Shown piece by piece: positions 1 through 64,000 of a stretch of 64,000 bases of DNA; the first letter of the stretch is position 1, and the number at the start of each line of letters is the position of its first letter. The stretch is from Caecitellus pseudoparvulus. Its lineage: Eukaryota > Protista > Bigyra: Bicosoecida. Position numbers and translations under genes: made by a program. A model generated the notes under the pieces. The model worked only from the letters and a program-made list of their open reading frames with translations. It was not told where the DNA came from and made no database searches. The stretch spans positions 62,001 through 126,000 of the forward strand of contig CBFFRQ010000013.1 in NCBI GenBank assembly GCA_965644315.1. Direction: 5' to 3'.

Positions 1-231
1 GCCTCGTGCCCAGCGAAGCGCTCCAGTCGTCGCAAAGCACGCATGCAGGCGAAGCTCAAAGCTCGGGCAAGGCCTGCAAGCTCCCGCGTCAGACCCATCT
101 CGGCACAGCTGTACAGCCGACTAGCGGGCAGCAGCGACTGGCCCTTGGCCGTTGCCGACAAGAGGGCCAGGGCGGTTTTCGGGGTGGATGCCCTGACCTT
201 GCTTGCCGCAGCGCGAAGTGTCGGGACGTAA
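1..231 (+). CDS. probable 3' end of a gene entering from outside the window
   Basis: Frame 1 is open from position 1 to TAA at 229-231 and converges on the CCDC124 stop 9 nt away, as other convergent pairs here do. No motif recognised. Confidence 0.35.
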   Translation, partial: ASCPAKRSSRRKARMQAKLKARARPASSRVRPISAQLYSRLAGSSDWPLAVADKRARAVFGVDALTLLAAARSVGT

Positions 232-240
232 GCCTGCCTA

Positions 241-1035
241 CTACTCGCTGCCCGCCGTGTCATCCACCTTCGCGTTGTACGCCACTTTTGTCTCGGAGTT
301 CATGGGGTTCTCCGGGGCCTTGCGCCACAAAGCAGCCAATCGCTCTTTGTACTGCGTGCGGCGCAGGCCAGGCTGCTCCTCCTTGAGCGCTGCCATGGCG
401 CTTGGCTCCCATGCTTTGTACGCAGCCTTTTGCCTGCGCTCCGGGTGGCGCTCCACAACCTCGGAGGCCTTCTTCGGGGCTGCAGTGGCCGCGAGAGCAG
501 CGTCAATGCCGGTGGCCCACTCAGTCGATGCGCCTCCATCCGCTGCCAGAGCCGCCTGCAGGGCTGCCAACTCGGCCCTGGCCGCTCGCTTGGCAGCAAC
601 CTTGGACAGGCCGCCTGTCTTGGTGCCTCGCTTGCGCACTCCCTTCATGGATGCGAGCTCCGCGTCTTCCTTCGCCTCCAAACTTGCCTTTTCTGCCTTT
701 CTGGCTTCTCTCTCTGCAGCCTTCCTGGCTGCTGCTTCGGCCCTGCACGCCGCGAGCAGCTGGGGTTCCACGCAAATTCCGCAGACGACGAAGGCGCACC
801 GCCCACTCACTTGCGGGAGGCCCTGTGGTTTGCACCTTGCGCCCAGGCTTCATCCTCAGCTTTGGCTTGGGCTGCGGCCGCCTTCTCCGCCTTGGCCGCC
901 TGTGCGAGCGGGAGAGCGGGGACCATGCGACGCTGCGCTGGTTCTGCTGGCATGGACTGAGCTGCGCACTCGTGAAGCTGACTTCTGAGCCTTGGCCTTC
1001 AAGCCACGTGTGTCCTCCGCCCACTTCTTCGGCAT
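241..1035 (-). CDS. CCDC124: coiled-coil domain-containing protein 124 (CCDC124/Lso2-like), 3 exons
   Basis: MPKKW start, EDEAW motif and C-terminal ERHPERRQKAAYKAWE...PGLRRTQYKERLAALWRKAPENPMN. Two GT-AG introns join the exons in frame. Confidence 0.88.
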
Positions 1036-1150
1036 GATGCTGGGCGTGGCTGTTCCAAGTGCACAGGGGTTGACGCTCTCGAACACCTTGTCAACGGATG
1101 GCAGACACTTTTCACAAGGTGCGTTTGAATTTGACCGCTCAATCCGGGAG

Positions 1151-2952
1151 CTACTTGGTTACGGCTTGGCCGCCCTTGTACTGCCGCTCAGCCGCCACAG
1201 CTGCTGCCGACTTGGACCAATCCACTTCCCCTCCATCGGTCAGTGCCTCCCAGCCTTCGCTGCCTAGTGGGTCGAATGTGGCGTGCAGCATGCGGCCGGC
1301 GCCGTGGGCTCCGCGCAAACCACCCTCGCTGGCCCCTCCTGCTGCGGGCTCCAGCTCAGCCAGCAGGCTTGTGGCCACCTCTGTCGTCTGTGACATGGAA
1401 CCACCGGGAGCAGACACGCAGAGGTCCAGTGGCAGCGCAAGGTCCAGCACCGGCTCGGCGTAGTGGCCCCGAAACTGCACCTGAGCAGACACGACACCCT
1501 GCCAGCGCAACACGGCCGCCGTGCCTGAGGCAGCGCTGGCCCGACCAACAGACACCGGCGTCATGTCAAACACTGCCGTTGTGTCGGCAACAGGGCGCTG
1601 CTTGGTCGTGGCGGAGCTCGCGAGCTGCCTGCTGCTTCCGTCCACATCCACGGCATAGGATGTGACGGTTGTCTCGGACACACGCAAGCGAGCAGCCTGA
1701 ATGCACGAGAATGGCAGTCCATCCGCATCAACCGCTTCAATGGACACCTGCAGCGCCACGGGTTTGCCTGGGGCAGGGCGCACAGCCCGGCACCGCACGC
1801 ACATGCGGCGGGTGAGGCGGAAAGCGGCTGGCTGCAGCCCCAGGCGCTCGGCGAGCCCTGCGCTGACGTCATCCGTCTTGGCGTGGATGACCAACGCTGC
1901 AGCATCATCCATGGGCGTCTTCTGCAAGTTCACGATGACGAGGCGGCCGCCCCTCTCGGCAGTGGCCAGGGGCATGTCGGCAGCAGGCGTCACTCGCAGG
2001 GAGGACCCCAGCACGACGCACAGGTCTGCCGCCTCGCCGTGGGCAAAGCCCGCCTCCAACTCCCTCTCCGGCAGGCTCTCGCCAAAGTTGATGATGGTGT
2101 CGTGCATGGTCTTGGCGCCGCAGGCGGGGCAGGGGCGGCCAGTGCGGTGGTCATGCACCTTGTTGCCCCTGCGGCGGGCGTGGAAGTCCCGCAGCACTTG
2201 CTTGCCGCACTTCTTGCAGTACTCCAGGTTCCTGCAGTGGGAAGGGAGGCAAGAGGTATCCTTTACTCGGGTGGACGAGCCTGCACTGCGCAGCCTGCAC
2301 GCACGAGTTGCCGTGCAGCTCCGCAAGGGCAGCTGACGGGAAGCCAGACCTGCGGTGCAGCCCGTCAGTGTTCTGAGAGATGAGGAACTTAAGGTACCCC
2401 GCTTCATGCATGGCTTTCAGGGCCATGTGTGTGCCGCTGGGAATGGCTTGGAGCGTGCTCTTGGTCTTGCGGGCGGCAGCCGCCGGGCGAGCAGCCTTGG
2501 CAGCCCGCAGCTCCCACACGCCAGCGCCCACCTCCAAGCTTGTGTTCATGCCCCTGTGTGCCACGGTGCCTCAAAGTGCTGGAAGCCGCAAGCGCAAGCT
2601 CCGCGTGCAGCACGCGCAACTCACGAGCGAAAGTCCGGAATGCCACAAGAAGTGCTGAAACCGACGAGGGCCAACGCGGGTACAGGGAAAGCATGTGAAG
2701 GCGATGCAGCAACCAGCAACGCAAGCTGTGCGCGTACCTGATGCCAGCTCCAGTGAAGGCGATGAAGTGCTTGGACCCCTTGATCCACTCAGCAAGCTGC
2801 GCGAGGGAGCGAGGGAAGGTGGTGCAGGCAACGTTGCCGCGCTCCCCACCACGCCAAACACCTCGCACCTGATCCAGCTTGGAGGCGAGCTCCTCAGGAG
2901 AATCGAAGAACTCAGCCTTCTCATCTGCACGTGAATGCGCTGTTGCTGCCAT
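1151..2952 (-). CDS. NAD-dependent deacylase, class IV sirtuin (SIRT6/7-like), multi-exon
   Basis: [31 protein letters not shown], CxxC...Cxx[18 protein letters not shown] and VNLQKTP motifs spread over exons. C-terminal FRGHYAEP as in SIRT7-like proteins. Confidence 0.92.
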
Positions 2953-3160
2953 GGCGACAGCTTTCTCTCGTTGTGTCACTGTTTCAGGGCTTGCGTGGGT
3001 TGCTGATGAGACGGAGTGGTGGTTTTTGGCGGCGGTCGCACGCTCTCCCTGACTCTGCTTGGAGATGCGCAGGGCCCGTCCGGCAGACCGAGCCCCCCCT
3101 CACCGCTCCCACTTGCGGTTGCATGGGTTTGACACCCCCAAGGCCCCACCCCAGCACAGC

Positions 3161-5386
3161 TCAGGCGCCTCCCAGCTTGCCCAGCGTCTGTGCTTCCCAG
3201 CCAAAGTCTCGCCCCAAGTACGCATACAGCGCCTCGTTGTGAGGCTTGTAGAAGTCGTGCAAGGTGCGCCTGACATCCTCTGGCATTGGCTGGTACGACG
3301 AGTGCATGCGCCAGCCAGTCTTCTCAAAGGAGGGGTACAGCGCACTGAACTGCTGCTCCATGGCCCCCGCGTCAGCCCACTCTGCGAGCTCGCCCGCGGA
3401 GGGCTGCGGCAGGCCAATGAACTCAGCCACGCGCTTCAGGGTATCGGGGCGGCGGTCATCCTCTTGAAGGTCCTCCGCCGCCAGCACCATGACGTTGTGA
3501 CGGCCGTACACGGCGTGCAGGGCCTGCATCTGGGGCAGGTACAGCCCTCGTGCGACGAAGTCCACAACGATGTTGCTGGTGCAGCCATTGGCCCAGCATC
3601 CCTCCGTGCCCCAGCCCACGCGACCATCCCTCCCCACGCACGTTTTCGCAATGCGCTGCGCCTCGCTGGCCAAACCCTGCACAGGGTGCACCGTTTCCAC
3701 CTGCAGGTGGGGGAAGGAGAGACACCTCTTCGCGAGGCCAGCATCAGGCGTGGGAGGTGTCCGCCCCTTTTGCGCACGGGCTGCCTTGCGAGGGGCAGGC
3801 TCCACCTCCACGTCGCCTGTGAGCTCTTGCGTTGGGGGCTCCCACCTTGCCTTGTCCGAGATCGGGTCAACATGCGTTGGCTGTGGGTGAGCCGCAAAAC
3901 CCAGTGCCCTGCTGGCAGATGCCACTGTCTCTTGCAACCAAGATGCGGGGGCGGACAGCCGCCGGTTTGGCGCCAAGCCGCCTTGCAACTTGGCTGCAGT
4001 GGCCTTGGACACCGCTGGCGGCATGAACCGCGTCAGGAAGGCCAGGTCGTCGGGGAAGTCGCCAGGCACGCCCTTTGGGAGAGGAACCCCCCGTGGGCGC
4101 TCTGTTTGGTAGTCAAAGAGGGGCACTTCCCGCTTGCCCCGCAGCTGGCGCTTGACAAGGCAGGGGATGACAGAGGTGACGAGGCCACGCGGGGACTTGA
4201 CGAGGGCTTCGACGCGGGGGTCGAGCAGGAGGTGCTTGCGCAGGCAGGCGCTGACGGTTTCAACGGTGATGGGGGAGTGATGCTGACCGCTTGCATGCTC
4301 ATGCGCTGCGTGGGCCATGGCGGTCTCGTTGCCTGCCTCCCACGCACGGATGAAGGCGGGGTAGTCAATGTCCCGCCCTGGGTGCCGGAAGCAGGGCTTG
4401 ATGATGCCGCGGTACACCGGGTTGAGTTGGTCTGGGTCGCTGGCGTCCAGCTGGGCTTCCACGCGCCTCAGCTTCATGTTCCACTCGCTGTACGCCCTGT
4501 CCACGGGGTTGCGCAGGATGACCAGCAGGCGCGCGTGGGGGATGAGGGTGGCCATCTTGGCGGGCGTGGACGTGCCAAGCATGTACGCTGGCGTGGCTTC
4601 CACGGCGAACTGCCGCCGGAAGAGAGCCAGGGACTTTGGCGCGCTGGCGAAGTCAGCCAGCGACGGCCCTAGCCCTGCCAGGGCCTGGAGTTTGTCCGGG
4701 GGCACGGTGGAGGAGGCGATGTCCACGGTGGATGCGGCCAGCTGGCGTGTGAAGCTGGCGGGGGCGTCCTCCTCCGCAGCGGCTAGCAGGACGGGGTCCA
4801 GCATGGAGTCAAAGTACTTGGCATACCCTTGACGGAAGGCCGAGTCCCTGTCGAAGAAATGGGCCTCCTTGGTCTGTGGCGGCACCACGGCTGACAGCCG
4901 CGACAAGTACCCCAGCAGGGCAGTGGAGCCCGACTTCTGCGCGCCCACCACCACGACGTTCGGCAGGCACACAATGCCGGGGGCAGTCTTGCCGCCCATG
5001 CCTTTCCCGCGCCGACGCTGTGCGCGGCAGCAACACTGCTTGCCGTTCACTGCTGGAACCCACACACAGAAGGCTTCGCCTGCAGGCAGGGCGCCTGCAG
5101 GCCCGCACTCGTCTCCGATGTCCCCTCTTACCAGCTCGTCTACGGGTGCCTGGCGTGGGATGCCTGGTGCACCACTCGCAAGGTGCCTTGGCCCCATGCC
5201 TGGCGCTGGAAACGGCTCTTGCCCGCTTGCAGGCTGAACTGATTTCCGCAAGATGCTGCTTGCCAGAGCATCTGCCCCCAACGCGCCCAACACCGCCAGC
5301 GCAGCCACGAGTAGTAACTTCCACGTGCTCTGGCGAGGTGGTTCTTCCTTTGCTGCAGCTGCTGAGCCCGCCTCAACATCAGCCAT
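3161..5386 (-). CDS. type II membrane (Golgi-type) sulfotransferase, heparan sulfate 3-O/N-sulfotransferase-like domain
   Basis: N-terminal TM (LLLVAALAVLGALGA), 5'PSB GAQKSGST, KEAHFFD, EATPAY, 3'PB ILRNPVDRAYS, RGLY and FYKPHNEALY...DFGWE. Single long ORF. Confidence 0.88.
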   Translation of the reverse strand: MADVEAGSAAAAKEEPPRQSTWKLLLVAALAVLGALGADALASSILRKSVQPASGQEPFPAPGMGPRHLASGAPGIPRQAPVDELVRGDIGDECGPAGALPAGEAFCVWVPAVNGKQCCCRAQRRRGKGMGGKTAPGIVCLPNVVVVGAQKSGSTALLGYLSRLSAVVPPQTKEAHFFDRDSAFRQGYAKYFDSMLDPVLLAAAEEDAPASFTRQLAASTVDIASSTVPPDKLQALAGLGPSLADFASAPKSLALFRRQFAVEATPAYMLGTSTPAKMATLIPHARLLVILRNPVDRAYSEWNMKLRRVEAQLDASDPDQLNPVYRGIIKPCFRHPGRDIDYPAFIRAWEAGNETAMAHAAHEHASGQHHSPITVETVSACLRKHLLLDPRVEALVKSPRGLVTSVIPCLVKRQLRGKREVPLFDYQTERPRGVPLPKGVPGDFPDDLAFLTRFMPPAVSKATAAKLQGGLAPNRRLSAPASWLQETVASASRALGFAAHPQPTHVDPISDKARWEPPTQELTGDVEVEPAPRKAARAQKGRTPPTPDAGLAKRCLSFPHLQVETVHPVQGLASEAQRIAKTCVGRDGRVGWGTEGCWANGCTSNIVVDFVARGLYLPQMQALHAVYGRHNVMVLAAEDLQEDDRRPDTLKRVAEFIGLPQPSAGELAEWADAGAMEQQFSALYPSFEKTGWRMHSSYQPMPEDVRRTLHDFYKPHNEALYAYLGRDFGWEAQTLGKLGGA

Positions 5387-5759
5387 GGTGCCGCGTTCGG
5401 GAGAAGCACAGGTGGAGCCTTCCCTGCCACTTGGCACGACACTGCTTGCTGGCGGAGGGCGAGCGCAAAGCGTGTCCGACTCATGTAAGTGTCCTGGCAC
5501 AACTGCAGGTCGTAGTAGTGCCCCAGGGGGGCTTTTGCTCCCGTGCGAGGTAGGGAACGAGCTGCAAGGAGCCCAGGACGGTGCATGCCTACTCAGCCAG
5601 CTGCGCCGCAGAAAACCCCACCAGACACAAACCATACCCCTTCAAGCCGTCCACAAGACACAGAGTCGAGGTCCAGTTCCATCCCGCTGACAGCAGCTTG
5701 AAGACTTCCGTTGTCAAAGCTCAGAGCCACAGCGTTCGCTGCCTGCGCCGACTCCCCGC

Positions 5760-6334
5760 ATGGCAGCGCTCTCGAGTGACGCAGCAGAGTCCATGGGCGA
5801 CGTAAGCGACCGTGAGAGCTGTGGGAAGGTTTACAACGTCACGTGTTCCACCCTTTGCGTGCACAGGTGGCGCTGCACACGGCTGCAGGGAGCCGGGGCA
5901 GTGCGGAAATCGGCGCCAGCACACGAGCAGACTTCCCGGCTCAAACCACAACCACGTTCAAGCCCACCAAGACGTCAGGGCGCAATCAGTACTCCGCTTC
6001 GCAGTCTGTTGAGCTTCCCCTGCAGCTGTCACTGCAGTCGCCGGCCAAGGACGTCTTCGTCGTGAGTGTCGCACACAGCCACTTCGCACGAGCGCAACGC
6101 AGCGAGCTTGGCCCGCGCCTGCAGGCGGCCCTCGCCCTCACCCGGCAACTGGAGCAGCAGGGATACTTGTCCATGACTGAAAAAAGCCTGCTGAAGCAGA
6201 TCATCGCCACGGCCAACCTGCACACGCTGAACATCTTGCTGGGAGCGTTGATGGTGTTTCAGCAGGATCAGGAGCAGGTGCCAGAGCTGGTGGAGACTCT
6301 CAAAGTCGTCATCTCCAGCAAAAACCTCCTGTAA
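5760..6334 (+). CDS. hypothetical small protein with C-terminal helical domain, 2 exons
   Basis: Exon 1 MAALSSDAAESMGD, then intron 5802-5866 (GTAAGC...CACAG) joins in frame to ORF 5843..6334. The C-terminus (LSMTEKSLLKQII...ELVETLKVV) looks globular. Confidence 0.6.
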
Positions 6335-6351
6335 CCAATGAAGCGTGCATT

Positions 6352-8510
6352 TCACTTGTCATCACCACTCTGCCCACGCCCAGCGGCGTCGGATGCCTGC
6401 GCAGCCACGGCTGCCGCAGCTGCTGCCTGTGCCGCAGCTGTGGCAGGGTCCTGGGGCATGCCAGAGTACAAGCTGGCCATGGGCAGAATGGGCCAGCCAC
6501 CTTCGGCTGTCCCAGCCTCGCCACTGGCTGCGGCTGCCTGCATGGCTGCGAGGGCGAAGTACGTCGCTTGGTTCAGCGCGCCAGGGTGCACCGCCCACTG
6601 CGCGGGGTGCATGCCGGCAGCCATGGCCATGGGCTGCACCGCCGCAGCTGCCTCCCCCGCCTCGTCCTCGGCCCGGGGCCTCTTTGAGGCCGCGTCGCCG
6701 TCCCCCGACCACTCGCCGTGCTCGCTGCCCTGCTCTGTCTCCGCTGCGCCGGCGTCCTCGCTGCTGTCGGGAGCCTTGTCCGCCCCCTTGCGGCGGCGCT
6801 TGCGGCCCCCTGTCGCGGCCGAGGACGCTGCACGCGAGGAAGGCATGTCAGTGGCAGCTCCGGCAGTCGCCGCGGCGGCAGCGGCCTGCGCCTCCGCCAT
6901 GCCCGGCCAGCTCATGGCACCCGACGTCGCCGGCATGCCAGCCATGGTTTGGAAGTACTGCATGGCGGGGGCAGCCGCCAGGGCCGCCGCCGGCCACGTG
7001 GCAGGCATGCCGGCCGTCGTGGTCCACGCGCCGCCGCCGCCAGCCTGCGCCGCCGCCAGGGGGAAGCCTGGCCACATGCCCGGCGCCGCCATGGCTGCCG
7101 CTCGCATGGCTTCCTGCATCGCATCCCACGCGCCGTCCACGCTGCCCTGCACCATGGCAGGCACGAAGGTGCCCGCCGGGAAGCCGCCCGAGGCGCCCAG
7201 AGCAGCGGCCAAATCGGCAGCGGAGGCAGCGCCTGCGCCGGCAGCGCCGCTGGCCTTGCGCCCGCGCTTGGAGCGGGCCAGGGCGCCGTCCTCCCCGCCG
7301 TGCTGCCCCCGCCTGCGGTTGTTGGAGCGCCGCTTGGCGTGGGACAGCAGCTCCTGCGCCTCGGCTGCGTCGGGGACGACGCCGAAGTTGTTGACACACA
7401 GCCGGGGGCGTGATAGGCACACGCGGTACTGCCGCTTCAGCTGGCGCTTCTCGTCGCCGGCTTCGTCGTGCGCAGCAGACAGTGTGTCAGGCAGCGCCAG
7501 TTCGAAGACGCCGGTGCGGGTGTGGAATGCGTAGGTGCCTGGGAGGTGCGGGGCAGGCGGCGGGTGCACCACAGCAGCATGTGCGTGTGGCAAGGCACGG
7601 CACCAAGGCCAGCAGACACCCACCATATGCCAGCGAGAAGTTCCGGCAGACTCCAGCCTGTGCATGGGATTCACAGCATGGGTGGGGCAATGTGCTGGGC
7701 AGGCAGCGCCGGCGCAGTGCCGTGCCTGCACGCCAGCGGGGCACGGCTTGTCCAACGCCAAACACACGATCAGAAATCTGACTGCATGACCACGCCAATG
7801 CAGGCACGAGTGCATCGACACAAGAGCAACCCGGCACCTGCAGGCTGCACCCCACCAGGCGGCATGGCGAAGTGCCCCCGTTTGTGAGCTGTGCAACGCC
7901 AGAGGACGGCGTTTCTCGCCGCACTCACGTTCAAAGCGGCGCCGTACGTCTCCAGGCTCTCCCTGAACTCGTCGCTTTGCAAGAGGCGCAGCTTGATGAT
8001 TTCTCCGTCCGAAAACCGCGAAGAGAGGAAGTCCCGGGCTGCAGCTTCGTACATGGCCTGCACAAAGCCAAGTGAACTCATTGAACTGGCACTGCCATGC
8101 CAGCAGAGCAAGCCTTGCACACGCCAGCCCAAGCACGCACGACAGACAGCTCCCGCTCACGAGTCTCCAGGAAGTACTCCGAGAAATCGAACCGTGTGAG
8201 GTATTGCACCTGTGCAGGGCAGAGGGGGTGGCGGTGGCGCAGTGTGGCACGCCCGTAGGCAGGCAGGGCAGCCTGAAGCCCCGCACCACGACGGAGGCGT
8301 CGGGCCAGGCGCACGCACACGCTGAAAGACTTTGGCCCACCCCAGCCCCTGTCGCACGAGGGCTTTATACACCTTGGTTGTGTCCTCCATGCGCTGCAAC
8401 CGCCCTGCCAGCAGCGCACTGTCTACATCGATGGCCCGAGGCACGAAGCCAGTGCCTAACGGCGTTTCAATCACCTTGGCCAGGGGCAGCCCGGCCGCCT
8501 TCCTGCTCAT
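6352..8510 (-). CDS. hypothetical multi-exon protein with Ala/Met/Pro-rich C-terminal half and basic NLS-like patches
   Basis: Coding-like exon blocks (MSRKAAG...WAKVFQ; VQYLTRFDFSEYFLET; AMYEAAARDF...YGAALN; TYAFHTRTG...) bounded by GT/AG, plus RKRRRK and KRPR motifs. Exact junctions uncertain. Confidence 0.55.
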
Positions 8511-8634
8511 GCCTGCGGGAGCCGAGGGAGATGCCTGCGTCGTCAATGACCCCCATGTACAGGCCAAGTGGCAGGGGTTCTGCAGAGTGCTCTGCGGCGG
8601 GTGGATTGTGCTGCGCCTCCTATTTGTGCCAGAC

Positions 8635-10432
8635 TCACTCAGCACTGGCTTCTCCCTCTGCGTGCTCGTGTAGCCACTGAGGCTCACTGCCCAACTCAGG
8701 GGGCAGCACCTGCCCCGACACCGTGACTATCTTGCTACCTTGCAAGTACGCATTGGCTGCCGCCTTGGGCAGCGGGATGGGGCAACCCTTGGGCAGTGGC
8801 CGCTGCTCCCCGGCCACCGTCTGGCCATCCGCCTGTGCCTGTGCAGCGGCCAGCAGTGCCTCGTGCCCTGACGGCAACTTGGTGTGGCCTGCCGCATACC
8901 GCTCTCGCAGCACCTGCACCGTGGCTGGCCGCAGGTTAAACACTGGGTCCGTCTGCACCAGCCGGTTGGCCTCCCCACCGTACACGTGCGGCGTGGGGAG
9001 GGGGTGTCCGGCGGCAGACGACTGGGCCAAGGCCAGGCCGCTCAAGCAGTAGCAGGTGTGGTAAAAGTCCCTTGCCCTGCGAGAGGTGGCGGCGGGTTTC
9101 GGCGGGTGTTGCCGCGTTCGGGGGTGCAGGGAGGGGGTGTGCCGTGCTGGGGCGAGGGCAGTCCACTCACAGGGGTGGCTTATCCCGCAGCCCACCCTTG
9201 AGCTGCTGGCAGCAGTGCACGATGTACTGCTGCAGCCGCGCCTGGTTGTACAGAGGCGGCTCCTCTGGCGACGCAGCCCTGGCCTGGGGCAGCATGTGCA
9301 GGGGGGCGGCCTGCCAGAAGGAGTAGCAGCCATCCACAAGCTTCAGCGTGCGGCCCTGGAAGCCGCCCTCCGCTGGCATCTGCCGCTGCACGAGCCATGC
9401 TGTGAGGCTGGGCACGTCTGCCTGCTCCAGGGCGCCCAGCAAGTGCAGTGCGGCAGTTGCGCAGTAAGTGTACCCGCCGTGCGCTTCGTTGAACGGCTCA
9501 GCGCCAAAGCCCCCTTCGTGGGTTTGGCAGGAGAGCAGAAACTGCACGAGGCTGGGTGAGCCCAGCTCCGGCGTGCGGATGCCAAGTAGGTCTGCGACGG
9601 CCATGGCCAGGTAGGCCCCTCGCACGTCCACCTCCCCTTCGTGGTGCACTCGCATGCCGCCGGTGTCGGCGTCGAGCAGGGCGAGGTAGTGCTGGTACAG
9701 ACTCGGGCGCAGCGCATCCAAGACTTCCATCGCAGGCGGGTACGCAGGGGCCATGGTGGCCAGGGCCATGACAGCGGCGTACGTCGGCGCACAGTGTGAC
9801 AACTGCTGGGGTCCACCCCCGAAGCCACCGCTGTCATTGACCATGCGGGCAAGTTGCCCTGTGGAGCGGGGAGCAATGCAGGCCTGCCTGCTGGGTGGCC
9901 AAGACGCCTGCGCAGCCCGGCGCCATACCTGTGATCTGTGGGTACAGCTGAGTGGGGGGCGCATCCAGCAAGTCCAGCCCATGCACAATCCAGAACACCA
10001 GCCATGCCCGACTGCATTGGGTTGTGCAGCATGGAAGGGTGACTGTGCCCTTGCACGCAAACGCAGGCGAAACGCTGCCTCACCTCGCATCGAGCGCGGT
10101 CATGCGCACTCCAAGCCACTTGAGACCAGATTCCAGGTACTGCACGTGATTCTCCCGCAGCAGTTTCATCGCACCATCAGCCGTGAACAGCATGCCACGC
10201 AGTTCCTGGGCCGGGCGACGGGCGTGGTGCAGCATGCAGTGTGTCAAACCACGGCCACGGCACGCACTCGAGGGAAAGAGGCAGGGGAGCCAAAGAACGA
10301 CGCGCATGTGCTTTCGCAATCCTTCTGGTCTTTCGATGTCTTCGTCTCGTGCCCCTCATCGTCGAACTGGAACAGAACGGACGTCCGGTCGGGCAGCAGC
10401 GGACCGAGGCTGCTGTCTTCGCCTGCAGCCAT
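8635..10432 (-). CDS. FNTB: protein farnesyltransferase beta subunit, multi-exon
   Basis: Prenyltransferase repeats: GGFGGGPQQLSHCAPTYAAV, EGEVDVRGAY, EAHGGYTYC, EGGFQGRTLKLVDGCYSFWQ, GGLRDKP, DFYHTCYCLSGL. Confidence 0.93.
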
Positions 10433-10660
10433 GCTTCCCGAGGCAAGTGTGAGGCCAGACAACAATGCAAAGGCCGCATGCTTTACACCAAACCCAGATG
10501 ATGTCTCCCAGTGGATGCTCGGTTCTGTGCTGGCCACCCATCTGCAAGACTTCGCTGCGTCGTGTCCATCCCTGCACAGCCTTCTCACTGTCAAGCCAGC
10601 GCCGGCAGCCGGCGAGCCTCAGGAGACGCCGGGGCAGACCAGGCGCCGAACGCTGCCAGC

Positions 10661-11786
10661 ATGTCTGCAGAACGCAAGTTCCTCATCGATGGCATCGTCC
10701 AGGGCATTCGAGTCGACGGCAGGGAGCTCCTGGATCGGCGGTGAGTTGGCGGCGTTTCATGCTGAAACGCGCACAGCTGAACAGGGTGGTCACCACCACG
10801 CTGCAGGTATACAAGTGTGGAGTGTGGCGTGTTGCCAGGCTGCTTCGGTTCTGCTCGAGTTGCCCTCGTGAACAGCGGCACGGATGTCCTGGCTGGCGTC
10901 AAGGTGAGCCCCTGCCTGAATCAGTAGGCACGCTGGAAGGTTGACCAGCACCCCGGTCCACTGCCCGCAGGCTGAGCTGCTGGACGCACCCGAGGGCGGG
11001 CGGGTGAAACAAGGTAGTGTGGAGATCCATGTCTCGCAGTGGTCCGCCGCTTCGTCTCAGGGCTCGCGAAGCACCGACGCTCCCCTCATCGCCAGCACTG
11101 TGGAGCGGTGCTTGGTGGGCTCTGGCGGCCTGCCCCTGGACAGCCTGGTGGAGGGTGACGGCGCCTTCTACTGGGTGCTGCACGTGGACATCACAGTGTG
11201 TGCTGACGGGGGGGGGCTGGTGGACGCCGCCGCCCTGGCCGCCTTCGCGGCACTGGCGGACACCGTGCTACCAGGCATCACCACCTCCACCACCGCCGCG
11301 GACGGCGACCAGGAGCCTGGGATGGAGGCCGTCGTGGACGAGGCGCCCTCTGCGGGGCGCAAGGTGGACGTCTCCGGCGTGCCGCTGCCCGTCACTCTGC
11401 ACGCCGTGGCGGGGCGCCTGGTGGTGGATGCCACGGACGTGGAGGAGGCCTGTGCCGACGCCGCCGTCACCGTGGCAGTGACTCCTGCTGGACGCGTGGC
11501 TGCCATCACCAGCACATCAGCCCCTGGCAAGCCCTGCCTCACCCCCACCCTCGTGGATGCCGCCCTCCGCAGCGCCGTCGCTATCGCTGAGGCCTCTGCC
11601 CCCCTGCGCTCGGCAGCGCTGGCGTCCGCCAGCTCCCTGCCCACAGCTGACGGCACTGGGTCCTTCGACCCCACCAGCATGGGGGGCACTGCCAGCGCGG
11701 AAGGGCTGCCCTCAGACGCCGTGGCAGCGGCCAAGGCAGCGCTGGGCGCCGACGCTGTGGCCAAGGGGCACCTGTCCCCCAAGTGA
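10661..11786 (+). CDS. RRP42: exosome complex RNase PH-like subunit, RRP42/EXOSC7-like, multi-exon
   Basis: ERKFLIDGIVQGIRVDGR, GSARV...TDVLAGVKAE, WVLHVDITV...GGGLVDAAALA, VVDATDVEEAC. Confidence 0.82.
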
Positions 11787-11814
11787 ATTGTGGCAGTGGT
11801 AATGCAGGAGTGGG

Positions 11815-14556
11815 CTAGGCGCTCCAGACGTCTTTCACGTACCGCCCCGCGCCCGCCATGCGCTTGAGGAAGGCCTCGGCGTCCTCCTCGCTGCCGATGC
11901 GGCCCCACTTCGCCAGGGTGGTGACGAGGGCGGCATGCACGTCCCCCGCCATGCGCCGGCCGTCTCCACACACGTACACGGCGGCACCCCCCCGCAGGAT
12001 GAGCTTGGCCACTGCCACCGCCGTGCTGGGTTCCGCCAGCTTGTCCTGCACGTACACCTTGCGCAGGGTGCCGTCGGCGGCGGTGTGGTGTCTGGACCAG
12101 CCCGTGTGCAGGTGGGTGAGCGATTCTCGCTCCACCATGCCCACCATGTCCTGCCGGTACAACCAGTCCACGTCGGGGTGGTGGTTGCCGAAGAAGAGGT
12201 GGGACGTGCCCAGGGTGGGCAGGGGCGCGTCGTCCTCCTCCACGACGCCTGGCAGGAAGCAGCCTCCCCTCCAGCTGCCTGTCGTGGCGGCTCGGCGGGC
12301 GGCTTCCGCGGCAGCACGGCGCGCCTCCCGGTGCTGCAGGAAGCCGATGAAGGGCGCCACACCCGTGCCAGGCCCGAACATGATGATGGGCGTGCTGAGC
12401 TTGGCAGGGGGCACAAAGTCCTTGGCGGGGCTGTGCGTGACTCGCAGCAGGGGCGGCGTGGCGGGGGGCGCCTCCCCCGCCAGCACCCAGGGGGCCGCCA
12501 GCTCCTCCAAGTAGTGCGTCGCAACGCCATAGCGCTTGATGGACTGCGCAGTCATGCCTGGGAGGGAGTAGGTGACGATGCTGGCAGCGATGCGCGCGAC
12601 GCCTGGCTCAGCCAGCTGTGAGTTTGCCAGGGAGAAGTGGCGCGGCGGCAGGGCTGGGAGGATGCTGAGGAGGAGGGCGAGGGTCGGCTGCAGGTCGGGG
12701 AGCAGGTGCAGGAGGTCCACCAGCGTCAGGCGCTGGGCGGTGAGGAAGGGCCCCGCGTACTCCTTGCCGGTGTTGGAGGCCAGCAGCAGCAGCGTATTAC
12801 GCGTGCCCTCCTCCTCCGCAGCACCAGCCAGCGCAGCCAGCGCTCCCCGCCGAAGGGGCGACGTCAAATCCACCCCCCACGCCAGCAGCTCCTGCACTGT
12901 GGGCATGTCCCCCGCAGCGCCGGCACAGCCTTGCAGCCGTGCAAGTGCACTCGCAGCATCGGCAGCAGCACCACCGCCACCAGGTGCAGCGGCGCTGGAG
13001 GGAGCAGGTGCCTTGGGCGGCGAGGCTGGGGCAGCCTCCCCCCCGCCCCCGCTTTGCGGGGTGGATGCAGGCGCCTTCTTGCGCAAGACACGTCGGGGGC
13101 GGGATGTCGCGGCGGCCAGGGCAGCTGCGTCCACTGACAGGGCCACTGGGGCTGCGAGGGGGAGGCCGAGGGCTGCGGCTGTGGCGGCCACAAGTGGCTG
13201 AGGGTTGGCCACGGAGATGCTGATGCTGTCCCCTGGAGTCCACGACAGAGCGCCCTGGGGTCCGCTGGTGCCCAGAGACACCTCCAGCACGCGGCGTGAC
13301 GCGCCCGCGCCGCCAGCCGTTAAGTACCGGGCCCCCACCAGTGGCAGCAGCAGCTGATGCTCAGCCACCTGGCACGCCGCCCCAACGACCATCTCCGTCC
13401 CGACAGGCTTGGCATCCGTGGCCTGCACGTCTGCCTTGAGCAGCTGGGGCGTGGGGCGCGCCACTAGCTTCAGCACTGACGGCTGCGGCACGACCACGTC
13501 GGGGAAGAGAGCGGCAAAGGAGGCCAGCCCTGGGGCAGGCGCGCTGAGGCCCCGTGTGCCGAAGTCAGCCGCAGCACTGGCGCGCGTGACGTGCGCTGCA
13601 CTGCAGGTCGCAGGCTCGCTGGTGGGCGCCGTCTGGCCTGCACCAGCGCCGCCAGCTGCCGCTGTGGGGGGCTGTGCGCGCACCTTGCGCTGGGCCAGCT
13701 GGGCCAGCAGGCTCGTGCCTGTGGCGCACTCTACGGGGCGCTCGGGGCTAGGAGGGGTCTCAGAGGGAGCCTGCTCACCCTGCTCGGCGCGGGGGTCACC
13801 CTCACGGAAGCCAACGATGCCAGACGGCGTCAGTTCCGCCCCGCTCAGCGGCGTGGGCTTGCCGGCCAGGTGCGCCTGCAAGGCGGGGTACAGGCCCTCC
13901 AGCCAGGGCTCCACGACAGACTCCAGGCCCACCTGCTCGTCAGTGCAGCCTGTGATGTAGAACTGGCGGGCACCCAGCTCGTTCATGCGTTTCACGATGT
14001 TGCGCCCAGCGTGGCACCACTTGTCGTAGTTCGTGTCGCCCAGCGCCAGCACTGCGAAGCGCAGCCCCCGCAGGGTGTCCTCAGGGTGCGTGCGGCGCTT
14101 CACCCAGCGCCAGAATCGGTCCGCATTGTTGGGCGGGTCGCCATTGCCCGTGGTGGAGCAGACGATGATTGCAGTGGAGACGCCTTCCAGACCCTGAGGC
14201 GCAGGCAAGTGACGTGGCAGAGCGCCAGCGCCGGGGCAGCGCAGCGCCTCGCTCACCTTCTTGAAGCTGTTCAGCTCATCAAAGTGGGTGGGGATGTCTT
14301 TGTGCCCCAGGTCAGCATTGATCATCTGCGAGGCGACTCGGCCAGGCGGCTTGCACGCGTGCTCCGCGGAAATTGCTGCGCCTGCCGCACCTCCGCAATA
14401 CTGCGACTGGCCCCCGTCTCGGAGCCGTACAAGACGTGAACCCTGAGAAGGCGGGAGGGTGGATGACACAGATTCGGTGCGAAACAGGAGTTTGGCGTGG
14501 GTAGCCCGTGGTGGGTGCACATGGCGCACTTACACGCCCTGGGTGGAGCCCGACAT
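11815..14556 (-). CDS. MTRR: methionine synthase reductase-like diflavin oxidoreductase
   Basis: Exons 1-2 give MSGSTQGVVHVLYGSETG. Flavodoxin motifs STTGNGDPP and LGDTNY, VGLESVVEPW, FAD motif PRHFSLAN, GPGTGVAPFIGFL, YVCGDG and terminal RYVKDVWS. Confidence 0.85.
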
Positions 14557-14860
14557 GCTAAGAATACTGCGCCCGCCAACACACACCACACGCAGAGCGG
14601 AAAACGCTGCAAGACAGGTGAAGGTGAACAAAACAGCCACCCCGGCGAAAGTTGGTGCACGTACTCCGCTTGTTTGTTTTTGTCAAGCACGGGCTCCGCC
14701 TGTCACTGGCAAGGCCTCGCCCAAAGAGGCCCCGACACGCCTGCGGAAATTGGGCTCAACGCCAGGCGGCACAACTCCCCGCCAAGGCAAGGCAGTCGTC
14801 GCATTCCTTGGGTAGCTATCAGTCTCCAAGGCTTTCAGCGTAACGGTTTTTCCTTTCCTC

Positions 14861-16093
14861 ATGTCTTGTGTGCCGCACGCCGCCGTGAGCGTGGCGAACC
14901 GCCGCAACCAAGTGGGGGACAAAGTGTCTGCGCGCGCGTGGTGCGTGTCTGACGGCAACGGCAGCATGCTCTTCGGGCACAACGCACACAAACTGCTGCC
15001 TGTGGCTTCCTTGACCAAGCTGGTGACTGCTCTCACCATGCACCTGCACGGCATCGGCGCGGAAGGCGTGCCTGTTAGCGCAACGGCCGCCGCCGTGTGC
15101 GGTACAAGTGCTGGCTTGCAGCGTGGCGAGACGCTGCCGTGCCCTGACGCCGCCCTGGCCGCGCTCCTGCTGCCGTCTGGGAACGATGCAGGCATGGCCA
15201 TCGCTGAGGCGAGCAGTGCCGGGTTTGTGGAGCTCATGCATGACACGGCAGCGGCGTGCTGTGGCGCCGTGGCGTCCCACGGCACAGCCTCACCAGCGGT
15301 GAGAGGGGGGGGACGTCAGCCGGTGCGCCGCGCCGGTGAGGCGTTCCGATGGAGCAACCCCACGGGCTTGGATGCAGAGGAGGGCGACGGTTGCCACGTG
15401 GCCACCGCTGCGGCCATGGCGGCAGTGGGAGCCGCCTGCATGAAGGTGCCCCCCCTGGCCAACACCGCGTGCACGGCGCGGTACACGTGTGAGGTGGCGG
15501 GGGGGAGAGCAGGGCGCCGTGTCGCAGAATGGGTCAACACACATAAGCTAGTCAAGCGCTATGGCCTGATGCGGAGGCAGGCCGCGCCACAAGGCGCCCC
15601 TGTTGCCAGCCCTGCCGCCTCTGCCTCCAGCTGCGATGGCAGTGAAAGTGACGCCAGCTGCCACCCGCCGAGCGACAGCTCAGCCAGTGAAACTACCACC
15701 GGGAAGCAGCTGGCAAGGAGCGATGCTGGAGGGGAAGAGGAGGAAGGCGTCGCAATGGGCGATGGCGTGCGCCTTCTGGGGGGCAAGACAGGCACGACGC
15801 ACGGTGCAGGGTACTGCCTCTTCACGTGCCTGAGCAGGGGAGGGCAGCGTCTGTGCATTGTCGTGCTGGGCGCGCGCAGCCCGCAAGCCCGGTACACCGA
15901 CACCCTCCGCCTTGCTCACCAGGCGTGGGCTGCATTGGGTCAGAGGGGCGTCACTGGCTCTCCTAGCACCGCCAGCGGCCGGCGCCGGCGGCGTTTCCCA
16001 CGCAGCAGTCGCAAGAAACGCAGCATGCCCGTGCGCGCCATGCCGTTTGAGGCGCAGAGCCTGCAGGATGCGGGCAGCGGCACGGTGGGTTGA
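14861..16093 (+). CDS. serine D-alanyl-D-alanine carboxypeptidase (peptidase S11, DacA/PBP5-like), intronless
   Basis: Catalytic SxxK (ASLTK), SxN (PSGNDA), NPTGLD and KTG (GGKTGTTHGAGYCL) in the expected order. Confidence 0.88.
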   Translation: MSCVPHAAVSVANRRNQVGDKVSARAWCVSDGNGSMLFGHNAHKLLPVASLTKLVTALTMHLHGIGAEGVPVSATAAAVCGTSAGLQRGETLPCPDAALAALLLPSGNDAGMAIAEASSAGFVELMHDTAAACCGAVASHGTASPAVRGGGRQPVRRAGEAFRWSNPTGLDAEEGDGCHVATAAAMAAVGAACMKVPPLANTACTARYTCEVAGGRAGRRVAEWVNTHKLVKRYGLMRRQAAPQGAPVASPAASASSCDGSESDASCHPPSDSSASETTTGKQLARSDAGGEEEEGVAMGDGVRLLGGKTGTTHGAGYCLFTCLSRGGQRLCIVVLGARSPQARYTDTLRLAHQAWAALGQRGVTGSPSTASGRRRRRFPRSSRKKRSMPVRAMPFEAQSLQDAGSGTVG

Positions 16094-16112
16094 CGAGTGC
16101 ATTGCTAATGGT

Positions 16113-17104
16113 TCACTGCTTCTTGGCCTTGGACTTGCCGCCGAAGAGGGCCTTGATGAGGCCCTTTGTGAGCTGGAACCACCAGACGGCGTTGAGGCAG
16201 TGCAGCGCAGCCAGCCCCAGCGCAGAGGCGATGGGCCCCACCTGCGTAATGTGCCAGCTGCCGACAGAGGCGTGCCACAGGAGCCAGGTGACGTAGGCGT
16301 TGCCGATGATACGGGAGAGTGTGAAGGTTGCCCAGAAAAAGGTGCCGTTCAACGTGCGCAGGGTGCGCAGGTGCGGGCGCAAGGCAGGGCTGGCCTCCTC
16401 GGGGTGTTCCAGGTAGTACGAAATGCACCAGTGTGGGTTCAGGAAGATGGTGCTCAGCTCGTTGCACGCGGCGAAGGACTGCACGACGACGCCGAACCCT
16501 GTGACAGCTGTGACACTCACGGCTGCAATGCCCGCGACTGCACAGGCGCGGAGGGGGGTGGGCAGTGGAGAGTCCGGGGACTTCATCTTTACGCACGATG
16601 AACATGTTTACGCGACGCATCGCGGCCTGTCAGCTGTCACCGCCGACACAGGGCAGCCGACGGCTGTGACGTGAGGCGTGCAATTTCCGCGAGGCACGTA
16701 CTGTGGTGGACGAAAGTGGAGAAATCGCGGATGTCTTCGTACAGCAAGCACATGAAGAAGTCCCCCACGAAGAAGCCCGCAGTGATGGAGGGAATGGTCC
16801 ACGTGGACAGCCAAGCCTGCTCCTTGGGCGGCCACATGCCCATGTCTTGCACGACCTCCGCCGTGGGGTAGGGGAAGACGCCGCCGCAGAAGGGCAGGAA
16901 GTGCACCGCGACGAGCCCTGTCAGCAGCATGGCATTGATCTGGCTCACAATGCGGCTGCTGGCTCCGCTGGAGAAGCCGCCCAGCAACATGCAGGCCTGG
17001 TTCAGGGCAAAGACCACGCACGCCGTGAGCAGCAGCAGCGGCACGAAGTCGGGCGGCATGGTGTCGGGCGTCAAGCCCTCCAAGGCCTCTCGCAGCGCCT
17101 GCAT
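16113..17104 (-). CDS. TLC (TRAM/LAG1/CLN8) domain membrane protein
   Basis: Several TM segments, with FFVGDF...FVHH, NELSTIFLN and NGTFFWATFTLSRII motifs. Multi-exon. Confidence 0.78.
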
Positions 17105-17237
17105 GCTGGCACAGGGTGTGAGCCTGATGAAGGAGGGTTGCCCCTTTCCGCTCAGGGCGTCGCCGTGACAGGCTGCCGTGGCGTGGCCAGTGCGAGGGCA
17201 GTTGCATTGTGACCCAGCACACGGCAGTGCCTGCCGC

Positions 17238-18250
17238 TCACTCGGCCAGCATGGCCTCCACTTCCTTCCGCTTGTCGTCTGCCGCCTTGGCCTTGGTGTA
17301 CGCCGCCGTGTCCCAGCTCTTCAGCAGGGCCAGTGCTTTCTCCTGGTAGTCTCTGTCCCCCGCTGAGGCGACAGGCAGGCTGGTGGCCTTGGCCGCCCAC
17401 CGCACCGCCTGGTCCCGGTTGCCCAGCCGGTCCTCGATGACGGCCAGGTAGTACTGGTTGGCCTTCCAGAAGTCGGGTGAGATGCGCTCCGCCGCCGCGA
17501 AGAACTCCCGTGCCTCGTCGTAGGAGGAGGAGGGGGGCTCCGCGAATAGCGTTGCCGCCAGGCTGCGCTGGTACCAGGGCATGTCGGCGACGGTGAGGCA
17601 CCACCGCCCGAGCAAATGCTGGGCAGTTGCGTCGTCTGGGTTCAGCGTCACCGCCTGCTCCCACTGACTCTTCACCTCGAAGGCATCCTTGATCTGCTGC
17701 TGGTACCCTTGAAACCCTGAGTGTGCCTGCAGAATGGTGCCGTACCACCGCCGCGCATCAGAGTTGTTGCCGTCGTACTGCACAGCCGTCTTGATGTTGG
17801 ACATGGCTTCGTCCAGCAGCGCCTTCTTGGCGTCGGAGGGCGTGCCCGCCACCTGGGACAGCTGGTACGCTGCACGAGCGTGGCGCCACAGCATGCCTGT
17901 GGCGCGCACAGCGACAGGGTGTGGCGGCGGCGAGGGCGGGCGTGTGACTGTGCACGCACTGCTGTCCTCGTAGTCCTTCTCCACGAACTCCTTCGTGTAC
18001 GTGTACACCTTCTCTCGGGGGTAGTGCACTTCATCCTTGGACATGGCGTCTGGCAGGGCATGGGTCGCCGAGTGCAGCGAAGCCAGCAGCCACGGTGGCT
18101 CACCGGCCGCGAGGGGCACTCACCAGCTTCACTCAGCTCAAACATACTGGCTGCCGCATGCACTGGGACGAATGCTGGTGCTGTGATGACAGCAGCGGCT
18201 GCTGCAGCTGCCGCCACATGCCGCGCATTGCGCATTGCTCGAGAAAGCAT
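17238..18250 (-). CDS. RMDN1: regulator of microtubule dynamics protein (RMDN1/FAM82B-like TPR protein)
   Basis: LWRHARA and AVTLNPDDATAQHLLGRWCLTVADMPWYQRSLAATLFAEPPSSSYDEA. Arg-rich, acid-free N-terminus resembling a mitochondrial presequence. Confidence 0.85.
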
Positions 18251-18429
18251 GGCTTCACCACGCCGAGGCCGTTTCGCACACTCCGCGCCGAACGCAGAGC
18301 GGGGGTCGACTCAAATTAAACTCTGCGTCATGTGCAGTGATATCGCTGTGGGTGCTTTTGTCATGCTGAAATGTGTACCAGGTCACCTGCCTGTGTGATG
18401 CTGCCTGCGTTTCGTTCGAAACGCTCAGC

Positions 18430-21400
18430 ATGATGCTGGCAGCCGGCCAGCGGCGGCTGTTGCACACGGTGCGCGGCAGTGTCTCCAGGGTCATCTTTAA
18501 GGCAGATGGCGGGGACTTTGCAGTGCTGCAAGTGCGCGTGCAGGAGGCGGAGCACAGCGAGGGGCAGCCGACAGTGGCTCGGGGCACCCTGCTCACAGCG
18601 GCTGGAAAGGGCGGCCTGGGCGTGTTCGGCAGGGGCGTGCCCTTGACGCTGTCGGGGGACCTCGTGGAGCACCCGACCTATGGCCAGCAGCTGAAGGTGC
18701 AGACTGCGTCGCACTCCCTGGACCCCAGCCGCACGCCCGAGGGAGACCCCGCCCAGCCCAACGCAGAGGAGGTGGCTTCCTTCCTCAGCAGCGGCTTGTT
18801 CAAGGGCATCGGGCCCAAGGTGGCGGCCAGCATCGTGGAAACACTTGGTGACGACACCATGGCGGTGCTGAACAACGAGGACGGCCGCTTCATGGAGCTG
18901 GCAAGGGTGAAGGGGGTGGGCCCCGCCATGCTGCGGAATCTGGCCCAGCAGTGGGGTGCCCAGCGCAGTTCCCAGGAACTCATCACATTCCTGCAGCGGC
19001 ACGGCGCCAGCACGGGCCTGGCACACCGCTGCATCCAGACCTTCGGCTCCGCCTCCGCCGCCCTCGCCGTGCTGCGTGCCGAGCCGTACCGCCTGGCCCT
19101 GTCTGTGCCCCGTGTGGCCTTCCCCACTGCCGACGCCCTGGCCCGCAGCATCCACGGCCCCGCCTACGCCGGCCTCAGCCCGCCTCGCCTGCACGCTGCC
19201 CTCGTGCACGTGCTGCAGGCGTCCTTGGCGGCAGGGCACACCGCCCTGCCCCAGGCCCAGCTGCTGGAGGAGACACAAGAGCTGCTGGGGCGAGGCGAGG
19301 CGCCCCCGGCCCCCGCCCAGCTGCAGCCGGCCCTGCACCGCACACTGCAGGACTTGGTGCAGGGGGGGCACTGCGTCACGTTTCGGCGTGTGGAGGAGGA
19401 AGGGGGGGGTGTGTCCCCTGGCCTGGCCATGGTGGCACTACCCAGGGTGGCGGCTGCTGAGCGGCGCATCGCTGAGCGCGTGGCGCAGCTGCAGGCGTGG
19501 AGCAGCCCCATGGCGAGCGGTGGGGGCGGAAACAGCACGTCCCCTGCCGACCCAGACATGGAGGGTGGCGGTGGCGGCGGCGGCATCCCGGCCGGGGCGG
19601 AGTGGGGTCCCGCCCTGCTCCAGGCGCTGCACAGCACAGAGGCGACCAGTGGCAAGCGCCTGTCAGCTGAGCAGACGGCTGCTGTGATGGCTGCGCTGCA
19701 GCACCCTGTGAGCATCATCAGCGGCGGGCCAGGCACAGGCAAGACGCATGCCCTGCGCACACTTGTGCAGGCCTGGCGCTATCTGGGCAAGAAGGTGGTG
19801 CTGGCGTGCCCGACCGCCCGGGCAGCTCACCGCTTGAACGCGCTGCTGGGCGAAGAGGCTGGTGGAGAGGGGGGGGCAGAGGCGGGTGGTGGGCGCATCG
19901 CACCTGCCACCACCCTGCACAAGTTGCTGGAGTATGGGAGGGGGGGCGTGACCCCCCTCCTGTCGGCTGCTGAGGGGGGGGTGGGGGATGCCGCCGCGGA
20001 GGGCATGGACGGCGCCACCCCCGGCCTGTGGAAGTTCGGACGGCACGCCGGGCGGCCGTTGGATGCGGACGCCATCTTGGTGGATGAGGCGTCCATGCTG
20101 GATGTGGAGCTGGGCGCAGGTCTCCTGGATGCTGTGCGGTGCAGCGGTGGCGGCGGCGGCGGCGGCGGCACCAGCCTGGTGTTGGTGGGGGACGTGGACC
20201 AGCTGCCGCCCGTGGGGCCGGGGCGCGTGTTCGGGGACCTCCTGGCCAGCGGGCAGGTGCACGTGTCCCGCCTCACCACCATGTTCCGCCAAGCCGCCGC
20301 GTCAGCCATCAAGCGCAACGCAGCCATGGCCAACGCCGGCGCCGTGCCGACACACTTCGTGCGGCTGGTGCCGGGGCCGGACGGCGGCGTGGAGGAGGAG
20401 GCCGCCTCTCCCTCTTCCTGGCAGGCGTCGGGCCTGCAGCCTGACTGCTTCTTCGTGCCTGCGCCCGAGGCGGCCGACGTCGTGCCAGGCGTCGTGCAGG
20501 TGGCGCTGCGCCACGCCATGGCCGCCGGCGCCAGTCGCCACGACGTGCAGGTGCTGGCACCCATGCGGCGTGGACCGGCAGGCACTGACGCCCTGAATGC
20601 CGCCCTGCAGGCAGAGTTGAACCCCCATGCGGCCGCCATGTGGGCTGGGGGGCAAGAGGCACCCACTGCCTGCCTGCCAGACAGCGTGCGGGGCTGGCTA
20701 GCCAGCACGGTGAAGCTGGCGGTGGGAGACCGAGTCATGCAGCAGGCCAACGACTACTCCAAGGGGGTCATGAACGGCGACACGGGCACCGTCGTGCGCA
20801 TAACCTGGGCGGGGGGTGACCTGTGGGAGGAGGGGGGCAGCCTGCGTGCCGCGTGGCGTGGCCGGCGCGGCACCAACCCCCGCCCCTCCACCCTCAGCAG
20901 GTCTGCCCGCGTGACGGTGCGCTTTCTGGACGGCGGGCCGGGCTCCGAGGCCGAGGTGGAGTACAGCCTGGGCGAGGCCAACGCCCGCCTGACGCTGGCG
21001 TACGCCGTCACAGTGCACAAGGCGCAGGGGCAGGAGTACCCCGTCGTTATCACTGCGGCACACACAGCGCACTACGTCATGCTGAGCCGGGGGCTGCTGT
21101 ACACCGCCCTCAGCCGCGCGACGCAGGCCGCCTACATCGTCGGCACCAAGCCTGCCATGGCTGTCGCCGTGCGTAATACGCTGCCCGCCCGGCGCGACAC
21201 GCAGCTGTGCGACATCCTGCGTGGCGCAGGGCAGGTCACGTCCTCCGGCCGGCCCCTGTGGGGCGACTGCACCTCCACCCACACGCTGCTGGCTCACGCC
21301 GGCATAGCCACAGGTGCCAGTGAAGCAGGCACTGACGCCGACAGTGCCCGGGAGCCGGCACCACCTCTGCTGGACCTGGTCCCCCGAGACATGTTGTGGG

Positions 21401-21654
21401 ACGTGCCCTGCCGCCTGCAGGCTGCTGGGCTGCCACCCGATGCGCTGCACACCGACGCAGCGCAGTGGACGCAGGCGGACCTGGGCCGGGGGCGTGCCTG
21501 GCAGGCACTGGGCATCGCAAGCGTCCTGCCGTGGGCGGGGGCAGGTGTGCCGCTGGCCGTGCCGCCGCCCCTGCTGCCCCCTTCTACAGGCACCTCCAGC
21601 CCCGGCGTTGCGGAGTGGCAGGCCTTGGGCCTGGAGCCTCTGTTGCGGGCGTGA
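18430..21654 (+). CDS. recD2: ATP-dependent RecD2-like (RecD/TraA family, SF1B) DNA helicase, intronless
   Basis: N-terminal HPTYGQQLKV, HhH motifs (LSSGLFKGIGPKVA; VKGVGP), Walker A GGPGTGKT, VDEASMLD, VGDVDQLPPVGPG, FRQA, GDRVMQQANDY, AYAVTVHKAQGQEY, LLYTALSRA. Confidence 0.93.
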   Translation: MMLAAGQRRLLHTVRGSVSRVIFKADGGDFAVLQVRVQEAEHSEGQPTVARGTLLTAAGKGGLGVFGRGVPLTLSGDLVEHPTYGQQLKVQTASHSLDPSRTPEGDPAQPNAEEVASFLSSGLFKGIGPKVAASIVETLGDDTMAVLNNEDGRFMELARVKGVGPAMLRNLAQQWGAQRSSQELITFLQRHGASTGLAHRCIQTFGSASAALAVLRAEPYRLALSVPRVAFPTADALARSIHGPAYAGLSPPRLHAALVHVLQASLAAGHTALPQAQLLEETQELLGRGEAPPAPAQLQPALHRTLQDLVQGGHCVTFRRVEEEGGGVSPGLAMVALPRVAAAERRIAERVAQLQAWSSPMASGGGGNSTSPADPDMEGGGGGGGIPAGAEWGPALLQALHSTEATSGKRLSAEQTAAVMAALQHPVSIISGGPGTGKTHALRTLVQAWRYLGKKVVLACPTARAAHRLNALLGEEAGGEGGAEAGGGRIAPATTLHKLLEYGRGGVTPLLSAAEGGVGDAAAEGMDGATPGLWKFGRHAGRPLDADAILVDEASMLDVELGAGLLDAVRCSGGGGGGGGTSLVLVGDVDQLPPVGPGRVFGDLLASGQVHVSRLTTMFRQAAASAIKRNAAMANAGAVPTHFVRLVPGPDGGVEEEAASPSSWQASGLQPDCFFVPAPEAADVVPGVVQVALRHAMAAGASRHDVQVLAPMRRGPAGTDALNAALQAELNPHAAAMWAGGQEAPTACLPDSVRGWLASTVKLAVGDRVMQQANDYSKGVMNGDTGTVVRITWAGGDLWEEGGSLRAAWRGRRGTNPRPSTLSRSARVTVRFLDGGPGSEAEVEYSLGEANARLTLAYAVTVHKAQGQEYPVVITAAHTAHYVMLSRGLLYTALSRATQAAYIVGTKPAMAVAVRNTLPARRDTQLCDILRGAGQVTSSGRPLWGDCTSTHTLLAHAGIATGASEAGTDADSAREPAPPLLDLVPRDMLWDVPCRLQAAGLPPDALHTDAAQWTQADLGRGRAWQALGIASVLPWAGAGVPLAVPPPLLPPSTGTSSPGVAEWQALGLEPLLRA

Positions 21655-21751
21655 CGTGGGCGCCCTACGACGTACATTAATGCTACAGACACACACACAC
21701 ACGCACTCACATGAGCGCACACACACAGGTGCAGGGCGCTGCCCTGAGCCG

Positions 21752-24700
21752 TCACTCGGCGGCAGAGGGCTTGGACGTCGCACGGCGACCTCGCACCCGC
21801 CCCAAGGCCTTGCTGCTGCGGAAGGTGGAGGCCCCCGATGCCAGGAGGGAGCTGGCGTTGGCGCCCGTCGCAATGCTGCCGCGGACCGCACCGGCCTCCT
21901 CCTCCTCCCCGCTGCTGCCTGGGGGGGACCGCGCCCCCGGCAGGGACACGACAGGCTTCCGGGCGGCAGGCAGCGGCCCCCCCCGCAGAGGGGACACGTA
22001 CACCGACGCGGACCGGGCGGTGGGAGGGGGGGGGCGGCCTCCACTCACGCGCACCTTGGCTCGGGGGCCCGCCGGGCGGCGGGTGGGCCCACCCTCCGCC
22101 TCCTCCTCGCCCTCCTCCTCCCCAGCCACCACGGCAGTGGGCGCAGAGGGGGCGGCGTCCGCGCCCCCGCCCTGTGGAGAGGCTGACATGGGCACAGGGG
22201 ACGTGCCACGCCCCTCCCCGCCTGACACGCCGCCGGCACTGCCAGTGCCGCGGCCAGCCCCGAAACCAGGGGAGGGCAGCGGGGAGCCGCCACTGGAGGT
22301 GGAGGCGGCCCCTCCCCCCCGAGGAGACGCCTGGGGGGACAGCGTGCTGGACCAGGACCGGCGCCCGACACCTCCTCCCCCCCCCGTGTCCACCTTGCCC
22401 TGGATCAGCTCGGAGAAGTCCGTCGGCAGCTCTGCCTGCTGCTCGTAGTCGTCGAACTGCTCCTCCTCCTCCTCCTCCCCGCTGCTGCTGTCAGAGTGCA
22501 CCCGCACACCGCCTGCCACGGCGCTCACACGCACCGTGGTGGAGGTGGGCAGGCCCAGGATGTCCACCTCCCCTGCATCGCCCGGCAACAGGCTGGGCGG
22601 TGGAGGGGGGCCGTACATGCCCGAGTTGGGCGTGGGCATGGACACGATGGCGTCTGCCGGCAGCCCGTGCACGAGGGTGGTGACATCGCCGCCCTCCGTG
22701 ACGACGTCACGCGGACCGCCCCCCTCCACGCTGTCGCTGGGCAGCGCCGCCCCCGCCTCCCGGAAGGCTGCGCGCAGGGCCACGGTGGCGGGCACGCTGT
22801 CCGTCCACAGGCCACTCCACAGGCTGGGCGGCGGCAGGGTCACCTTCACCTTGTCCGACCGTTTCCCGGCCGCGGCAGCCTCCCACACGCCGGGCCCGCC
22901 GTCCACGACCACGCTGGGCGGCACCGGTGCCTCGTCGTCACTGTCCCAATTCACCTGCTGCTGCGCCGGGTCGCCGGCCCCCGCCCCCCCCCCCGCCGCC
23001 TCTTCGGCCCCCTGTGCAGCCTCCGCGTTCAGCGCCGCGATGACCTGGCTGCGCACCTGGCGCTGGGTGAGCAGGGCACCCTGCAACTCGGCGTTGTTCC
23101 GAATGTTGCGCAGGGCGGTGCGTTTGCGCGCCAGCACCTCGTCCATGCGGCTCGTCACGGCGGCCTCTTCCACCGCCCCCCACGGCATCTTGCCGGTGTT
23201 GCCGCGGGCGGGGCGGGTGCTGGGCGCACCCATGGTCGTCACGCCGATGCCGCGGCTGGCAGTGGCTGCGAGTGACTCCTCCGGCCCCCCGGCGCCGCCT
23301 TTGGCCAGCCCTGCGCTCGCCCCTGTCACCTTCACCTCCAGCGGCGGCAGGGGGGGACCAGGCACCGCATGCCCGTACACCTCCAGCGCAAAGGGCGGCG
23401 CAAAGACGCCCTTCTTGTCCTTGTTGGCCTTGTCCACCGCCTGTCGAGTGAAGCGCAGGCCACTGCCCTCCACGAAGGCGGTGTGGAACCACAGGTGGCA
23501 CAGGTGCTTCTTGCCCGAGTCAGTCACGTGGTCGAACTCGAACCGCACGTTCCCCGCCACACGCGCGTCCAGCAGCGTCAAGTCGAAGTCCACAAACGGC
23601 TCCCGACCGCAGTACTTGCGGGGCGTGGCGCTGCCTAGAGAGTCTGCGATGAGGGCCGCTCGCGTTGCTGCGGCGTAGGCACTGGCTGCCGCCCGGCGCG
23701 CCTGCATGGGCGTCATGATGCGCCCCTTGTCGTGCTCCATCAAGTTCGCGCTGGCTGTGCCGAAGCGGTGGAAGCGCTTGCGGGGGTACTTGCTGCCGCC
23801 GGATCCCACCAGACCCCGCTGGGAGGCGGAGAGGTACCTCTGGGATGCCGGCAGGGCCTGCATGTCCCCCATGCCGTCCTCCTCCCCCGTGTCCACGACT
23901 GTGCCCTGGCTCAGCTCGCGGGGCGACCCCGCTCGTCGCTGCGACACCCCCCCTACAGGGACGGTGGGGTCCACCTCGTACGGCACCCACCCCGCGTTGG
24001 CCGCTGTACCGGCCAGCACCTCAGCGACGGGTTTGAAGGCGGGGGCAGCCAGCATGGCGCCCTTGCGCCCCCCCCCCACCACCCCCTCTTCATCTTCCAC
24101 GCCCTCACCCCCCACCAGCCCCGCTGACACGCCGCCCGTGGGCCGCGGTGCCGCCTCCTTCCCACTGCCGTAGCTCTGAGCACGCTGGCGCTGCAGCAGA
24201 GCGTCGTCCAGCTCGCCGTCCTCCGTCCACTGCCGCTCCTGCGCCTCCTGCGCCGCCGCCACCGCCGTGGCTTCCGCTTCGCTGAGGGCTTCAAAGGCGC
24301 GCTGGGCGGCCCGGGCAGCGGCGGCACGCTCCGCCTCCGCCACCTCCCCCGCCTTGGCCAGGGCCTTCTTGTAGTCGAACACCAACTCGTTGTCCACGTA
24401 CAGGCGGAAGGTGGGGGTGCAGCCGCCGCCCACCTCGGCAGTCGGCACCGTCACCATGCGGATGTGTGTCAGGCGCAGTGTCGGCACGTAGGGGGGTGGG
24501 CCGTACCGCAACAAGTGCTCGTAGTAGTGCACATACCGCATCTGGGAGGGGATGGTGACGCCCTTGCCGTTGGAGGTGCGCATGCGGCCGAACCACGTCA
24601 GGGCCTCCTCTGTCGTGGCGCAGAAGCCACAGTGCAAGAGGTAGGCAGCCAGCAGGCACCCCGTGCGGCCCTTGCCGGCCTTGCAGTGCACCGCCACGAC

Positions 24701-25372
24701 GTTGGAGGCGTCTGCCGCCAACCAGGAATCCACGGCGTCACAAAACCGCCCGATGAGGTCCAGGGGCGGCGGGTTGTGGTCGTCGAAGGGCATGCGCAGG
24801 CAGTTGCCGTCGAAGTAGGCCGGGTCATACGCTCGCTCCGAGCACAGGTTGATGATGAGGTACTTGCCCCGCCCGTGCATGGTCTGGAAGAACCGCTGCA
24901 CTTCTGGCATGGGGTTGCGGAAGAGCCCTTCAGACCCCGTGGAGGGGAACCCCATCGCAATCACCTGCGACGGGCGGCAGGGGTGGAGGCTGCTTGCCCA
25001 GTGTCGCGGCGACGCTCTGCACGCCGCCTCGCCCACTCACATTGGGCAGGATGTACGTCAAGTCCAAGTCAAAGCCCGCGAGTTTGAATCTGGAGCAAGC
25101 GTTGGGCCGTGATTGCTTGCGCATTGCTGCAGGCTCTGTCGCGCTGCGTGCCTTAACGTGCGCAGGCGGCTGCCGGCACACACCTGCGCTTCTTCTTGGA
25201 CACGAGCGCCCGCACTCCGCGCATGACGTCCAGCGTGCGGTACGCTCCGCCGGCTGTGCAGGAGGTAAGGGAGGGGGTGAGCAAGCTGGCGCGCATGGAG
25301 GGTGGGGCAGGCGTGCAGCCTGCGCGCCGCCGCACCTGCCGCCGTGCTCTGTGCCCTGCCCTTGCCGCTCAT
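21752..25372 (-). CDS. PTEN: PTEN-like phosphoinositide 3-phosphatase with split C2 domain and long disordered tail
   Basis: VSKKKRRF, FDLDLTYI, IAMGFPS, FDDHNPP, catalytic HCKAGKGRTG, VTIPSQMRYVHYY. C2 elements LWFHTAFV and DKANKDK. Confidence 0.9.
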
Positions 25373-25802
25373 GCTGGTGGCCTGGCGCCGGCGCAATATT
25401 CGTCAAGAGTGTGAGTGCAGGGGAGCAGGCCAGGCAAGGGGGAGCCCTTAGCACTTGGAAAAGCCGTAAGGTCACCAGGGAGCCTCCGTGCGCGCAGTCG
25501 CTCATTCAGACAGCGCCCTGCCGATTGGAAAGTGTTGGCGTGTGTGCAAGACGGCCGGAGTGGCCAACGCCCCTCCGTGGTTCCAGCCGCTGCGCTGCAC
25601 GAGGGACCCTGCGCGCCAATCGAGCTTGCAAACTGCTGCACAGAAGTCGTGTGCGTGGGACTGTGATACTTTGGGGGACATAAGCTGCCTTGCAGGGAGT
25701 ACGGCGCAGAACAAAGTGGCGCCTGCCAGGCACCCAAATCCAATCAGTGCTTTGCTGCGAAGTTCTGCACAGCTCTCATTTTTCTCAAGCACTTATGTGC
25801 AT

Positions 25803-27292
25803 TCACTCGAATTTGGTGTCACTTTGACTGTCCCCGCTCGACTGGATCCCGGAGGCACTTCGCCTCATGACATCCAGTGCCGCCCAGTACTCATCCACGA
25901 AGGCCCAGTGTGCCGCCTCAGAAAAGGCGCCCCGAAAGAAGTTGCAGGACAAGTTCACCTCCAGCAGGCACATGCCGTCGGGCGTGAGGGCGACGTCCCA
26001 CCCCGCCATGGGCACGTCAGGCAGCAGGGCGGCGTGGGCCCGGCACACCAGCTCCTGCATGGCTGGTGCCTCCTGGATGCGGCCGCCTGCCACGACGGCG
26101 CCGGAGTCGGGGTGGGCGACCTGGTCGTGGTGGCTGGTGAGGGGTGTGGTGAAGGGGGCACTGGGCCCCAGGGCGTACCAGTGGGCGTTGGTCGTGCCGC
26201 GACGGAGAGTGCCTGTGGCCAGGTCCACGTCAAACAGGACGGAGGAGTGGTCGGTAGCGGCACCAGCACGCCCCGCGCGCCAAACGCACGACAGGGCCGC
26301 GATGGCGGGCCGCGCTCGCTTGGCCCGGGCCAGGGCCTGCTCTTGGGAGTCACCCTCCCGGCGGGCCAGGTCGTGGATGGAGGCACGAGTCAGGCCGCCC
26401 CGTGATGCGGTGATGATGCGGAAGGTGGACAGGGGGGCGCTGGCCGGTAGGAGCTCGGCCAGGGGCGCTGCGTTGGCCAGGCGGCGCTGCAGGATCCACC
26501 GCCCACCGTGGGCAGCATTGTCAAAAATGTGGATGCCCATGCCGCCCTCTTCGTTTCTGTCCTTGGCCACCAGCGTCTCGGGCAGGTCTGTGGAGGGGGG
26601 GGGGCAGGTGTGTACGCCACAGCGCTCGTCTGCGGGCAGTCTGCACACGCACCGAGCCAGGGAGACACTGGCACCCCAGCTGCCTTGGCTGCGAGGAGGA
26701 AGTCCCACTTGTTTTCCATGGCGTACCCAGGCGCCTGCGTCAGGTGTGCGTGGGCGGACGCCAGGCGGCAGTTGAGGCGCCAGAGGCTGAACCAGTCCCG
26801 CGGGCGCAGCAATTGCTGGACAAATGCCCCCGCCACAGCCGTCGGGGCCGTCCACCGCGCCGTCACCAGCGCCGACAGCAGCGCCAGCAGAGGGTACCCC
26901 AACAGGAGGAAGACCAGTGCCGTGAGCCGTGACGTGGCCAGCCACGCGAGGGGCACGCCGGTGCCGGGCAGGGCCACGTTGCGCAGGTTCTTCAGCGAGT
27001 CACCCTGCCATGTCCCGCTGCGGTAGTGTGGCCGGTCCCACAAGTACAGCTCCAAGGCCAGGGAGTACACTTGAGCCCTGGCCGCCGTGTCGTGCTGGAA
27101 AACTGGGCAGCTTGCGTAGGCGCCGTCTGCCACGAGGAAGTGCCACAGTGCTGCGTAGTACGCTGCCAGCTGCCAAAGTGCATCAAGCATAGAGCATTGA
27201 CAAGCTTCCTGCTCGCCTGTGGTGGACTCTGGCTTGCCTGGCTGACGTGGCGTGTCGGCAGGCTCGGAGCATGCGGAAATCGCTTCGGCCAT
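25803..27292 (-). CDS. ATP-grasp fold protein (alpha-L-glutamate ligase-related / sugar-transfer-associated type), 2 exons
   Basis: ENKWDFL, KDRNEEGGMGIH, WILQRRL, LSTFRIIT and GWDVALTPDGMCLLEVNLSCNFF are typical ATP-grasp elements. Hydrophobic N-terminal segment. Confidence 0.75.
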
Positions 27293-27624
27293 GACGAACG
27301 AGGAGTGCTGCAGTTGGTTGCCTGCTTGACAAAGCAGAGGCAGCGGGGTACATTGGAAAGTGCCTGTGTGCACTTGCTCTGGGGATTTGTTTTGATCGTT
27401 TGCCTGCCAGAATGTGCTCAGCGAGCACGCACAAAAGGACATGCAGTGCCGAGCTGCTCTGCACAGCGCGGTGGGAGGCAAAACAAGGGCATCCAACATA
27501 AGCCAAGAAGCCCCCCTCCATTCCGACACGACTGACTCAATCCAGGCCGCCAAGTCCGCGCAGCCCCCGCGCTTGCAGGCAGCAAGGGTCGGAGCCAGGC
27601 TGTGGACCAGCCACTGCCTGCGTC

Positions 27625-29473
27625 ATGCCGACGTACGCTCTGCAGATCAAGGTCCCTCAGCGACTGAAGGGGTTTGTGAAGGATGAGACTGAGTGGGCGG
27701 TGCAGCAGGTGGGGGCCCCGTTGAGTGCCATCGTGCATCGGTGCGTGGTGCGGAAATTGGCCTGGCGCACCCCTTCACGGCGAGGCGCTCTGCTCGTGGT
27801 GCAGGCCCCCTGAACCCTTTGGGTACCACGACACATGCTTCGAAGTGGTCTTGCCGGACGACGCGACTGCTCTGCAGGTGCTGCAGCACAGCGTGTTGGT
27901 GCGCTTCGTGCATCGCGTGTGGGGTTCGGGGACAACCCTGGAGGAGGCTATGGCTGCGGCGGCTGGCGCTGGGCCAGGCTTGGCTGCGGCGCTGGCCAAG
28001 CCCCACAGTGTGAAGGTGGACGTCACCTGCACGCACCCAGATGCAGGCGCCAAGGCGGAGGTCGCGCAGAGGCTGCTGGAGGCGCTGCAGCCAGGCGGCC
28101 CTGTGAACGCTCGGCACCCTGAAACGCGCCTGGTGCTGCAGTTCTGCTCCACGCCCACCGCGGGCCTGGAGCGAGGGTGTGCGGCACAGGCATTCCTGGC
28201 CGCTGGTGCCTGCTCCCGTGTGCGGCTGTTGCAGGCGCTGGGCGAAAGCTCCATGCCTGCTCTGGAGCAGCGGTTGACTCTCAAGAAGCGGCCGTACCTG
28301 GGCCCCACATCTCTGGACCCACACCTGGCCATGCTCATGTGCAGCCTGGCAGGGCTGGTGGGGCGCAAGGCCCCCTGCATGGTGCTGGACCCGTTCTCCG
28401 GCACTGGCAGTCTGCTGGTGACGGCAGCGGCGTTTGGCAACTTCACGCTGGGCGCGGAAATTGACGTGCGCGTGCTGGTGGGCAAGGGCGGGCGCACGCT
28501 GCAGACGAACTTCGATTTCTACGGCATGGGGCAGGCAGAGCAGGTGCGAGGCGACAACAGCTCGCCCCCCTTCCGCCAGGTGCCCATGTGGGACGCCATC
28601 GTGACAGACCCCCCCTACAGCATTCGTGCAGCAGCACGCAAGAGCGGCTCCGCTGACCCCGTCACCGCCATCCCAGCCGCCATGCGAGACGGGCACATCC
28701 CCAAGACGCAGGTGTACCGCGCTGGTGCCGTGATGCAGGACCTGCTGGACATGGCGGCGCGGTGCCTGGTGCTGGGCGGCCGCCTGGCGTACCTGCTGCC
28801 CTCCACGGTGCACTACCGAGAGGAGGAGCTGCCCGTACACCCTTGCCTGACTCTGCGCGCCAACGCTGAGCAACAGCTGGGCCTGGTGCTCACGCGTCGG
28901 TGTGTGGTGATGGAGAAGACCGCCCCGTACGAGGCTGCCAGGGAGGGGGAGTATGCCCAGGCGGCGGCAGACGCGCAGGCGGCGGCGGCAGCTCTCGGCG
29001 TGGACTGTGACTCCATCGCCACCCGCATCGAAGCTGCCACACGCGCACAGCACGAAGCCGCCGCGAGCGGACAGGGCGCCGCAGTGCAAGGCCTGTCAGC
29101 GCGCCAGCTGGACGTGGTGCGCAAGCGAGCCGCCCGACGCCAGCGCAAGGTTGCCGCAGCTGCAGCACGGGGCAAGCGGGGACGGGCGGCAGCGCCTGCT
29201 GGGGCGGCGTCAGATGCGCCCCCCTCGCCGCCCCCCAAGCGCAGTGCCGCGGGAGCAGGGGGGGGGGATGCGGCGGACGCCCCTGCCCCCGCCAGAGGCC
29301 GGTCGGAGAAATACGACTCACACTTGCTGGACCCGGCGGCATTTGCAGACATGCAGCGTGCCGCCCGGCGCCGTGTGGCGGAGGCCAAGGCAGCCAATGG
29401 GGGTGTGTACCGCGCCTTCGGGGGGGGGCCACCCCCCCTGCGTGTGGACTTTTCGCCCTGGACACACAGCTGA
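27625..29473 (+). CDS. TRMT11: tRNA (guanine-10-N2)-methyltransferase Trm11
   Basis: LKKRPYLGPTSLDPHL, VLDPFSGTGSLL, GAEIDVR, DAIVTDPPYSIR, LVLGGRL. Confidence 0.9.
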
Positions 29474-29525
29474 ATGCATTGCCACGCTAGCACCAGGCGG
29501 CCTTGCGCGCGGACAAGGCACGATC

Positions 29526-30271
29526 TTAGATCAGGAGGGAGTGCGCCCCCCCCCCCGTCGTGCGGCGCAGGGTCTTGTTCACGCCGCCCCCGCCGCCCTT
29601 CCGTGGCCGCACCGAGTCAGCCTTGGCCACAACCGCCGGGTCCACCGTGTCCAGGTACCGCCGTGCGCTGTCCAGAGCCCGGGCGTTCAGAGCCGCCTCC
29701 CGTGGCGTCATGCCCAGCTCCCCCACCCTGGGCTCGGCCATCTGTGCCTCCAGCGCCCGCCGCTCACGCTGCACCATCTCACGCTTGTGGTCTGCCGCTG
29801 CCTGCTCCCGAGCAGCCAGGGATGCCGCCTCCGCCGCCGCCAGCTCCACTTCCCGCCGCACCTCAGCCTTGGCAGCGTCCGCCGCGGCCGCCTTCTCAGC
29901 CATCTGCGCTCGCAAACTGGCTGCCTGCTCAGCCTGGGCGGCACGACGGGCGGCGGCTTCACGGGCCTCGCGTGCCTCCAGTGCAGCCTCTCGCTCAGCG
30001 GCGAAGGCTGCCACCCGCTCCTCCTCTGCCGCCGCCGCCGCCGCCTGGCTCGCGTACGTGTCAGCCATGCTCTCCAGGGTGCTGTGCAACTTCCGCTCAC
30101 GGGCGGCCATGTCAGAGGCACGCGCCGCTGCCTGTTTGTCCAGCAGCTCGGCGTACTGCCGCATGAGGGCGCGATCAGCTTCCGCCTCCGCCTCCGCCTC
30201 AGCTGCCTTGGCCGCTCGCAGGGTCTCGTTCTGTGCCAGGAATGCCCGCAGCTGCTTCCGCTCGGCTTCAC

Positions 30272-30302
<31 letters not shown>

Positions 30303-31756
30303 GTCAGCGGCAGCCCCTTCCGCGACTTTCTGCCGCTCGTGCTCCACGAGGGCCTGGTGGGCCAGGCGCTTGCGCGTTCGCGCAGCTTCCGCTTGTGCCG
30401 CCCGCTCCGCCTGCTTGGCCTGCTGCCGTGCGCGACTGGCCACTTTCCGCCGCCGCGCAGAGGCCACTGCCGCTGCGTCGGCGGCCTTCAGCTCTTCCAG
30501 GTGCTGGCGCTCAGCTGCGGCCTCGGCGGCCTTGGCGGCAGCTCGCTCTGCGACCTGCGCTTCCAGCTCTGCCGTCGTCTTGGCGGCCGACGCAGCCGCC
30601 TTGCGTTTCGCCGCCATCTCCTGCTCGGCACTGCGTAGTTCACGGGCACGCATGATAGTCAGCCACTCACTGCCGCCCCCGGCGCCCTGCCTGCGCTGGG
30701 CCAGCTGCGACGCAGACATGAGGCGGCCGCCCACGAGCTTCTTGGGAGACACGTCACGGGCCAGGTCGGCGCTGTGTGCGCCGTACACCGAGTTCTGCGT
30801 GGAGGCGCCCAGGTCTGCCAGCAGAGTGCCGGTGCGCGCGCCTAGCAGGGCGGTGGTGCTGCCCAGGCCTGGACTAGGCAGGGCACCCCCCGCCCCACCC
30901 CCGCGTGGCGTGCTGCGCTCCACCGCCGGTTCAACTCTGAAGTCCAGCCCCTCCGCCCCACCACGGCTGCTGGCAGAGGGAGTGTGCATGCACCCACTGC
31001 CCCGAGCACTGCCCCGAGCACTGCCCCGAGCACTGCCCCGGGCGGACGTCGTGCCGGGCCGTGTCCACTGGACGCTTGCGTCGCCAGCGAGCTGTGCTCG
31101 CACCGCACGCTCCACGGCTTGCACTGCGTCGCGGTCGACACTGGGCGCGTCAGCCAGGACCTCTTCAATGCACGAGGCGATGATGGCCAAGGCTCGGTGG
31201 CGGGGTTGCACCTGCGTTGGACGCGCGTGGAGGCCGCATGTGTGCGCGCCTGGCGTCGCATGCGACACGTGCCGGGACGCACCTGCTTGCCGTACTTGGC
31301 GACGAGTTTCTTGTACAGGACGGCACGCAGGGCATCCTGCCTGCGTTTGGGCTTGGGTGCCGTGTAGTGGCCGGCGCCAAAGGTGGACTGCCGCAGCTTC
31401 AGGTCCCCACCGCCGCCTGACGGCCCGCTGCCGCGTGCGACCCCGCCCGACACCGACGGCAGCGCTGGCGTGCTGGCAGAGTGCCGAGGCAGCCCGCCAT
31501 GCCGACGCAGAGACGCTGACGAAGTGGATTGCCTCAAGGCCTTGACGCCTGTCTGCAGCTGTTGCCGCTGGCGGGCCGTGGCGGAGGCAGGGCGGTCTGC
31601 CGCGCGCACGGTGCGTGACCGGCTCAACCCGGCATGCAGCGCGGCTGTGTCCTGGGAAGCGCCCCCCGCCTCCACACGCAGGGTGGACCGCAGCTTGGAC
31701 ACGTCATCTGTGCCGTAGTGCTGCCGCATGTAGCGGCGCATGGAAGCGTTCATCAT
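29526..31756 (-). CDS. long coiled-coil (trichohyalin-plectin-homology-like) protein, probable flagellar protein
   Basis: About 250 aa of E/A/R/Q coiled coil, preceded by SEW and followed by MTPREAALNARAL. One intron after LVAKYGKQ. Confidence 0.6.
30995..31042. repeat. 12-bp tandem repeat (CACTGCCCCGAG), about 4 copies, encoding SARG repeats on the minus strand
   Basis: Three perfect units at 30995-31030 plus a near-perfect fourth. Confidence 0.85.
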
Positions 31757-31859
31757 CGCTGCGGGGAGCTGTGAGAAACGCCGGGCTTGCAACGTGGGTG
31801 GTGGGTTTTGGCAGCGCAGCAGCTCTGCGCGTCACCGCCCCCGGCGCCGGTGACTCGCG

Positions 31860-33269
31860 TCACTTGTGCGCCGGCACGGCAGTGGCAGCCTCCCACGGCG
31901 GCAAGATGAGTGCTTGCGCCACTTGTGCTGCCAGTTCCCGAGTTCGCTCAGGGCGTTTCGCAGCTGCTGCGACCAGCGCGGAGGCAGTGGCCTGCAACTG
32001 GCCTGGTGCGCTGCCACTGCCCAGCACTCCCTGCACCCACACTGGGTCCACACTGCACACCAGGCCATTCATGTCGTCATGCGCCTTCATGGCGTCTTCC
32101 TGCAGCAGCGCCAGCCCAGCTAGTGGCCGCTCCGACACAGCCCACGGGTCAAGGTCACGCTCCTGCACCAAGTCAGGGTGCGACGCAGGCACGCTGACGA
32201 CCTGTGTGGCATGGGCTGCCCGAGCAGCTAGCGCGCCCTGCACAGCCGAGGCGAAGTCCGCCACGGCCGAGCTGGGCGTCGCCTGCAACGCACCAGACAC
32301 AGCCCGGTGAGCTGAGCGGCTCAACACACACGCACGCAGCAGTGTCAGCGCAGCGGTCACGTCGGCCTCCGGAGCGTCTGCCTGTGCCGCAGTTTGCAAC
32401 GCCCACTGCAGGGTGCCGCTCAGGAGCAGGCAGTGCAGCAGGGGCTCTCGCGGCCACGTGTGGTGCAGCAGCGTGTGCCACACGCCACTGGCGGCCCACA
32501 AATGCCGCAGGCGGGTCAAGCACACCGCCAGCGTGTCCTGCACGGTGGGCGGGGCGTTCCTCCACAACACGCCCACGGAGGCCAGCATGCCGAGCAGGCC
32601 ACCCTTGAGCTGTGCCAGCGCAGCAGGCGGCTGCGCCATGCACGCCAGGGTGAGCAACCCGGCCAGCACTTCAGCCGCCGTGGCAGGTGCCGAGTCCACC
32701 GATGCCGTGAACATGGACGCCAGCAGCTCCCCACACCGGCAAGCCACAGGTTCAGGCTCGGCATACATGCCATCCAACAGGCCGTCCCGGATCATGGGCC
32801 AGAAGCCATTGCCCAGGACATCCCCCGGGGAGAAGCGTTTCAGCAGCGAAACTCCGCGTGCCCGGCACACCTTTGCAGCGGGCGTGCCGTGTGCTGCAGG
32901 GGCGGCAGCCGCAGCGGAAGACGGCTGCGGTCGAAAATCACCCCCCACAACGCCATACAGGCAGCGGGCAGCGACGGCCAGGTCTGCCATGGGCGGCAGC
33001 GGCGGCAAGTCCGAGAAGCTGATGACGCCGTCCGCCTCGGACGCACCACTGGCCTCCCACCAGTCATCCGCCGCCTTGCCACTGCCCTCGGCGGCGTCCC
33101 ACGCGTCGCTGGTGACCATGCCCCACAACACAGCCGGCTGCTTCACCTCGCCCAGCTCCGCCTCCACCCCCGCCACATACGCCTCGGCAGCTGCATTCGC
33201 GGCAGCCGGCGTGGCGGCCGGCGGCAGTGCGGGGCAGGCCAGCAGGCGGGAGCCTGCCTCGGCGGCCAT
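31860..33269 (-). CDS. helical-repeat protein, possibly related to the BROMI/TBC1D32 N-terminal domain
   Basis: Single ORF. Segment LLKRFSPGDVLGNGFWPMIRDGLLDGMYAEPEPVACRCGELLASMF resembles my recollection of the broad-minded domain. Confidence 0.45.
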   Translation of the reverse strand: MAAEAGSRLLACPALPPAATPAAANAAAEAYVAGVEAELGEVKQPAVLWGMVTSDAWDAAEGSGKAADDWWEASGASEADGVISFSDLPPLPPMADLAVAARCLYGVVGGDFRPQPSSAAAAAPAAHGTPAAKVCRARGVSLLKRFSPGDVLGNGFWPMIRDGLLDGMYAEPEPVACRCGELLASMFTASVDSAPATAAEVLAGLLTLACMAQPPAALAQLKGGLLGMLASVGVLWRNAPPTVQDTLAVCLTRLRHLWAASGVWHTLLHHTWPREPLLHCLLLSGTLQWALQTAAQADAPEADVTAALTLLRACVLSRSAHRAVSGALQATPSSAVADFASAVQGALAARAAHATQVVSVPASHPDLVQERDLDPWAVSERPLAGLALLQEDAMKAHDDMNGLVCSVDPVWVQGVLGSGSAPGQLQATASALVAAAAKRPERTRELAAQVAQALILPPWEAATAVPAHK

Positions 33270-33552
33270 GGCGGGCGACGGCACACCGCCAGCGTCATGC
33301 AAGCGGCGCCAGTGCTGCGTTGTCCCCTCTGCCTGTGCTTGGCGCGCGTGACATTTGCGCGGGGCGCGGCATTGCTCAGCTCCGGGACAGTGTGGCACAT
33401 GCGCCAAAAGAACCCACCCTGCACCGCCGCTGCCGCCTGCCGCACAAGCGAACGGCCACACTGTGAAGCGCTGTAGACTGTTGAACCTTCCGTGGTAGCG
33501 GCAGTGAGGTCTCCCCGCGCGCCTCCCGTGCGCTGCGCGTGGCAGCTGCAGC

Positions 33553-35596
33553 ATGGCGGCCAGGGCCAGCGCAGACATGGGCGCCGCCGACACAGAGGCG
33601 GCGCTGCTGGCTGAGTTGCAGGCAGAGTATGCAGGCATGGAGGCTGCACGCAAGACATACTCTGAGGAGAGCCAGGCCGTCATCAAGGAGCAGAAGCTGC
33701 TCATGGAGGCGCTGACGACGGAGAATGCAGTGCGTGAAACGCCGGCGCAACGCTCGCGGCCTGCGCGGGACCGCGCGCTGCCAGCGCGTCGCCCCCGCAG
33801 GCCCTCACGAAGGAGCTGAAACTGCAGAGCAAGATGGACAAGGGCAAGCGCAAGGGCAGTCGGAGCAAGCCTCTGTCAGAGCAGCGTGAGTGGTGCGGTG
33901 GGTGTGCCGGTAACGTGTGCCGGCGACCGTGCACGGTCGCTGGGCGTCACCTCCGCACAGTGCGCACGTTCAAGGCGGCGGTGGCGGCAGAGGAGAAGAA
34001 GGCAGTTGCCCTGACCAAGAGCATTGACCAGACCAGGTCCCAGATCACAGCCCTGGTGCGTGGCGGGGCGCGGAGGCTTGCCGGCCCGCACGGCAACGCA
34101 ACGTGAGCGCGCTGCCGCCCCCCGCACAGCAAGCGGAGATGGGCGGCGCCAACGCCGCCCTGGAGAGCCACCGGCAGATCCAGAAACAGACTCGCATCTT
34201 GGAAAACCGCCTGGACAAGGCCCTGCAGAAGTACAACGAGACGCTGGCCTCCAACAAGGCGTTGCGGCGGGACATTGACTCCCTGCGCCAGGAGCGCCTG
34301 AGTTTTGAGCGGCAGTACGGGCGCATGGACAAGGAGCTGCAGGGCATCAAGCAGCAGATGGCAGACGTCATCGAAGCTGCCAACGAAGCGTACGAGATCC
34401 GGGACAACGCGGAGTTCCACGCGGCGGAAATGCGGTCGGAAATGGAGCGGGAGCGGGCGGAGTTTACCCGCTTGCTGTCCGAGGTGGAGGGGCGCATTGC
34501 AGAGGAAGAGGCCCGTGTGCGGCGCATGGATGAAGCGACCAAGGGCGCGCTGACGGCGTCTGAGGAGGCCCAGCTGCAGGCAGAGTTGACGGCGGGGGAG
34601 CGCAAGGTGGAGTTGACGCGGGCCAAGGTGGCGCGGGCGGCGGACAAGATCGCGTATTACGAGGAGGCCTTCACGAAGATCCGCACGGCGACGGGCATCT
34701 CCGACATCAAGCAGCTGGTGGCGACGTTCATGCGCAACGAGGAGGAGAACTTCTCCCTCTTCAACTTCATCGCTGAGCAGAACGCGGAAATTGAAGGCTT
34801 GGAGGAGAGCCTGGCTGCGCTGGAGTCCGACGCCGTGCGCGCTGCCAAGACCCGGGGTGCAGTCGTGTCAGCTGACCGGGGCCGCCTGAAGCCGCTGCTG
34901 GAGGAGAAGCAGGCGCTGGAGGCGGCGACGGCGGCGCTGGAGGGGCGCTTCGTGCGGGCCAAGGAGCTGGTGGGGTCGGTGTGCGCCGCGGTGCAGCGGT
35001 GTTTCGCCGTCGTCGGCTGCGACGAGGCGGCCATGCGGGAGCTGGTCGCAGACGGCACCGTCACCGCCGGCAACGCCATGCAGTTCCTGGGCGTCATCGA
35101 GCAGCGCGTGACTGAGGCACTGCAGCAGTACGTCGGCGTGAAGCTGGCGGCAGCGCGGGGGGGGGGGAGGGGGGGGGGGGGCGCCCCTGCTGCCGCCCCC
35201 CCTGCTGGCCCACGCCCAGCCTCGGCCACCGTGCCGCGCGCGCCGGGCCGGGGCGGCAGCGGCAAGCCACGCCCCGCCTCAGCGACGCCCGCTGCCGCCT
35301 CAGGCATGGGCAGTCTACTAGGGACGGGGGCGGGGCCTCGGTGGCGCCACGGCGCGCTGTCGTCGGTGCGGGTGCAGGCGCCAGAGCTGAACTTCTTTGG
35401 CGGGGACAGTGATGAGGAGGGCAGCGTCGGGCCGGGCATGCCGCCGTTTGGCGGCGCCACGGCAGCCTTCAGCGAGAGCAGGGACGCCAAACCCCTCTCT
35501 GTGGCAGAGCTCAAGCGCATGACGCGTGGCGACGTCAAGCGTTTCCAGCGCTCCGTGGGAGCCTCCCTCATCTCCACGCCAGCGGCGGACCAGTGA
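33553..35596 (+). CDS. ODAD1: outer dynein arm docking complex subunit 2 (ODA-DC2/CCDC114/ODAD1-like), multi-exon
   Basis: RKTYSEESQ, MGGANAA...QKQTRILENRLDKALQKYNETLASNKALRRDIDSLRQER, YEEAFTKIRTATGISDI...FMRNEEENFSLFNF, NAMQFLGVIEQR. Confidence 0.88.
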
Positions 35597-35766
35597 CTCG
35601 TGCGGGGGAGGGGGTCACCCATGCTCGGCGCCCGCTCACAGTGTGCACTTTTCAATACACGCGTTCATACGAGAGGTGCTCCTCCACCGTGGTCGCGCTG
35701 CACTGCTCCACACTTGCGCAGGGAGCAGGAGTCGAGGCGCAGTTTCATCGTGAAACGTGGAGCGAC

Positions 35767-38144
35767 ATGGCTGCACAGGCCACGGAACAGGGGGGGCAGG
35801 GCGAGGGCAGCATTCCTTTCAAACTCGAGGCAGGCATACTGAAGCGCCTCCCCGTGGACGCATCGCATGATGCAGGCACCCGGGAGGTGAGTAGAGTTCT
35901 TCACGTGCCTGGCGTGGAATTCGGCGCACCACGCTCGCCCCGCCGTCGCAGACTCCGGGGGTGGCCTTCGCCACTGTGGAGCCGACACCAGTCAAGGAAC
36001 CCCGCATCATCGCGGCGTCCCAGTCTGCGCTTGCCTTGCTGGGTGCCCCTGCGGGCTATGCAGAGGCCGTGCAGGGGGACGACGGTGACGTGGCTGCCGT
36101 CTTTGCTGGCAACACGCCCTTCCCCGGCGCAGTGCACGCGGCACACTGCTACTGCGGGCACCAATTCGGGCACTTTGCAGGGCAGCTGGGGGATGGGGCT
36201 GCCATCTATGCTGGCCGTGTGCAGGGGCAGGAGGTGCAGTTCAAGGGGTCTGGAAAAACGCCCTACTCCCGCTCAGCCGACGGGCGCAAAGTGCTGCGCA
36301 GTTCCCTGAGGGAATACCTCGCATCGGAGCACATGGCAGCACTGGGCATCCCCACGACTCGGGCGGCGGCTCTGGTGCTGTCCGCCAGCACAGTGGTGCG
36401 CGACCCGCAGTACGACGGAAACGCCCTCGCCGAGCGCTGCGCTGTGGTGACTCGCGTCGCCCCCACCTTCCTGCGCTTCGGCAGCTTCGAAGTGGTCAAG
36501 GACACAGACAAACTGACGGGGCGGGCTGGTCCCTCGCCGGGCGACGTGGCCCTGCTTGCTCGACTGGTTGACGTCACGGCTCAGGAGCACTTTCCGCAGC
36601 TGTGGGCAGAGCACATGCCTGCTGGCACTGAGCCTGCACCGCTGCCGTCGCCAGCTGCAGGCTGGGACGGCAGCGCCCCTGTGCCACTCACCTCCGGTGC
36701 TGCAGAGGACACGGCCGCTCCCCACCGTGGCAAGTTGCTCGGTGCGGTGTTTTCGGAAGTGGCAGCCCGCACGGCACGCCTGGTGGCGCAGTGGGCGGGC
36801 GTGGGGTGGTGCCACGGGGTCCTGAACACGGACAACATGAGCATCCTGGGGCTGACGCTGGACTACGGCCCCTACGGCTTCATGGACGCCATGGACTTCC
36901 ACCACATCTGCAACGGCTCGGACGATGGCGGGCGGTACACGTACGCCAAGCAAGCGCCCGTGTGTCGGTGGAACTTGCAGCGCCTGGCTGACTGCTGGCG
37001 CCTGCTGGCACCTGTGGAGCTGTCGCAGGAGGCGACGGAGGCCCTGCTGCAGGAGGCCTTCGACGACACGTTCGCGGCCGCGCACACAGAGCTCTTCGCG
37101 GCCAAGCTGGGGCTGGACCTGCGGCCGTTGGAGGAAGCGGAGGCGGCGGCGGCGGCAGGAGGCCACTCCGGCACCGCATCCCTCATCACCAGCCTCATGT
37201 CCCTCATGCACACCACCAAGGCAGACTTCACCATCACCTTCCGAGCCCTCACACGCCTGCCCCTGCCCCTGCCCACGCACATCGCCACTGCCCTGCGTGA
37301 CGCGCTGCCGGGCGCGGACACCGCCCCCCTCCCGGGGGTGGGCTGGGAGGATGTGCAGGTGGAGGGGGGGGACGACTCCACTTCCACAGTGCAGCTGCCC
37401 ACCGGCAGCGAGCCCGTCCTGCGCTACATCGTGCAGCGGTGTGCCTCCTTGGCCACGCAGGTGGCAGCCACCAAGGGCCGCCTGCCGGATGAACAGTTGG
37501 CGCTGTTCGCACAGTTGCTGGGGGCGGGCGACCCCCGCATGCGGCCCCACGCCGACACCATCCGCAAGGAGCTGGCCCTGCGCAAGCGCCGCGCGGCGCT
37601 ACAGCGCCTCACGCAGCAGCAGCTGACGGCAGCCAATCGCAAGGCCTGGGCGGAGTGGCTGGCAGTGTACAGTCGGCGCCTGGCAGCGGATGCGGCATCC
37701 ACGATGCCGGGCCCCGGCGCCGAGGCGGACACGTGCCTGCCCAGCGCCCTGCAGGTGGTGCGGGGGCGCCTGGACCGGTCTCTCGCCAAGTGCCCTCGGT
37801 ATGTGCTGCGAAATTACATCGCCCAGGCCGTCATCGCAGCAGTGGAGGGGGGGGACGCCTCAGCGCTGCAGGCGGCGCAGAGCGTGCTGCTGGACCCGTA
37901 CGACCTCAAGGGCCCCGCCACCGCCACCGCCTTCCTCTCTGGCTACAGCCCTCAGGCAGTCGTGCTGGCAGCTGCGGTGGACGGCACCGCCCTGCCCATG
38001 CCTGCAGCTGACATTGCTGGCGCCGGTTGTGGCACTGACGAGGCCAGCGGCGCTGGTGTCTGCTCGGCCCCCGGCAAGATCGTCGCGTACGACCAGGAAC
38101 CCCCGTCATGGGCGACAGGCCTGTGTGTTACCTGCTCCTCCTGA
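35767..38144 (+). CDS. SELENOO: protein adenylyltransferase SelO/YdiU family, Cys-containing form
   Basis: YCGHQFGHFAGQLGDG, KGSGKTPYSRSADGRKVLRSSLREYLASE, HGVLNTDNMSI, DYGPYGF, YVLRNYIAQ, C-terminal CVTCSS. One intron near 35887-35951. Confidence 0.95.
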
Positions 38145-38275
38145 GCGAGTGGCACGTGTGTGTGTCGGCGGCGTGTGGCAGCGCCGACGCACTGTGCGCC
38201 GCAGTTCAAATCCACCGCACCACGTGTTACGCAAGGCCGGCGCAGCGCAGGCCAGCACCAACCCCACCCTCAGCC

Positions 38276-39868
38276 ATGGCTGCCGCAGCTTCCAAGGCGC
38301 CTCCTGCGCCAGAGGGGCCCCCCTCGCCGCCCCCCGGCGCCAAGCGCAAGACCAAGAGCCAGAAGGCTCTCGCGAAGGTCAAGACGCGCTTCTCGTTCGT
38401 GGCAGGGCTCGGCTCCAGCGGCATGCGGGCAGTGGAGGAGGGCAGTGGAGAGAGCGTCGGTTTCTGGAAAGGCCTCAAGAATGCCAAGCGCCGCATCAGC
38501 CAGCAAGTGAGTCCTGCTGCGCCCCGTGTACAGAGGCAGGTGCTGGTGCACTGCGCCTGTTTGCCGCAGGCTCTGTCCAAGATCGGCTACGGCAAGGACA
38601 GCGAGGACGCACACTACAAGGAGAGGAAGGCGCGCATCCTGGAGTTGCAGGGGCGGTACGAACGCTTTTCGAAGTTCCTGGGGCAGTACTTGGACAGCGC
38701 TCGAGGTGCGCAGCCCGCCCCGTCGCAGTGCGACACTGCCTAGCACGCTTCGCCCTGCGCCCCGCCCACAGCCATGTGCTCTGCCGCGGCGGAGCTGTCC
38801 ACGGAAGCCCAGAACCTGTTTTCAGGCTGCCCGCCGGAGTACACTGAAGTGCTGAGCACCATGTGCGGCGCCTTGACGCGCATCGACACGGAGCTGCGGC
38901 AGGAGCTGGATGAGGTGATGACGGAGGCGGTCATCGCCCCCATCGACGCGGTGGTGGACGTCATGAACGAAGTGCGCGTGGACATGCACGGGCGGGAGTA
39001 CTTGAAGCTGGACTTCGACGCCCACCACCGCAAGGTGGCCTCCCTCAAAGCCAAGGGCACCACTGACCCCGCCGAGCTGCGCAAGCTGGACTCCAAGCTG
39101 GCACAGGACCGGGAGGGCCTGGCAGCCACCACCAAGGCCCTGTACGACGCCTTTGACGACATGGAGCGCAAGCGCTGGAGCGTCATCACGTCCGAGCTCA
39201 ACGCGTTTGTGTCGGCACAGACGGCGTTTTTCCAGCGCGCAGCAGAGGTAACGCGGGGCATGGCCACCTTCCCCGCTGAACTGCCGCGGGCGCCCATCCC
39301 CCTCACAGCTGCTACATCCACCCCCTTTGGCCCCATCACGCCACAAGGGCACCTGCCTGGCTTCCCACACCTGTATGGGGAGGGCCCCCCCCCATCAGCA
39401 GGGGAAGTGGGAGTCAAGGGCGCAGGGGGTGCCGGCACGCGTCGGCCCCACAGGGCCACCCTGCAGCCCACCGTGTCAGACCCGTCCAGCCCAGCCCCCC
39501 AGCAGGCTGGCGTCAAGGCGTACCCGACGGTGGCAGCCATTCCCCCCGCTGTGGCGCAGGCCGCCGCCGCCTCCCACCGCCGCCGCAGCAGTGTGAGCGA
39601 GGACCCCTCGCACGCCGCTGCAGCGAAAGCCGCGGTGGCAGCTAGTCGCCAGGCACCGCCCCCCACACCCCCCGTTCCGCGCAAGGCCGCTGACCGTGTG
39701 CGGGCCTGCTTCAAGTTCAGCCCCAGCTCGCCGGATGAGCTGGGCATGGCGGTGGGGGATGTGGTGGAGGTGCTGCGACGGCACGACGACGGGTGGGGCG
39801 AGGGCATGAACACCACCTCTGGCCAGCGGGGCATGTTTCCCCTGAACTACGTCGAGCCACTGGCCTGA
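38276..39868 (+). CDS. BAR and SH3 domain protein (amphiphysin/endophilin-like), 3 exons
   Basis: Helical BAR-like region (REYLKLDFDAHHRKV) and C-terminal SH3 (DELGMAVGDVVEVLRRHDDGWGEG...GMFPLNYVE). Confidence 0.85.
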
Positions 39869-40093
39869 GGGCCGGGGTGGCGCCTGGGCTGCGTCAGGCC
39901 TCAAGATGGGCCTGCCAGTCCCCCCCCCCCCCGTGTCTGCGGGGCAGCCGCCAGGTCCAGGCAGCTGCCCTGCCAGTATAAATGCAATGTCCGAGTGACG
40001 GCGGTCGTGCAGCTGGCCCTGAGGGCACTGCCTGTGCTAGCGCCCAGGAGGCCGAGCACTGTGACGAGCCGTGCACGTGATCGCGTGTCCAGG

Positions 40094-42262
40094 ATGCAGG
40101 CCGAGGGGCAGCCTGGCGGGGCTATGTTCGAGCACCTGAGCTCGTTCGTCCTGTCCAATGTCATGGAGTTCATGACACCCGAGGAGGTGCTGCGGCTGGG
40201 CCGGGTGCGTCTCGTTGCAGGGTGTGGGGCAGGCTCACCACCACGCCTCCTCACGCTTTGCTCGCGGTTGTGGCCTGCTGCAGACGTGCAAGTCCCTGCA
40301 CAGCGCCAGTCACATGCCGGGACTGTGGGGATCGCTCATGGGCACAGAGCAGAGTGACTGCGTGCAGCACACACTTCGTTTGGTGGGTGCGTGGTGCGCG
40401 GCGTGGCGAGCGAGCGTGAAACGCGAGGGAAACGTCACGTGGCACCGCATGCCTGCCTGCGACAGGGCGTGAGACGACCATTGCAAGCAGCGAAGCTGGA
40501 ATCGATGCCACTTCTGAAACTGAGCCACACCATGGACAACGCGGACACGACACTGTCCAAGGCAGGACCAAGGCCGTCGTCCCTGAGCGAGAGCGCTTCC
40601 TGCAAGCTGCCAGCGCCATGTCCAAGCACCACGCACGCGCAGGCCTGTTGAGTAACCTGGTCAGCGGCGCGACGGCCATCGCGCTGGGCATTGCTGTCAT
40701 GTGTGTGGCAGTGTTCCTCCCCATGGTGCTGTACAACCATGACATCTTCGGCGATGCCGCTGGGCCCGTCCGCGTGCCGGTGGAGTTCGGCGACCCGCCG
40801 TTGAACCTCGTGGCCGTGACGCGGGGCAGTGGGCGCAACAGGCGCACTGTGCACATACTGCGGGCGCTGGTGCGGCCCCTGTACCCCGTGGAGGAGGAGG
40901 GTGGCCCTGGGCAGGCGTTCCCCGACCTCCCCCTGCCGGACACGGTGCCGGGCGGCGAGGAGGAGGACACGGACGACTGGGAGCAGGCGGGTGTCCTGGA
41001 TGCCGGGCGGTACGGCCGGGAGCCACCGGGGAACTACTGTCCCTGGTGGGTGCCCGGCCCCTTCTGCCGCCTGTACGAGGACTGGTTCCGCTCAGATGCC
41101 TGGGCCGGCAGCGAAGCGGACTTCCTGCCCCTGACCATGGAGTTCGGCTCCGACGCCGCGGCGCGCCTGGCACTGGACAAGGTGCAGCGGAACCAGTTCG
41201 TGCTGCGGGACGAAGACAGCGGGGAGCTGTTTCTGCTATCCTCCCTGCCCAGCAGCTCCTACTTTGCCGTCATGCTGCCACTGGCCGTGGCGGCGGGCGT
41301 GCTGGCGTGCTCCAGCTGGCACGACAAAGTCACGCTGTGGGGGGCCAGCAACGCGGACACCCTGCTGCCGCAGCCGACGCGGGTGTGGATGGCACCATTC
41401 CGGCGGTACCTGTGGCTGCTGCACCCCGTCAGTGTGCAGTTGCTGCCACACGAATCTGCTGGAGCGGTGCTGCAGGGGTGTGCCGCCGTGGCCCTGGCAG
41501 TGTCTGTCGTGCTGCAGCTGGACTTCATGGCCCGCTTCCAGCGCTGTGGGGCGGCTGCCGACTGCGCCGTGCCCACCGCTGGCTACGACATCCCGCCCTG
41601 GCTCTTCAGTCTCGCTCTGCTGGGACCACCCATCTTTTCGTTTGTCATTGGGCGGCGGGCCGCCTTCGTCGGGCAGTGTGTGGACAAGGCCCAGGTTGGC
41701 TTCGTGGAGCACTTCCAGCTGCCGCCGGCGCAGAACGTGGCGTGGCCCGTGGGCCACTCACGCCGGGTGTTCATCAAGCACGATGTGAAGGCCGGCGCCC
41801 CCATCGCGAGGGTGGGTCCAGGAGAGGCGGCCCCTTGCGTGACAGTGCAGGAGGCTCGTGTGGACCTGTGCTGCTTCCGCACCTTCGTGAACAGGCAAGG
41901 GAACCGGAACAACACGCAGACGGACCTGCACTGGAGCGAGTCACACGCGTTCCCCGACTTGGCGGGTGCGCGGGTGCCGGCTGGCACGCCCATCGTTGCG
42001 TCAGCCGAGGTGACCATGCCTGAGCACGTCACGCTGAGCTCTGTGCCGGGGCAAGACAAGCCCTTCTACACGTGGTACTTGAGGTACACTGTGGAGCTGG
42101 CGGGTATGGGGCAGGACTCCCTGCTGCTGCCCATGCACGTGGTGCCGCCGCTGGTCACTGGCGCGGCGGATGAGGTGTTGTCTACGGCGTCGGAGGAGGA
42201 GGAGGGGGGGCGGTGGAGGGGGGTGCCGCGCACGGGGGGGGGGGGGGGGTTGGGGCTTGTGA
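40094..42262 (+). CDS. F-box protein with several TM segments and an arrestin-like C-terminal beta-sandwich; 3' end uncertain
   Basis: F-box-like FEHLSSFVLSNVMEFMTPEEVLRLGR|TCKSLH...LW spliced via two introns into ORF 40618. Stop position depends on the G16 run at 42234-42249. Confidence 0.6.
42234..42249. repeat. G16 homopolymer
   Basis: Sixteen consecutive G, seen directly. Confidence 0.9.
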
Positions 42263-42385
42263 CGGACGCCAGGGCAAATGAGTCAAAATGCCTCCGCCGT
42301 GTACATGGTCCATGCTTCCTCCAGTGCAGCCTCCTCTCGCCTGCAGGCAGGTGTCCATTCCGGGGCGCAGTGGCAGAGAGGCAGC

Positions 42386-44231
42386 ATGCAGGCGGTGGAG
42401 GTGCCGCACACGAGCACTGCTGCAGGCCAGCGCGAGAGAGTGCGCGCGTGGCTGAAGAATGCATCGGCGCTGAGGAAGGAGGCAGCTGCCGCGGAGCGGG
42501 CACTAGTTTCGAGCTTGCCTGTGCTGGGGAGGGTCTTGGATGTGAGCCAGGTGAGAGCAGGCCAGCGACAGCGCCCCAACGCACTGTGCAAGCCGCTGCA
42601 CGGGCTCCTGCACAGGAAGTATGGAAGGGCGCCTTTGAAGGTGATGCTGCGAGAAGGCAGGCAGAGTCGGAAGCTTTGCAACTCAAGTTTGAACGCTTGC
42701 AGGTGGGCAACGGTAGCCGGCGTTTCGTGCGCCCGGCAGCGTGAAACTCCACCTCCCCTGCCGCCTTTCCCCACAGCTGGACATGCAGCGCGCAAAGGAG
42801 GAGCTGGGCGCCTTCGACGCAACAGATGCTGCTCTGGCTGGCCTGCGCCGCAGCATGGGTGCCGTGGCTGCCAGCATTGACACGATGCGCGGCGACGGCA
42901 AGAAGGTGTACGGCGCTCTCGTACGGGACGCTGCGGCGCTGGACGAAGCCCTGGACAGTGGGCAGCAGGTGCTGCTGGAGCCCACCACGCCTCCTCAAAG
43001 CCCCTCTCTGCCCTCTCCCAGCAGCACCCCCGAGCCACCCAGCCACTCCCCTCTCCAGAGCAAGCCCTCGCATTCCCCTGTGCAGAGCACGCCGCCGGCG
43101 GCGCAGCAGCAGCCCTCGTCCAGCGCCCCCTCCACCGCCAGCACTGGCGTGGAGGGCTACGCCACCGTCATTGCCGCTCGGTCACAGCTGCAGCAGTGCA
43201 AGGCCGCCCTGGCAGCGGCTGACGACGCCTTGGCAGCGCACCGTGCCCGAGGCGGCAGCTTCCACTGGTCAGAGGCGGAGCAGTCCACGCTGGAGGCTGG
43301 CGTGACGGCGGTGCTTCGGACAGGACCACACGAAAGCCTGCCAGCCACACCCACCCCCGCCCTCAGTCGCTGGCTGGCTGATCGCCTGCCAGAGCGCCCC
43401 CCCTCCACCATCACCGCCCGTTACCGGTGGTTCGCAGGCCTTCGCGCACTGCAGAGCGAGCGCCGTGACGCTGTGGCGCTGTGGCGAGACGCCAAGACGC
43501 AACTGAGCGCCGCTCGTGTGCAGGCAGCGGCAGAGGAGGCGGCTGCCGCCGACGCTGAGGCAGCCACCTCCGCTGCCGCCGCCGCTGCTTCCACCATGGC
43601 TGCTGAGGCGGCTGCGGCAGCCAAGCGCCGTGCCGTGGCTGAGTGGCGTGCCCGCAAGCATGCTGACGCAGCCGCTGCGCGACAGGCCAAGGCGGAAGCC
43701 GCCGCTGCCGCACGCAAGGCCGCCGCTGCCTCACGCCAGGCCTCCCAGCGCCACAGAGCAGAGGCACGTGAAGCAGCGCGGGCGCGTGACGCCGCAAAGG
43801 CGCGGGCTGCGCGGGTTCTGGCGCAGGCGGCGCCGGAGGGGAGGGGGGGGTCCGCCCCCCCCCCCCGAGGCCCCTCCACTGCCCAGCGCGCCCGGCGAGC
43901 TGTGGAGGCTGGGAAAGCCCGGGCTCGAGCTCTGGGGCTGGGCGGCGGGCTGGCGGTGCAGGGGACGGCGGTGGGGGTGGCGCCACCCCCCCCTGCCCTG
44001 GGGGAGATCCGCATCCCCGTCGTGCCGGGAGGGAAGGTGCAGCGCCGGGTGGTGCCCGCGAACCCCGCCCGCCTCAGGGCTGGCACGGCCGCGTCCACTG
44101 CGCGGCAGGCGGCGGCGTCCGGCAGCGAGGGCGGTGGGCCCACCGGAAGGGGTGGTGGGCCCACCACGGCGTGGGCTGGCACCGGTGCACGCCGGGTGAC
44201 AGCGGTGCCCAAGTGGCGCAGTGGATTGTGA
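42386..44231 (+). CDS. CCDC112: CCDC112-like coiled-coil protein, 3 exons
   Basis: GGSFHWSEAEQ, LPERPPSTITARYRWF...RRDAVALWRDAK, NPARL and terminal AVPKWRSGL match recalled CCDC112 motifs. Introns after VLDVSQ and FERLQ. Confidence 0.65.
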
Positions 44232-44232
44232 A

Positions 44233-44892
44233 TTACAGCGAAGACACCCGACTCAGCTCGGCAGTGCTGCTCTGCAGGCGGGAGATGAGGGACTCGATCT
44301 GGCTGGCACGCTCCGCGGCCGAGGCGGGCGGCGACGGTGCCGGCGCAGGCTTGGCCTCCCCGCCGCGCACACTCCATGCAGGGGGGCGAAAGGGACTGCT
44401 GCTTGCGTCCCAACCCGCGCCTGCAGCACTGGCGCTGCTCTGTGGTCGCGTGGGTGTTGTGGCAGGGCTCCGGGTGCTGCCGCCAGTCCAGGCCTCGCCC
44501 TGCCGCGCGGGTGAGCTCAACTGCTGTGATGCGGGCGTACCCTGCGCCGCCTGTGCTGACAACATCGCGGTCCTCGACCTGCTGTGGCTCTCTGCTGCTG
44601 CTCTATCGTAAAATGAATCTATCTGGCTGATCTGTGGCGTGCAGGCGCGGCCGGCGGTGGGCTGTGATTGACTTGCCGTTTCGAGCGAAACGCTGCTGCG
44701 CACCAGTTCCCTCATTTGGCGAGTGAGAGTGCGCGCGTCACTGGCCTGCCGCTGGCGAGCATGCAGCGCGTCATCCACAGCAGCTTTACAGCTCTTGGTA
44801 GCCTGCAGCGCTGCTGAGACGCGCCGCAAGTCTGACTGTGCACCTTCCAGCAGGCGTTGTACCTTCCAACCGTCTTGACCGCTTCCAGCCAT
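44233..44892 (-). CDS. hypothetical protein, N-terminal coiled coil
   Basis: ORF from GC-ATG-G at 44892 fills the gap between CCDC112 and the next divergent gene. No family motif. Confidence 0.45.
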   Translation of the reverse strand: MAGSGQDGWKVQRLLEGAQSDLRRVSAALQATKSCKAAVDDALHARQRQASDARTLTRQMRELVRSSVSLETASQSQPTAGRACTPQISQIDSFYDRAAAESHSRSRTAMLSAQAAQGTPASQQLSSPARQGEAWTGGSTRSPATTPTRPQSSASAAGAGWDASSSPFRPPAWSVRGGEAKPAPAPSPPASAAERASQIESLISRLQSSTAELSRVSSL

Positions 44893-45194
44893 GTTGCAGT
44901 GCAGGCCTGCTTGCGAGCCGTCGCGTGTGCCAGCTCCGCGGTGACACTCAAGGCCTGTAATGGACAGAGTGGGCTGGCTGGAAGTGTTTTGTTGCCCTCT
45001 GGTGCTTTGCAGCCTTGACGCGAAGTGTACGCCGCCTGCGCAGCGCCTGGATGGACACGTTTGTGCTTGCAGCCCAACCATCCTCCCAAAACGCAACTCA
45101 CAACACACCAAGCAACTCTGATGACAAGGTCGCTGTCACTGCACTGGAGGCAGCGCGCAGACTCCCTGCTTCGCCCAGTGCTCTGCCTCACAGC

Positions 45195-47687
45195 ATGGCA
45201 TCTGGCGCCGCCTCCGGCGAGGGTGAGGCGAGTCAACCTACCCTGGGCATCGGCCAGGCCTGGTTGCGGGCTGTCAAGCGCGATGCCCTGCTGCAGTTTC
45301 TTCTGGGCGTGCACGCCTTCGGTGTCCAGCACGAGCAGGCCGTTGTGAGCCTGCTTGGCCACCCTGGCCAGCACACGCCACCCGGCCAAGCAACAACAGA
45401 GAGCAGCCAGGCAGCCAGTCCCGTGCGCCGCGGCATCAGTGCATTTGTTCTCCGGCTCTTCTCGCAACAAGAAGGGAGCAAGGTGCCCTATTCGCCAACC
45501 CGCGAAGACGTGCAGGCTGTCATGCAGTTCCTGGCGGCCAATTGTGTTGGTGTGTGGAGGTCGCTGCGGCGCGCACGCTCGCCCAGTTTGCCGCACCACG
45601 CCGCCGCGCCCCGCGTTCCGCTGCAGATGAAACCCTCACAGCTCTCTTTCTAGAAAGTGGTGTGAACTTTGACAGCGTCGGGGGCGACGTACGCCTGCTG
45701 CTGGTGGACCTCTCCAACCTCGTGCTTGACTTCCAGGCTCGCGCTGCAATGCCACAGGCCGAGCAGGCCGACGAGCCCTTCCCCCTGATAGACTTCCCCA
45801 GCACACAGCCCCAGGGGGACCAGGCAAGCGAGGACTCGAGTCAAGCGCTGCCTCCTGCCATGCGGCGCCTGCTGGCGGCAGCGCTGGCTGCTGAGCGCCC
45901 CCTTGCACTTGGTGCGGAAAGTGGTGCTCTCACAGCACTTGTGACCACCGCGCTGTCGGCGGTGCGGCAGCAGAGCGCCGCCTTGCGCCGCCAGCAAGCC
46001 GAGGGGAAGGCGACACACACGCCCATCGTGACCGTGTCACAGCTGCGTCTGCTGCGTTACATGGCAGCGCAGCACGACGACCGCGTAGGCGAGGCAGTGC
46101 AGCCCGGCAACAGCCTGCCACCCACACTTGACACATGGCCCTTCCTGCTGCCGTCCCTGGCGCAGGCAGCACACCTTCGCCCGACCTTTCGACCCCGCCC
46201 CTTGGTCTTGTTGCTGTGGTCCCTGCAACAGGCCTGGTTCGACAGCACCATGCGGAAGGCGCTGGGGTCTGCGCTGCCCTCTGCACCCGTGTGCGCAGCT
46301 CCCCACCTCATGCCGGGGGCCACGGCACCCAGTCTGAACGCCCTACGGCCCACCGATGCCCCAGGGGAGGGTGCGTGGGTGTGCTCTGGCGGCGAGGAGG
46401 ACGCTCCCCTCCTTCTGGGTGCGGAGCGCCCTCCACCAGCCACTGCCCTGGCAGCTGCGGCAAGGGAGGTGCACGGGCACTTCCCCCAGCGCCCCACCCG
46501 CCCGCGCTGGGAAGGGGGGTCTCCAGAGGAGTTCTCAGAAAGCCTTCGTAGAGGCTTGGCAGGCCTGGGGCCTGAGGAGGTGGACGCTCTGCTGGCCTCG
46601 GCATACGCGTCTACCCTCATGCTGCGGGCCACGTGCAACTTGGTGGACTTCATGCGGCAGGTGTGGTACCCACACGTCATCCTGGCACACGCCCAGCACC
46701 TGTTCCCGCCCTGGACCACACCCTCCTCGCTGGCCCGCGCAGCTGAGCTGCACGCCGCAGAGGGCACCGCCCCCACGCCCACGGCAAGCGCCGCTGCAGC
46801 TGCCCCCCCAAGCAGCCCGCAGTCTCCGCCAGGGTGGGCAGCGGCGACCCAGGTGGCCCAAGCGAACCTCGCAGCCGCTGGCTCCGCCGCCACACAGCAC
46901 TTCTACAAGCCCTTCATGCTGTCCTGGGCGCATGCCGGCCAGCCGGGCGCCTGCACCTCGGCCAGCAGCTGGATGATGGACACTCTGGCGGAGGAGGGTG
47001 ACTGGCTGCCGGCCGTGAACCCACTGTTTTTCTACTTCCCCCAGGCCCTGCCGACAGGCAAGGCTGCCGCTGGCATCCTGCAGGACACGGAGTATGTGAG
47101 CGACGGCGGCCCAGCGAGTGGCAAGGATGTGGAGGTGACAGCGATGCGCCTGTGGGAGCGCGGCGCCAGCCAGGAGCTGAAGGAGGCAGGTAGGCAGCTG
47201 GACCTGCTGGTGGACCAGGGCAGCGAGAACGCCAAGCAGTTCAAGGCTGCTGCTGGTGCCCTCAGGGCTGCTGCCAAGGCCCGCAGGGACGTGGAGAGCA
47301 AGCTGCGGAGGAACTTGGAGACTGAGGGGCGCAAAGTGGAGGAGGCATTCACGCGCCTGAAGGCCGCGCAGCAGCAGCGCACGGAGCTGTGGGACACTCT
47401 GGAAAAGCAAAACGTGGCCTATGCGTTCTTGGACAAAGTGCGGGCTCTGGTACGGCTGGGCGCTGCCTCCCGCACGTTGGCGCTTGTCACCTACACTTGC
47501 ACCCCTCCCTTCTGCACAGGCTTCGCGCGAGAACCGCTGCGTTGGATGTCGTTGCTTGGTTCAGGGAGAAGGTGGATTCTGCTGCTGCCTCGGACCCATT
47601 GCCAGGCGCAGGGCGTGCTACTTGTGCCTCCTCATTGCCGTGCTCATCGTCAACGTCGTCCTCCTCATCAACGCTGCTCGCTCCTGA
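45195..47687 (+). CDS. tail-anchored coiled-coil membrane protein with SNARE-like segment
   Basis: Intron near 45550-45627 and intron near 47438-47519. The last exon encodes a Cys-rich stretch and TM (CYLCLLIAVLIVNVVLLINA), then TGA at 47685-47687. Confidence 0.55.
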
Positions 47688-47806
47688 GCCTGTTTGAAAT
47701 GAACCCTCGCGAATTTAGGCACAGCAGCGCACCTGCACGAAGTCAAAACCAAACCATGTTAGACACAGCTCACGCTTGCAGGTGCTGCGCGGGGATTTGT
47801 GTGCCC

Positions 47807-50086
47807 ATGGACCGGTTTGTGGTGCGCAAAGCCCGGGTGGCTGTTGCCCAATTTCCGCAGGCCCGGCCAGCCCGCCGGCGCGGACGCAGGGCACGGGATC
47901 TGGACAGCCCCAGCTCCAGCAGCGCAGGGAGTGACGAAGAACTCAGCCCCAGCTACACACTCTCAACGGCGCCCACTCGAGGCGCTTCGCCTCGCAGCCC
48001 TGGCTCCGACAGCAGCACTGCTCTGGCTCAGCCAGCTCCCTCACGCGGGACGCTGCATGCGCATCTGCGACCTGTCCAGGGAAGTGTGCTGCCCCAAGCA
48101 CAGAGCTCTCCTCGTGTGCCACCCACTCGGCGCCGCAGGTGGCCGCATGGGGTGTCTGTTCTGGAGCAGCTGCGACTGCGGCGCATTGGCTGCGACGCTC
48201 ACAGAGATTTGAAGGTGGCGCGGGCTAGGCAGGATGCTGCCTGCCACGCCGCCGCCGCAGAGAGCTGCAGCCTGTGGCAAGCGCCTTCACCCAGTGTGTT
48301 GGCGGCGCCTTGTGCGGCTCATGCAGCAGCAGGGCGGTTTGCCGTGCACGTCAAGTCTCGCTGCGCAGTCTGCACGTGGGTGCCAGGGCACAGACACACC
48401 CCCCCCCACGTGTCCGTGTTCTGGCGGCTTGACAACGTGGCTGAGTCGGTCCAAGCGCTGCACCTGGACGACTACGCCTGCCTCGTCGTCACCGCATCCG
48501 GCCGCAACGCGTCTCTGAGCCTGCACCTGCACCTGGTCACAGTGGTCGCTCGCCGATGTGGCCACGCCCTCGCCGCCTCAGCTCAAGCAGCGCGAACGGT
48601 CTCCTGGCCAGACACCGGCGGCGGCCGGCCCATCCTGGCTGTGCAGTCCGCCCTCCAGGCAGGACAGGGTCCACGCCTGGCGGTGAGCTGGGGGAGCAGG
48701 CTGGCCTGCTTCACGCTGCAGCCTCCCGTGGCCGGGCAGCCGACCTGGGACCTGCCCCCCCCCACCTGGCACTGCAGCATCCTCGACCGGCGGCACACCG
48801 GGTCGCTGCATGCGTGGGCTGGCGGGCTGCAGGCGCAGCGCCAGGTGCCACAGCAGGGCGGGGGGAAGCCCCTCCCCCGGCGGCCGCGTCAGGCAGCCTT
48901 CGGGCTGGCGGCCCGCAGTGCTGGTGCGCCCAGCGTCAGGGGCGACAGGGACAGCGCGCATGGCACTAGGGGACCCACCACATCGGGGTCCGTCCCCCCT
49001 GCCTCTTCTCTGCAGGGCCAGCAAGTCACAGCACGGCCCACTTCAGCTGGCGCTGCGGTGGGCGTTAGGGTGCCGTCGGCATTGACGCGATGTCAGGTCG
49101 CGCAGAAACGCCTGTTCGACCGGGTCAAGAGTGCCTCGGGGGCGCAGCCTGGGCTGCACGCTGCACCGGGCAGCGGGCGTGTGGTGGCGGTGGAGTGGTC
49201 AGGGCAGTTTCTGCTGGTGGGCGTGGGGTCCACGCTGCAGGTGTGGGACACACACCGACTGTCCACCCCCTTATTCGGCTCCGCTGCAGAGCCCCACCTA
49301 GCGCAGTGCGTCAACGTGCACAGCCTGTTCGCTTCCCCCCTCGCCATCGTGCACCCTGCTGGCGGCGGCTTCACCTGCCCGGCCCTGGCCGCTCCCCTCC
49401 GCAGCACGGCGTCCGGACCAGGCGCCGGCGTTGAGACTCGTTTCCCTGGCTGCGCGGTGCTGGAGACATGCAAGAACCGCATTCAGGGGCTGGTGTGCAT
49501 TGGGCAAGGCAGCCTGGCACTGGTGGTGCTGGTGGATGGCGCAGCGTTCACGTTGGATGCGCAGGCCGGGCAAGTGTGCAGCATGGGGTGGGGGGAGGGC
49601 GCCCCCAGAGCCAGCACACCCTCCTTGGCGCCCCCTGCAGCCCTGCGCACGGCAGAGGCTACCGTATCAAGAGCCATCCTGAGGGCGGAACCGGTGGCTG
49701 TTCCCAGAATCGGCGCGGCGTCTGGCCAGCGCATTGTGCCCGACCCGACGGACACACGCGCCGTGCTGATCATGCATTGGCACGGGGAGACCATCCGTGC
49801 GATTCGCCTTCGACACACTGGCCGGGCGTCGAGTTGCGTTGGGGCGCTGCGCGTGCTGCCGAGTCTGCACAGCACGCAGCTGCCTTGGCAGGGCCGGGGC
49901 GCGCTGGAGGCGTTGGAAGCTGCGATACCCGTGCCTGCGTCAGGTGCGTGGGTGGCGGCCTCTGCGTCCTGCTCAGTCGGAGTGCAGGTGGTGGGGGAGG
50001 TGTGTGTTTCGTGGTCTGCAGACGTTCCCTCCTTGCTGACCCTGCGCCGCTGGCTGCAGCTCGTCAAATGCCCAGCTCGGCCATGA
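47807..50086 (+). CDS. hypothetical degenerate WD40/DCAF-like protein
   Basis: CC-ATG-G start MDRFVVRK, helix VLEQLRLRRIG and WD-like VVAVEWSGQFLLVGVGSTLQVWD. Confidence 0.45.
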   Translation: MDRFVVRKARVAVAQFPQARPARRRGRRARDLDSPSSSSAGSDEELSPSYTLSTAPTRGASPRSPGSDSSTALAQPAPSRGTLHAHLRPVQGSVLPQAQSSPRVPPTRRRRWPHGVSVLEQLRLRRIGCDAHRDLKVARARQDAACHAAAAESCSLWQAPSPSVLAAPCAAHAAAGRFAVHVKSRCAVCTWVPGHRHTPPHVSVFWRLDNVAESVQALHLDDYACLVVTASGRNASLSLHLHLVTVVARRCGHALAASAQAARTVSWPDTGGGRPILAVQSALQAGQGPRLAVSWGSRLACFTLQPPVAGQPTWDLPPPTWHCSILDRRHTGSLHAWAGGLQAQRQVPQQGGGKPLPRRPRQAAFGLAARSAGAPSVRGDRDSAHGTRGPTTSGSVPPASSLQGQQVTARPTSAGAAVGVRVPSALTRCQVAQKRLFDRVKSASGAQPGLHAAPGSGRVVAVEWSGQFLLVGVGSTLQVWDTHRLSTPLFGSAAEPHLAQCVNVHSLFASPLAIVHPAGGGFTCPALAAPLRSTASGPGAGVETRFPGCAVLETCKNRIQGLVCIGQGSLALVVLVDGAAFTLDAQAGQVCSMGWGEGAPRASTPSLAPPAALRTAEATVSRAILRAEPVAVPRIGAASGQRIVPDPTDTRAVLIMHWHGETIRAIRLRHTGRASSCVGALRVLPSLHSTQLPWQGRGALEALEAAIPVPASGAWVAASASCSVGVQVVGEVCVSWSADVPSLLTLRRWLQLVKCPARP

Positions 50087-51030
50087 TGCGTTTCATCTCC
50101 GCCTCGTCGGCACCCGCCCCCCCTCCACCAGCTGGCACGGCCGTGCGTGCTGTGGGCGTCGCAGTGGCGCCGGCAGGGGCCGCCACTGCTCCCGCTGGTG
50201 TGGCGCCCACCCCCGCCAGAGCTGCGCTGTGCTCCACCCCCACTTCGGCAAGAACTTGCGCCACGACGTCGTCAGCCTCCGCTTCATCGTCTTCAAAGGC
50301 GTCTGCCAGGGCGTCGTCCATCATCTCCTGTGTCATGTCCATGCGCTCCGTGGCCATGGCGAAGTCACGTGCCACATGCATCATGTTCTGCTGCTGCATC
50401 TGGGCATTCTGCTGCTTCAGCACGCCAGTGGCCTTGGCCATAGCTGTGCCCATGGACGCTGTCGCAGCCATGCTCTGTGTTGGTGGGAGGGGGAGCAAGT
50501 GCAGCTGCCGCCGGCAGGGGGCGCGCCCGTGTGCCGCAACGCACCGTCATCTGCATCTGCATGGAAGACATGTTGGCCGTGAACCCCATCAGCTTGGCCT
50601 CGTGGTTGCGCAGCTGCACCAGCTGCTTCGCCAGCGTCTTGACAACGTCTTGGTTGCCCTGTCTGGCGGCTCGCTTGATCTCTGCGGTCACCTTCTCTTG
50701 CTCCCTCTGCGCAGAGGGCAGCGTTGCAGCGAGGTGGCAGCAGCGGCACTCTCTGAGCCAGCAGGCGGGTTCACGCAGCGCTGAGCCAGGCGCCGCACCT
50801 TGTTAACCAAGCGCTGTCGCTCGACGTCTCGCTTGCCACGCTCGATTTCACGCTTCCCTTCCCTCGCGTTCTCTGCGGGGGGGGAACGCAGGGCGCTATG
50901 CGTGCGCTACCCAAGTGTGGGCGTTTCCGGGAAAGGTGCGCCTGGCTTGCCTGCCCAGTCTAGGGGCGTGGCAGCGCCTCGCACACTCACTTTTGGGATC
51001 CACAGGCTTTTGACTACCAAATGAGAACAT
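50064..51030 (-). CDS. CHMP2: ESCRT-III subunit CHMP2/Vps2 (Snf7 family), multi-exon
   Basis: MFSFG...KPVDPK, AEIKRAARQGNQDVVKTLAKQLVQLR, MDMTQEMMDDAL...EADDVVAQVLAEVGVE. Confidence 0.88.
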
Positions 51031-51457
51031 GCTGGGTGCTCAGGCACTCTGGGTGCTGCTTGGATCGACAGGGAGCTGGCGAGGCTGGAGCAGGCCAGGT
51101 GCAGCAGCACTTCACGCTGTAAACGACCCCTAGCCGCGGCAAGATACGCTAGAAGCAGGCGTGCAGAGTCGCAGGACCAGAAGTACAAAATACAGGACCT
51201 GAGCAGGCAGGGGTTGAGGCATGTTTTGGTTTTTGCGTGGTTGCCCGAATGCCTGTGAAGCTGCAGCCTCGCGAGTGCGCGACCCAGCCCCCCTGCGACA
51301 TGTGCCTGTCGGCTGCAAGCCAACCCCTTCACCACAACAAAACATTGGAACCAAGCATGCTCCAGGGGACGCCATGGCTATGGTGCTGAGTTCAGCTGCC
51401 TTTCAATCGGCTCGGCACTGGGCCAGCATGAAACGTGACTGAAACTTCCAGTTCAGC

Positions 51458-54110
51458 ATGGAGCCCGAGTCCGAAAGGCGTTCGATCCCACTCACAGTGC
51501 GCTGCCACGTGTGCGGGGAGATAGGCCATCGAGCGGGATTCCGCGATTCGGTGTATGTTGACTGCCCCAACCGGGCTTGCTACTTGTGGTGCGTGCACAG
51601 CGAAACCCTGACGTGGTTTGCTCGCCAACGTCAGGCCCACCCCGCTGGCCTTGTCCGCTCACAGCAAGCAAGACGGCCACACCACGATGACTTGTCCCTA
51701 TCGAGCAAAGCCTGGGGATGGCAAGCTTGTTCGCAACATGGACGGCAGCAGCGTGCTGCGTCGGCTGCAGCAGCGGGAGGAGGGTCTCACGACGCCAGCG
51801 TCCACCGTTGCTCGGCGCCTAATGCGGGCACGGCGCCACCTGCCACGCCCTGTGACACACCTGTGGCAGCAGCCCCAGCACTGGCGCGTGACGTCTGCGC
51901 TTGTGAAGGTGCACTCCCGGCGCGTGACGGTGCTGGAGTTCCACCCACACCGCCCCGGCCTCCTGCTGAGTGGTGACAAGTTCGGAGAGCTGTGCCTGTG
52001 GCGCCACGACACGACGCAGCGGGAGGTTTGGAGTCCTCACCGGTACCTCGTATCGGCGCTCTGCTTCGGCGTGCGCGCAGAGGACAATGGCGTCTTCACA
52101 GGCAGCCAGGACGGCACGGTGAAGCGTGTGGACCTGACCACGCACGACAGCACGCCCCTTCTATCCCTGAACCCGGCTGGGTGGCAGGGGCGCCCCAAGG
52201 ACTGGCGCATGGTGCAGAGTGTGGCGGGGGATGAGCGCTGCCTGTGGGTGGGGGACGACGTCGGGCTGGTGCACGTGGTGGACCCCCGGGCAGGGGGCGG
52301 GGGCCACCGCGTGCAGGCCTCCTTCCAGGCCCACGCCAAGGGGGACAAGGTGCAGTGCTTGCACGCCAACCCGGGTGTGCCGTGGCTCATGGCCAGCGCA
52401 GGCAACGACAAGACTGTGCGGGTGTGGGATGCGCGCATGCTGGGGCGTGCTGCCAGCGCGTCCGCCGGGTGGGGCGTGCCCGGCACGGGTGCATGGTGGG
52501 CGCCCCAGCCGGCGGGCGGGGACCCCACCCCAGTGCTGACTTTGCAGCACTCCAGGGCAGTGAGCTCAGCTTTCTGGTCGCCCGTGTCAGGGAGGCACCT
52601 GCTCACGACGTGCTTGGACAACCGCATCCGGGTGTGGCATGACGTCATGTGCAGCGGGTTTCCTCAACGCTCAAAGGCACAGCCACCGCCCTCACCTGCT
52701 GCCAGTCGGGCTTCGGATGATGCATTTGCCTCCCCAAGCGTGCATGCGCCAGTGCGGGGTGGTGGCACTCCTCGTGCAGTAAAGAGCGGTGATTTGAGCC
52801 TTGGCGAGGCGGTCCCACCTCCCTCCACCACGCTCATCCACAGCCACGACTATGGCAGGTACCTGTCGCCGTTTCGGGCGGTGTGGGACCCGAAGGACAC
52901 CCGGGAACGGCTGATCGCGTGTGGGCGGTACATTTCCGACAGCTTCGGCGGGGTGAAGCTGCACCCCGTGGATTTGCTGGATGCCAGCGGAACAGCGGGG
53001 GGATCTGGTGTAGTAGCTCAGCTTGTGGACCCCATCGTGACGACCATCACACCCGTGACAGCCATATCCCCACACGAACAAGCAATCGCAGCGGGGTCCA
53101 GCATGTCCCTGTTCTTGTGGAAACCTGTGTCCGCTGGGAAGCAGCGTGCTGACGGAGTAGGATCGGGCGAAGGCGACGACACGCCAGCCACCGCATCAGC
53201 CGATCGCGACCAGGCCACACGCAGCCCTGCGCCCTCCGACAACACACCTTGGTGGGAGCTCCCAGAGCACTGCCTTGTGGAGTCCCCCGTGAGCAAGGGG
53301 AGCAGGGGGAGCGGCAAGAAAGGCGGCAAGAAGCGGCAACGCAATGCCGCCGCCGCCTTCACTGCCGCTGCCGAAGCAGCACTTGAGGCCCAGCCCCCAG
53401 CACCAGAGGTACTGCTGCTGGACGGGGCTGAGGGTGACGTCCAGCCATACAGCATGCAGGCAGCTCTGAAGAAGGCCCGGCGCGCGACCCAGGCAAAGGC
53501 GCGCAAGGCCATGAAGACCACGGCAGCGGGCGACTCTACATCCCAGCGATCTGGGGCGTCGAGCGAGCCGCGCAAAACTGCACAAAAAGGGACAAAACGA
53601 AGAAGGAAAGCGACTGACACCAACGCCAGCGTGGCAAGTTCGCAGGGCATGGCTCCCGCGTCGCCTGCACCGGCTGCGTCCGCACAGCGGCGGCCCTCAC
53701 GGCGCAGCAAGGGGTCTACGGCAAGTCCACCAGCTGTGCTCCCCACCTCACCACCTTCCACCAGCAAGTCGAAAACAAGTCCGTACTTTGATGCACAAGC
53801 TGCCGCTGACCAGGAGCTTCCAGGTGGCGCTGCGGCGGACTTGGCGAGGTTCGCTTTTCGGGGTGGCGGAGACCGAGGTCGAGCGGCACGGCAACTGTGC
53901 CGCCCAGACGCGCCGAGCAGCACTGCATCTACACTGAACACGTCCGCAACTTTAACCCAGCCCTCAGATTCCGCTGTGGCAGGCGGCCGCGGGGTCCTGA
54001 CTGGTACTCAGGAAGTCAGCGACAGCGACAGCGAGGCAGGGGACTTCACGGGCCCTGCCGCGCCGCCCCCCGAGGCGCCTGAAGGCACCAGCCCCTACTT
54101 TAAGAAGTGA
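51458..54110 (+). CDS. DDB2: DNA damage-binding protein 2, plant-type with N-terminal zinc knuckles
   Basis: CHVCGEIGHRAGF...YVDCPNRACYLC|KQDGHTTMTCPYR, HSRRVTVLEFHP, WDAR, HSHDYGRYLSPFRAVWDPKD...GRYISD...LHPVD. Confidence 0.88.
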
Positions 54111-54162
54111 CTGCCAGACAAAGCAAATGCATTGGCGTGAGCGGGAGCACAGCTTGCGCTGC

Positions 54163-54234
54163 AGCGCTGCGTTGGTCAGAGGCGGGTGTCCCGTGAGGGC
54201 TGCCGCCCGCCTCGTCGTGACGCTCACTTGCGCT
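54163..54234 (-). promoter_or_regulatory. candidate eukaryotic SECIS element (type II shape, non-canonical ACGA core)
   Basis: RNA: AGCGC..GCGU-CA-CGAC-GAGGCGGG-CGG-CAG-CCC-UCAC-GGG-ACA-CCCGCCUC-UGAC-CA-ACGC-A-GCGCU. Tandem GA/GA at the base of an 8-bp perfect stem, plus an apical mini-stem. Confidence 0.6.
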
Positions 54235-54271
54235 GGGGGGAGGAGGGGAGGTGGTGCCTCGCAGCACCACA

Positions 54272-54311
54272 GGCCCATGTCAAGGGAAGCCTTGGCTCCT
54301 TAACATGGGCC
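54272..54311 (-). promoter_or_regulatory. 14-bp RNA hairpin starting 6 nt 3' of the in-frame UGA (Sec redefinition element-like)
   Basis: GGCCCAUGUUAAGG / CCUUGACAUGGGCC: 13 Watson-Crick pairs plus one U-G wobble on the sense strand. Confidence 0.6.
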
Positions 54312-54668
54312 GCGCCCTCAAGCCCTGGGGGGCGCCTTGGGCAGGTCCCGGATGCCCATCACGCGAGGGCCACCCCCCCCGCGCCCACCTCTCCCACCCC
54401 CCCCCGTGGCACGAGCTTGGCCGCCCGTGGCAGGGGGCGCTTGTGGCGCAGTCATGCACTTGTACACTGCATACCCGGCGCCGCCAAGCAAGGCCCCCTT
54501 CATGCCGAGCAGCAAGAAGCCCAGCAGCACGATCCCCCCTGCGATGAGGAGCTCCTTCTGGCTGCCAGCACAGGCAGAAGCTTGCGCTGGGACCGCTCGA
54601 TCAGCCTGTCCATCAGCTTGGGGGGCGGTGGCACCGTTGTCGATGCGCCCGTTTGTGATTTTCACCAT
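54300..54668 (-). CDS. small SelK/SelS-like (FAM241-like TM) membrane protein, candidate selenoprotein with UGA-Sec at 54318-54320
   Basis: MVKITNGRI..., TM GIVLLGFLLLGMKGALLGGAGYAVY, Gly/Arg-rich tail GPRVMGIRDLPKAPPRA-UGA-GRGPC-UAA. SECIS-like element downstream. Confidence 0.7.
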
Positions 54669-54877
54669 GGCAGGCGCCTGTGGCAACGCAAGTGAAACGC
54701 CGCGACCTACGTTGCGCACCGAGGAGTCCATGTAGGGAGGCGCGCGCAGATGACAAGCTCCGGAGAGCCGATGTAGTTTGAAAGCTATGCGGGGATGTCC
54801 TGCAGTGCATTGTGCACGATTGTGAGGGGGGAGGGGGGGGCTGTCGTGGCCTCCAAAACCTTGCGTGAGCCAGGCTT

Positions 54878-55796
54878 TCACTTGGCAGAAGCTGCAGTGC
54901 CCTGCGCGGCGACAGCAGCCTCCTTGGCCGCGATGGCATCAGCATCCCCCAGGTAGTAATGCTTGATGGGCTTCAGGTCAGCGTCCAGCTCGTACACGAG
55001 AGGCACGCCAGTGGGGATGTTCAGCCCCGTGATCTCGTCATCCGACACGCCGTCCAGGTGCTTCACCAGTGCTCGCAGGGAGTTGCCATGGGCTGCCACC
55101 AGCAGGTCCTTGCCCTCCTTGATGGCTGGTGTGAGGGTGCCTTCCCAGTAAGGCAGCACGCGCTCCAGGGTCAGCTTCAGGCTCTCCGCAGCCGGCAGGA
55201 GGGCAGGGTCCAGGCCCGCGTACTTGGGGTCGTTGGCGGGGTGCCGTTCATCCTCCGTGTCCAGGGCAGGAGGTGGGATGTCGTACGACCGGCGCCAGAT
55301 CTTCACCTGCGCATCGCCGTGCTTGGCTGCCGTCTCAGCCTTGTTCAGGCCGGTGAGAGCGCCGTAATGGCGCTCGTTCAGACGCCAGGAGCGAAAGACG
55401 GGGATCCAGCACAGGTCCATCTCCTCCAAGACATGCCTGTGCGGCGGGCAGCAGCACTAGGCCATGCTGTGAGCGGTTGGCCAGCGAGCGCGGCACCACT
55501 CACCACAGAGTCGTGATGGCCCGCTTCAGCACTGAGGTGTGGGCGGCGTCGAACTTAAAGCCAGCTTCTTTCAGCAACACACCTGCGGCCTTGGCCTCGC
55601 TGTGCCCCTTCTCACTCAAGGCGGCGTCTGCGGGCGCCGGTTAAGAGGTGCTGGGCAGCTGCGGGAATTGCGCCCCCTCGACACGCTTTCACACACCGTG
55701 CCACCCGCAGAACTTGTTGGCCTTGTTCCACTCGCTTTCGCCATGCCTGATGAGTACCAGCCTGTGGGCAGCCGCAGAGGAGGATGCTTCGGCCAT
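54878..55796 (-). CDS. gpmA: 2,3-bisphosphoglycerate-dependent phosphoglycerate mutase, 3 exons
   Basis: [75 protein letters not shown]. Confidence 0.96.
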
Positions 55797-56147
55797 GGTG
55801 GATGAGGGAGTCGTGGGTTGTTGGGTGGTGGTCTGTGGACCTGGACAAGCTTCGCTGGGTGGTGAAGCGAAGGTGCATTGCGAGGCGGGGCAATCGCGTG
55901 GGGGCGAGGGTTAAAGTGTGCATCCCATGCAAGCTGCACCACTCCGCACTGCCCCTAAGGCCTGTGGGAAAGGGGGGGGTCGCAGGTAAGTGTGCCAGCG
56001 TGAACTGTCCCACACGCGTGCCCTCAGGCGGGCGGGTAATCTACGCTGGGATCGCTCTTGGCCAGGCATGCGGGCGCGTGCAACTCCTCATGCACCACTC
56101 GGGGCGCCTGGCCGTGGAAGCCCCACGCCATACGCGCACACTCACCG

Positions 56148-57142
56148 TCATGCTGAGGACGCTGGTCGTGCGCGTTTTTGGGGCCCGTTGGGCACGGGCG
56201 TCGCTGCTGCGCTGCCCGAGTCACTAGCCATGGGCGACACCTCACTCGCTTCATCTTCCTCCTCAGGCGCAGGCATGTCCAGCATGGGCGGCGTGTGCGC
56301 ACCACCCTGCCCCTGCAGCAGCGGCAGCCCCAACACCATGCGTGCTTGCGTGACGAGCCTTCCCAGCAAGCGCAGCTGCAGCGCAGCGGCGCCTGCCGCC
56401 ACCCGCAGCAGGCGCTTGTCGGCGTCCTGCGGCGCGACGGGTTCGCACCACATGTGGTCCTCCAAGCTACCCGCCTCCGCCGCCTCCACGCTGGCCCCCG
56501 CTGGCAGGGAAATGCCGGCGAGGAAGGGCACCTCCTCCCGCAGGCTGCGCAGGGCCCGCGCAGCTGCAGCCATCTTGCTGGCCACTTTGCCCGTGAGTGT
56601 GTCACGCAGCTCTGAGAGGACGTCCCGCACCTCCACCAGCGCCTGGCCCGTCAGGGTGATGGGCATGTACAGGCTCTCCAGCGCAGAGGTGTACTGCCCG
56701 CCGCCCAGCAAGTCCGCCTCGAAGGACGCCTGCCCCTCCCACGCGCCAGCATCGCCGTCTCCCGCAGCACTGCCCCCGCTGCTGGCCCGCACACGCCGCT
56801 TGGTGGGCGATGTGACGCGGAACAGCGCTTCATCCGGCACTTCGTGACCCTCAGACCGCACCTCCGCTGCCACCTGCCGCTCAAGGAAGGCGCACACCTG
56901 CAGGACAGCTGGACCACTGCGCAGGATGCTGAGCACCTGCTGTGCCACCCCTAGCAGGGACGCCCGGATGCTGGTGAGGGTGCTCAGGGCCTCCTGTGCC
57001 TGCTGCCCCCACCCCGCAACGCCGCAAGCACCGCTTGCCAGGCCGGCCTCCGCTGGCTGGGGCAGTCCCAATGCAGACAGGAAGGGGGACTCCTCTGCCG
57101 AGCTCGCAGGAGTACGCGCTTCGTGAGATTCAGGGGGCACTG

Positions 57143-57173
<31 letters not shown>

Positions 57174-57972
57174 GAGTCGCTCTCGCAGAGCTGCCAGCTC
57201 CCCAGCCGCCCCCTTGCGGGCAAAGGCCACCGTGTCCACCAGTTCCTGGGCCTCCTTGCGCTTGGAGCGTGCGTCGAGGATGGTCCGGCCCATGGCCTTG
57301 CGCTCAGCCTGCGCCTGGCTCACAGCGCGGCGGAGGCGCAGCAGCTCGTAGTGCTGAGGAAAGCCGCGCTGCAGGCGGCGGGAGAGGGCGGAGCGGCGGT
57401 CTGTCAGCAGGCTCAGCTTGGCATGCAGGTCTCCCCGGACGCCATGCACGACGGCGTTGGCCTGCACGGTCTGCTGGTACTGCGAGTGCACCACTTGGAT
57501 TTGCTTGGCCAGAGTGGCGATGCGGCGCAGGAGCTGCCCCCTGTCGGCCTCCCGGAAACGGCTGACAGCGCTGGCCATGGGGCGCACCAAGGACAGCTTC
57601 ACTGGGCGCCTGGATGCGCGGATGATGGAGAGGGCTTCAGGGAACGCCAGCTTCGCCAAGGAGCGCCCTGCGTCACAGGGAGAGGTGGAGTGAGGCACGG
57701 GGCACGGTGGGCTGCGTCCGCGGCACGCACCGTTGGCTGCGACGACATAGTCGCCCACCTGGAGGTCCAACAGACGCTCTGAAGCGACATGGGAGATGCA
57801 AATGCGGCTCTTGGCTGCAGAGTGGGGCAGAGGGCAGTGAGTGCGAGGGGGAGTTGCACAGTGAAACGCTGGCACCCCTGCCGCCCTCACCCCAGCGAGT
57901 GTGCTCTGGCTCTGCAAAGTCGACAAAGTCAATCTTGCGCTCCGACAAGGTGACAGTCAGCGTGGACGCCAT
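56148..57972 (-). CDS. PDZ domain plus coiled-coil protein
   Basis: LQVGDYVVAANG|RSLAKLAFPEALSIIRASRRPVKLSLVRP is the C-terminal half of a PDZ fold, followed by heptad-rich helices. Confidence 0.6.
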
Positions 57973-58345
57973 GGCTGGGGTGGCCTTGTGTGCGCCGTGA
58001 GCTCAGACTGGTTTGCCAGGCAGCTCACTCCAGCTCACGGCACTGCTTGCCGGCAACGAACCCCAATGGGGGCAGCAAGTGCATGGCGAGCGCTGTTTAG
58101 CGTTGACAAGCGAGGTGTTCAACCTTGTGGGAAGTTTTTGTGACACAAGCGTGCGACTGTCCAGCCGCAGGGTGTGCGAGTTGACCGCAGGTCTCACATC
58201 CCGCCTGCCAGTGCAAATCCAGCGAGCAGTGCCAAGTTCACAACGTTCAAGTCTACCACCCTGTCCCTCCGGTAGTGTCCGCGGCCTGCGCAGTGCGCAG
58301 CCGCTCTGCCTGGTGCTGGGCGTGCCACCAGCGTTTCGCCTTGCC

Positions 58346-60153
58346 ATGGCAGCGGCAACGAGGCGTGAGGACGTGGAGGCCGCAGAGGAAGCCCACTTGG
58401 CGCCACAAGCAACACAGCCTGGATGTTGCTGTATCTCTGGTCAGTCGCTGCAGAAGTGAGTGGTGGCATGGCCGCGGACTGTGCCCAGGTCAGCCCTGCA
58501 CCACACCTCCCACTCCCAGGTGGGCCGAGGAGAGGCAGTACTTTGCAGGCGTGCTGAGACGCGCACCGATGTCACAGAAAACCTTCCTAGCTGTGGTATT
58601 CTTCCATTGCACGTTTCTTCTGATCGAGCGTGTGTATGCGTTGGTGTACTCGCACGTGTCATACGGGAAGGACGGCCAGACCGACGCGGAGGATGTGCAG
58701 CTGGATGAGCTGTGGATGTTTCTGCTCATGGTGGCCACAACGATGTTCATGGTGTGGTTCAGCGTGGAGTCTGTGCTGAAAGCCAACGCCTTCGAGGTGG
58801 GCGCCTTCTTCGGCACGTCCTTCTTCCTCTTCGTGCGGGTCACTGCCGACTACGCCTGCTTCATGAGCAACAACCGCGAGGACTCCTCTGTGCTGGAGTG
58901 CGGCACGCCGGGGCTGTACGGCGCAGCCCCCCACATCATGTTCTCAGTATCCCTGCTGCTGAACATCGTGGAGTGGGCCCTGGCGGCGGCCATGGTGGAC
59001 GACCTGCGCTGGACCAAGTACAAAGCCATCGGCAGCGACGTGAAGGTGCGGTCGCTGTACCGGCACTACGAGCTGTACAGCGCTGTGCGCAAGATGGACC
59101 TCCAGTTCTCCAGCATTCTCGTAATCACTGCGCTCGTCTTCTTCTCGAGCTCCACAGCAGACATCACGCGGGGCTTGCCGCCCACGGTGCTGCTTCTGTT
59201 CGTGGAGGTGCTGTGGGACCGGGCAGGCGTGCGGGCAGTGAAGCAAAAGGACTCCTGGGCCATGTACGCCTTCTGGATCTTGTCAGTGGTGCTGCCAGTG
59301 TATGTCATCGTCATCGGTATGTGCCCGCCCGCCAGCCTGCGCGACGTCCCTGCGCCCACACGCCGCCGCGGCTGCGTCACCCCCCCCCCCCCTCTCGGCA
59401 ACTTTCCGCGCAGGCGCTGTGAGTCTGGACGAGAGCAACGAATTCTTCGACGCGCTTCGGGCTGGCGAGAGTGGCAAGACCAGGAGTGACCGGCTGGCCA
59501 AGATTTCAGTGCTCGCCTTCGCCTGTGTCGCGAATCGCATCAGCACCTTTATCATTTCTGTGCTGCTGTGGCGCCAGTTCGACGACGAGGAGTACAGCGT
59601 GCTCATGCAGCTGTTCCGCCAGGGCTTCACGAAGTACGGCAAGCAGCGAGTGACAGAGCAGCAAGAGCAGCAAGATGTCGTGAACCCAGTGCCAGACGGT
59701 GCAGCAGGTGCACCTTGCTCTGCCCCCGCAGCAGTCCCACCTTCCGCTGCTCTGGAAATGACGCAAGGCCCCATCACCGTCACGAAGCCTACCCAGCAAG
59801 CTGACAGCTCGCCACAGCCCATGCACACCGCCCGTCTGGCTGCACTGTACGCAGAGGAGGGCGATGGCGGCTCTGTCCGAAGAGGCACCCACTTCGGCTC
59901 CTCCCGGCCGTCCCAGCACCACGCACCCACGCGCCCCCCTGCACCCGAAAAGGGCACATCTGCGGCGGATCGTCGAAGCACCTCAGCAGCAGCCTCCAGT
60001 GCGGCGCCTGATGTGCCAGGCACTGCTCCACCTGCGGCGCAAGGCGGGCGAGAGGCCAGCAGGCAACCAACTCATGACGAAGCCGACCTCACGCCGCGCC
60101 AACGGGACCTGCTGCTCATCCAGCAGCTGAAGGCGGCGCGCGGACTCAGGTGA
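58346..60153 (+). CDS. multi-pass membrane protein, UPF0658-like
   Basis: About 7 TM segments, with SVLKANAFEV and LRWTKYKAIGSDVKVRSLYRHYELYSAVRKMDLQF motifs. Introns near 58457 and 59317. Confidence 0.65.
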
Positions 60154-61367
60154 TAGGCCTTTCTATGGCTCCTTCACTGGGAACAAATGCTGCTGCGCAC
60201 AGACGGCGGCGCCGATGCTTGCGGTGCATGCTGCGCGGCGTGCACGGGCAAAGGAGAGCGTGCGTTGACGTTATCGGCAGCAGCGGCATCTTGGGCGCAC
60301 ACCAAGCTTGCGCCGGCAGGCAATGACACTCACGATGCCTCGGACACTCCGCCCTTTCCTGCACCGGTGAGAGTGTGTGCCGCGTGTGAAGAGCCCCAGG
60401 ATGCCGTGTTATTCCCACTGGAGCCTTGGGCGTGTGCAGAGTGAAGTGAGCGCTGGCTTCGTAGGACACATGCCAGCGTGTGCGCGCAACCTGCGCCAAA
60501 GCCGCCGCCGGCAGAATGCACAGTCTTCTTACGCTCTCCAGCCAGCTTACCTGCCATGTTTGTCCACGTGGGGGCCAATCCCAGCGTGTGCCGTGTCACG
60601 GAACATGGCCTGACTTCACTTGCCAGCCTGCAAGGTGTGACGTGTGAATGGAACGTGCCCCCTCCCCCCCCCCCCTGCACGCAGCGTGACGCTGGCTGGA
60701 GCTTGCCGAGGATGTGCCCCGCCACGCGCACTGCAGGCGTCAAGGTGCACCATTCCCGCGGATTTCTCGCCTGTGCAAGGCGCGCACACTACGAAAGGCA
60801 TGTCATTCTTGGCCCTTGTCTGCTCGTGGCTTCGCCGGCGGCAGGTCTGAGGCGTGGGCCCCGTCGTTCGGCACCGCTGCCAGTGGCAGCGCTGCTCTTG
60901 GCGTTGCGAGGAGGCGTGGGCAGGCCGCCCGCACGGGCGCGCAGACCTTCGTGCTCGGCAATATCAAGCCAACACAGGGAACCGCAGCCCCCCCCAAACT
61001 TCATTATTGCCCACCGACCCCGCGGCAGCCTCCGCCACGCTGTCACAGCGCCTCTGCACGCTGCCACAGCAGGGCGGCAAAAACGCCGGTTGCCAGGCAA
61101 CTCGTCGCAGGTTCCAGACGTGCGTGCATTGCCCCGCATCTGCCGTTGCACCCCCGCGGCGCGGTACCCAGCGGCTTGGCGGCTGTGCAAGCATTTCACG
61201 CCTGTTCCGTGCCTCCACGCTGTGCTCTCGTGTGGAGCCGGTGGGCCGGCGCAGACCGCACTTCACTGTGCCAGCGGCGTGCGGCGTCAAGCTTGCGGGC
61301 AACGTCAGGGGCAGCAGGCGGATCGCACGTGCGCACCTTGCACGCTGGCGTCCTTTCACAGCAAAGA

Positions 61368-62435
61368 ATGGGGTTCAGTGATGGCAAGGGGAAGTCCTCC
61401 AACGCAAGCGTCGGCAGCAGCTCGTCCCGGCAGGGCCGGCGCGGTTCTGGTTTCCCGCCCCGCCATGCCTCCTTTTCCCCGGAAGAGGACCGCACCTTGC
61501 TCTCCCTCCTGCAACGCTTCCCGGCAGGGACGAGCCAGGTGTGGGCTAAGGTTGCTGCACTCATGCCCGACCGCACGGGCAAGCAGTGCCGGGACAGGTG
61601 AGCGACGCGCGAGAGCCCCCCCCCCTCGCACGGCAGCTGCCAGCGCATCAGTGTCGTGTCGCGAGCCCGGCGCCCAGCCTGAGCATGCTGCCACGCCTGC
61701 GGCGAGGTTCTGCACGGTGCCCCACGCCCTGCCTGGCACAGGTACATCAACCACCTTCGCCCCCTGGACCTGACGCCTCTGACGAAGGCCCAGGAGGACG
61801 AGCTTTTTCGCCTGGTCCCCAGCCACACCAGTCCAGACCACGCAGTGCAGTGGACACAGCTGCTTCGCTCGTCAACCTTTCCAGGCAAGTCCGTCGAGCG
61901 CGTGAAGAACAAGTACCGCCGTAGGATCAAGGCCATGCTGGCGTCTGGTGAACTGGTTCCCTGCCGGGACACTGGCACGGCTGCCTTCTCGGGGCACGCT
62001 GCTGCTGCAGTGCCCCTGCCCAGCACCCGAGGCTTGCTGCCTTCGCCAGCCGGCACCGCCGGCAGCGCCTCGGCGGGCACGCCAGGCAGTGCCGCGTGGC
62101 ATGGCCAGGCTGCTTGGAGCAGCCACGTGCCCCCTCATTGGGGCATGCCTGTGCCCCTGCCCCCCGCCCCCGCCATGGTGCTGCCTCCTGGTGCGCTTCC
62201 CGGCGCTGTCACCATTCAGCAGCCAGGGCACGGCTCAGCTCACCAGCCCTATGCGGCCCACCAGGGCACACCCTTCCCCCCGCCATCCTGGCTTCAGGTC
62301 CCCGGATTGATGCCCTCTCAGCCCAAGCGACCTCGTGTCGAGACGAGCGACGTGCTGGCGGCGGGCGCGCCTGGTCTGCCTGTGCCCCTCCCAGGGCCCT
62401 GTCCCATTGAGTGGTTAGGAGGGGTTCGTTTTTGA
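61368..62435 (+). CDS. R2R3-type MYB transcription factor (5' exons may lie upstream)
   Basis: FSPEEDRTL...WAKVAALMPDRTGKQCRDR|YINHLRP...LTKAQEDEL...WTQL...GKSVERVKNKY. Intron about 61598-61741. Confidence 0.85.
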
Positions 62436-64000
62436 GCTTGTCAGGAGGGCATGTTGGCGATAGTTGTATGTGATAATGTACTGAGTATAAAATAACGAAT
62501 GCATACATTATTTTTGTCAGAGTGTGCTTGAAAGGTTGGGTCTGTGATGCAAACTGGATGCGGAATTTGCTTGCCCACGTTTGTAAAAGGAGGCTGCTGT
62601 CTTATGTTCCAGTCTACTTGCGCGTATTCGTACACTTTCGTGATCCAATGCAAATTTTTATGAAGTGTGGGCCGAATTTCGAGGAATCGGGCCGTTTTGG
62701 TGATCACCCTCTTTCGATTCGGGTGAGTTGTCTGTCGATTACGAACAGAGGGCCTGCGTCGTCATCGAGGTGCTCACAAACCCGCATTCGACACCGGCGC
62801 AACCAGCACTCCAGCCCCCATGTGTCTTTCACAGTGTCGAACTACCGATCAAACGATCAGCGTCCCAGGGTTGCAATTCACAATTTTCACCTCGAAGGCT
62901 TGCACTTCCCGCAAGGCGAGTTTCGCGGAAATCGAAATGAGTCTTGGTTGAGACAGGCCGAACAAGGCACTGTGAGAAAAGACTCCCCGTATTGTCTTGC
63001 ACAGATCATACAACCATGTCTGGCATGCAATTCCTGGTTTCCTTTTTACTGTTGCGCCGGCGGCAGCATGTCCGTAGGTTGCAAGCGCTCCAAGCACTTA
63101 TTGCCACAGAAGCAGCACTGTTGCTGGCAGTGGTAGCAATGGCCGATGAAGATGGACACGAGCAGGCCGTGCCACTACCGTGCTTCGATGAAGACTGTGC
63201 TCTGGAGGAGGGCGTGAGGGCCAGCGCACGTGGCCGCACCAATCCTCTTGCAGGTTTGGCATCCGGTGTGAGGACGTGGGTGGCACGGCAACATGGAGTG
63301 CCTCTCGAAGAGCACGAGGTTTGCACAACCCCACATACGGTGTTGCAGTATACTATGAAGCAGTTGTGCTCTGTTGGTGTGAACACTATTTTAGCTCTAT
63401 CGGTGTGGTTCATGAAATCTTCTGCACCAAAACTCTGGTACAGGTGGGTCATGCATTCGATCCTACCCGTGGAAGTAGAGGCCCACGCTGTGGAGCTTGC
63501 AGGTGATGAACCTGCAGAGGAACCAGACTCACAAGAGCACAGGACCTGGCAGAGACAGCTTCGGCGCCACAGGGAAGACTGTCTGCACGAGCACTGCAGT
63601 CGCCTTGGGGCATGCGAGCGTCCCATGGTGCAGCAACAGCCATCAGTGGCAGACTGGTGGGGTGCTGTGGACTCATCATTCTGCGGCCAAGGATGCACTT
63701 TCAGTTGGCTGGAGGCTTGTTGCCTTGGAGTGCATTATATGTGCAAGGGTTTCAACATGAGAGCTGGACAAGAAGCGTTCACTGGGGCATCGAAGTCCAC
63801 ATGCAGTCGAATCCTAAAGGTTTTCTTGCGGTCTATCTCATCCAGCATGTTTGAACAGCAGGTGTACATGCCAGCACCAGATTCTGGGGAGTGGATGGAG
63901 AGTGTACGATTGAACTTTGCCCTGTCAGGCATGCAGCTGCCGTGCGTAGCAGGCAGCGTGGATGATACACATGTGCGTGCTTACATCAGTGAAGATAGTG
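62436..64000. other. lower-GC segment without recognisable genes
   Basis: Abrupt rise in A/T content after the MYB stop. The ORFs present have no coding-like character. Confidence 0.6.

Follow-up and report, generated by a model that had tools for sequence, protein, structure and literature searches.

The U that precedes the tandem G.A pairs in the core of the SECIS has been treated as essentially invariant, and it is built both into NTGA search patterns and into the UGAN consensus. Natural, lineage-specific SECIS of a GGGA type, in which this U is replaced, are reportedly functional in a few genes of Toxoplasma and Neospora. The published consensus for the two core strands is UGAN/KGAW (PMC3753652), and the classic search pattern asks for NTGA and then for AA or CC 10–13 nt above the quartet (PMC2375036). 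Elements from Ostreococcus and Chlamydomonas have long mini-stems and carry a lineage-specific G before the quartet (PMC2375036). The weight of the U is also evident from the kink-turns that are bound by proteins of the L7Ae family: the third base of the bulge, normally U, sits in a pocket of the protein, and changing this pocket base weakens binding by both 15.5K and L7Ae (PMC1874613). In the SECIS of human SELENON (SEPN1, SelN), a U-to-C exchange abolishes binding by SBP2 and results in rigid spine muscular dystrophy, according to a passage in PMC1874613 that cites Allamand 2006.

We analyzed a stretch of DNA of 64 kb, referred to here as the window, in which the best match to SECIS models built from the elements of other genes is a minus-strand hairpin that carries a C in place of this U. 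Comparison with other genes of the same genome and with those of relatives leads us to conclude that the hairpin is very probably a genuine SECIS whose core is a new variant, and a working signal for reading a UGA as Sec. The features of the hairpin and of the gene to which it belongs are as follows:

54116-54762, minus strand: extent of the unspliced transcript, as given by an RNA-derived contig of run X11
54321-54668, minus strand: 116-codon reading frame that starts with the ATG at 54668 and runs as far as the UGA
54320-54318, minus strand: in-frame UGA, the proposed Sec codon
54300-54317, minus strand: tail GRGPC and true stop TAA (TAA at 54302-54300)
54163-54234, minus strand: whole SECIS-type hairpin, best model match in the 64-kb window
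54234-54230 with 54167-54163, minus strand: outer part of helix I, AGCGC with GCGCU
54223-54220 with 54172-54169, minus strand: inner part of helix I, GCGU with ACGC
54214-54218, minus strand: 5' core ACGA-C, with A54218 unpaired, C for the usual U, then the G and A of the tandem G.A/A.G
54175-54178, minus strand: 3' core UGAC
54214-54217 with 54175-54178, minus strand: quartet of C54217.C54175, G54216.A54176, A54215.G54177 and C54214.U54178
54204-54213, minus strand: 5' strand of helix II, 10 positions
54179-54188, minus strand: 3' strand of helix II
54189-54203, minus strand: apical part, with loop GCAG (54203-54200), mini-stem CCC/GGG with loop UCAC, and a single 3' A
54128-54133, minus strand: AATGCA, a probable 3'-end formation signal

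A first-pass annotation, made from the letters of this DNA, had described helix I, the unpaired A, the quartet, an 8-bp helix, an apical CA and a mini-stem, all of which are present on the minus strand at the positions given there, and had placed the hairpin about 100 nt behind the UGA; the ACGA follows the in-frame UGA at a measured distance of 102 nt. Helix II begins with eight perfect base pairs (54213-54206 with 54186-54179) and is extended to 10 positions by a C54205.A54187 mismatch and a G-C pair. Directly beneath this 10-position helix GA stands on both strands, as the tandem G.A/A.G requires, the apical CA lies 11 nt above the quartet, and the CCC/GGG stem with its UCAC loop forms an apical mini-stem of the kind seen in type II elements. 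The apical layout (a 5' loop of 4–5 nt, a mini-stem of 3–5 bp and a 3' loop of 1–2 nt) is common to the other elements considered below. The mismatch at the top of helix II is variable: C54205 is a U in the RNA contigs X11 and X18 and in the genomic contig C117, and the resulting U-A pair completes the helix. C117, a contig of 18.7 kb, contains at 10511-10582 a second copy, or an allele, of the window gene and its hairpin, with a perfect 10-bp helix II. Because the folding energy by itself is unremarkable (z = -1.08, with 28 of 200 shuffles folding as well), the case for the hairpin rests on comparison. RNAfold, which does without G.A pairs, accordingly pairs GUCA with UGAC.

The predicted protein upstream of the UGA starts with MVKITNG, has one membrane helix and ends in a Gly-rich tail, ...DLPKAPPRA. 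No Pfam family matched it at E up to 1, SelK_SelG included, and BLAST found no similarity between it and the genome's own SelK. Its architecture is nevertheless like that of selenoprotein K (PF10961), with which it shares a short N-terminus, a start of the form MV.I.NG, one membrane helix, a Gly/Pro-rich tail and a Sec near the C-terminus that is followed by Gly-Arg; this is a resemblance only, and, unlike selenoprotein K, the window protein lacks a match to the SelK Pfam family and has GRGPC as its tail after the Sec. An exhaustive profile search of the databases yielded two or three relatives, two of them distant, with 33% and 51% identity. The called proteins of two homologues (P0005 and P0006) stop where the window protein meets its TGA. 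The 33%-identical homologue, which is encoded on an AT-rich contig (40% GC), ends ...PPAKC-TGA-GPQNV-stop, and so has TGA-Gly at the same place; this shared site supports Sec at this position in what appears to be a small, sparsely sampled family. The 3'UTR of the same homologue (L086:1501-1896) contains a possible AUGA hairpin, which has several mismatches and is unconvincing. As there is no Pfam match and relatives are few, it is the UGA, the tail and the SECIS that speak for the window gene encoding a selenoprotein. We consider it highly likely that the gene served encodes a small single-pass membrane selenoprotein of SelK-like architecture, ending ...PPRA-Sec-GRGPC, and that the hairpin is its SECIS.

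The DNA of the window occurs in marine metagenomes and metatranscriptomes, and 3001 bases of it were compared with the contigs of four runs. The neighbouring gene, which encodes a cofactor-dependent phosphoglycerate mutase (54878-55796, minus strand), contains two short introns of the GT..AG type, at 55436-55502 and at 55628-55696. Both introns are skipped in contigs of three of the four runs and, as they have been spliced out, the contigs derive from RNA. A metatranscriptome contig of 650 nt from run X11 matches 54762-54116 without joints, hairpin included, and a second RNA contig, from run X18, lies on 54148-54351. Since the X11 contig extends across 54762-54116 and ends 12 nt past AATGCA, the hairpin is inside the 3'UTR, as the first-pass annotation had thought plausible from its position upstream of AATGCA (54133-54128). 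The order of elements is therefore that of a selenoprotein mRNA, first the in-frame UGA (54320-54318), then the true stop (54302-54300) and then the hairpin (54234-54163). The X11 contig has seven differences from the window, the positions of six of which are listed; three of the five coding differences leave the amino acid unchanged, and the conserved C-terminal region, the TGA and the tail are untouched. None of the differences listed for the RNA contigs, nor either of the two in the X18 contig, is at ACGA or UGAC.

The assembly (30.6 Mb in 215 contigs; 67% GC) encodes a tRNA-Sec, found at 72.6 bits. It had been proposed that the 3'UTRs of the organism's unambiguous selenoproteins be compared for ACGA cores, and such cores were indeed found behind SelT, SPS2 and SelK. 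SelT was located with a query that comprised its last exon only, and the queries for SPS2 and the window protein were the pieces after or before the UGA. The Sec site of SelT is C-x-x-U, interrupted by an intron, a junction that was read by eye; 39 nt after the stop follows an element with ACGA-U, a 10-position helix, the loop GCAA, a mini-stem and UGAC. SPS2 (selenophosphate synthetase) has its TGA at the canonical KG-U-GCK site and an element of the form ACGA-U ... GCCA ... UGAC, the ACGA of which is 183 nt after the stop. SelK matches Pfam SelK_SelG at 38.7 bits and ends GGG-U-G-stop; in its element, ACGA-U ... AAG ... UGAU, the ACGA is 97 nt after the TGA. Across the elements the loop reads GCAG, GCAA, GCCA, AAG or GAAA, whereas ACGA is invariant. 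Thus, the claim that a C has replaced the conserved U holds for every element, but the accompanying claim that CA has replaced the apical AA describes no fixed state, the loops of the other elements being different. In the window element, the distance of 11 nt from the quartet fits the position of the canonical AA(R) or CC, and the letters found there are CAG. The central proposal of the first-pass annotation, a SECIS variant with C for U, is strengthened by its recurrence behind these three genes and behind SelT in two relatives.

The selenoproteome looks small, as far as this genome sequence can tell, because SelO, GPx, thioredoxin reductase, the peroxiredoxins and MsrB are Cys forms. None of these was retained as a selenoprotein; the thioredoxin reductases end LCCG, and the copy of SelO in the window (about 36078-39000, plus strand) ends CVTCSS-stop. 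MsrA loci are present in the genome, where Sep15/SelM and AhpC-TSA_2 were looked for and not found. A further hairpin of the same build, at G000:C18:545833-545893 (L097:1501-1561), scored 39.3 bits with a model that had not been trained on it; it reads ACGA ... UGCAA ... CGAU and is followed by AATGCA. One candidate exon upstream of the C18 hairpin reads ...GYRGL-TGA-GAAAV..., and Pfam gave no significant match for the upstream gene model.

We scanned six 300-nt 3'UTRs (those of the four genes and of two relatives) for hairpins with any of the 16 NNGA cores and with 9 or more pairs in helix II. Exactly one hit was obtained per 3'UTR, and all six were ACGA. When the same UTRs were shuffled with dinucleotides preserved, an ACGA hit arose in 0–6 of 1000 shuffles per UTR; for the window 3'UTR, an ACGA hairpin with at least 9 helix II pairs arose in none of 1000. 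A covariance model made from the SelT element alone, and run without filters, ranked the SPS2 and window elements first among 77 kb, and a three-element model found the untrained SelK element (25.5 bits) and the element of the closer relative (32.1 bits). ACGA and the 3' GA are among the invariant columns of an alignment of seven elements. In this structural alignment, 95.6% of the cells are in standard pairs, compared with 36–50% when the partners are slid by 1–3 columns, and all 10 pairs of helix II and all 5 pairs of the mini-stem change on both sides. Since the sequences had been aligned by fitting them to the model, and since most of the elements are not orthologous to one another, this covariation is to be read as evidence of a shared fold, and not of descent with compensation.

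Genome scans with two models (R2 and R3) returned the known loci, the copy on C117 and, as the one new hairpin, that of C18; since only 150 pre-filtered candidates were scored, the class cannot be claimed to be exclusive to selenoprotein genes. The strict pattern ACGAY-N10-GC-N23-27-TGACC matched the genome 50 times, which equals the chance expectation, and the matches with a paired helix II were only three known elements and the C117 copy. This pattern proved too narrow to serve as a detector. Elsewhere in the window, at 43451-43521 on the plus strand, there is a weak model match (13 bits, E 0.29) of the form GUGA ... UGAG, with a poorly paired helix II, which is probably due to chance.

A search with the last exon of SelT detected two metagenome proteins, 65% and 48% identical, whose contigs have a TGA at the SelT site. 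Both relatives have, 44–51 nt behind the stop, ACGA hairpins of the same build whose helices differ in sequence and whose 3' cores are UGAU and CGAG. As two relatives carry ACGA, the C has been conserved within a clade, and is neither an error nor a private mutation; the covariation in orthologs that had been suggested as a check is thus seen in the helices of these SelT genes, in which ACGA is kept. A scan of JGI metagenomes with SelT produced mostly bacterial Rdx proteins and no useful 3'UTRs. The trait may have a boundary. The nearest named relatives of SPS2 belong to a bicosoecid and to oomycetes, which is indicative of a stramenopile. In SPS2 relatives of 60–67% identity no ACGA hairpin was found in the flanks examined, one of which is only 399 nt long. 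SPS2 of a 61%-identical relative (58% GC contig, L109:2925-3000) is followed instead, at a distance of 411 nt from its stop, by a hairpin of the form GUGA ... CGAU, whose helix II is a perfect 10 bp. Since the core of this hairpin is of the UGA type, the comparison suggests that ACGA cores are limited to a narrower clade.

A second motif accompanies the hairpins. AATGCA, which has a background rate of 2.7e-4 per nt, occurs exactly once, 69–152 nt after ACGA, behind all eight of the hairpins examined (those of the window, L004, L005, L088, L097, L066, L067 and L010). From this recurrence we take AATGCA to be probably the 3'-end formation signal of the clade. At 54126-54133 in the window it is part of the palindrome AATGCATT, and is therefore present on both strands, between two convergent genes; given this location, AATGCATT could serve both.

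The standard tools do not detect these elements. The Rfam models SECIS_1 to SECIS_5 found nothing at E up to 10, either on 53800-54800 or in the genome, and they missed the ACGA elements of the relatives as well as the GUGA-type hairpin of the SPS2 relative. Because this last hairpin was missed too, the silence of Rfam indicates insensitivity for these protists more than absence. With published patterns that need NTGA, the expectation that pattern searches would overlook the element was correct. Our full-text searches of the literature on ACGA-bearing SECIS, and on atypical or unusual elements, turned up no account of a core with C.

Compared with canonical type II SECIS (RF00031), the hairpins are alike in their location in the 3'UTR after an in-frame UGA, in helix I, in the internal loop with its unpaired A, in the tandem G.A/A.G under helix II, in the 11–12 nt between quartet and loop bases, and in the mini-stem. 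They differ in having C for the U of AUGA before the G.A pairs (C54217 in the window, and ACGA in every element found), in the loop of the window element, which is CAG and not AAR, and in a 3' core that ends in C, U or G, compared with the published KGAW (PMC3753652). The base concerned is the one affected in the human SELENON mutant, AUGA to ACGA; however, ACGA is here the conserved wild-type state in all selenoprotein genes found. Like the U4 snRNA kink-turn with 15.5K/SNU13 and the box C/D kink-turns, which are bound by the L7Ae family, the elements have a three-base bulge and then tandem sheared G.A pairs, but they have C at the pocket base and stand in the context of Sec recoding. With the GGGA-type elements they share the replacement of the U before the G.A pairs in a natural, lineage-specific SECIS; there the substitute is G, reportedly in a few genes and not in the whole selenoproteome, whereas the elements described here have C in every gene found.

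Three other explanations of the hairpin have to be weighed. A chance structure in GC-rich DNA, with the UGA a plain stop of a 116-residue protein, would account for the ordinary folding energy (z = -1.08) and for a protein without family match. It would leave unexplained why the hairpin does not arise in 1000 shuffles, why the same build stands behind SelT, SPS2 and SelK, why a variant in the population compensates the one mismatch and completes helix II, and why TGA-Gly recurs at this place in a distant homologue; we regard chance as a most improbable explanation. C-to-U editing of the RNA, which would make the mature element a canonical AUGA SECIS and reconcile the genome sequence with the canonical rule, meets an obstacle in the RNA itself: the runs are RNA, neighbouring introns having been spliced out, and the RNA-derived contigs keep the C. 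Since the two differences of the X18 contig (54148-54351) and the listed differences of the X11 contig, none of them at 54217, all lie off ACGA and UGAC, editing is argued against; contigs do drop rare variants, so that partial editing could be hidden, and the probability that we would assign to editing is as slight as that of chance.

A somewhat better, yet still very unlikely, alternative is that the ACGA hairpins are kink-turn elements of the 3'UTR with another job, such as mRNA stability, localization or general binding of L7Ae-family proteins, and that Sec is specified by some other signal. In keeping with this, no SBP2 was found in the genome, ACGA is inactive in the human system, as far as the cited passage of PMC1874613 reports, and the gene upstream of the C18 hairpin is not demonstrably a selenoprotein. 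Against it, wherever a gene has its UGA at a known Sec position, the 3'UTR contains exactly one such hairpin and lacks a UGA-type alternative, the geometry fits that of a type II SECIS (11–12 nt from quartet to loop, plus a mini-stem), and the strong hits among the 150 candidates scored in the genome scan are only these loci.

If the hairpins are SECIS of the ACGA type, as we think very probable, the mechanism would follow known lines up to the point of recognition. The hairpin would form a kink-turn, with the tandem sheared G.A/A.G at the base of the 10-position helix II and a type II mini-stem; a SECIS-binding protein would recognize this kink-turn and, once bound, would bring in the elongation factor specific for Sec together with Sec-tRNA; the UGA 102 nt upstream would thereby be decoded as Sec. 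The reader protein would accept, and perhaps require, C at the pocket base. Acceptance of C must be postulated because ACGA is the regular state here and in no fewer than two relatives; and since U-to-C abolishes SBP2 binding in the human element, at least in the account given in PMC1874613, function here would need a changed reader. We infer each of these steps, the fold, the binding of the protein, the insertion of Sec and the co-adaptation of the reader; the data themselves show the sequence features, their place within the transcript, their recurrence behind bona fide selenoprotein genes, the covariation, and a genome with tRNA-Sec and a Sec-containing SPS2. An L7Ae domain of the SBP2 type was not found by a six-frame search with PF01248 or with the genome's own SNU13 domain; the L7Ae-family search of the genome identified eL8, eL30, SNU13, NHP2 and eS12 only. 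Introns may interrupt the SBP2 domain, its sequence may have diverged too far, or the reader may be of another kind. A tentative proposal, for which the chances fall a little short of even, is that the clade has switched its SECIS recognition from U to C at the pocket base, which would imply a reshaped or replaced SECIS-binding protein and an orthogonal SECIS/reader pair.

If ACGA is normal for a whole lineage, the U rule is a property of the reader protein and not of the RNA fold. Surveys that use standard SECIS tools would then undercount or miss the selenoproteins of this clade; the window gene, for instance, is called as a gene that stops at its UGA. Should the specificity prove strict, the elements and their reader would constitute an orthogonal SECIS/reader pair for engineered Sec incorporation. 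Furthermore, the clade would offer a natural system in which to learn how proteins of the SBP2 type read the pocket base.

Follow-up and report, generated by a model that had tools for sequence, protein, structure and literature searches.

A minus-strand reading frame in the genome of the marine protist Caecitellus pseudoparvulus reaches a TGA at positions 54318-54320 of the stretch of DNA analysed here (64,000 nt in full, hereafter the window) and runs on in frame to a TAA, raising the question of whether this UGA ends the protein or encodes selenocysteine (Sec), and what kind of protein would carry it. An earlier reading made from the letters alone (the sequence-only reading) had proposed a 122-amino-acid product extending past the TGA, and translation bears this out: 54668-54300 on the minus strand holds 116 codons, TGA (54320-54318), G-R-G-P-C and TAA (54302-54300), with a C-terminal end of ...APPRA-UGA-GRGPC-UAA. 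The gene comprises the following parts.

54300..54668, minus strand: coding sequence, single exon, 122 amino acids with the putative Sec117, from translation of the minus-strand frame
54639..54668, minus strand: conserved N-terminal motif MV[KR]I.NG.I, a SelK-like and FAM241-like start, from the alignment
54453..54551, minus strand: membrane segment, hydrophobic, spanning residues 40-72 as helix-Gly-helix; in homologs it weakly resembles DUF4605/FAM241
54321..54452, minus strand: Gly/Pro/Arg-rich, mostly disordered tail, closing with the family motif [IV]..I.DLPK.P (residues 101-114)
54318..54320, minus strand: in-frame UGA, inferred Sec117, with UGA in 13/13 homologous loci
54300..54317, minus strand: extension G-R-G-P-C read after the UGA, with terminal Cys122 (UxxxxC), followed by the true stop UAA, from translation

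The ATG stands in a strong context (GCC-ATG-G), and the longer starts upstream (GTG 54881, ATG 54731) were discarded because most homologs in the alignment also begin at MV[KR]I. Removal of the UGA by splicing was discarded as well, since the conserved DLPK motif would be lost with it. Hydrophobicity is high in a single stretch of the protein, at about residues 40-70, where the Kyte-Doolittle profile peaks at 2.1, and a low-confidence AlphaFold model (pLDDT 62) places helices at residues 33-54 and 56-73 with disorder elsewhere; in this model, the membrane segment may be a helical hairpin. The tail up to the UGA (residues 73-116, 44 residues) contains 13 Gly, 7 Pro and 6 Arg. Searches with the window protein gave no match in Pfam and no usable match in ESM Atlas, and a fold search with the low-confidence model was uninformative (TM by query < 0.5).

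The gene lies downstream of a spliced phosphoglycerate-mutase-type gene and converges on a WD40 gene (51618-54110, plus strand) whose 3′ end faces the SECIS element; 189 nt separate the stops of the two genes, and their 3′ UTRs probably overlap within this distance. Contig C117 carries a near-identical copy (L012), probably the other allele, that keeps the UGA, the tail and the SECIS. A contig of a marine RNA library spans 54520-54724 without gaps, covering the 5′ part only and ending short of the UGA, and weakly suggests that the gene is expressed.

Three search rounds returned 15 further proteins, including ones from Pseudopedinella, the diatoms Odontella and Pseudictyota, the cryptist Palpitomonas, and Mantamonas, which share, with variation, an MV[KR]I.NG start, a hydrophobic segment broken by Gly, and a DLPK.P motif. 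TGA occupies the aligned position in all 13 distinct homologous loci with DNA (Odontella and Palpitomonas among them), and in the 11 loci without an intron there, UAA or UAG follows 2-6 codons after the UGA. By our own estimate, which takes at least 11 independent loci and about 50% UGA use, such conservation would arise with a probability of about 5e-4, and because UGA is kept in 13/13 homologous loci, we conclude that the UGA at 54318-54320 is not due to chance. The sequence-only reading had proposed looking for homologs with UGA and a conserved extension, as against homologs with UAA or UAG at the UGA position, and only the former pattern was found. It had also expected standard annotation to truncate the protein, and all annotated homologs do end 0-2 residues from the aligned UGA.

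The short tails place Cys differently, and each is closed by TAA or TAG. Cys precedes Sec in C-U-GPQNV and C-U-RPSMV, follows it directly in U-CA and U-CKV, and comes further on in U-AAC (twice, once in Odontella), in U-SRGSGC and in the UxxxxC endings U-GSRAC (Palpitomonas), U-GSSPC and U-AGRSC; U-GPRSQV has no Cys up to six residues after Sec. The UxxxxC ending is found in L025, L028 and L033, and would also be that of L031 and L032 when their exons, read separately, are joined across an apparent intron that lies at the same position in both homologs.

L031:1086-1177: apparent intron inside the five codons that separate Sec from the stop
L032:1971-2094: apparent intron inside the five codons that separate Sec from the stop

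In both, a GT donor follows U-G-x, and P-C-stop is read after an acceptor further down. UxxxxC is thus the commonest ending of the family (6/14, including the window gene), and the idea that it is a quirk of Caecitellus alone was dropped, as it recurs in Palpitomonas and others; the terminal Cys had been called atypical, which holds against SelK and SelS but not within the family. The position of Cys varies (CU, UC, UxxC, UxxxxC, UxxxxxC), with 13/14 members having Cys at -1 to +6 relative to Sec and L020 having none nearby, and Sec is third to seventh from the C-terminus across the family, sixth in the window protein.

The same tail was observed in a different protein type, charged and helical, showing no clear membrane segment over the stretch that was read: L034 (990-1050), L035 and L037 carry [IK]GVADLPKPP followed by U-G-stop, which may make the DLPKPP tail a Sec module that can be carried from one protein type to another.

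Downstream of the coding sequence, where a SECIS-like element had been noted, an element was found that matches the ACGA type used by this genome.

54160..54232, minus strand: type II SECIS, with core ACGAC/UGAC at 54218-54175, 8-bp helix II, apical CAG and 3-bp mini-helix; the same ACGA core is present in SelK, SelT, MsrA, SPS2 and SelS of the genome

The element lies 99 nt after the UGA, with helix II paired at 8/8 positions; where helix II has a mismatch, a C-to-U change in the other strain and in the allele gives a pair instead. Rfam SECIS_1 (RF00031) had no match at the locus and none anywhere in the genome; it is blind to the window element because the core is ACGA, the canonical core being UGAN/KGAW (PMC3753652). 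ACGA replaces AUGA in all six selenoprotein genes checked in this genome, and the five other elements are located as follows.

L004:2024-2070, plus strand: SECIS with ACGA core, SelK
L005:1407-1360, minus strand: SECIS with ACGA core, SelT
L048:1073-1029, minus strand: SECIS with ACGA core, MsrA
L060:2776-2822, plus strand: SECIS with ACGA core, SPS2
L072:1187-1131, minus strand: SECIS with ACGA core, SelS

The SelK, SelT, MsrA and SPS2 genes have their in-frame UGAs at the expected places, and the apical motifs of the five elements vary (AAG, AAC, AAA, CAG, CAA), that of SPS2 being CAG as in the window element. A rule for such elements (ACGAY, 33-41 nt, UGAH, with no fewer than 7 of 8 pairs and energy <= -15), whose limits were set after the window element had been seen, matched, over 306 kb of the genome, only the 3′ regions of selenoprotein genes and of the allele, once in the window, and gave 0 matches in 3 Mb of Markov background; SelS, found later, also fits the rule and provides an out-of-sample check. 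A loose ACGA pattern was useless, with about 4,900 matches. A covariance model of three SECIS elements, the window element excluded, ranked the latter third in the window and as the best full-length match (15.8 bits, and 20.4 bits for the allele), this being a weak model that missed SPS2 and found no new elements genome-wide. The same model scored short ACGA...GA hairpins at 29525-29566 and 60840-60872 (both minus strand), which are too short for SECIS and probably arose by chance.

The homologs elsewhere mostly carry AUGA or GUGA candidates, clear in L021, L025, L028 and L030 and weaker in L016, L020, L033 and L036, and ACGA therefore characterizes this organism rather than the family. SECIS candidates were not found in homologs L009, L024, L027 and L032, and L031:1357-1412 is a SECIS-shaped element with the non-canonical core AGGA. 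ACGA SECIS cores were not described in the literature we searched.

The genome (30.6 Mb, with a short 18S of 1,697 nt) was searched for the Sec machinery that the sequence-only reading had suggested confirming, and tRNA-Sec (72.6 bits), SecS (E=4e-123) and eEFSec are present, as is an SPS2 (L060) that contains Sec at an in-frame TGA. The fourth component named there, SBP2, was not found in an exon-wise search, in which L7Ae matched only L7a, L30, Snu13, Nhp2 and S12; this does not imply absence, and SBP2 may be strongly diverged or intron-split in this genome. For PSTK, the only candidate is L077 (1501-1821, minus strand), a second KTI12/PSTK-type P-loop kinase. The thioredoxin-reductase-like genes L042 and L043 end in Cys-Cys-Gly, not Cys-Sec-Gly (about 1780-1795), and two GPx genes appear to be Cys-type, with no SECIS, though the organism uses Sec.

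The hairpin that had been noticed after the UGA was recovered by computation.

54272..54311, minus strand: SRE-like hairpin enclosing the UAA, starting 6 nt after the UGA, z -3.7 to -3.9

Comparable hairpins (z < -2) are found in 4/11 unspliced homologs. The SRE of SelN also begins 6 nt after its UGA, a spacing as in the window hairpin, and SelS has a stimulatory stem, SL1 (PMC3628699).

The conserved UGA, the short conserved tail, the Sec machinery and a SECIS matching those of the other selenoprotein genes of the genome all point to selenocysteine at residue 117, and on these sequence grounds we consider it nearly certain that Sec is inserted at UGA 54318-54320. If the UGA were instead a plain stop, the product would be a 116-amino-acid protein and the downstream features would be coincidental. 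UGA is a common stop in this GC-rich genome, and the RNA-library contigs cover the 5′ part only, but the conservation of UGA in every locus, the short conserved tails, the introns that two homologs have downstream of the UGA, each followed by a P-C-stop exon, and the specific SECIS downstream make this explanation next to negligible. Read-through without Sec, by a leaky stop or near-cognate Cys, Trp or Arg with the hairpin as a generic stimulator, would fit the strong hairpin directly after the UGA and the missing SBP2 in the exon-wise search, as well as the finding that a U-to-C change at the same core position abolishes SBP2 binding to human SelN RNA and causes rigid spine muscular dystrophy, a core variant that is thus non-functional in humans (PMC1874613). 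However, the ACGA element also lies behind SelK, SelS, SelT, MsrA and SPS2, whose UGAs are at known Sec positions, and canonical SECIS candidates lie behind homologs. A C at +4 is typical of leaky UGA, and the +4 base here is mostly G; we regard read-through of this kind as very improbable.

As for what the Sec does, we favor, largely by analogy and with fair confidence, a distinct SelK/SelS-type ER-membrane selenoprotein whose flexible tail, with a Sec117-Cys122 redox pair, would serve complexes of membrane quality control, in line with what has been proposed for SelS. The ribosome would pause at the UGA, aided by the hairpin 6 nt downstream, while a diverged SBP2-like factor would bind the ACGA-core SECIS, which would bring eEFSec and Sec-tRNA; Sec117 would then be put in and translation would stop at the UAA, with some 116-amino-acid product probably made at low selenium. 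Placed in the ER membrane with its flexible tail in the cytosol, the protein could cycle between a reduced form and a Sec117/Cys122 selenenylsulfide, much like the selenosulfide Sec188-Cys174 proposed for SelS (PMC3628699). The Sec-Cys arm may act as a redox arm or as an adaptor for ER-membrane complexes (ERAD or protein quality control, by analogy), and the DLPKxP motif probably binds a partner. It is unlikely, in our judgment, that Sec works without catalytic pairing to Cys122, whether in a SelK-like manner (with an intermolecular diselenide, or a role tied to palmitoylation or turnover) or in a different membrane. The variable position of Cys, its absence in L020 and the DLPKPP tail that ends simply in U-G in proteins of an unrelated type (L034, L035, L037) would suit such a protein, but a Cys within six residues of Sec is kept in 13/14 members and UxxxxC recurs in distant lineages, as would be expected with a Sec117-Cys122 pair.

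The gene would add a third SelK/SelS-type selenoprotein family, truncated by databases in every lineage checked, and one whose built-in Sec-Cys pair lends itself to testing with a short peptide. The ACGA core corresponds to the U-to-C change of human SelN-related muscular dystrophy and would offer a natural suppressor system for SECIS recognition, and standard SECIS searches can miss whole selenoproteomes. Set against the eukaryotic type II SECIS (RF00031), the window element shares helix I, the GA/GA quartet, a helix II about 11 positions long, the apical bulge and the mini-helix, and differs in its core (ACGA, not RUGA) and in its apical motif (CAG, not AA).

The SelK/SelS family was reportedly defined by Shchedrina et al. 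in 2011. The present family was not described in the literature we searched, and it may sit among the unnamed subfamilies of that work. Membership is defined by architecture, with Sec second or third from the C-terminus in homologs proper (PMC10650576). The window protein has one membrane segment in its N-terminal part, a Gly/Pro/basic-rich unstructured tail and Sec in the C-terminal region (117/122), but Sec is not second or third from the end. Like SELENOK (SelK/SelG, PF10961), it is small, with an MV.I..G start, one hydrophobic segment, a G/P/R-rich tail and a C-terminal Sec followed by Gly; unlike SELENOK, it has Sec sixth from the end and a Cys after it. A true SelK lies elsewhere in the genome (L004, 38.7 bits, ending in U-G), PF10961 does not match the window protein and, of 16 homologs, matches a single one weakly (E=0.003), and hhalign of the family profile against L004 gave a probability of 1.4%. 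With SELENOS (SelS/VIMP, PF06936), the window protein shares a membrane anchor, a disordered tail, Sec with a nearby Cys and a stem-loop directly after the UGA (PMC3628699), but it has no coiled-coil, and its partner Cys comes after Sec, whereas that of SELENOS lies 14 residues before. The genome has a separate SelS-like gene (L072, ending in G-G-U-G), and the family profile has no similarity to SelS (0.4%). Both orthologies were dropped, given the separate genes and the lack of profile similarity, so that of the SelK/SelS-superfamily assignment made earlier, the architecture and the UGA stand and identity with SelK does not. The gene is strongly supported as a selenoprotein, and its sequence features place it in what appears to be a separate family, widespread among protists, whose architecture is of the SelK/SelS type.

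A FAM241-like membrane segment had also been suggested, and the resemblance to FAM241 appears real but weak: PF15378 (DUF4605) matches 3/16 homologs, all below the Pfam cut-off (best E=1.8e-4), and does not match the window protein. In the ESM Atlas, the neighbors of one homolog are a eukaryotic cluster of 175 members at 0.93, an oomycete one at 0.87 and, third, one of DUF4605 at 0.86, which serves as a lead only. Human FAM241B presumably starts with a very similar motif, which we treat as a lead only. FAM241 proteins have a conserved N-terminus, are ER-associated, have no known function and are reported absent from unicellular eukaryotes (PMC11880036). The literature we searched held no link between FAM241 and selenoproteins. 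We tentatively suggest, as a possibility that we would not expect to hold in full, that the family is an ancient protist Sec relative (stramenopiles, Palpitomonas, Mantamonas) of animal FAM241A/B, where the Sec tail would have been lost, together with a re-specified SECIS reader, since standard SBP2 would be unable to bind the ACGA core. Compared with FAM241A/B (PF15378), in which no Sec tail is described and the membrane segment lies near the C-terminus, the window protein is of similar size and shares a conserved N-terminal motif and a Gly-broken hydrophobic segment; if the link is true, it would provide an origin and a functional hypothesis for this orphan human ER protein family.
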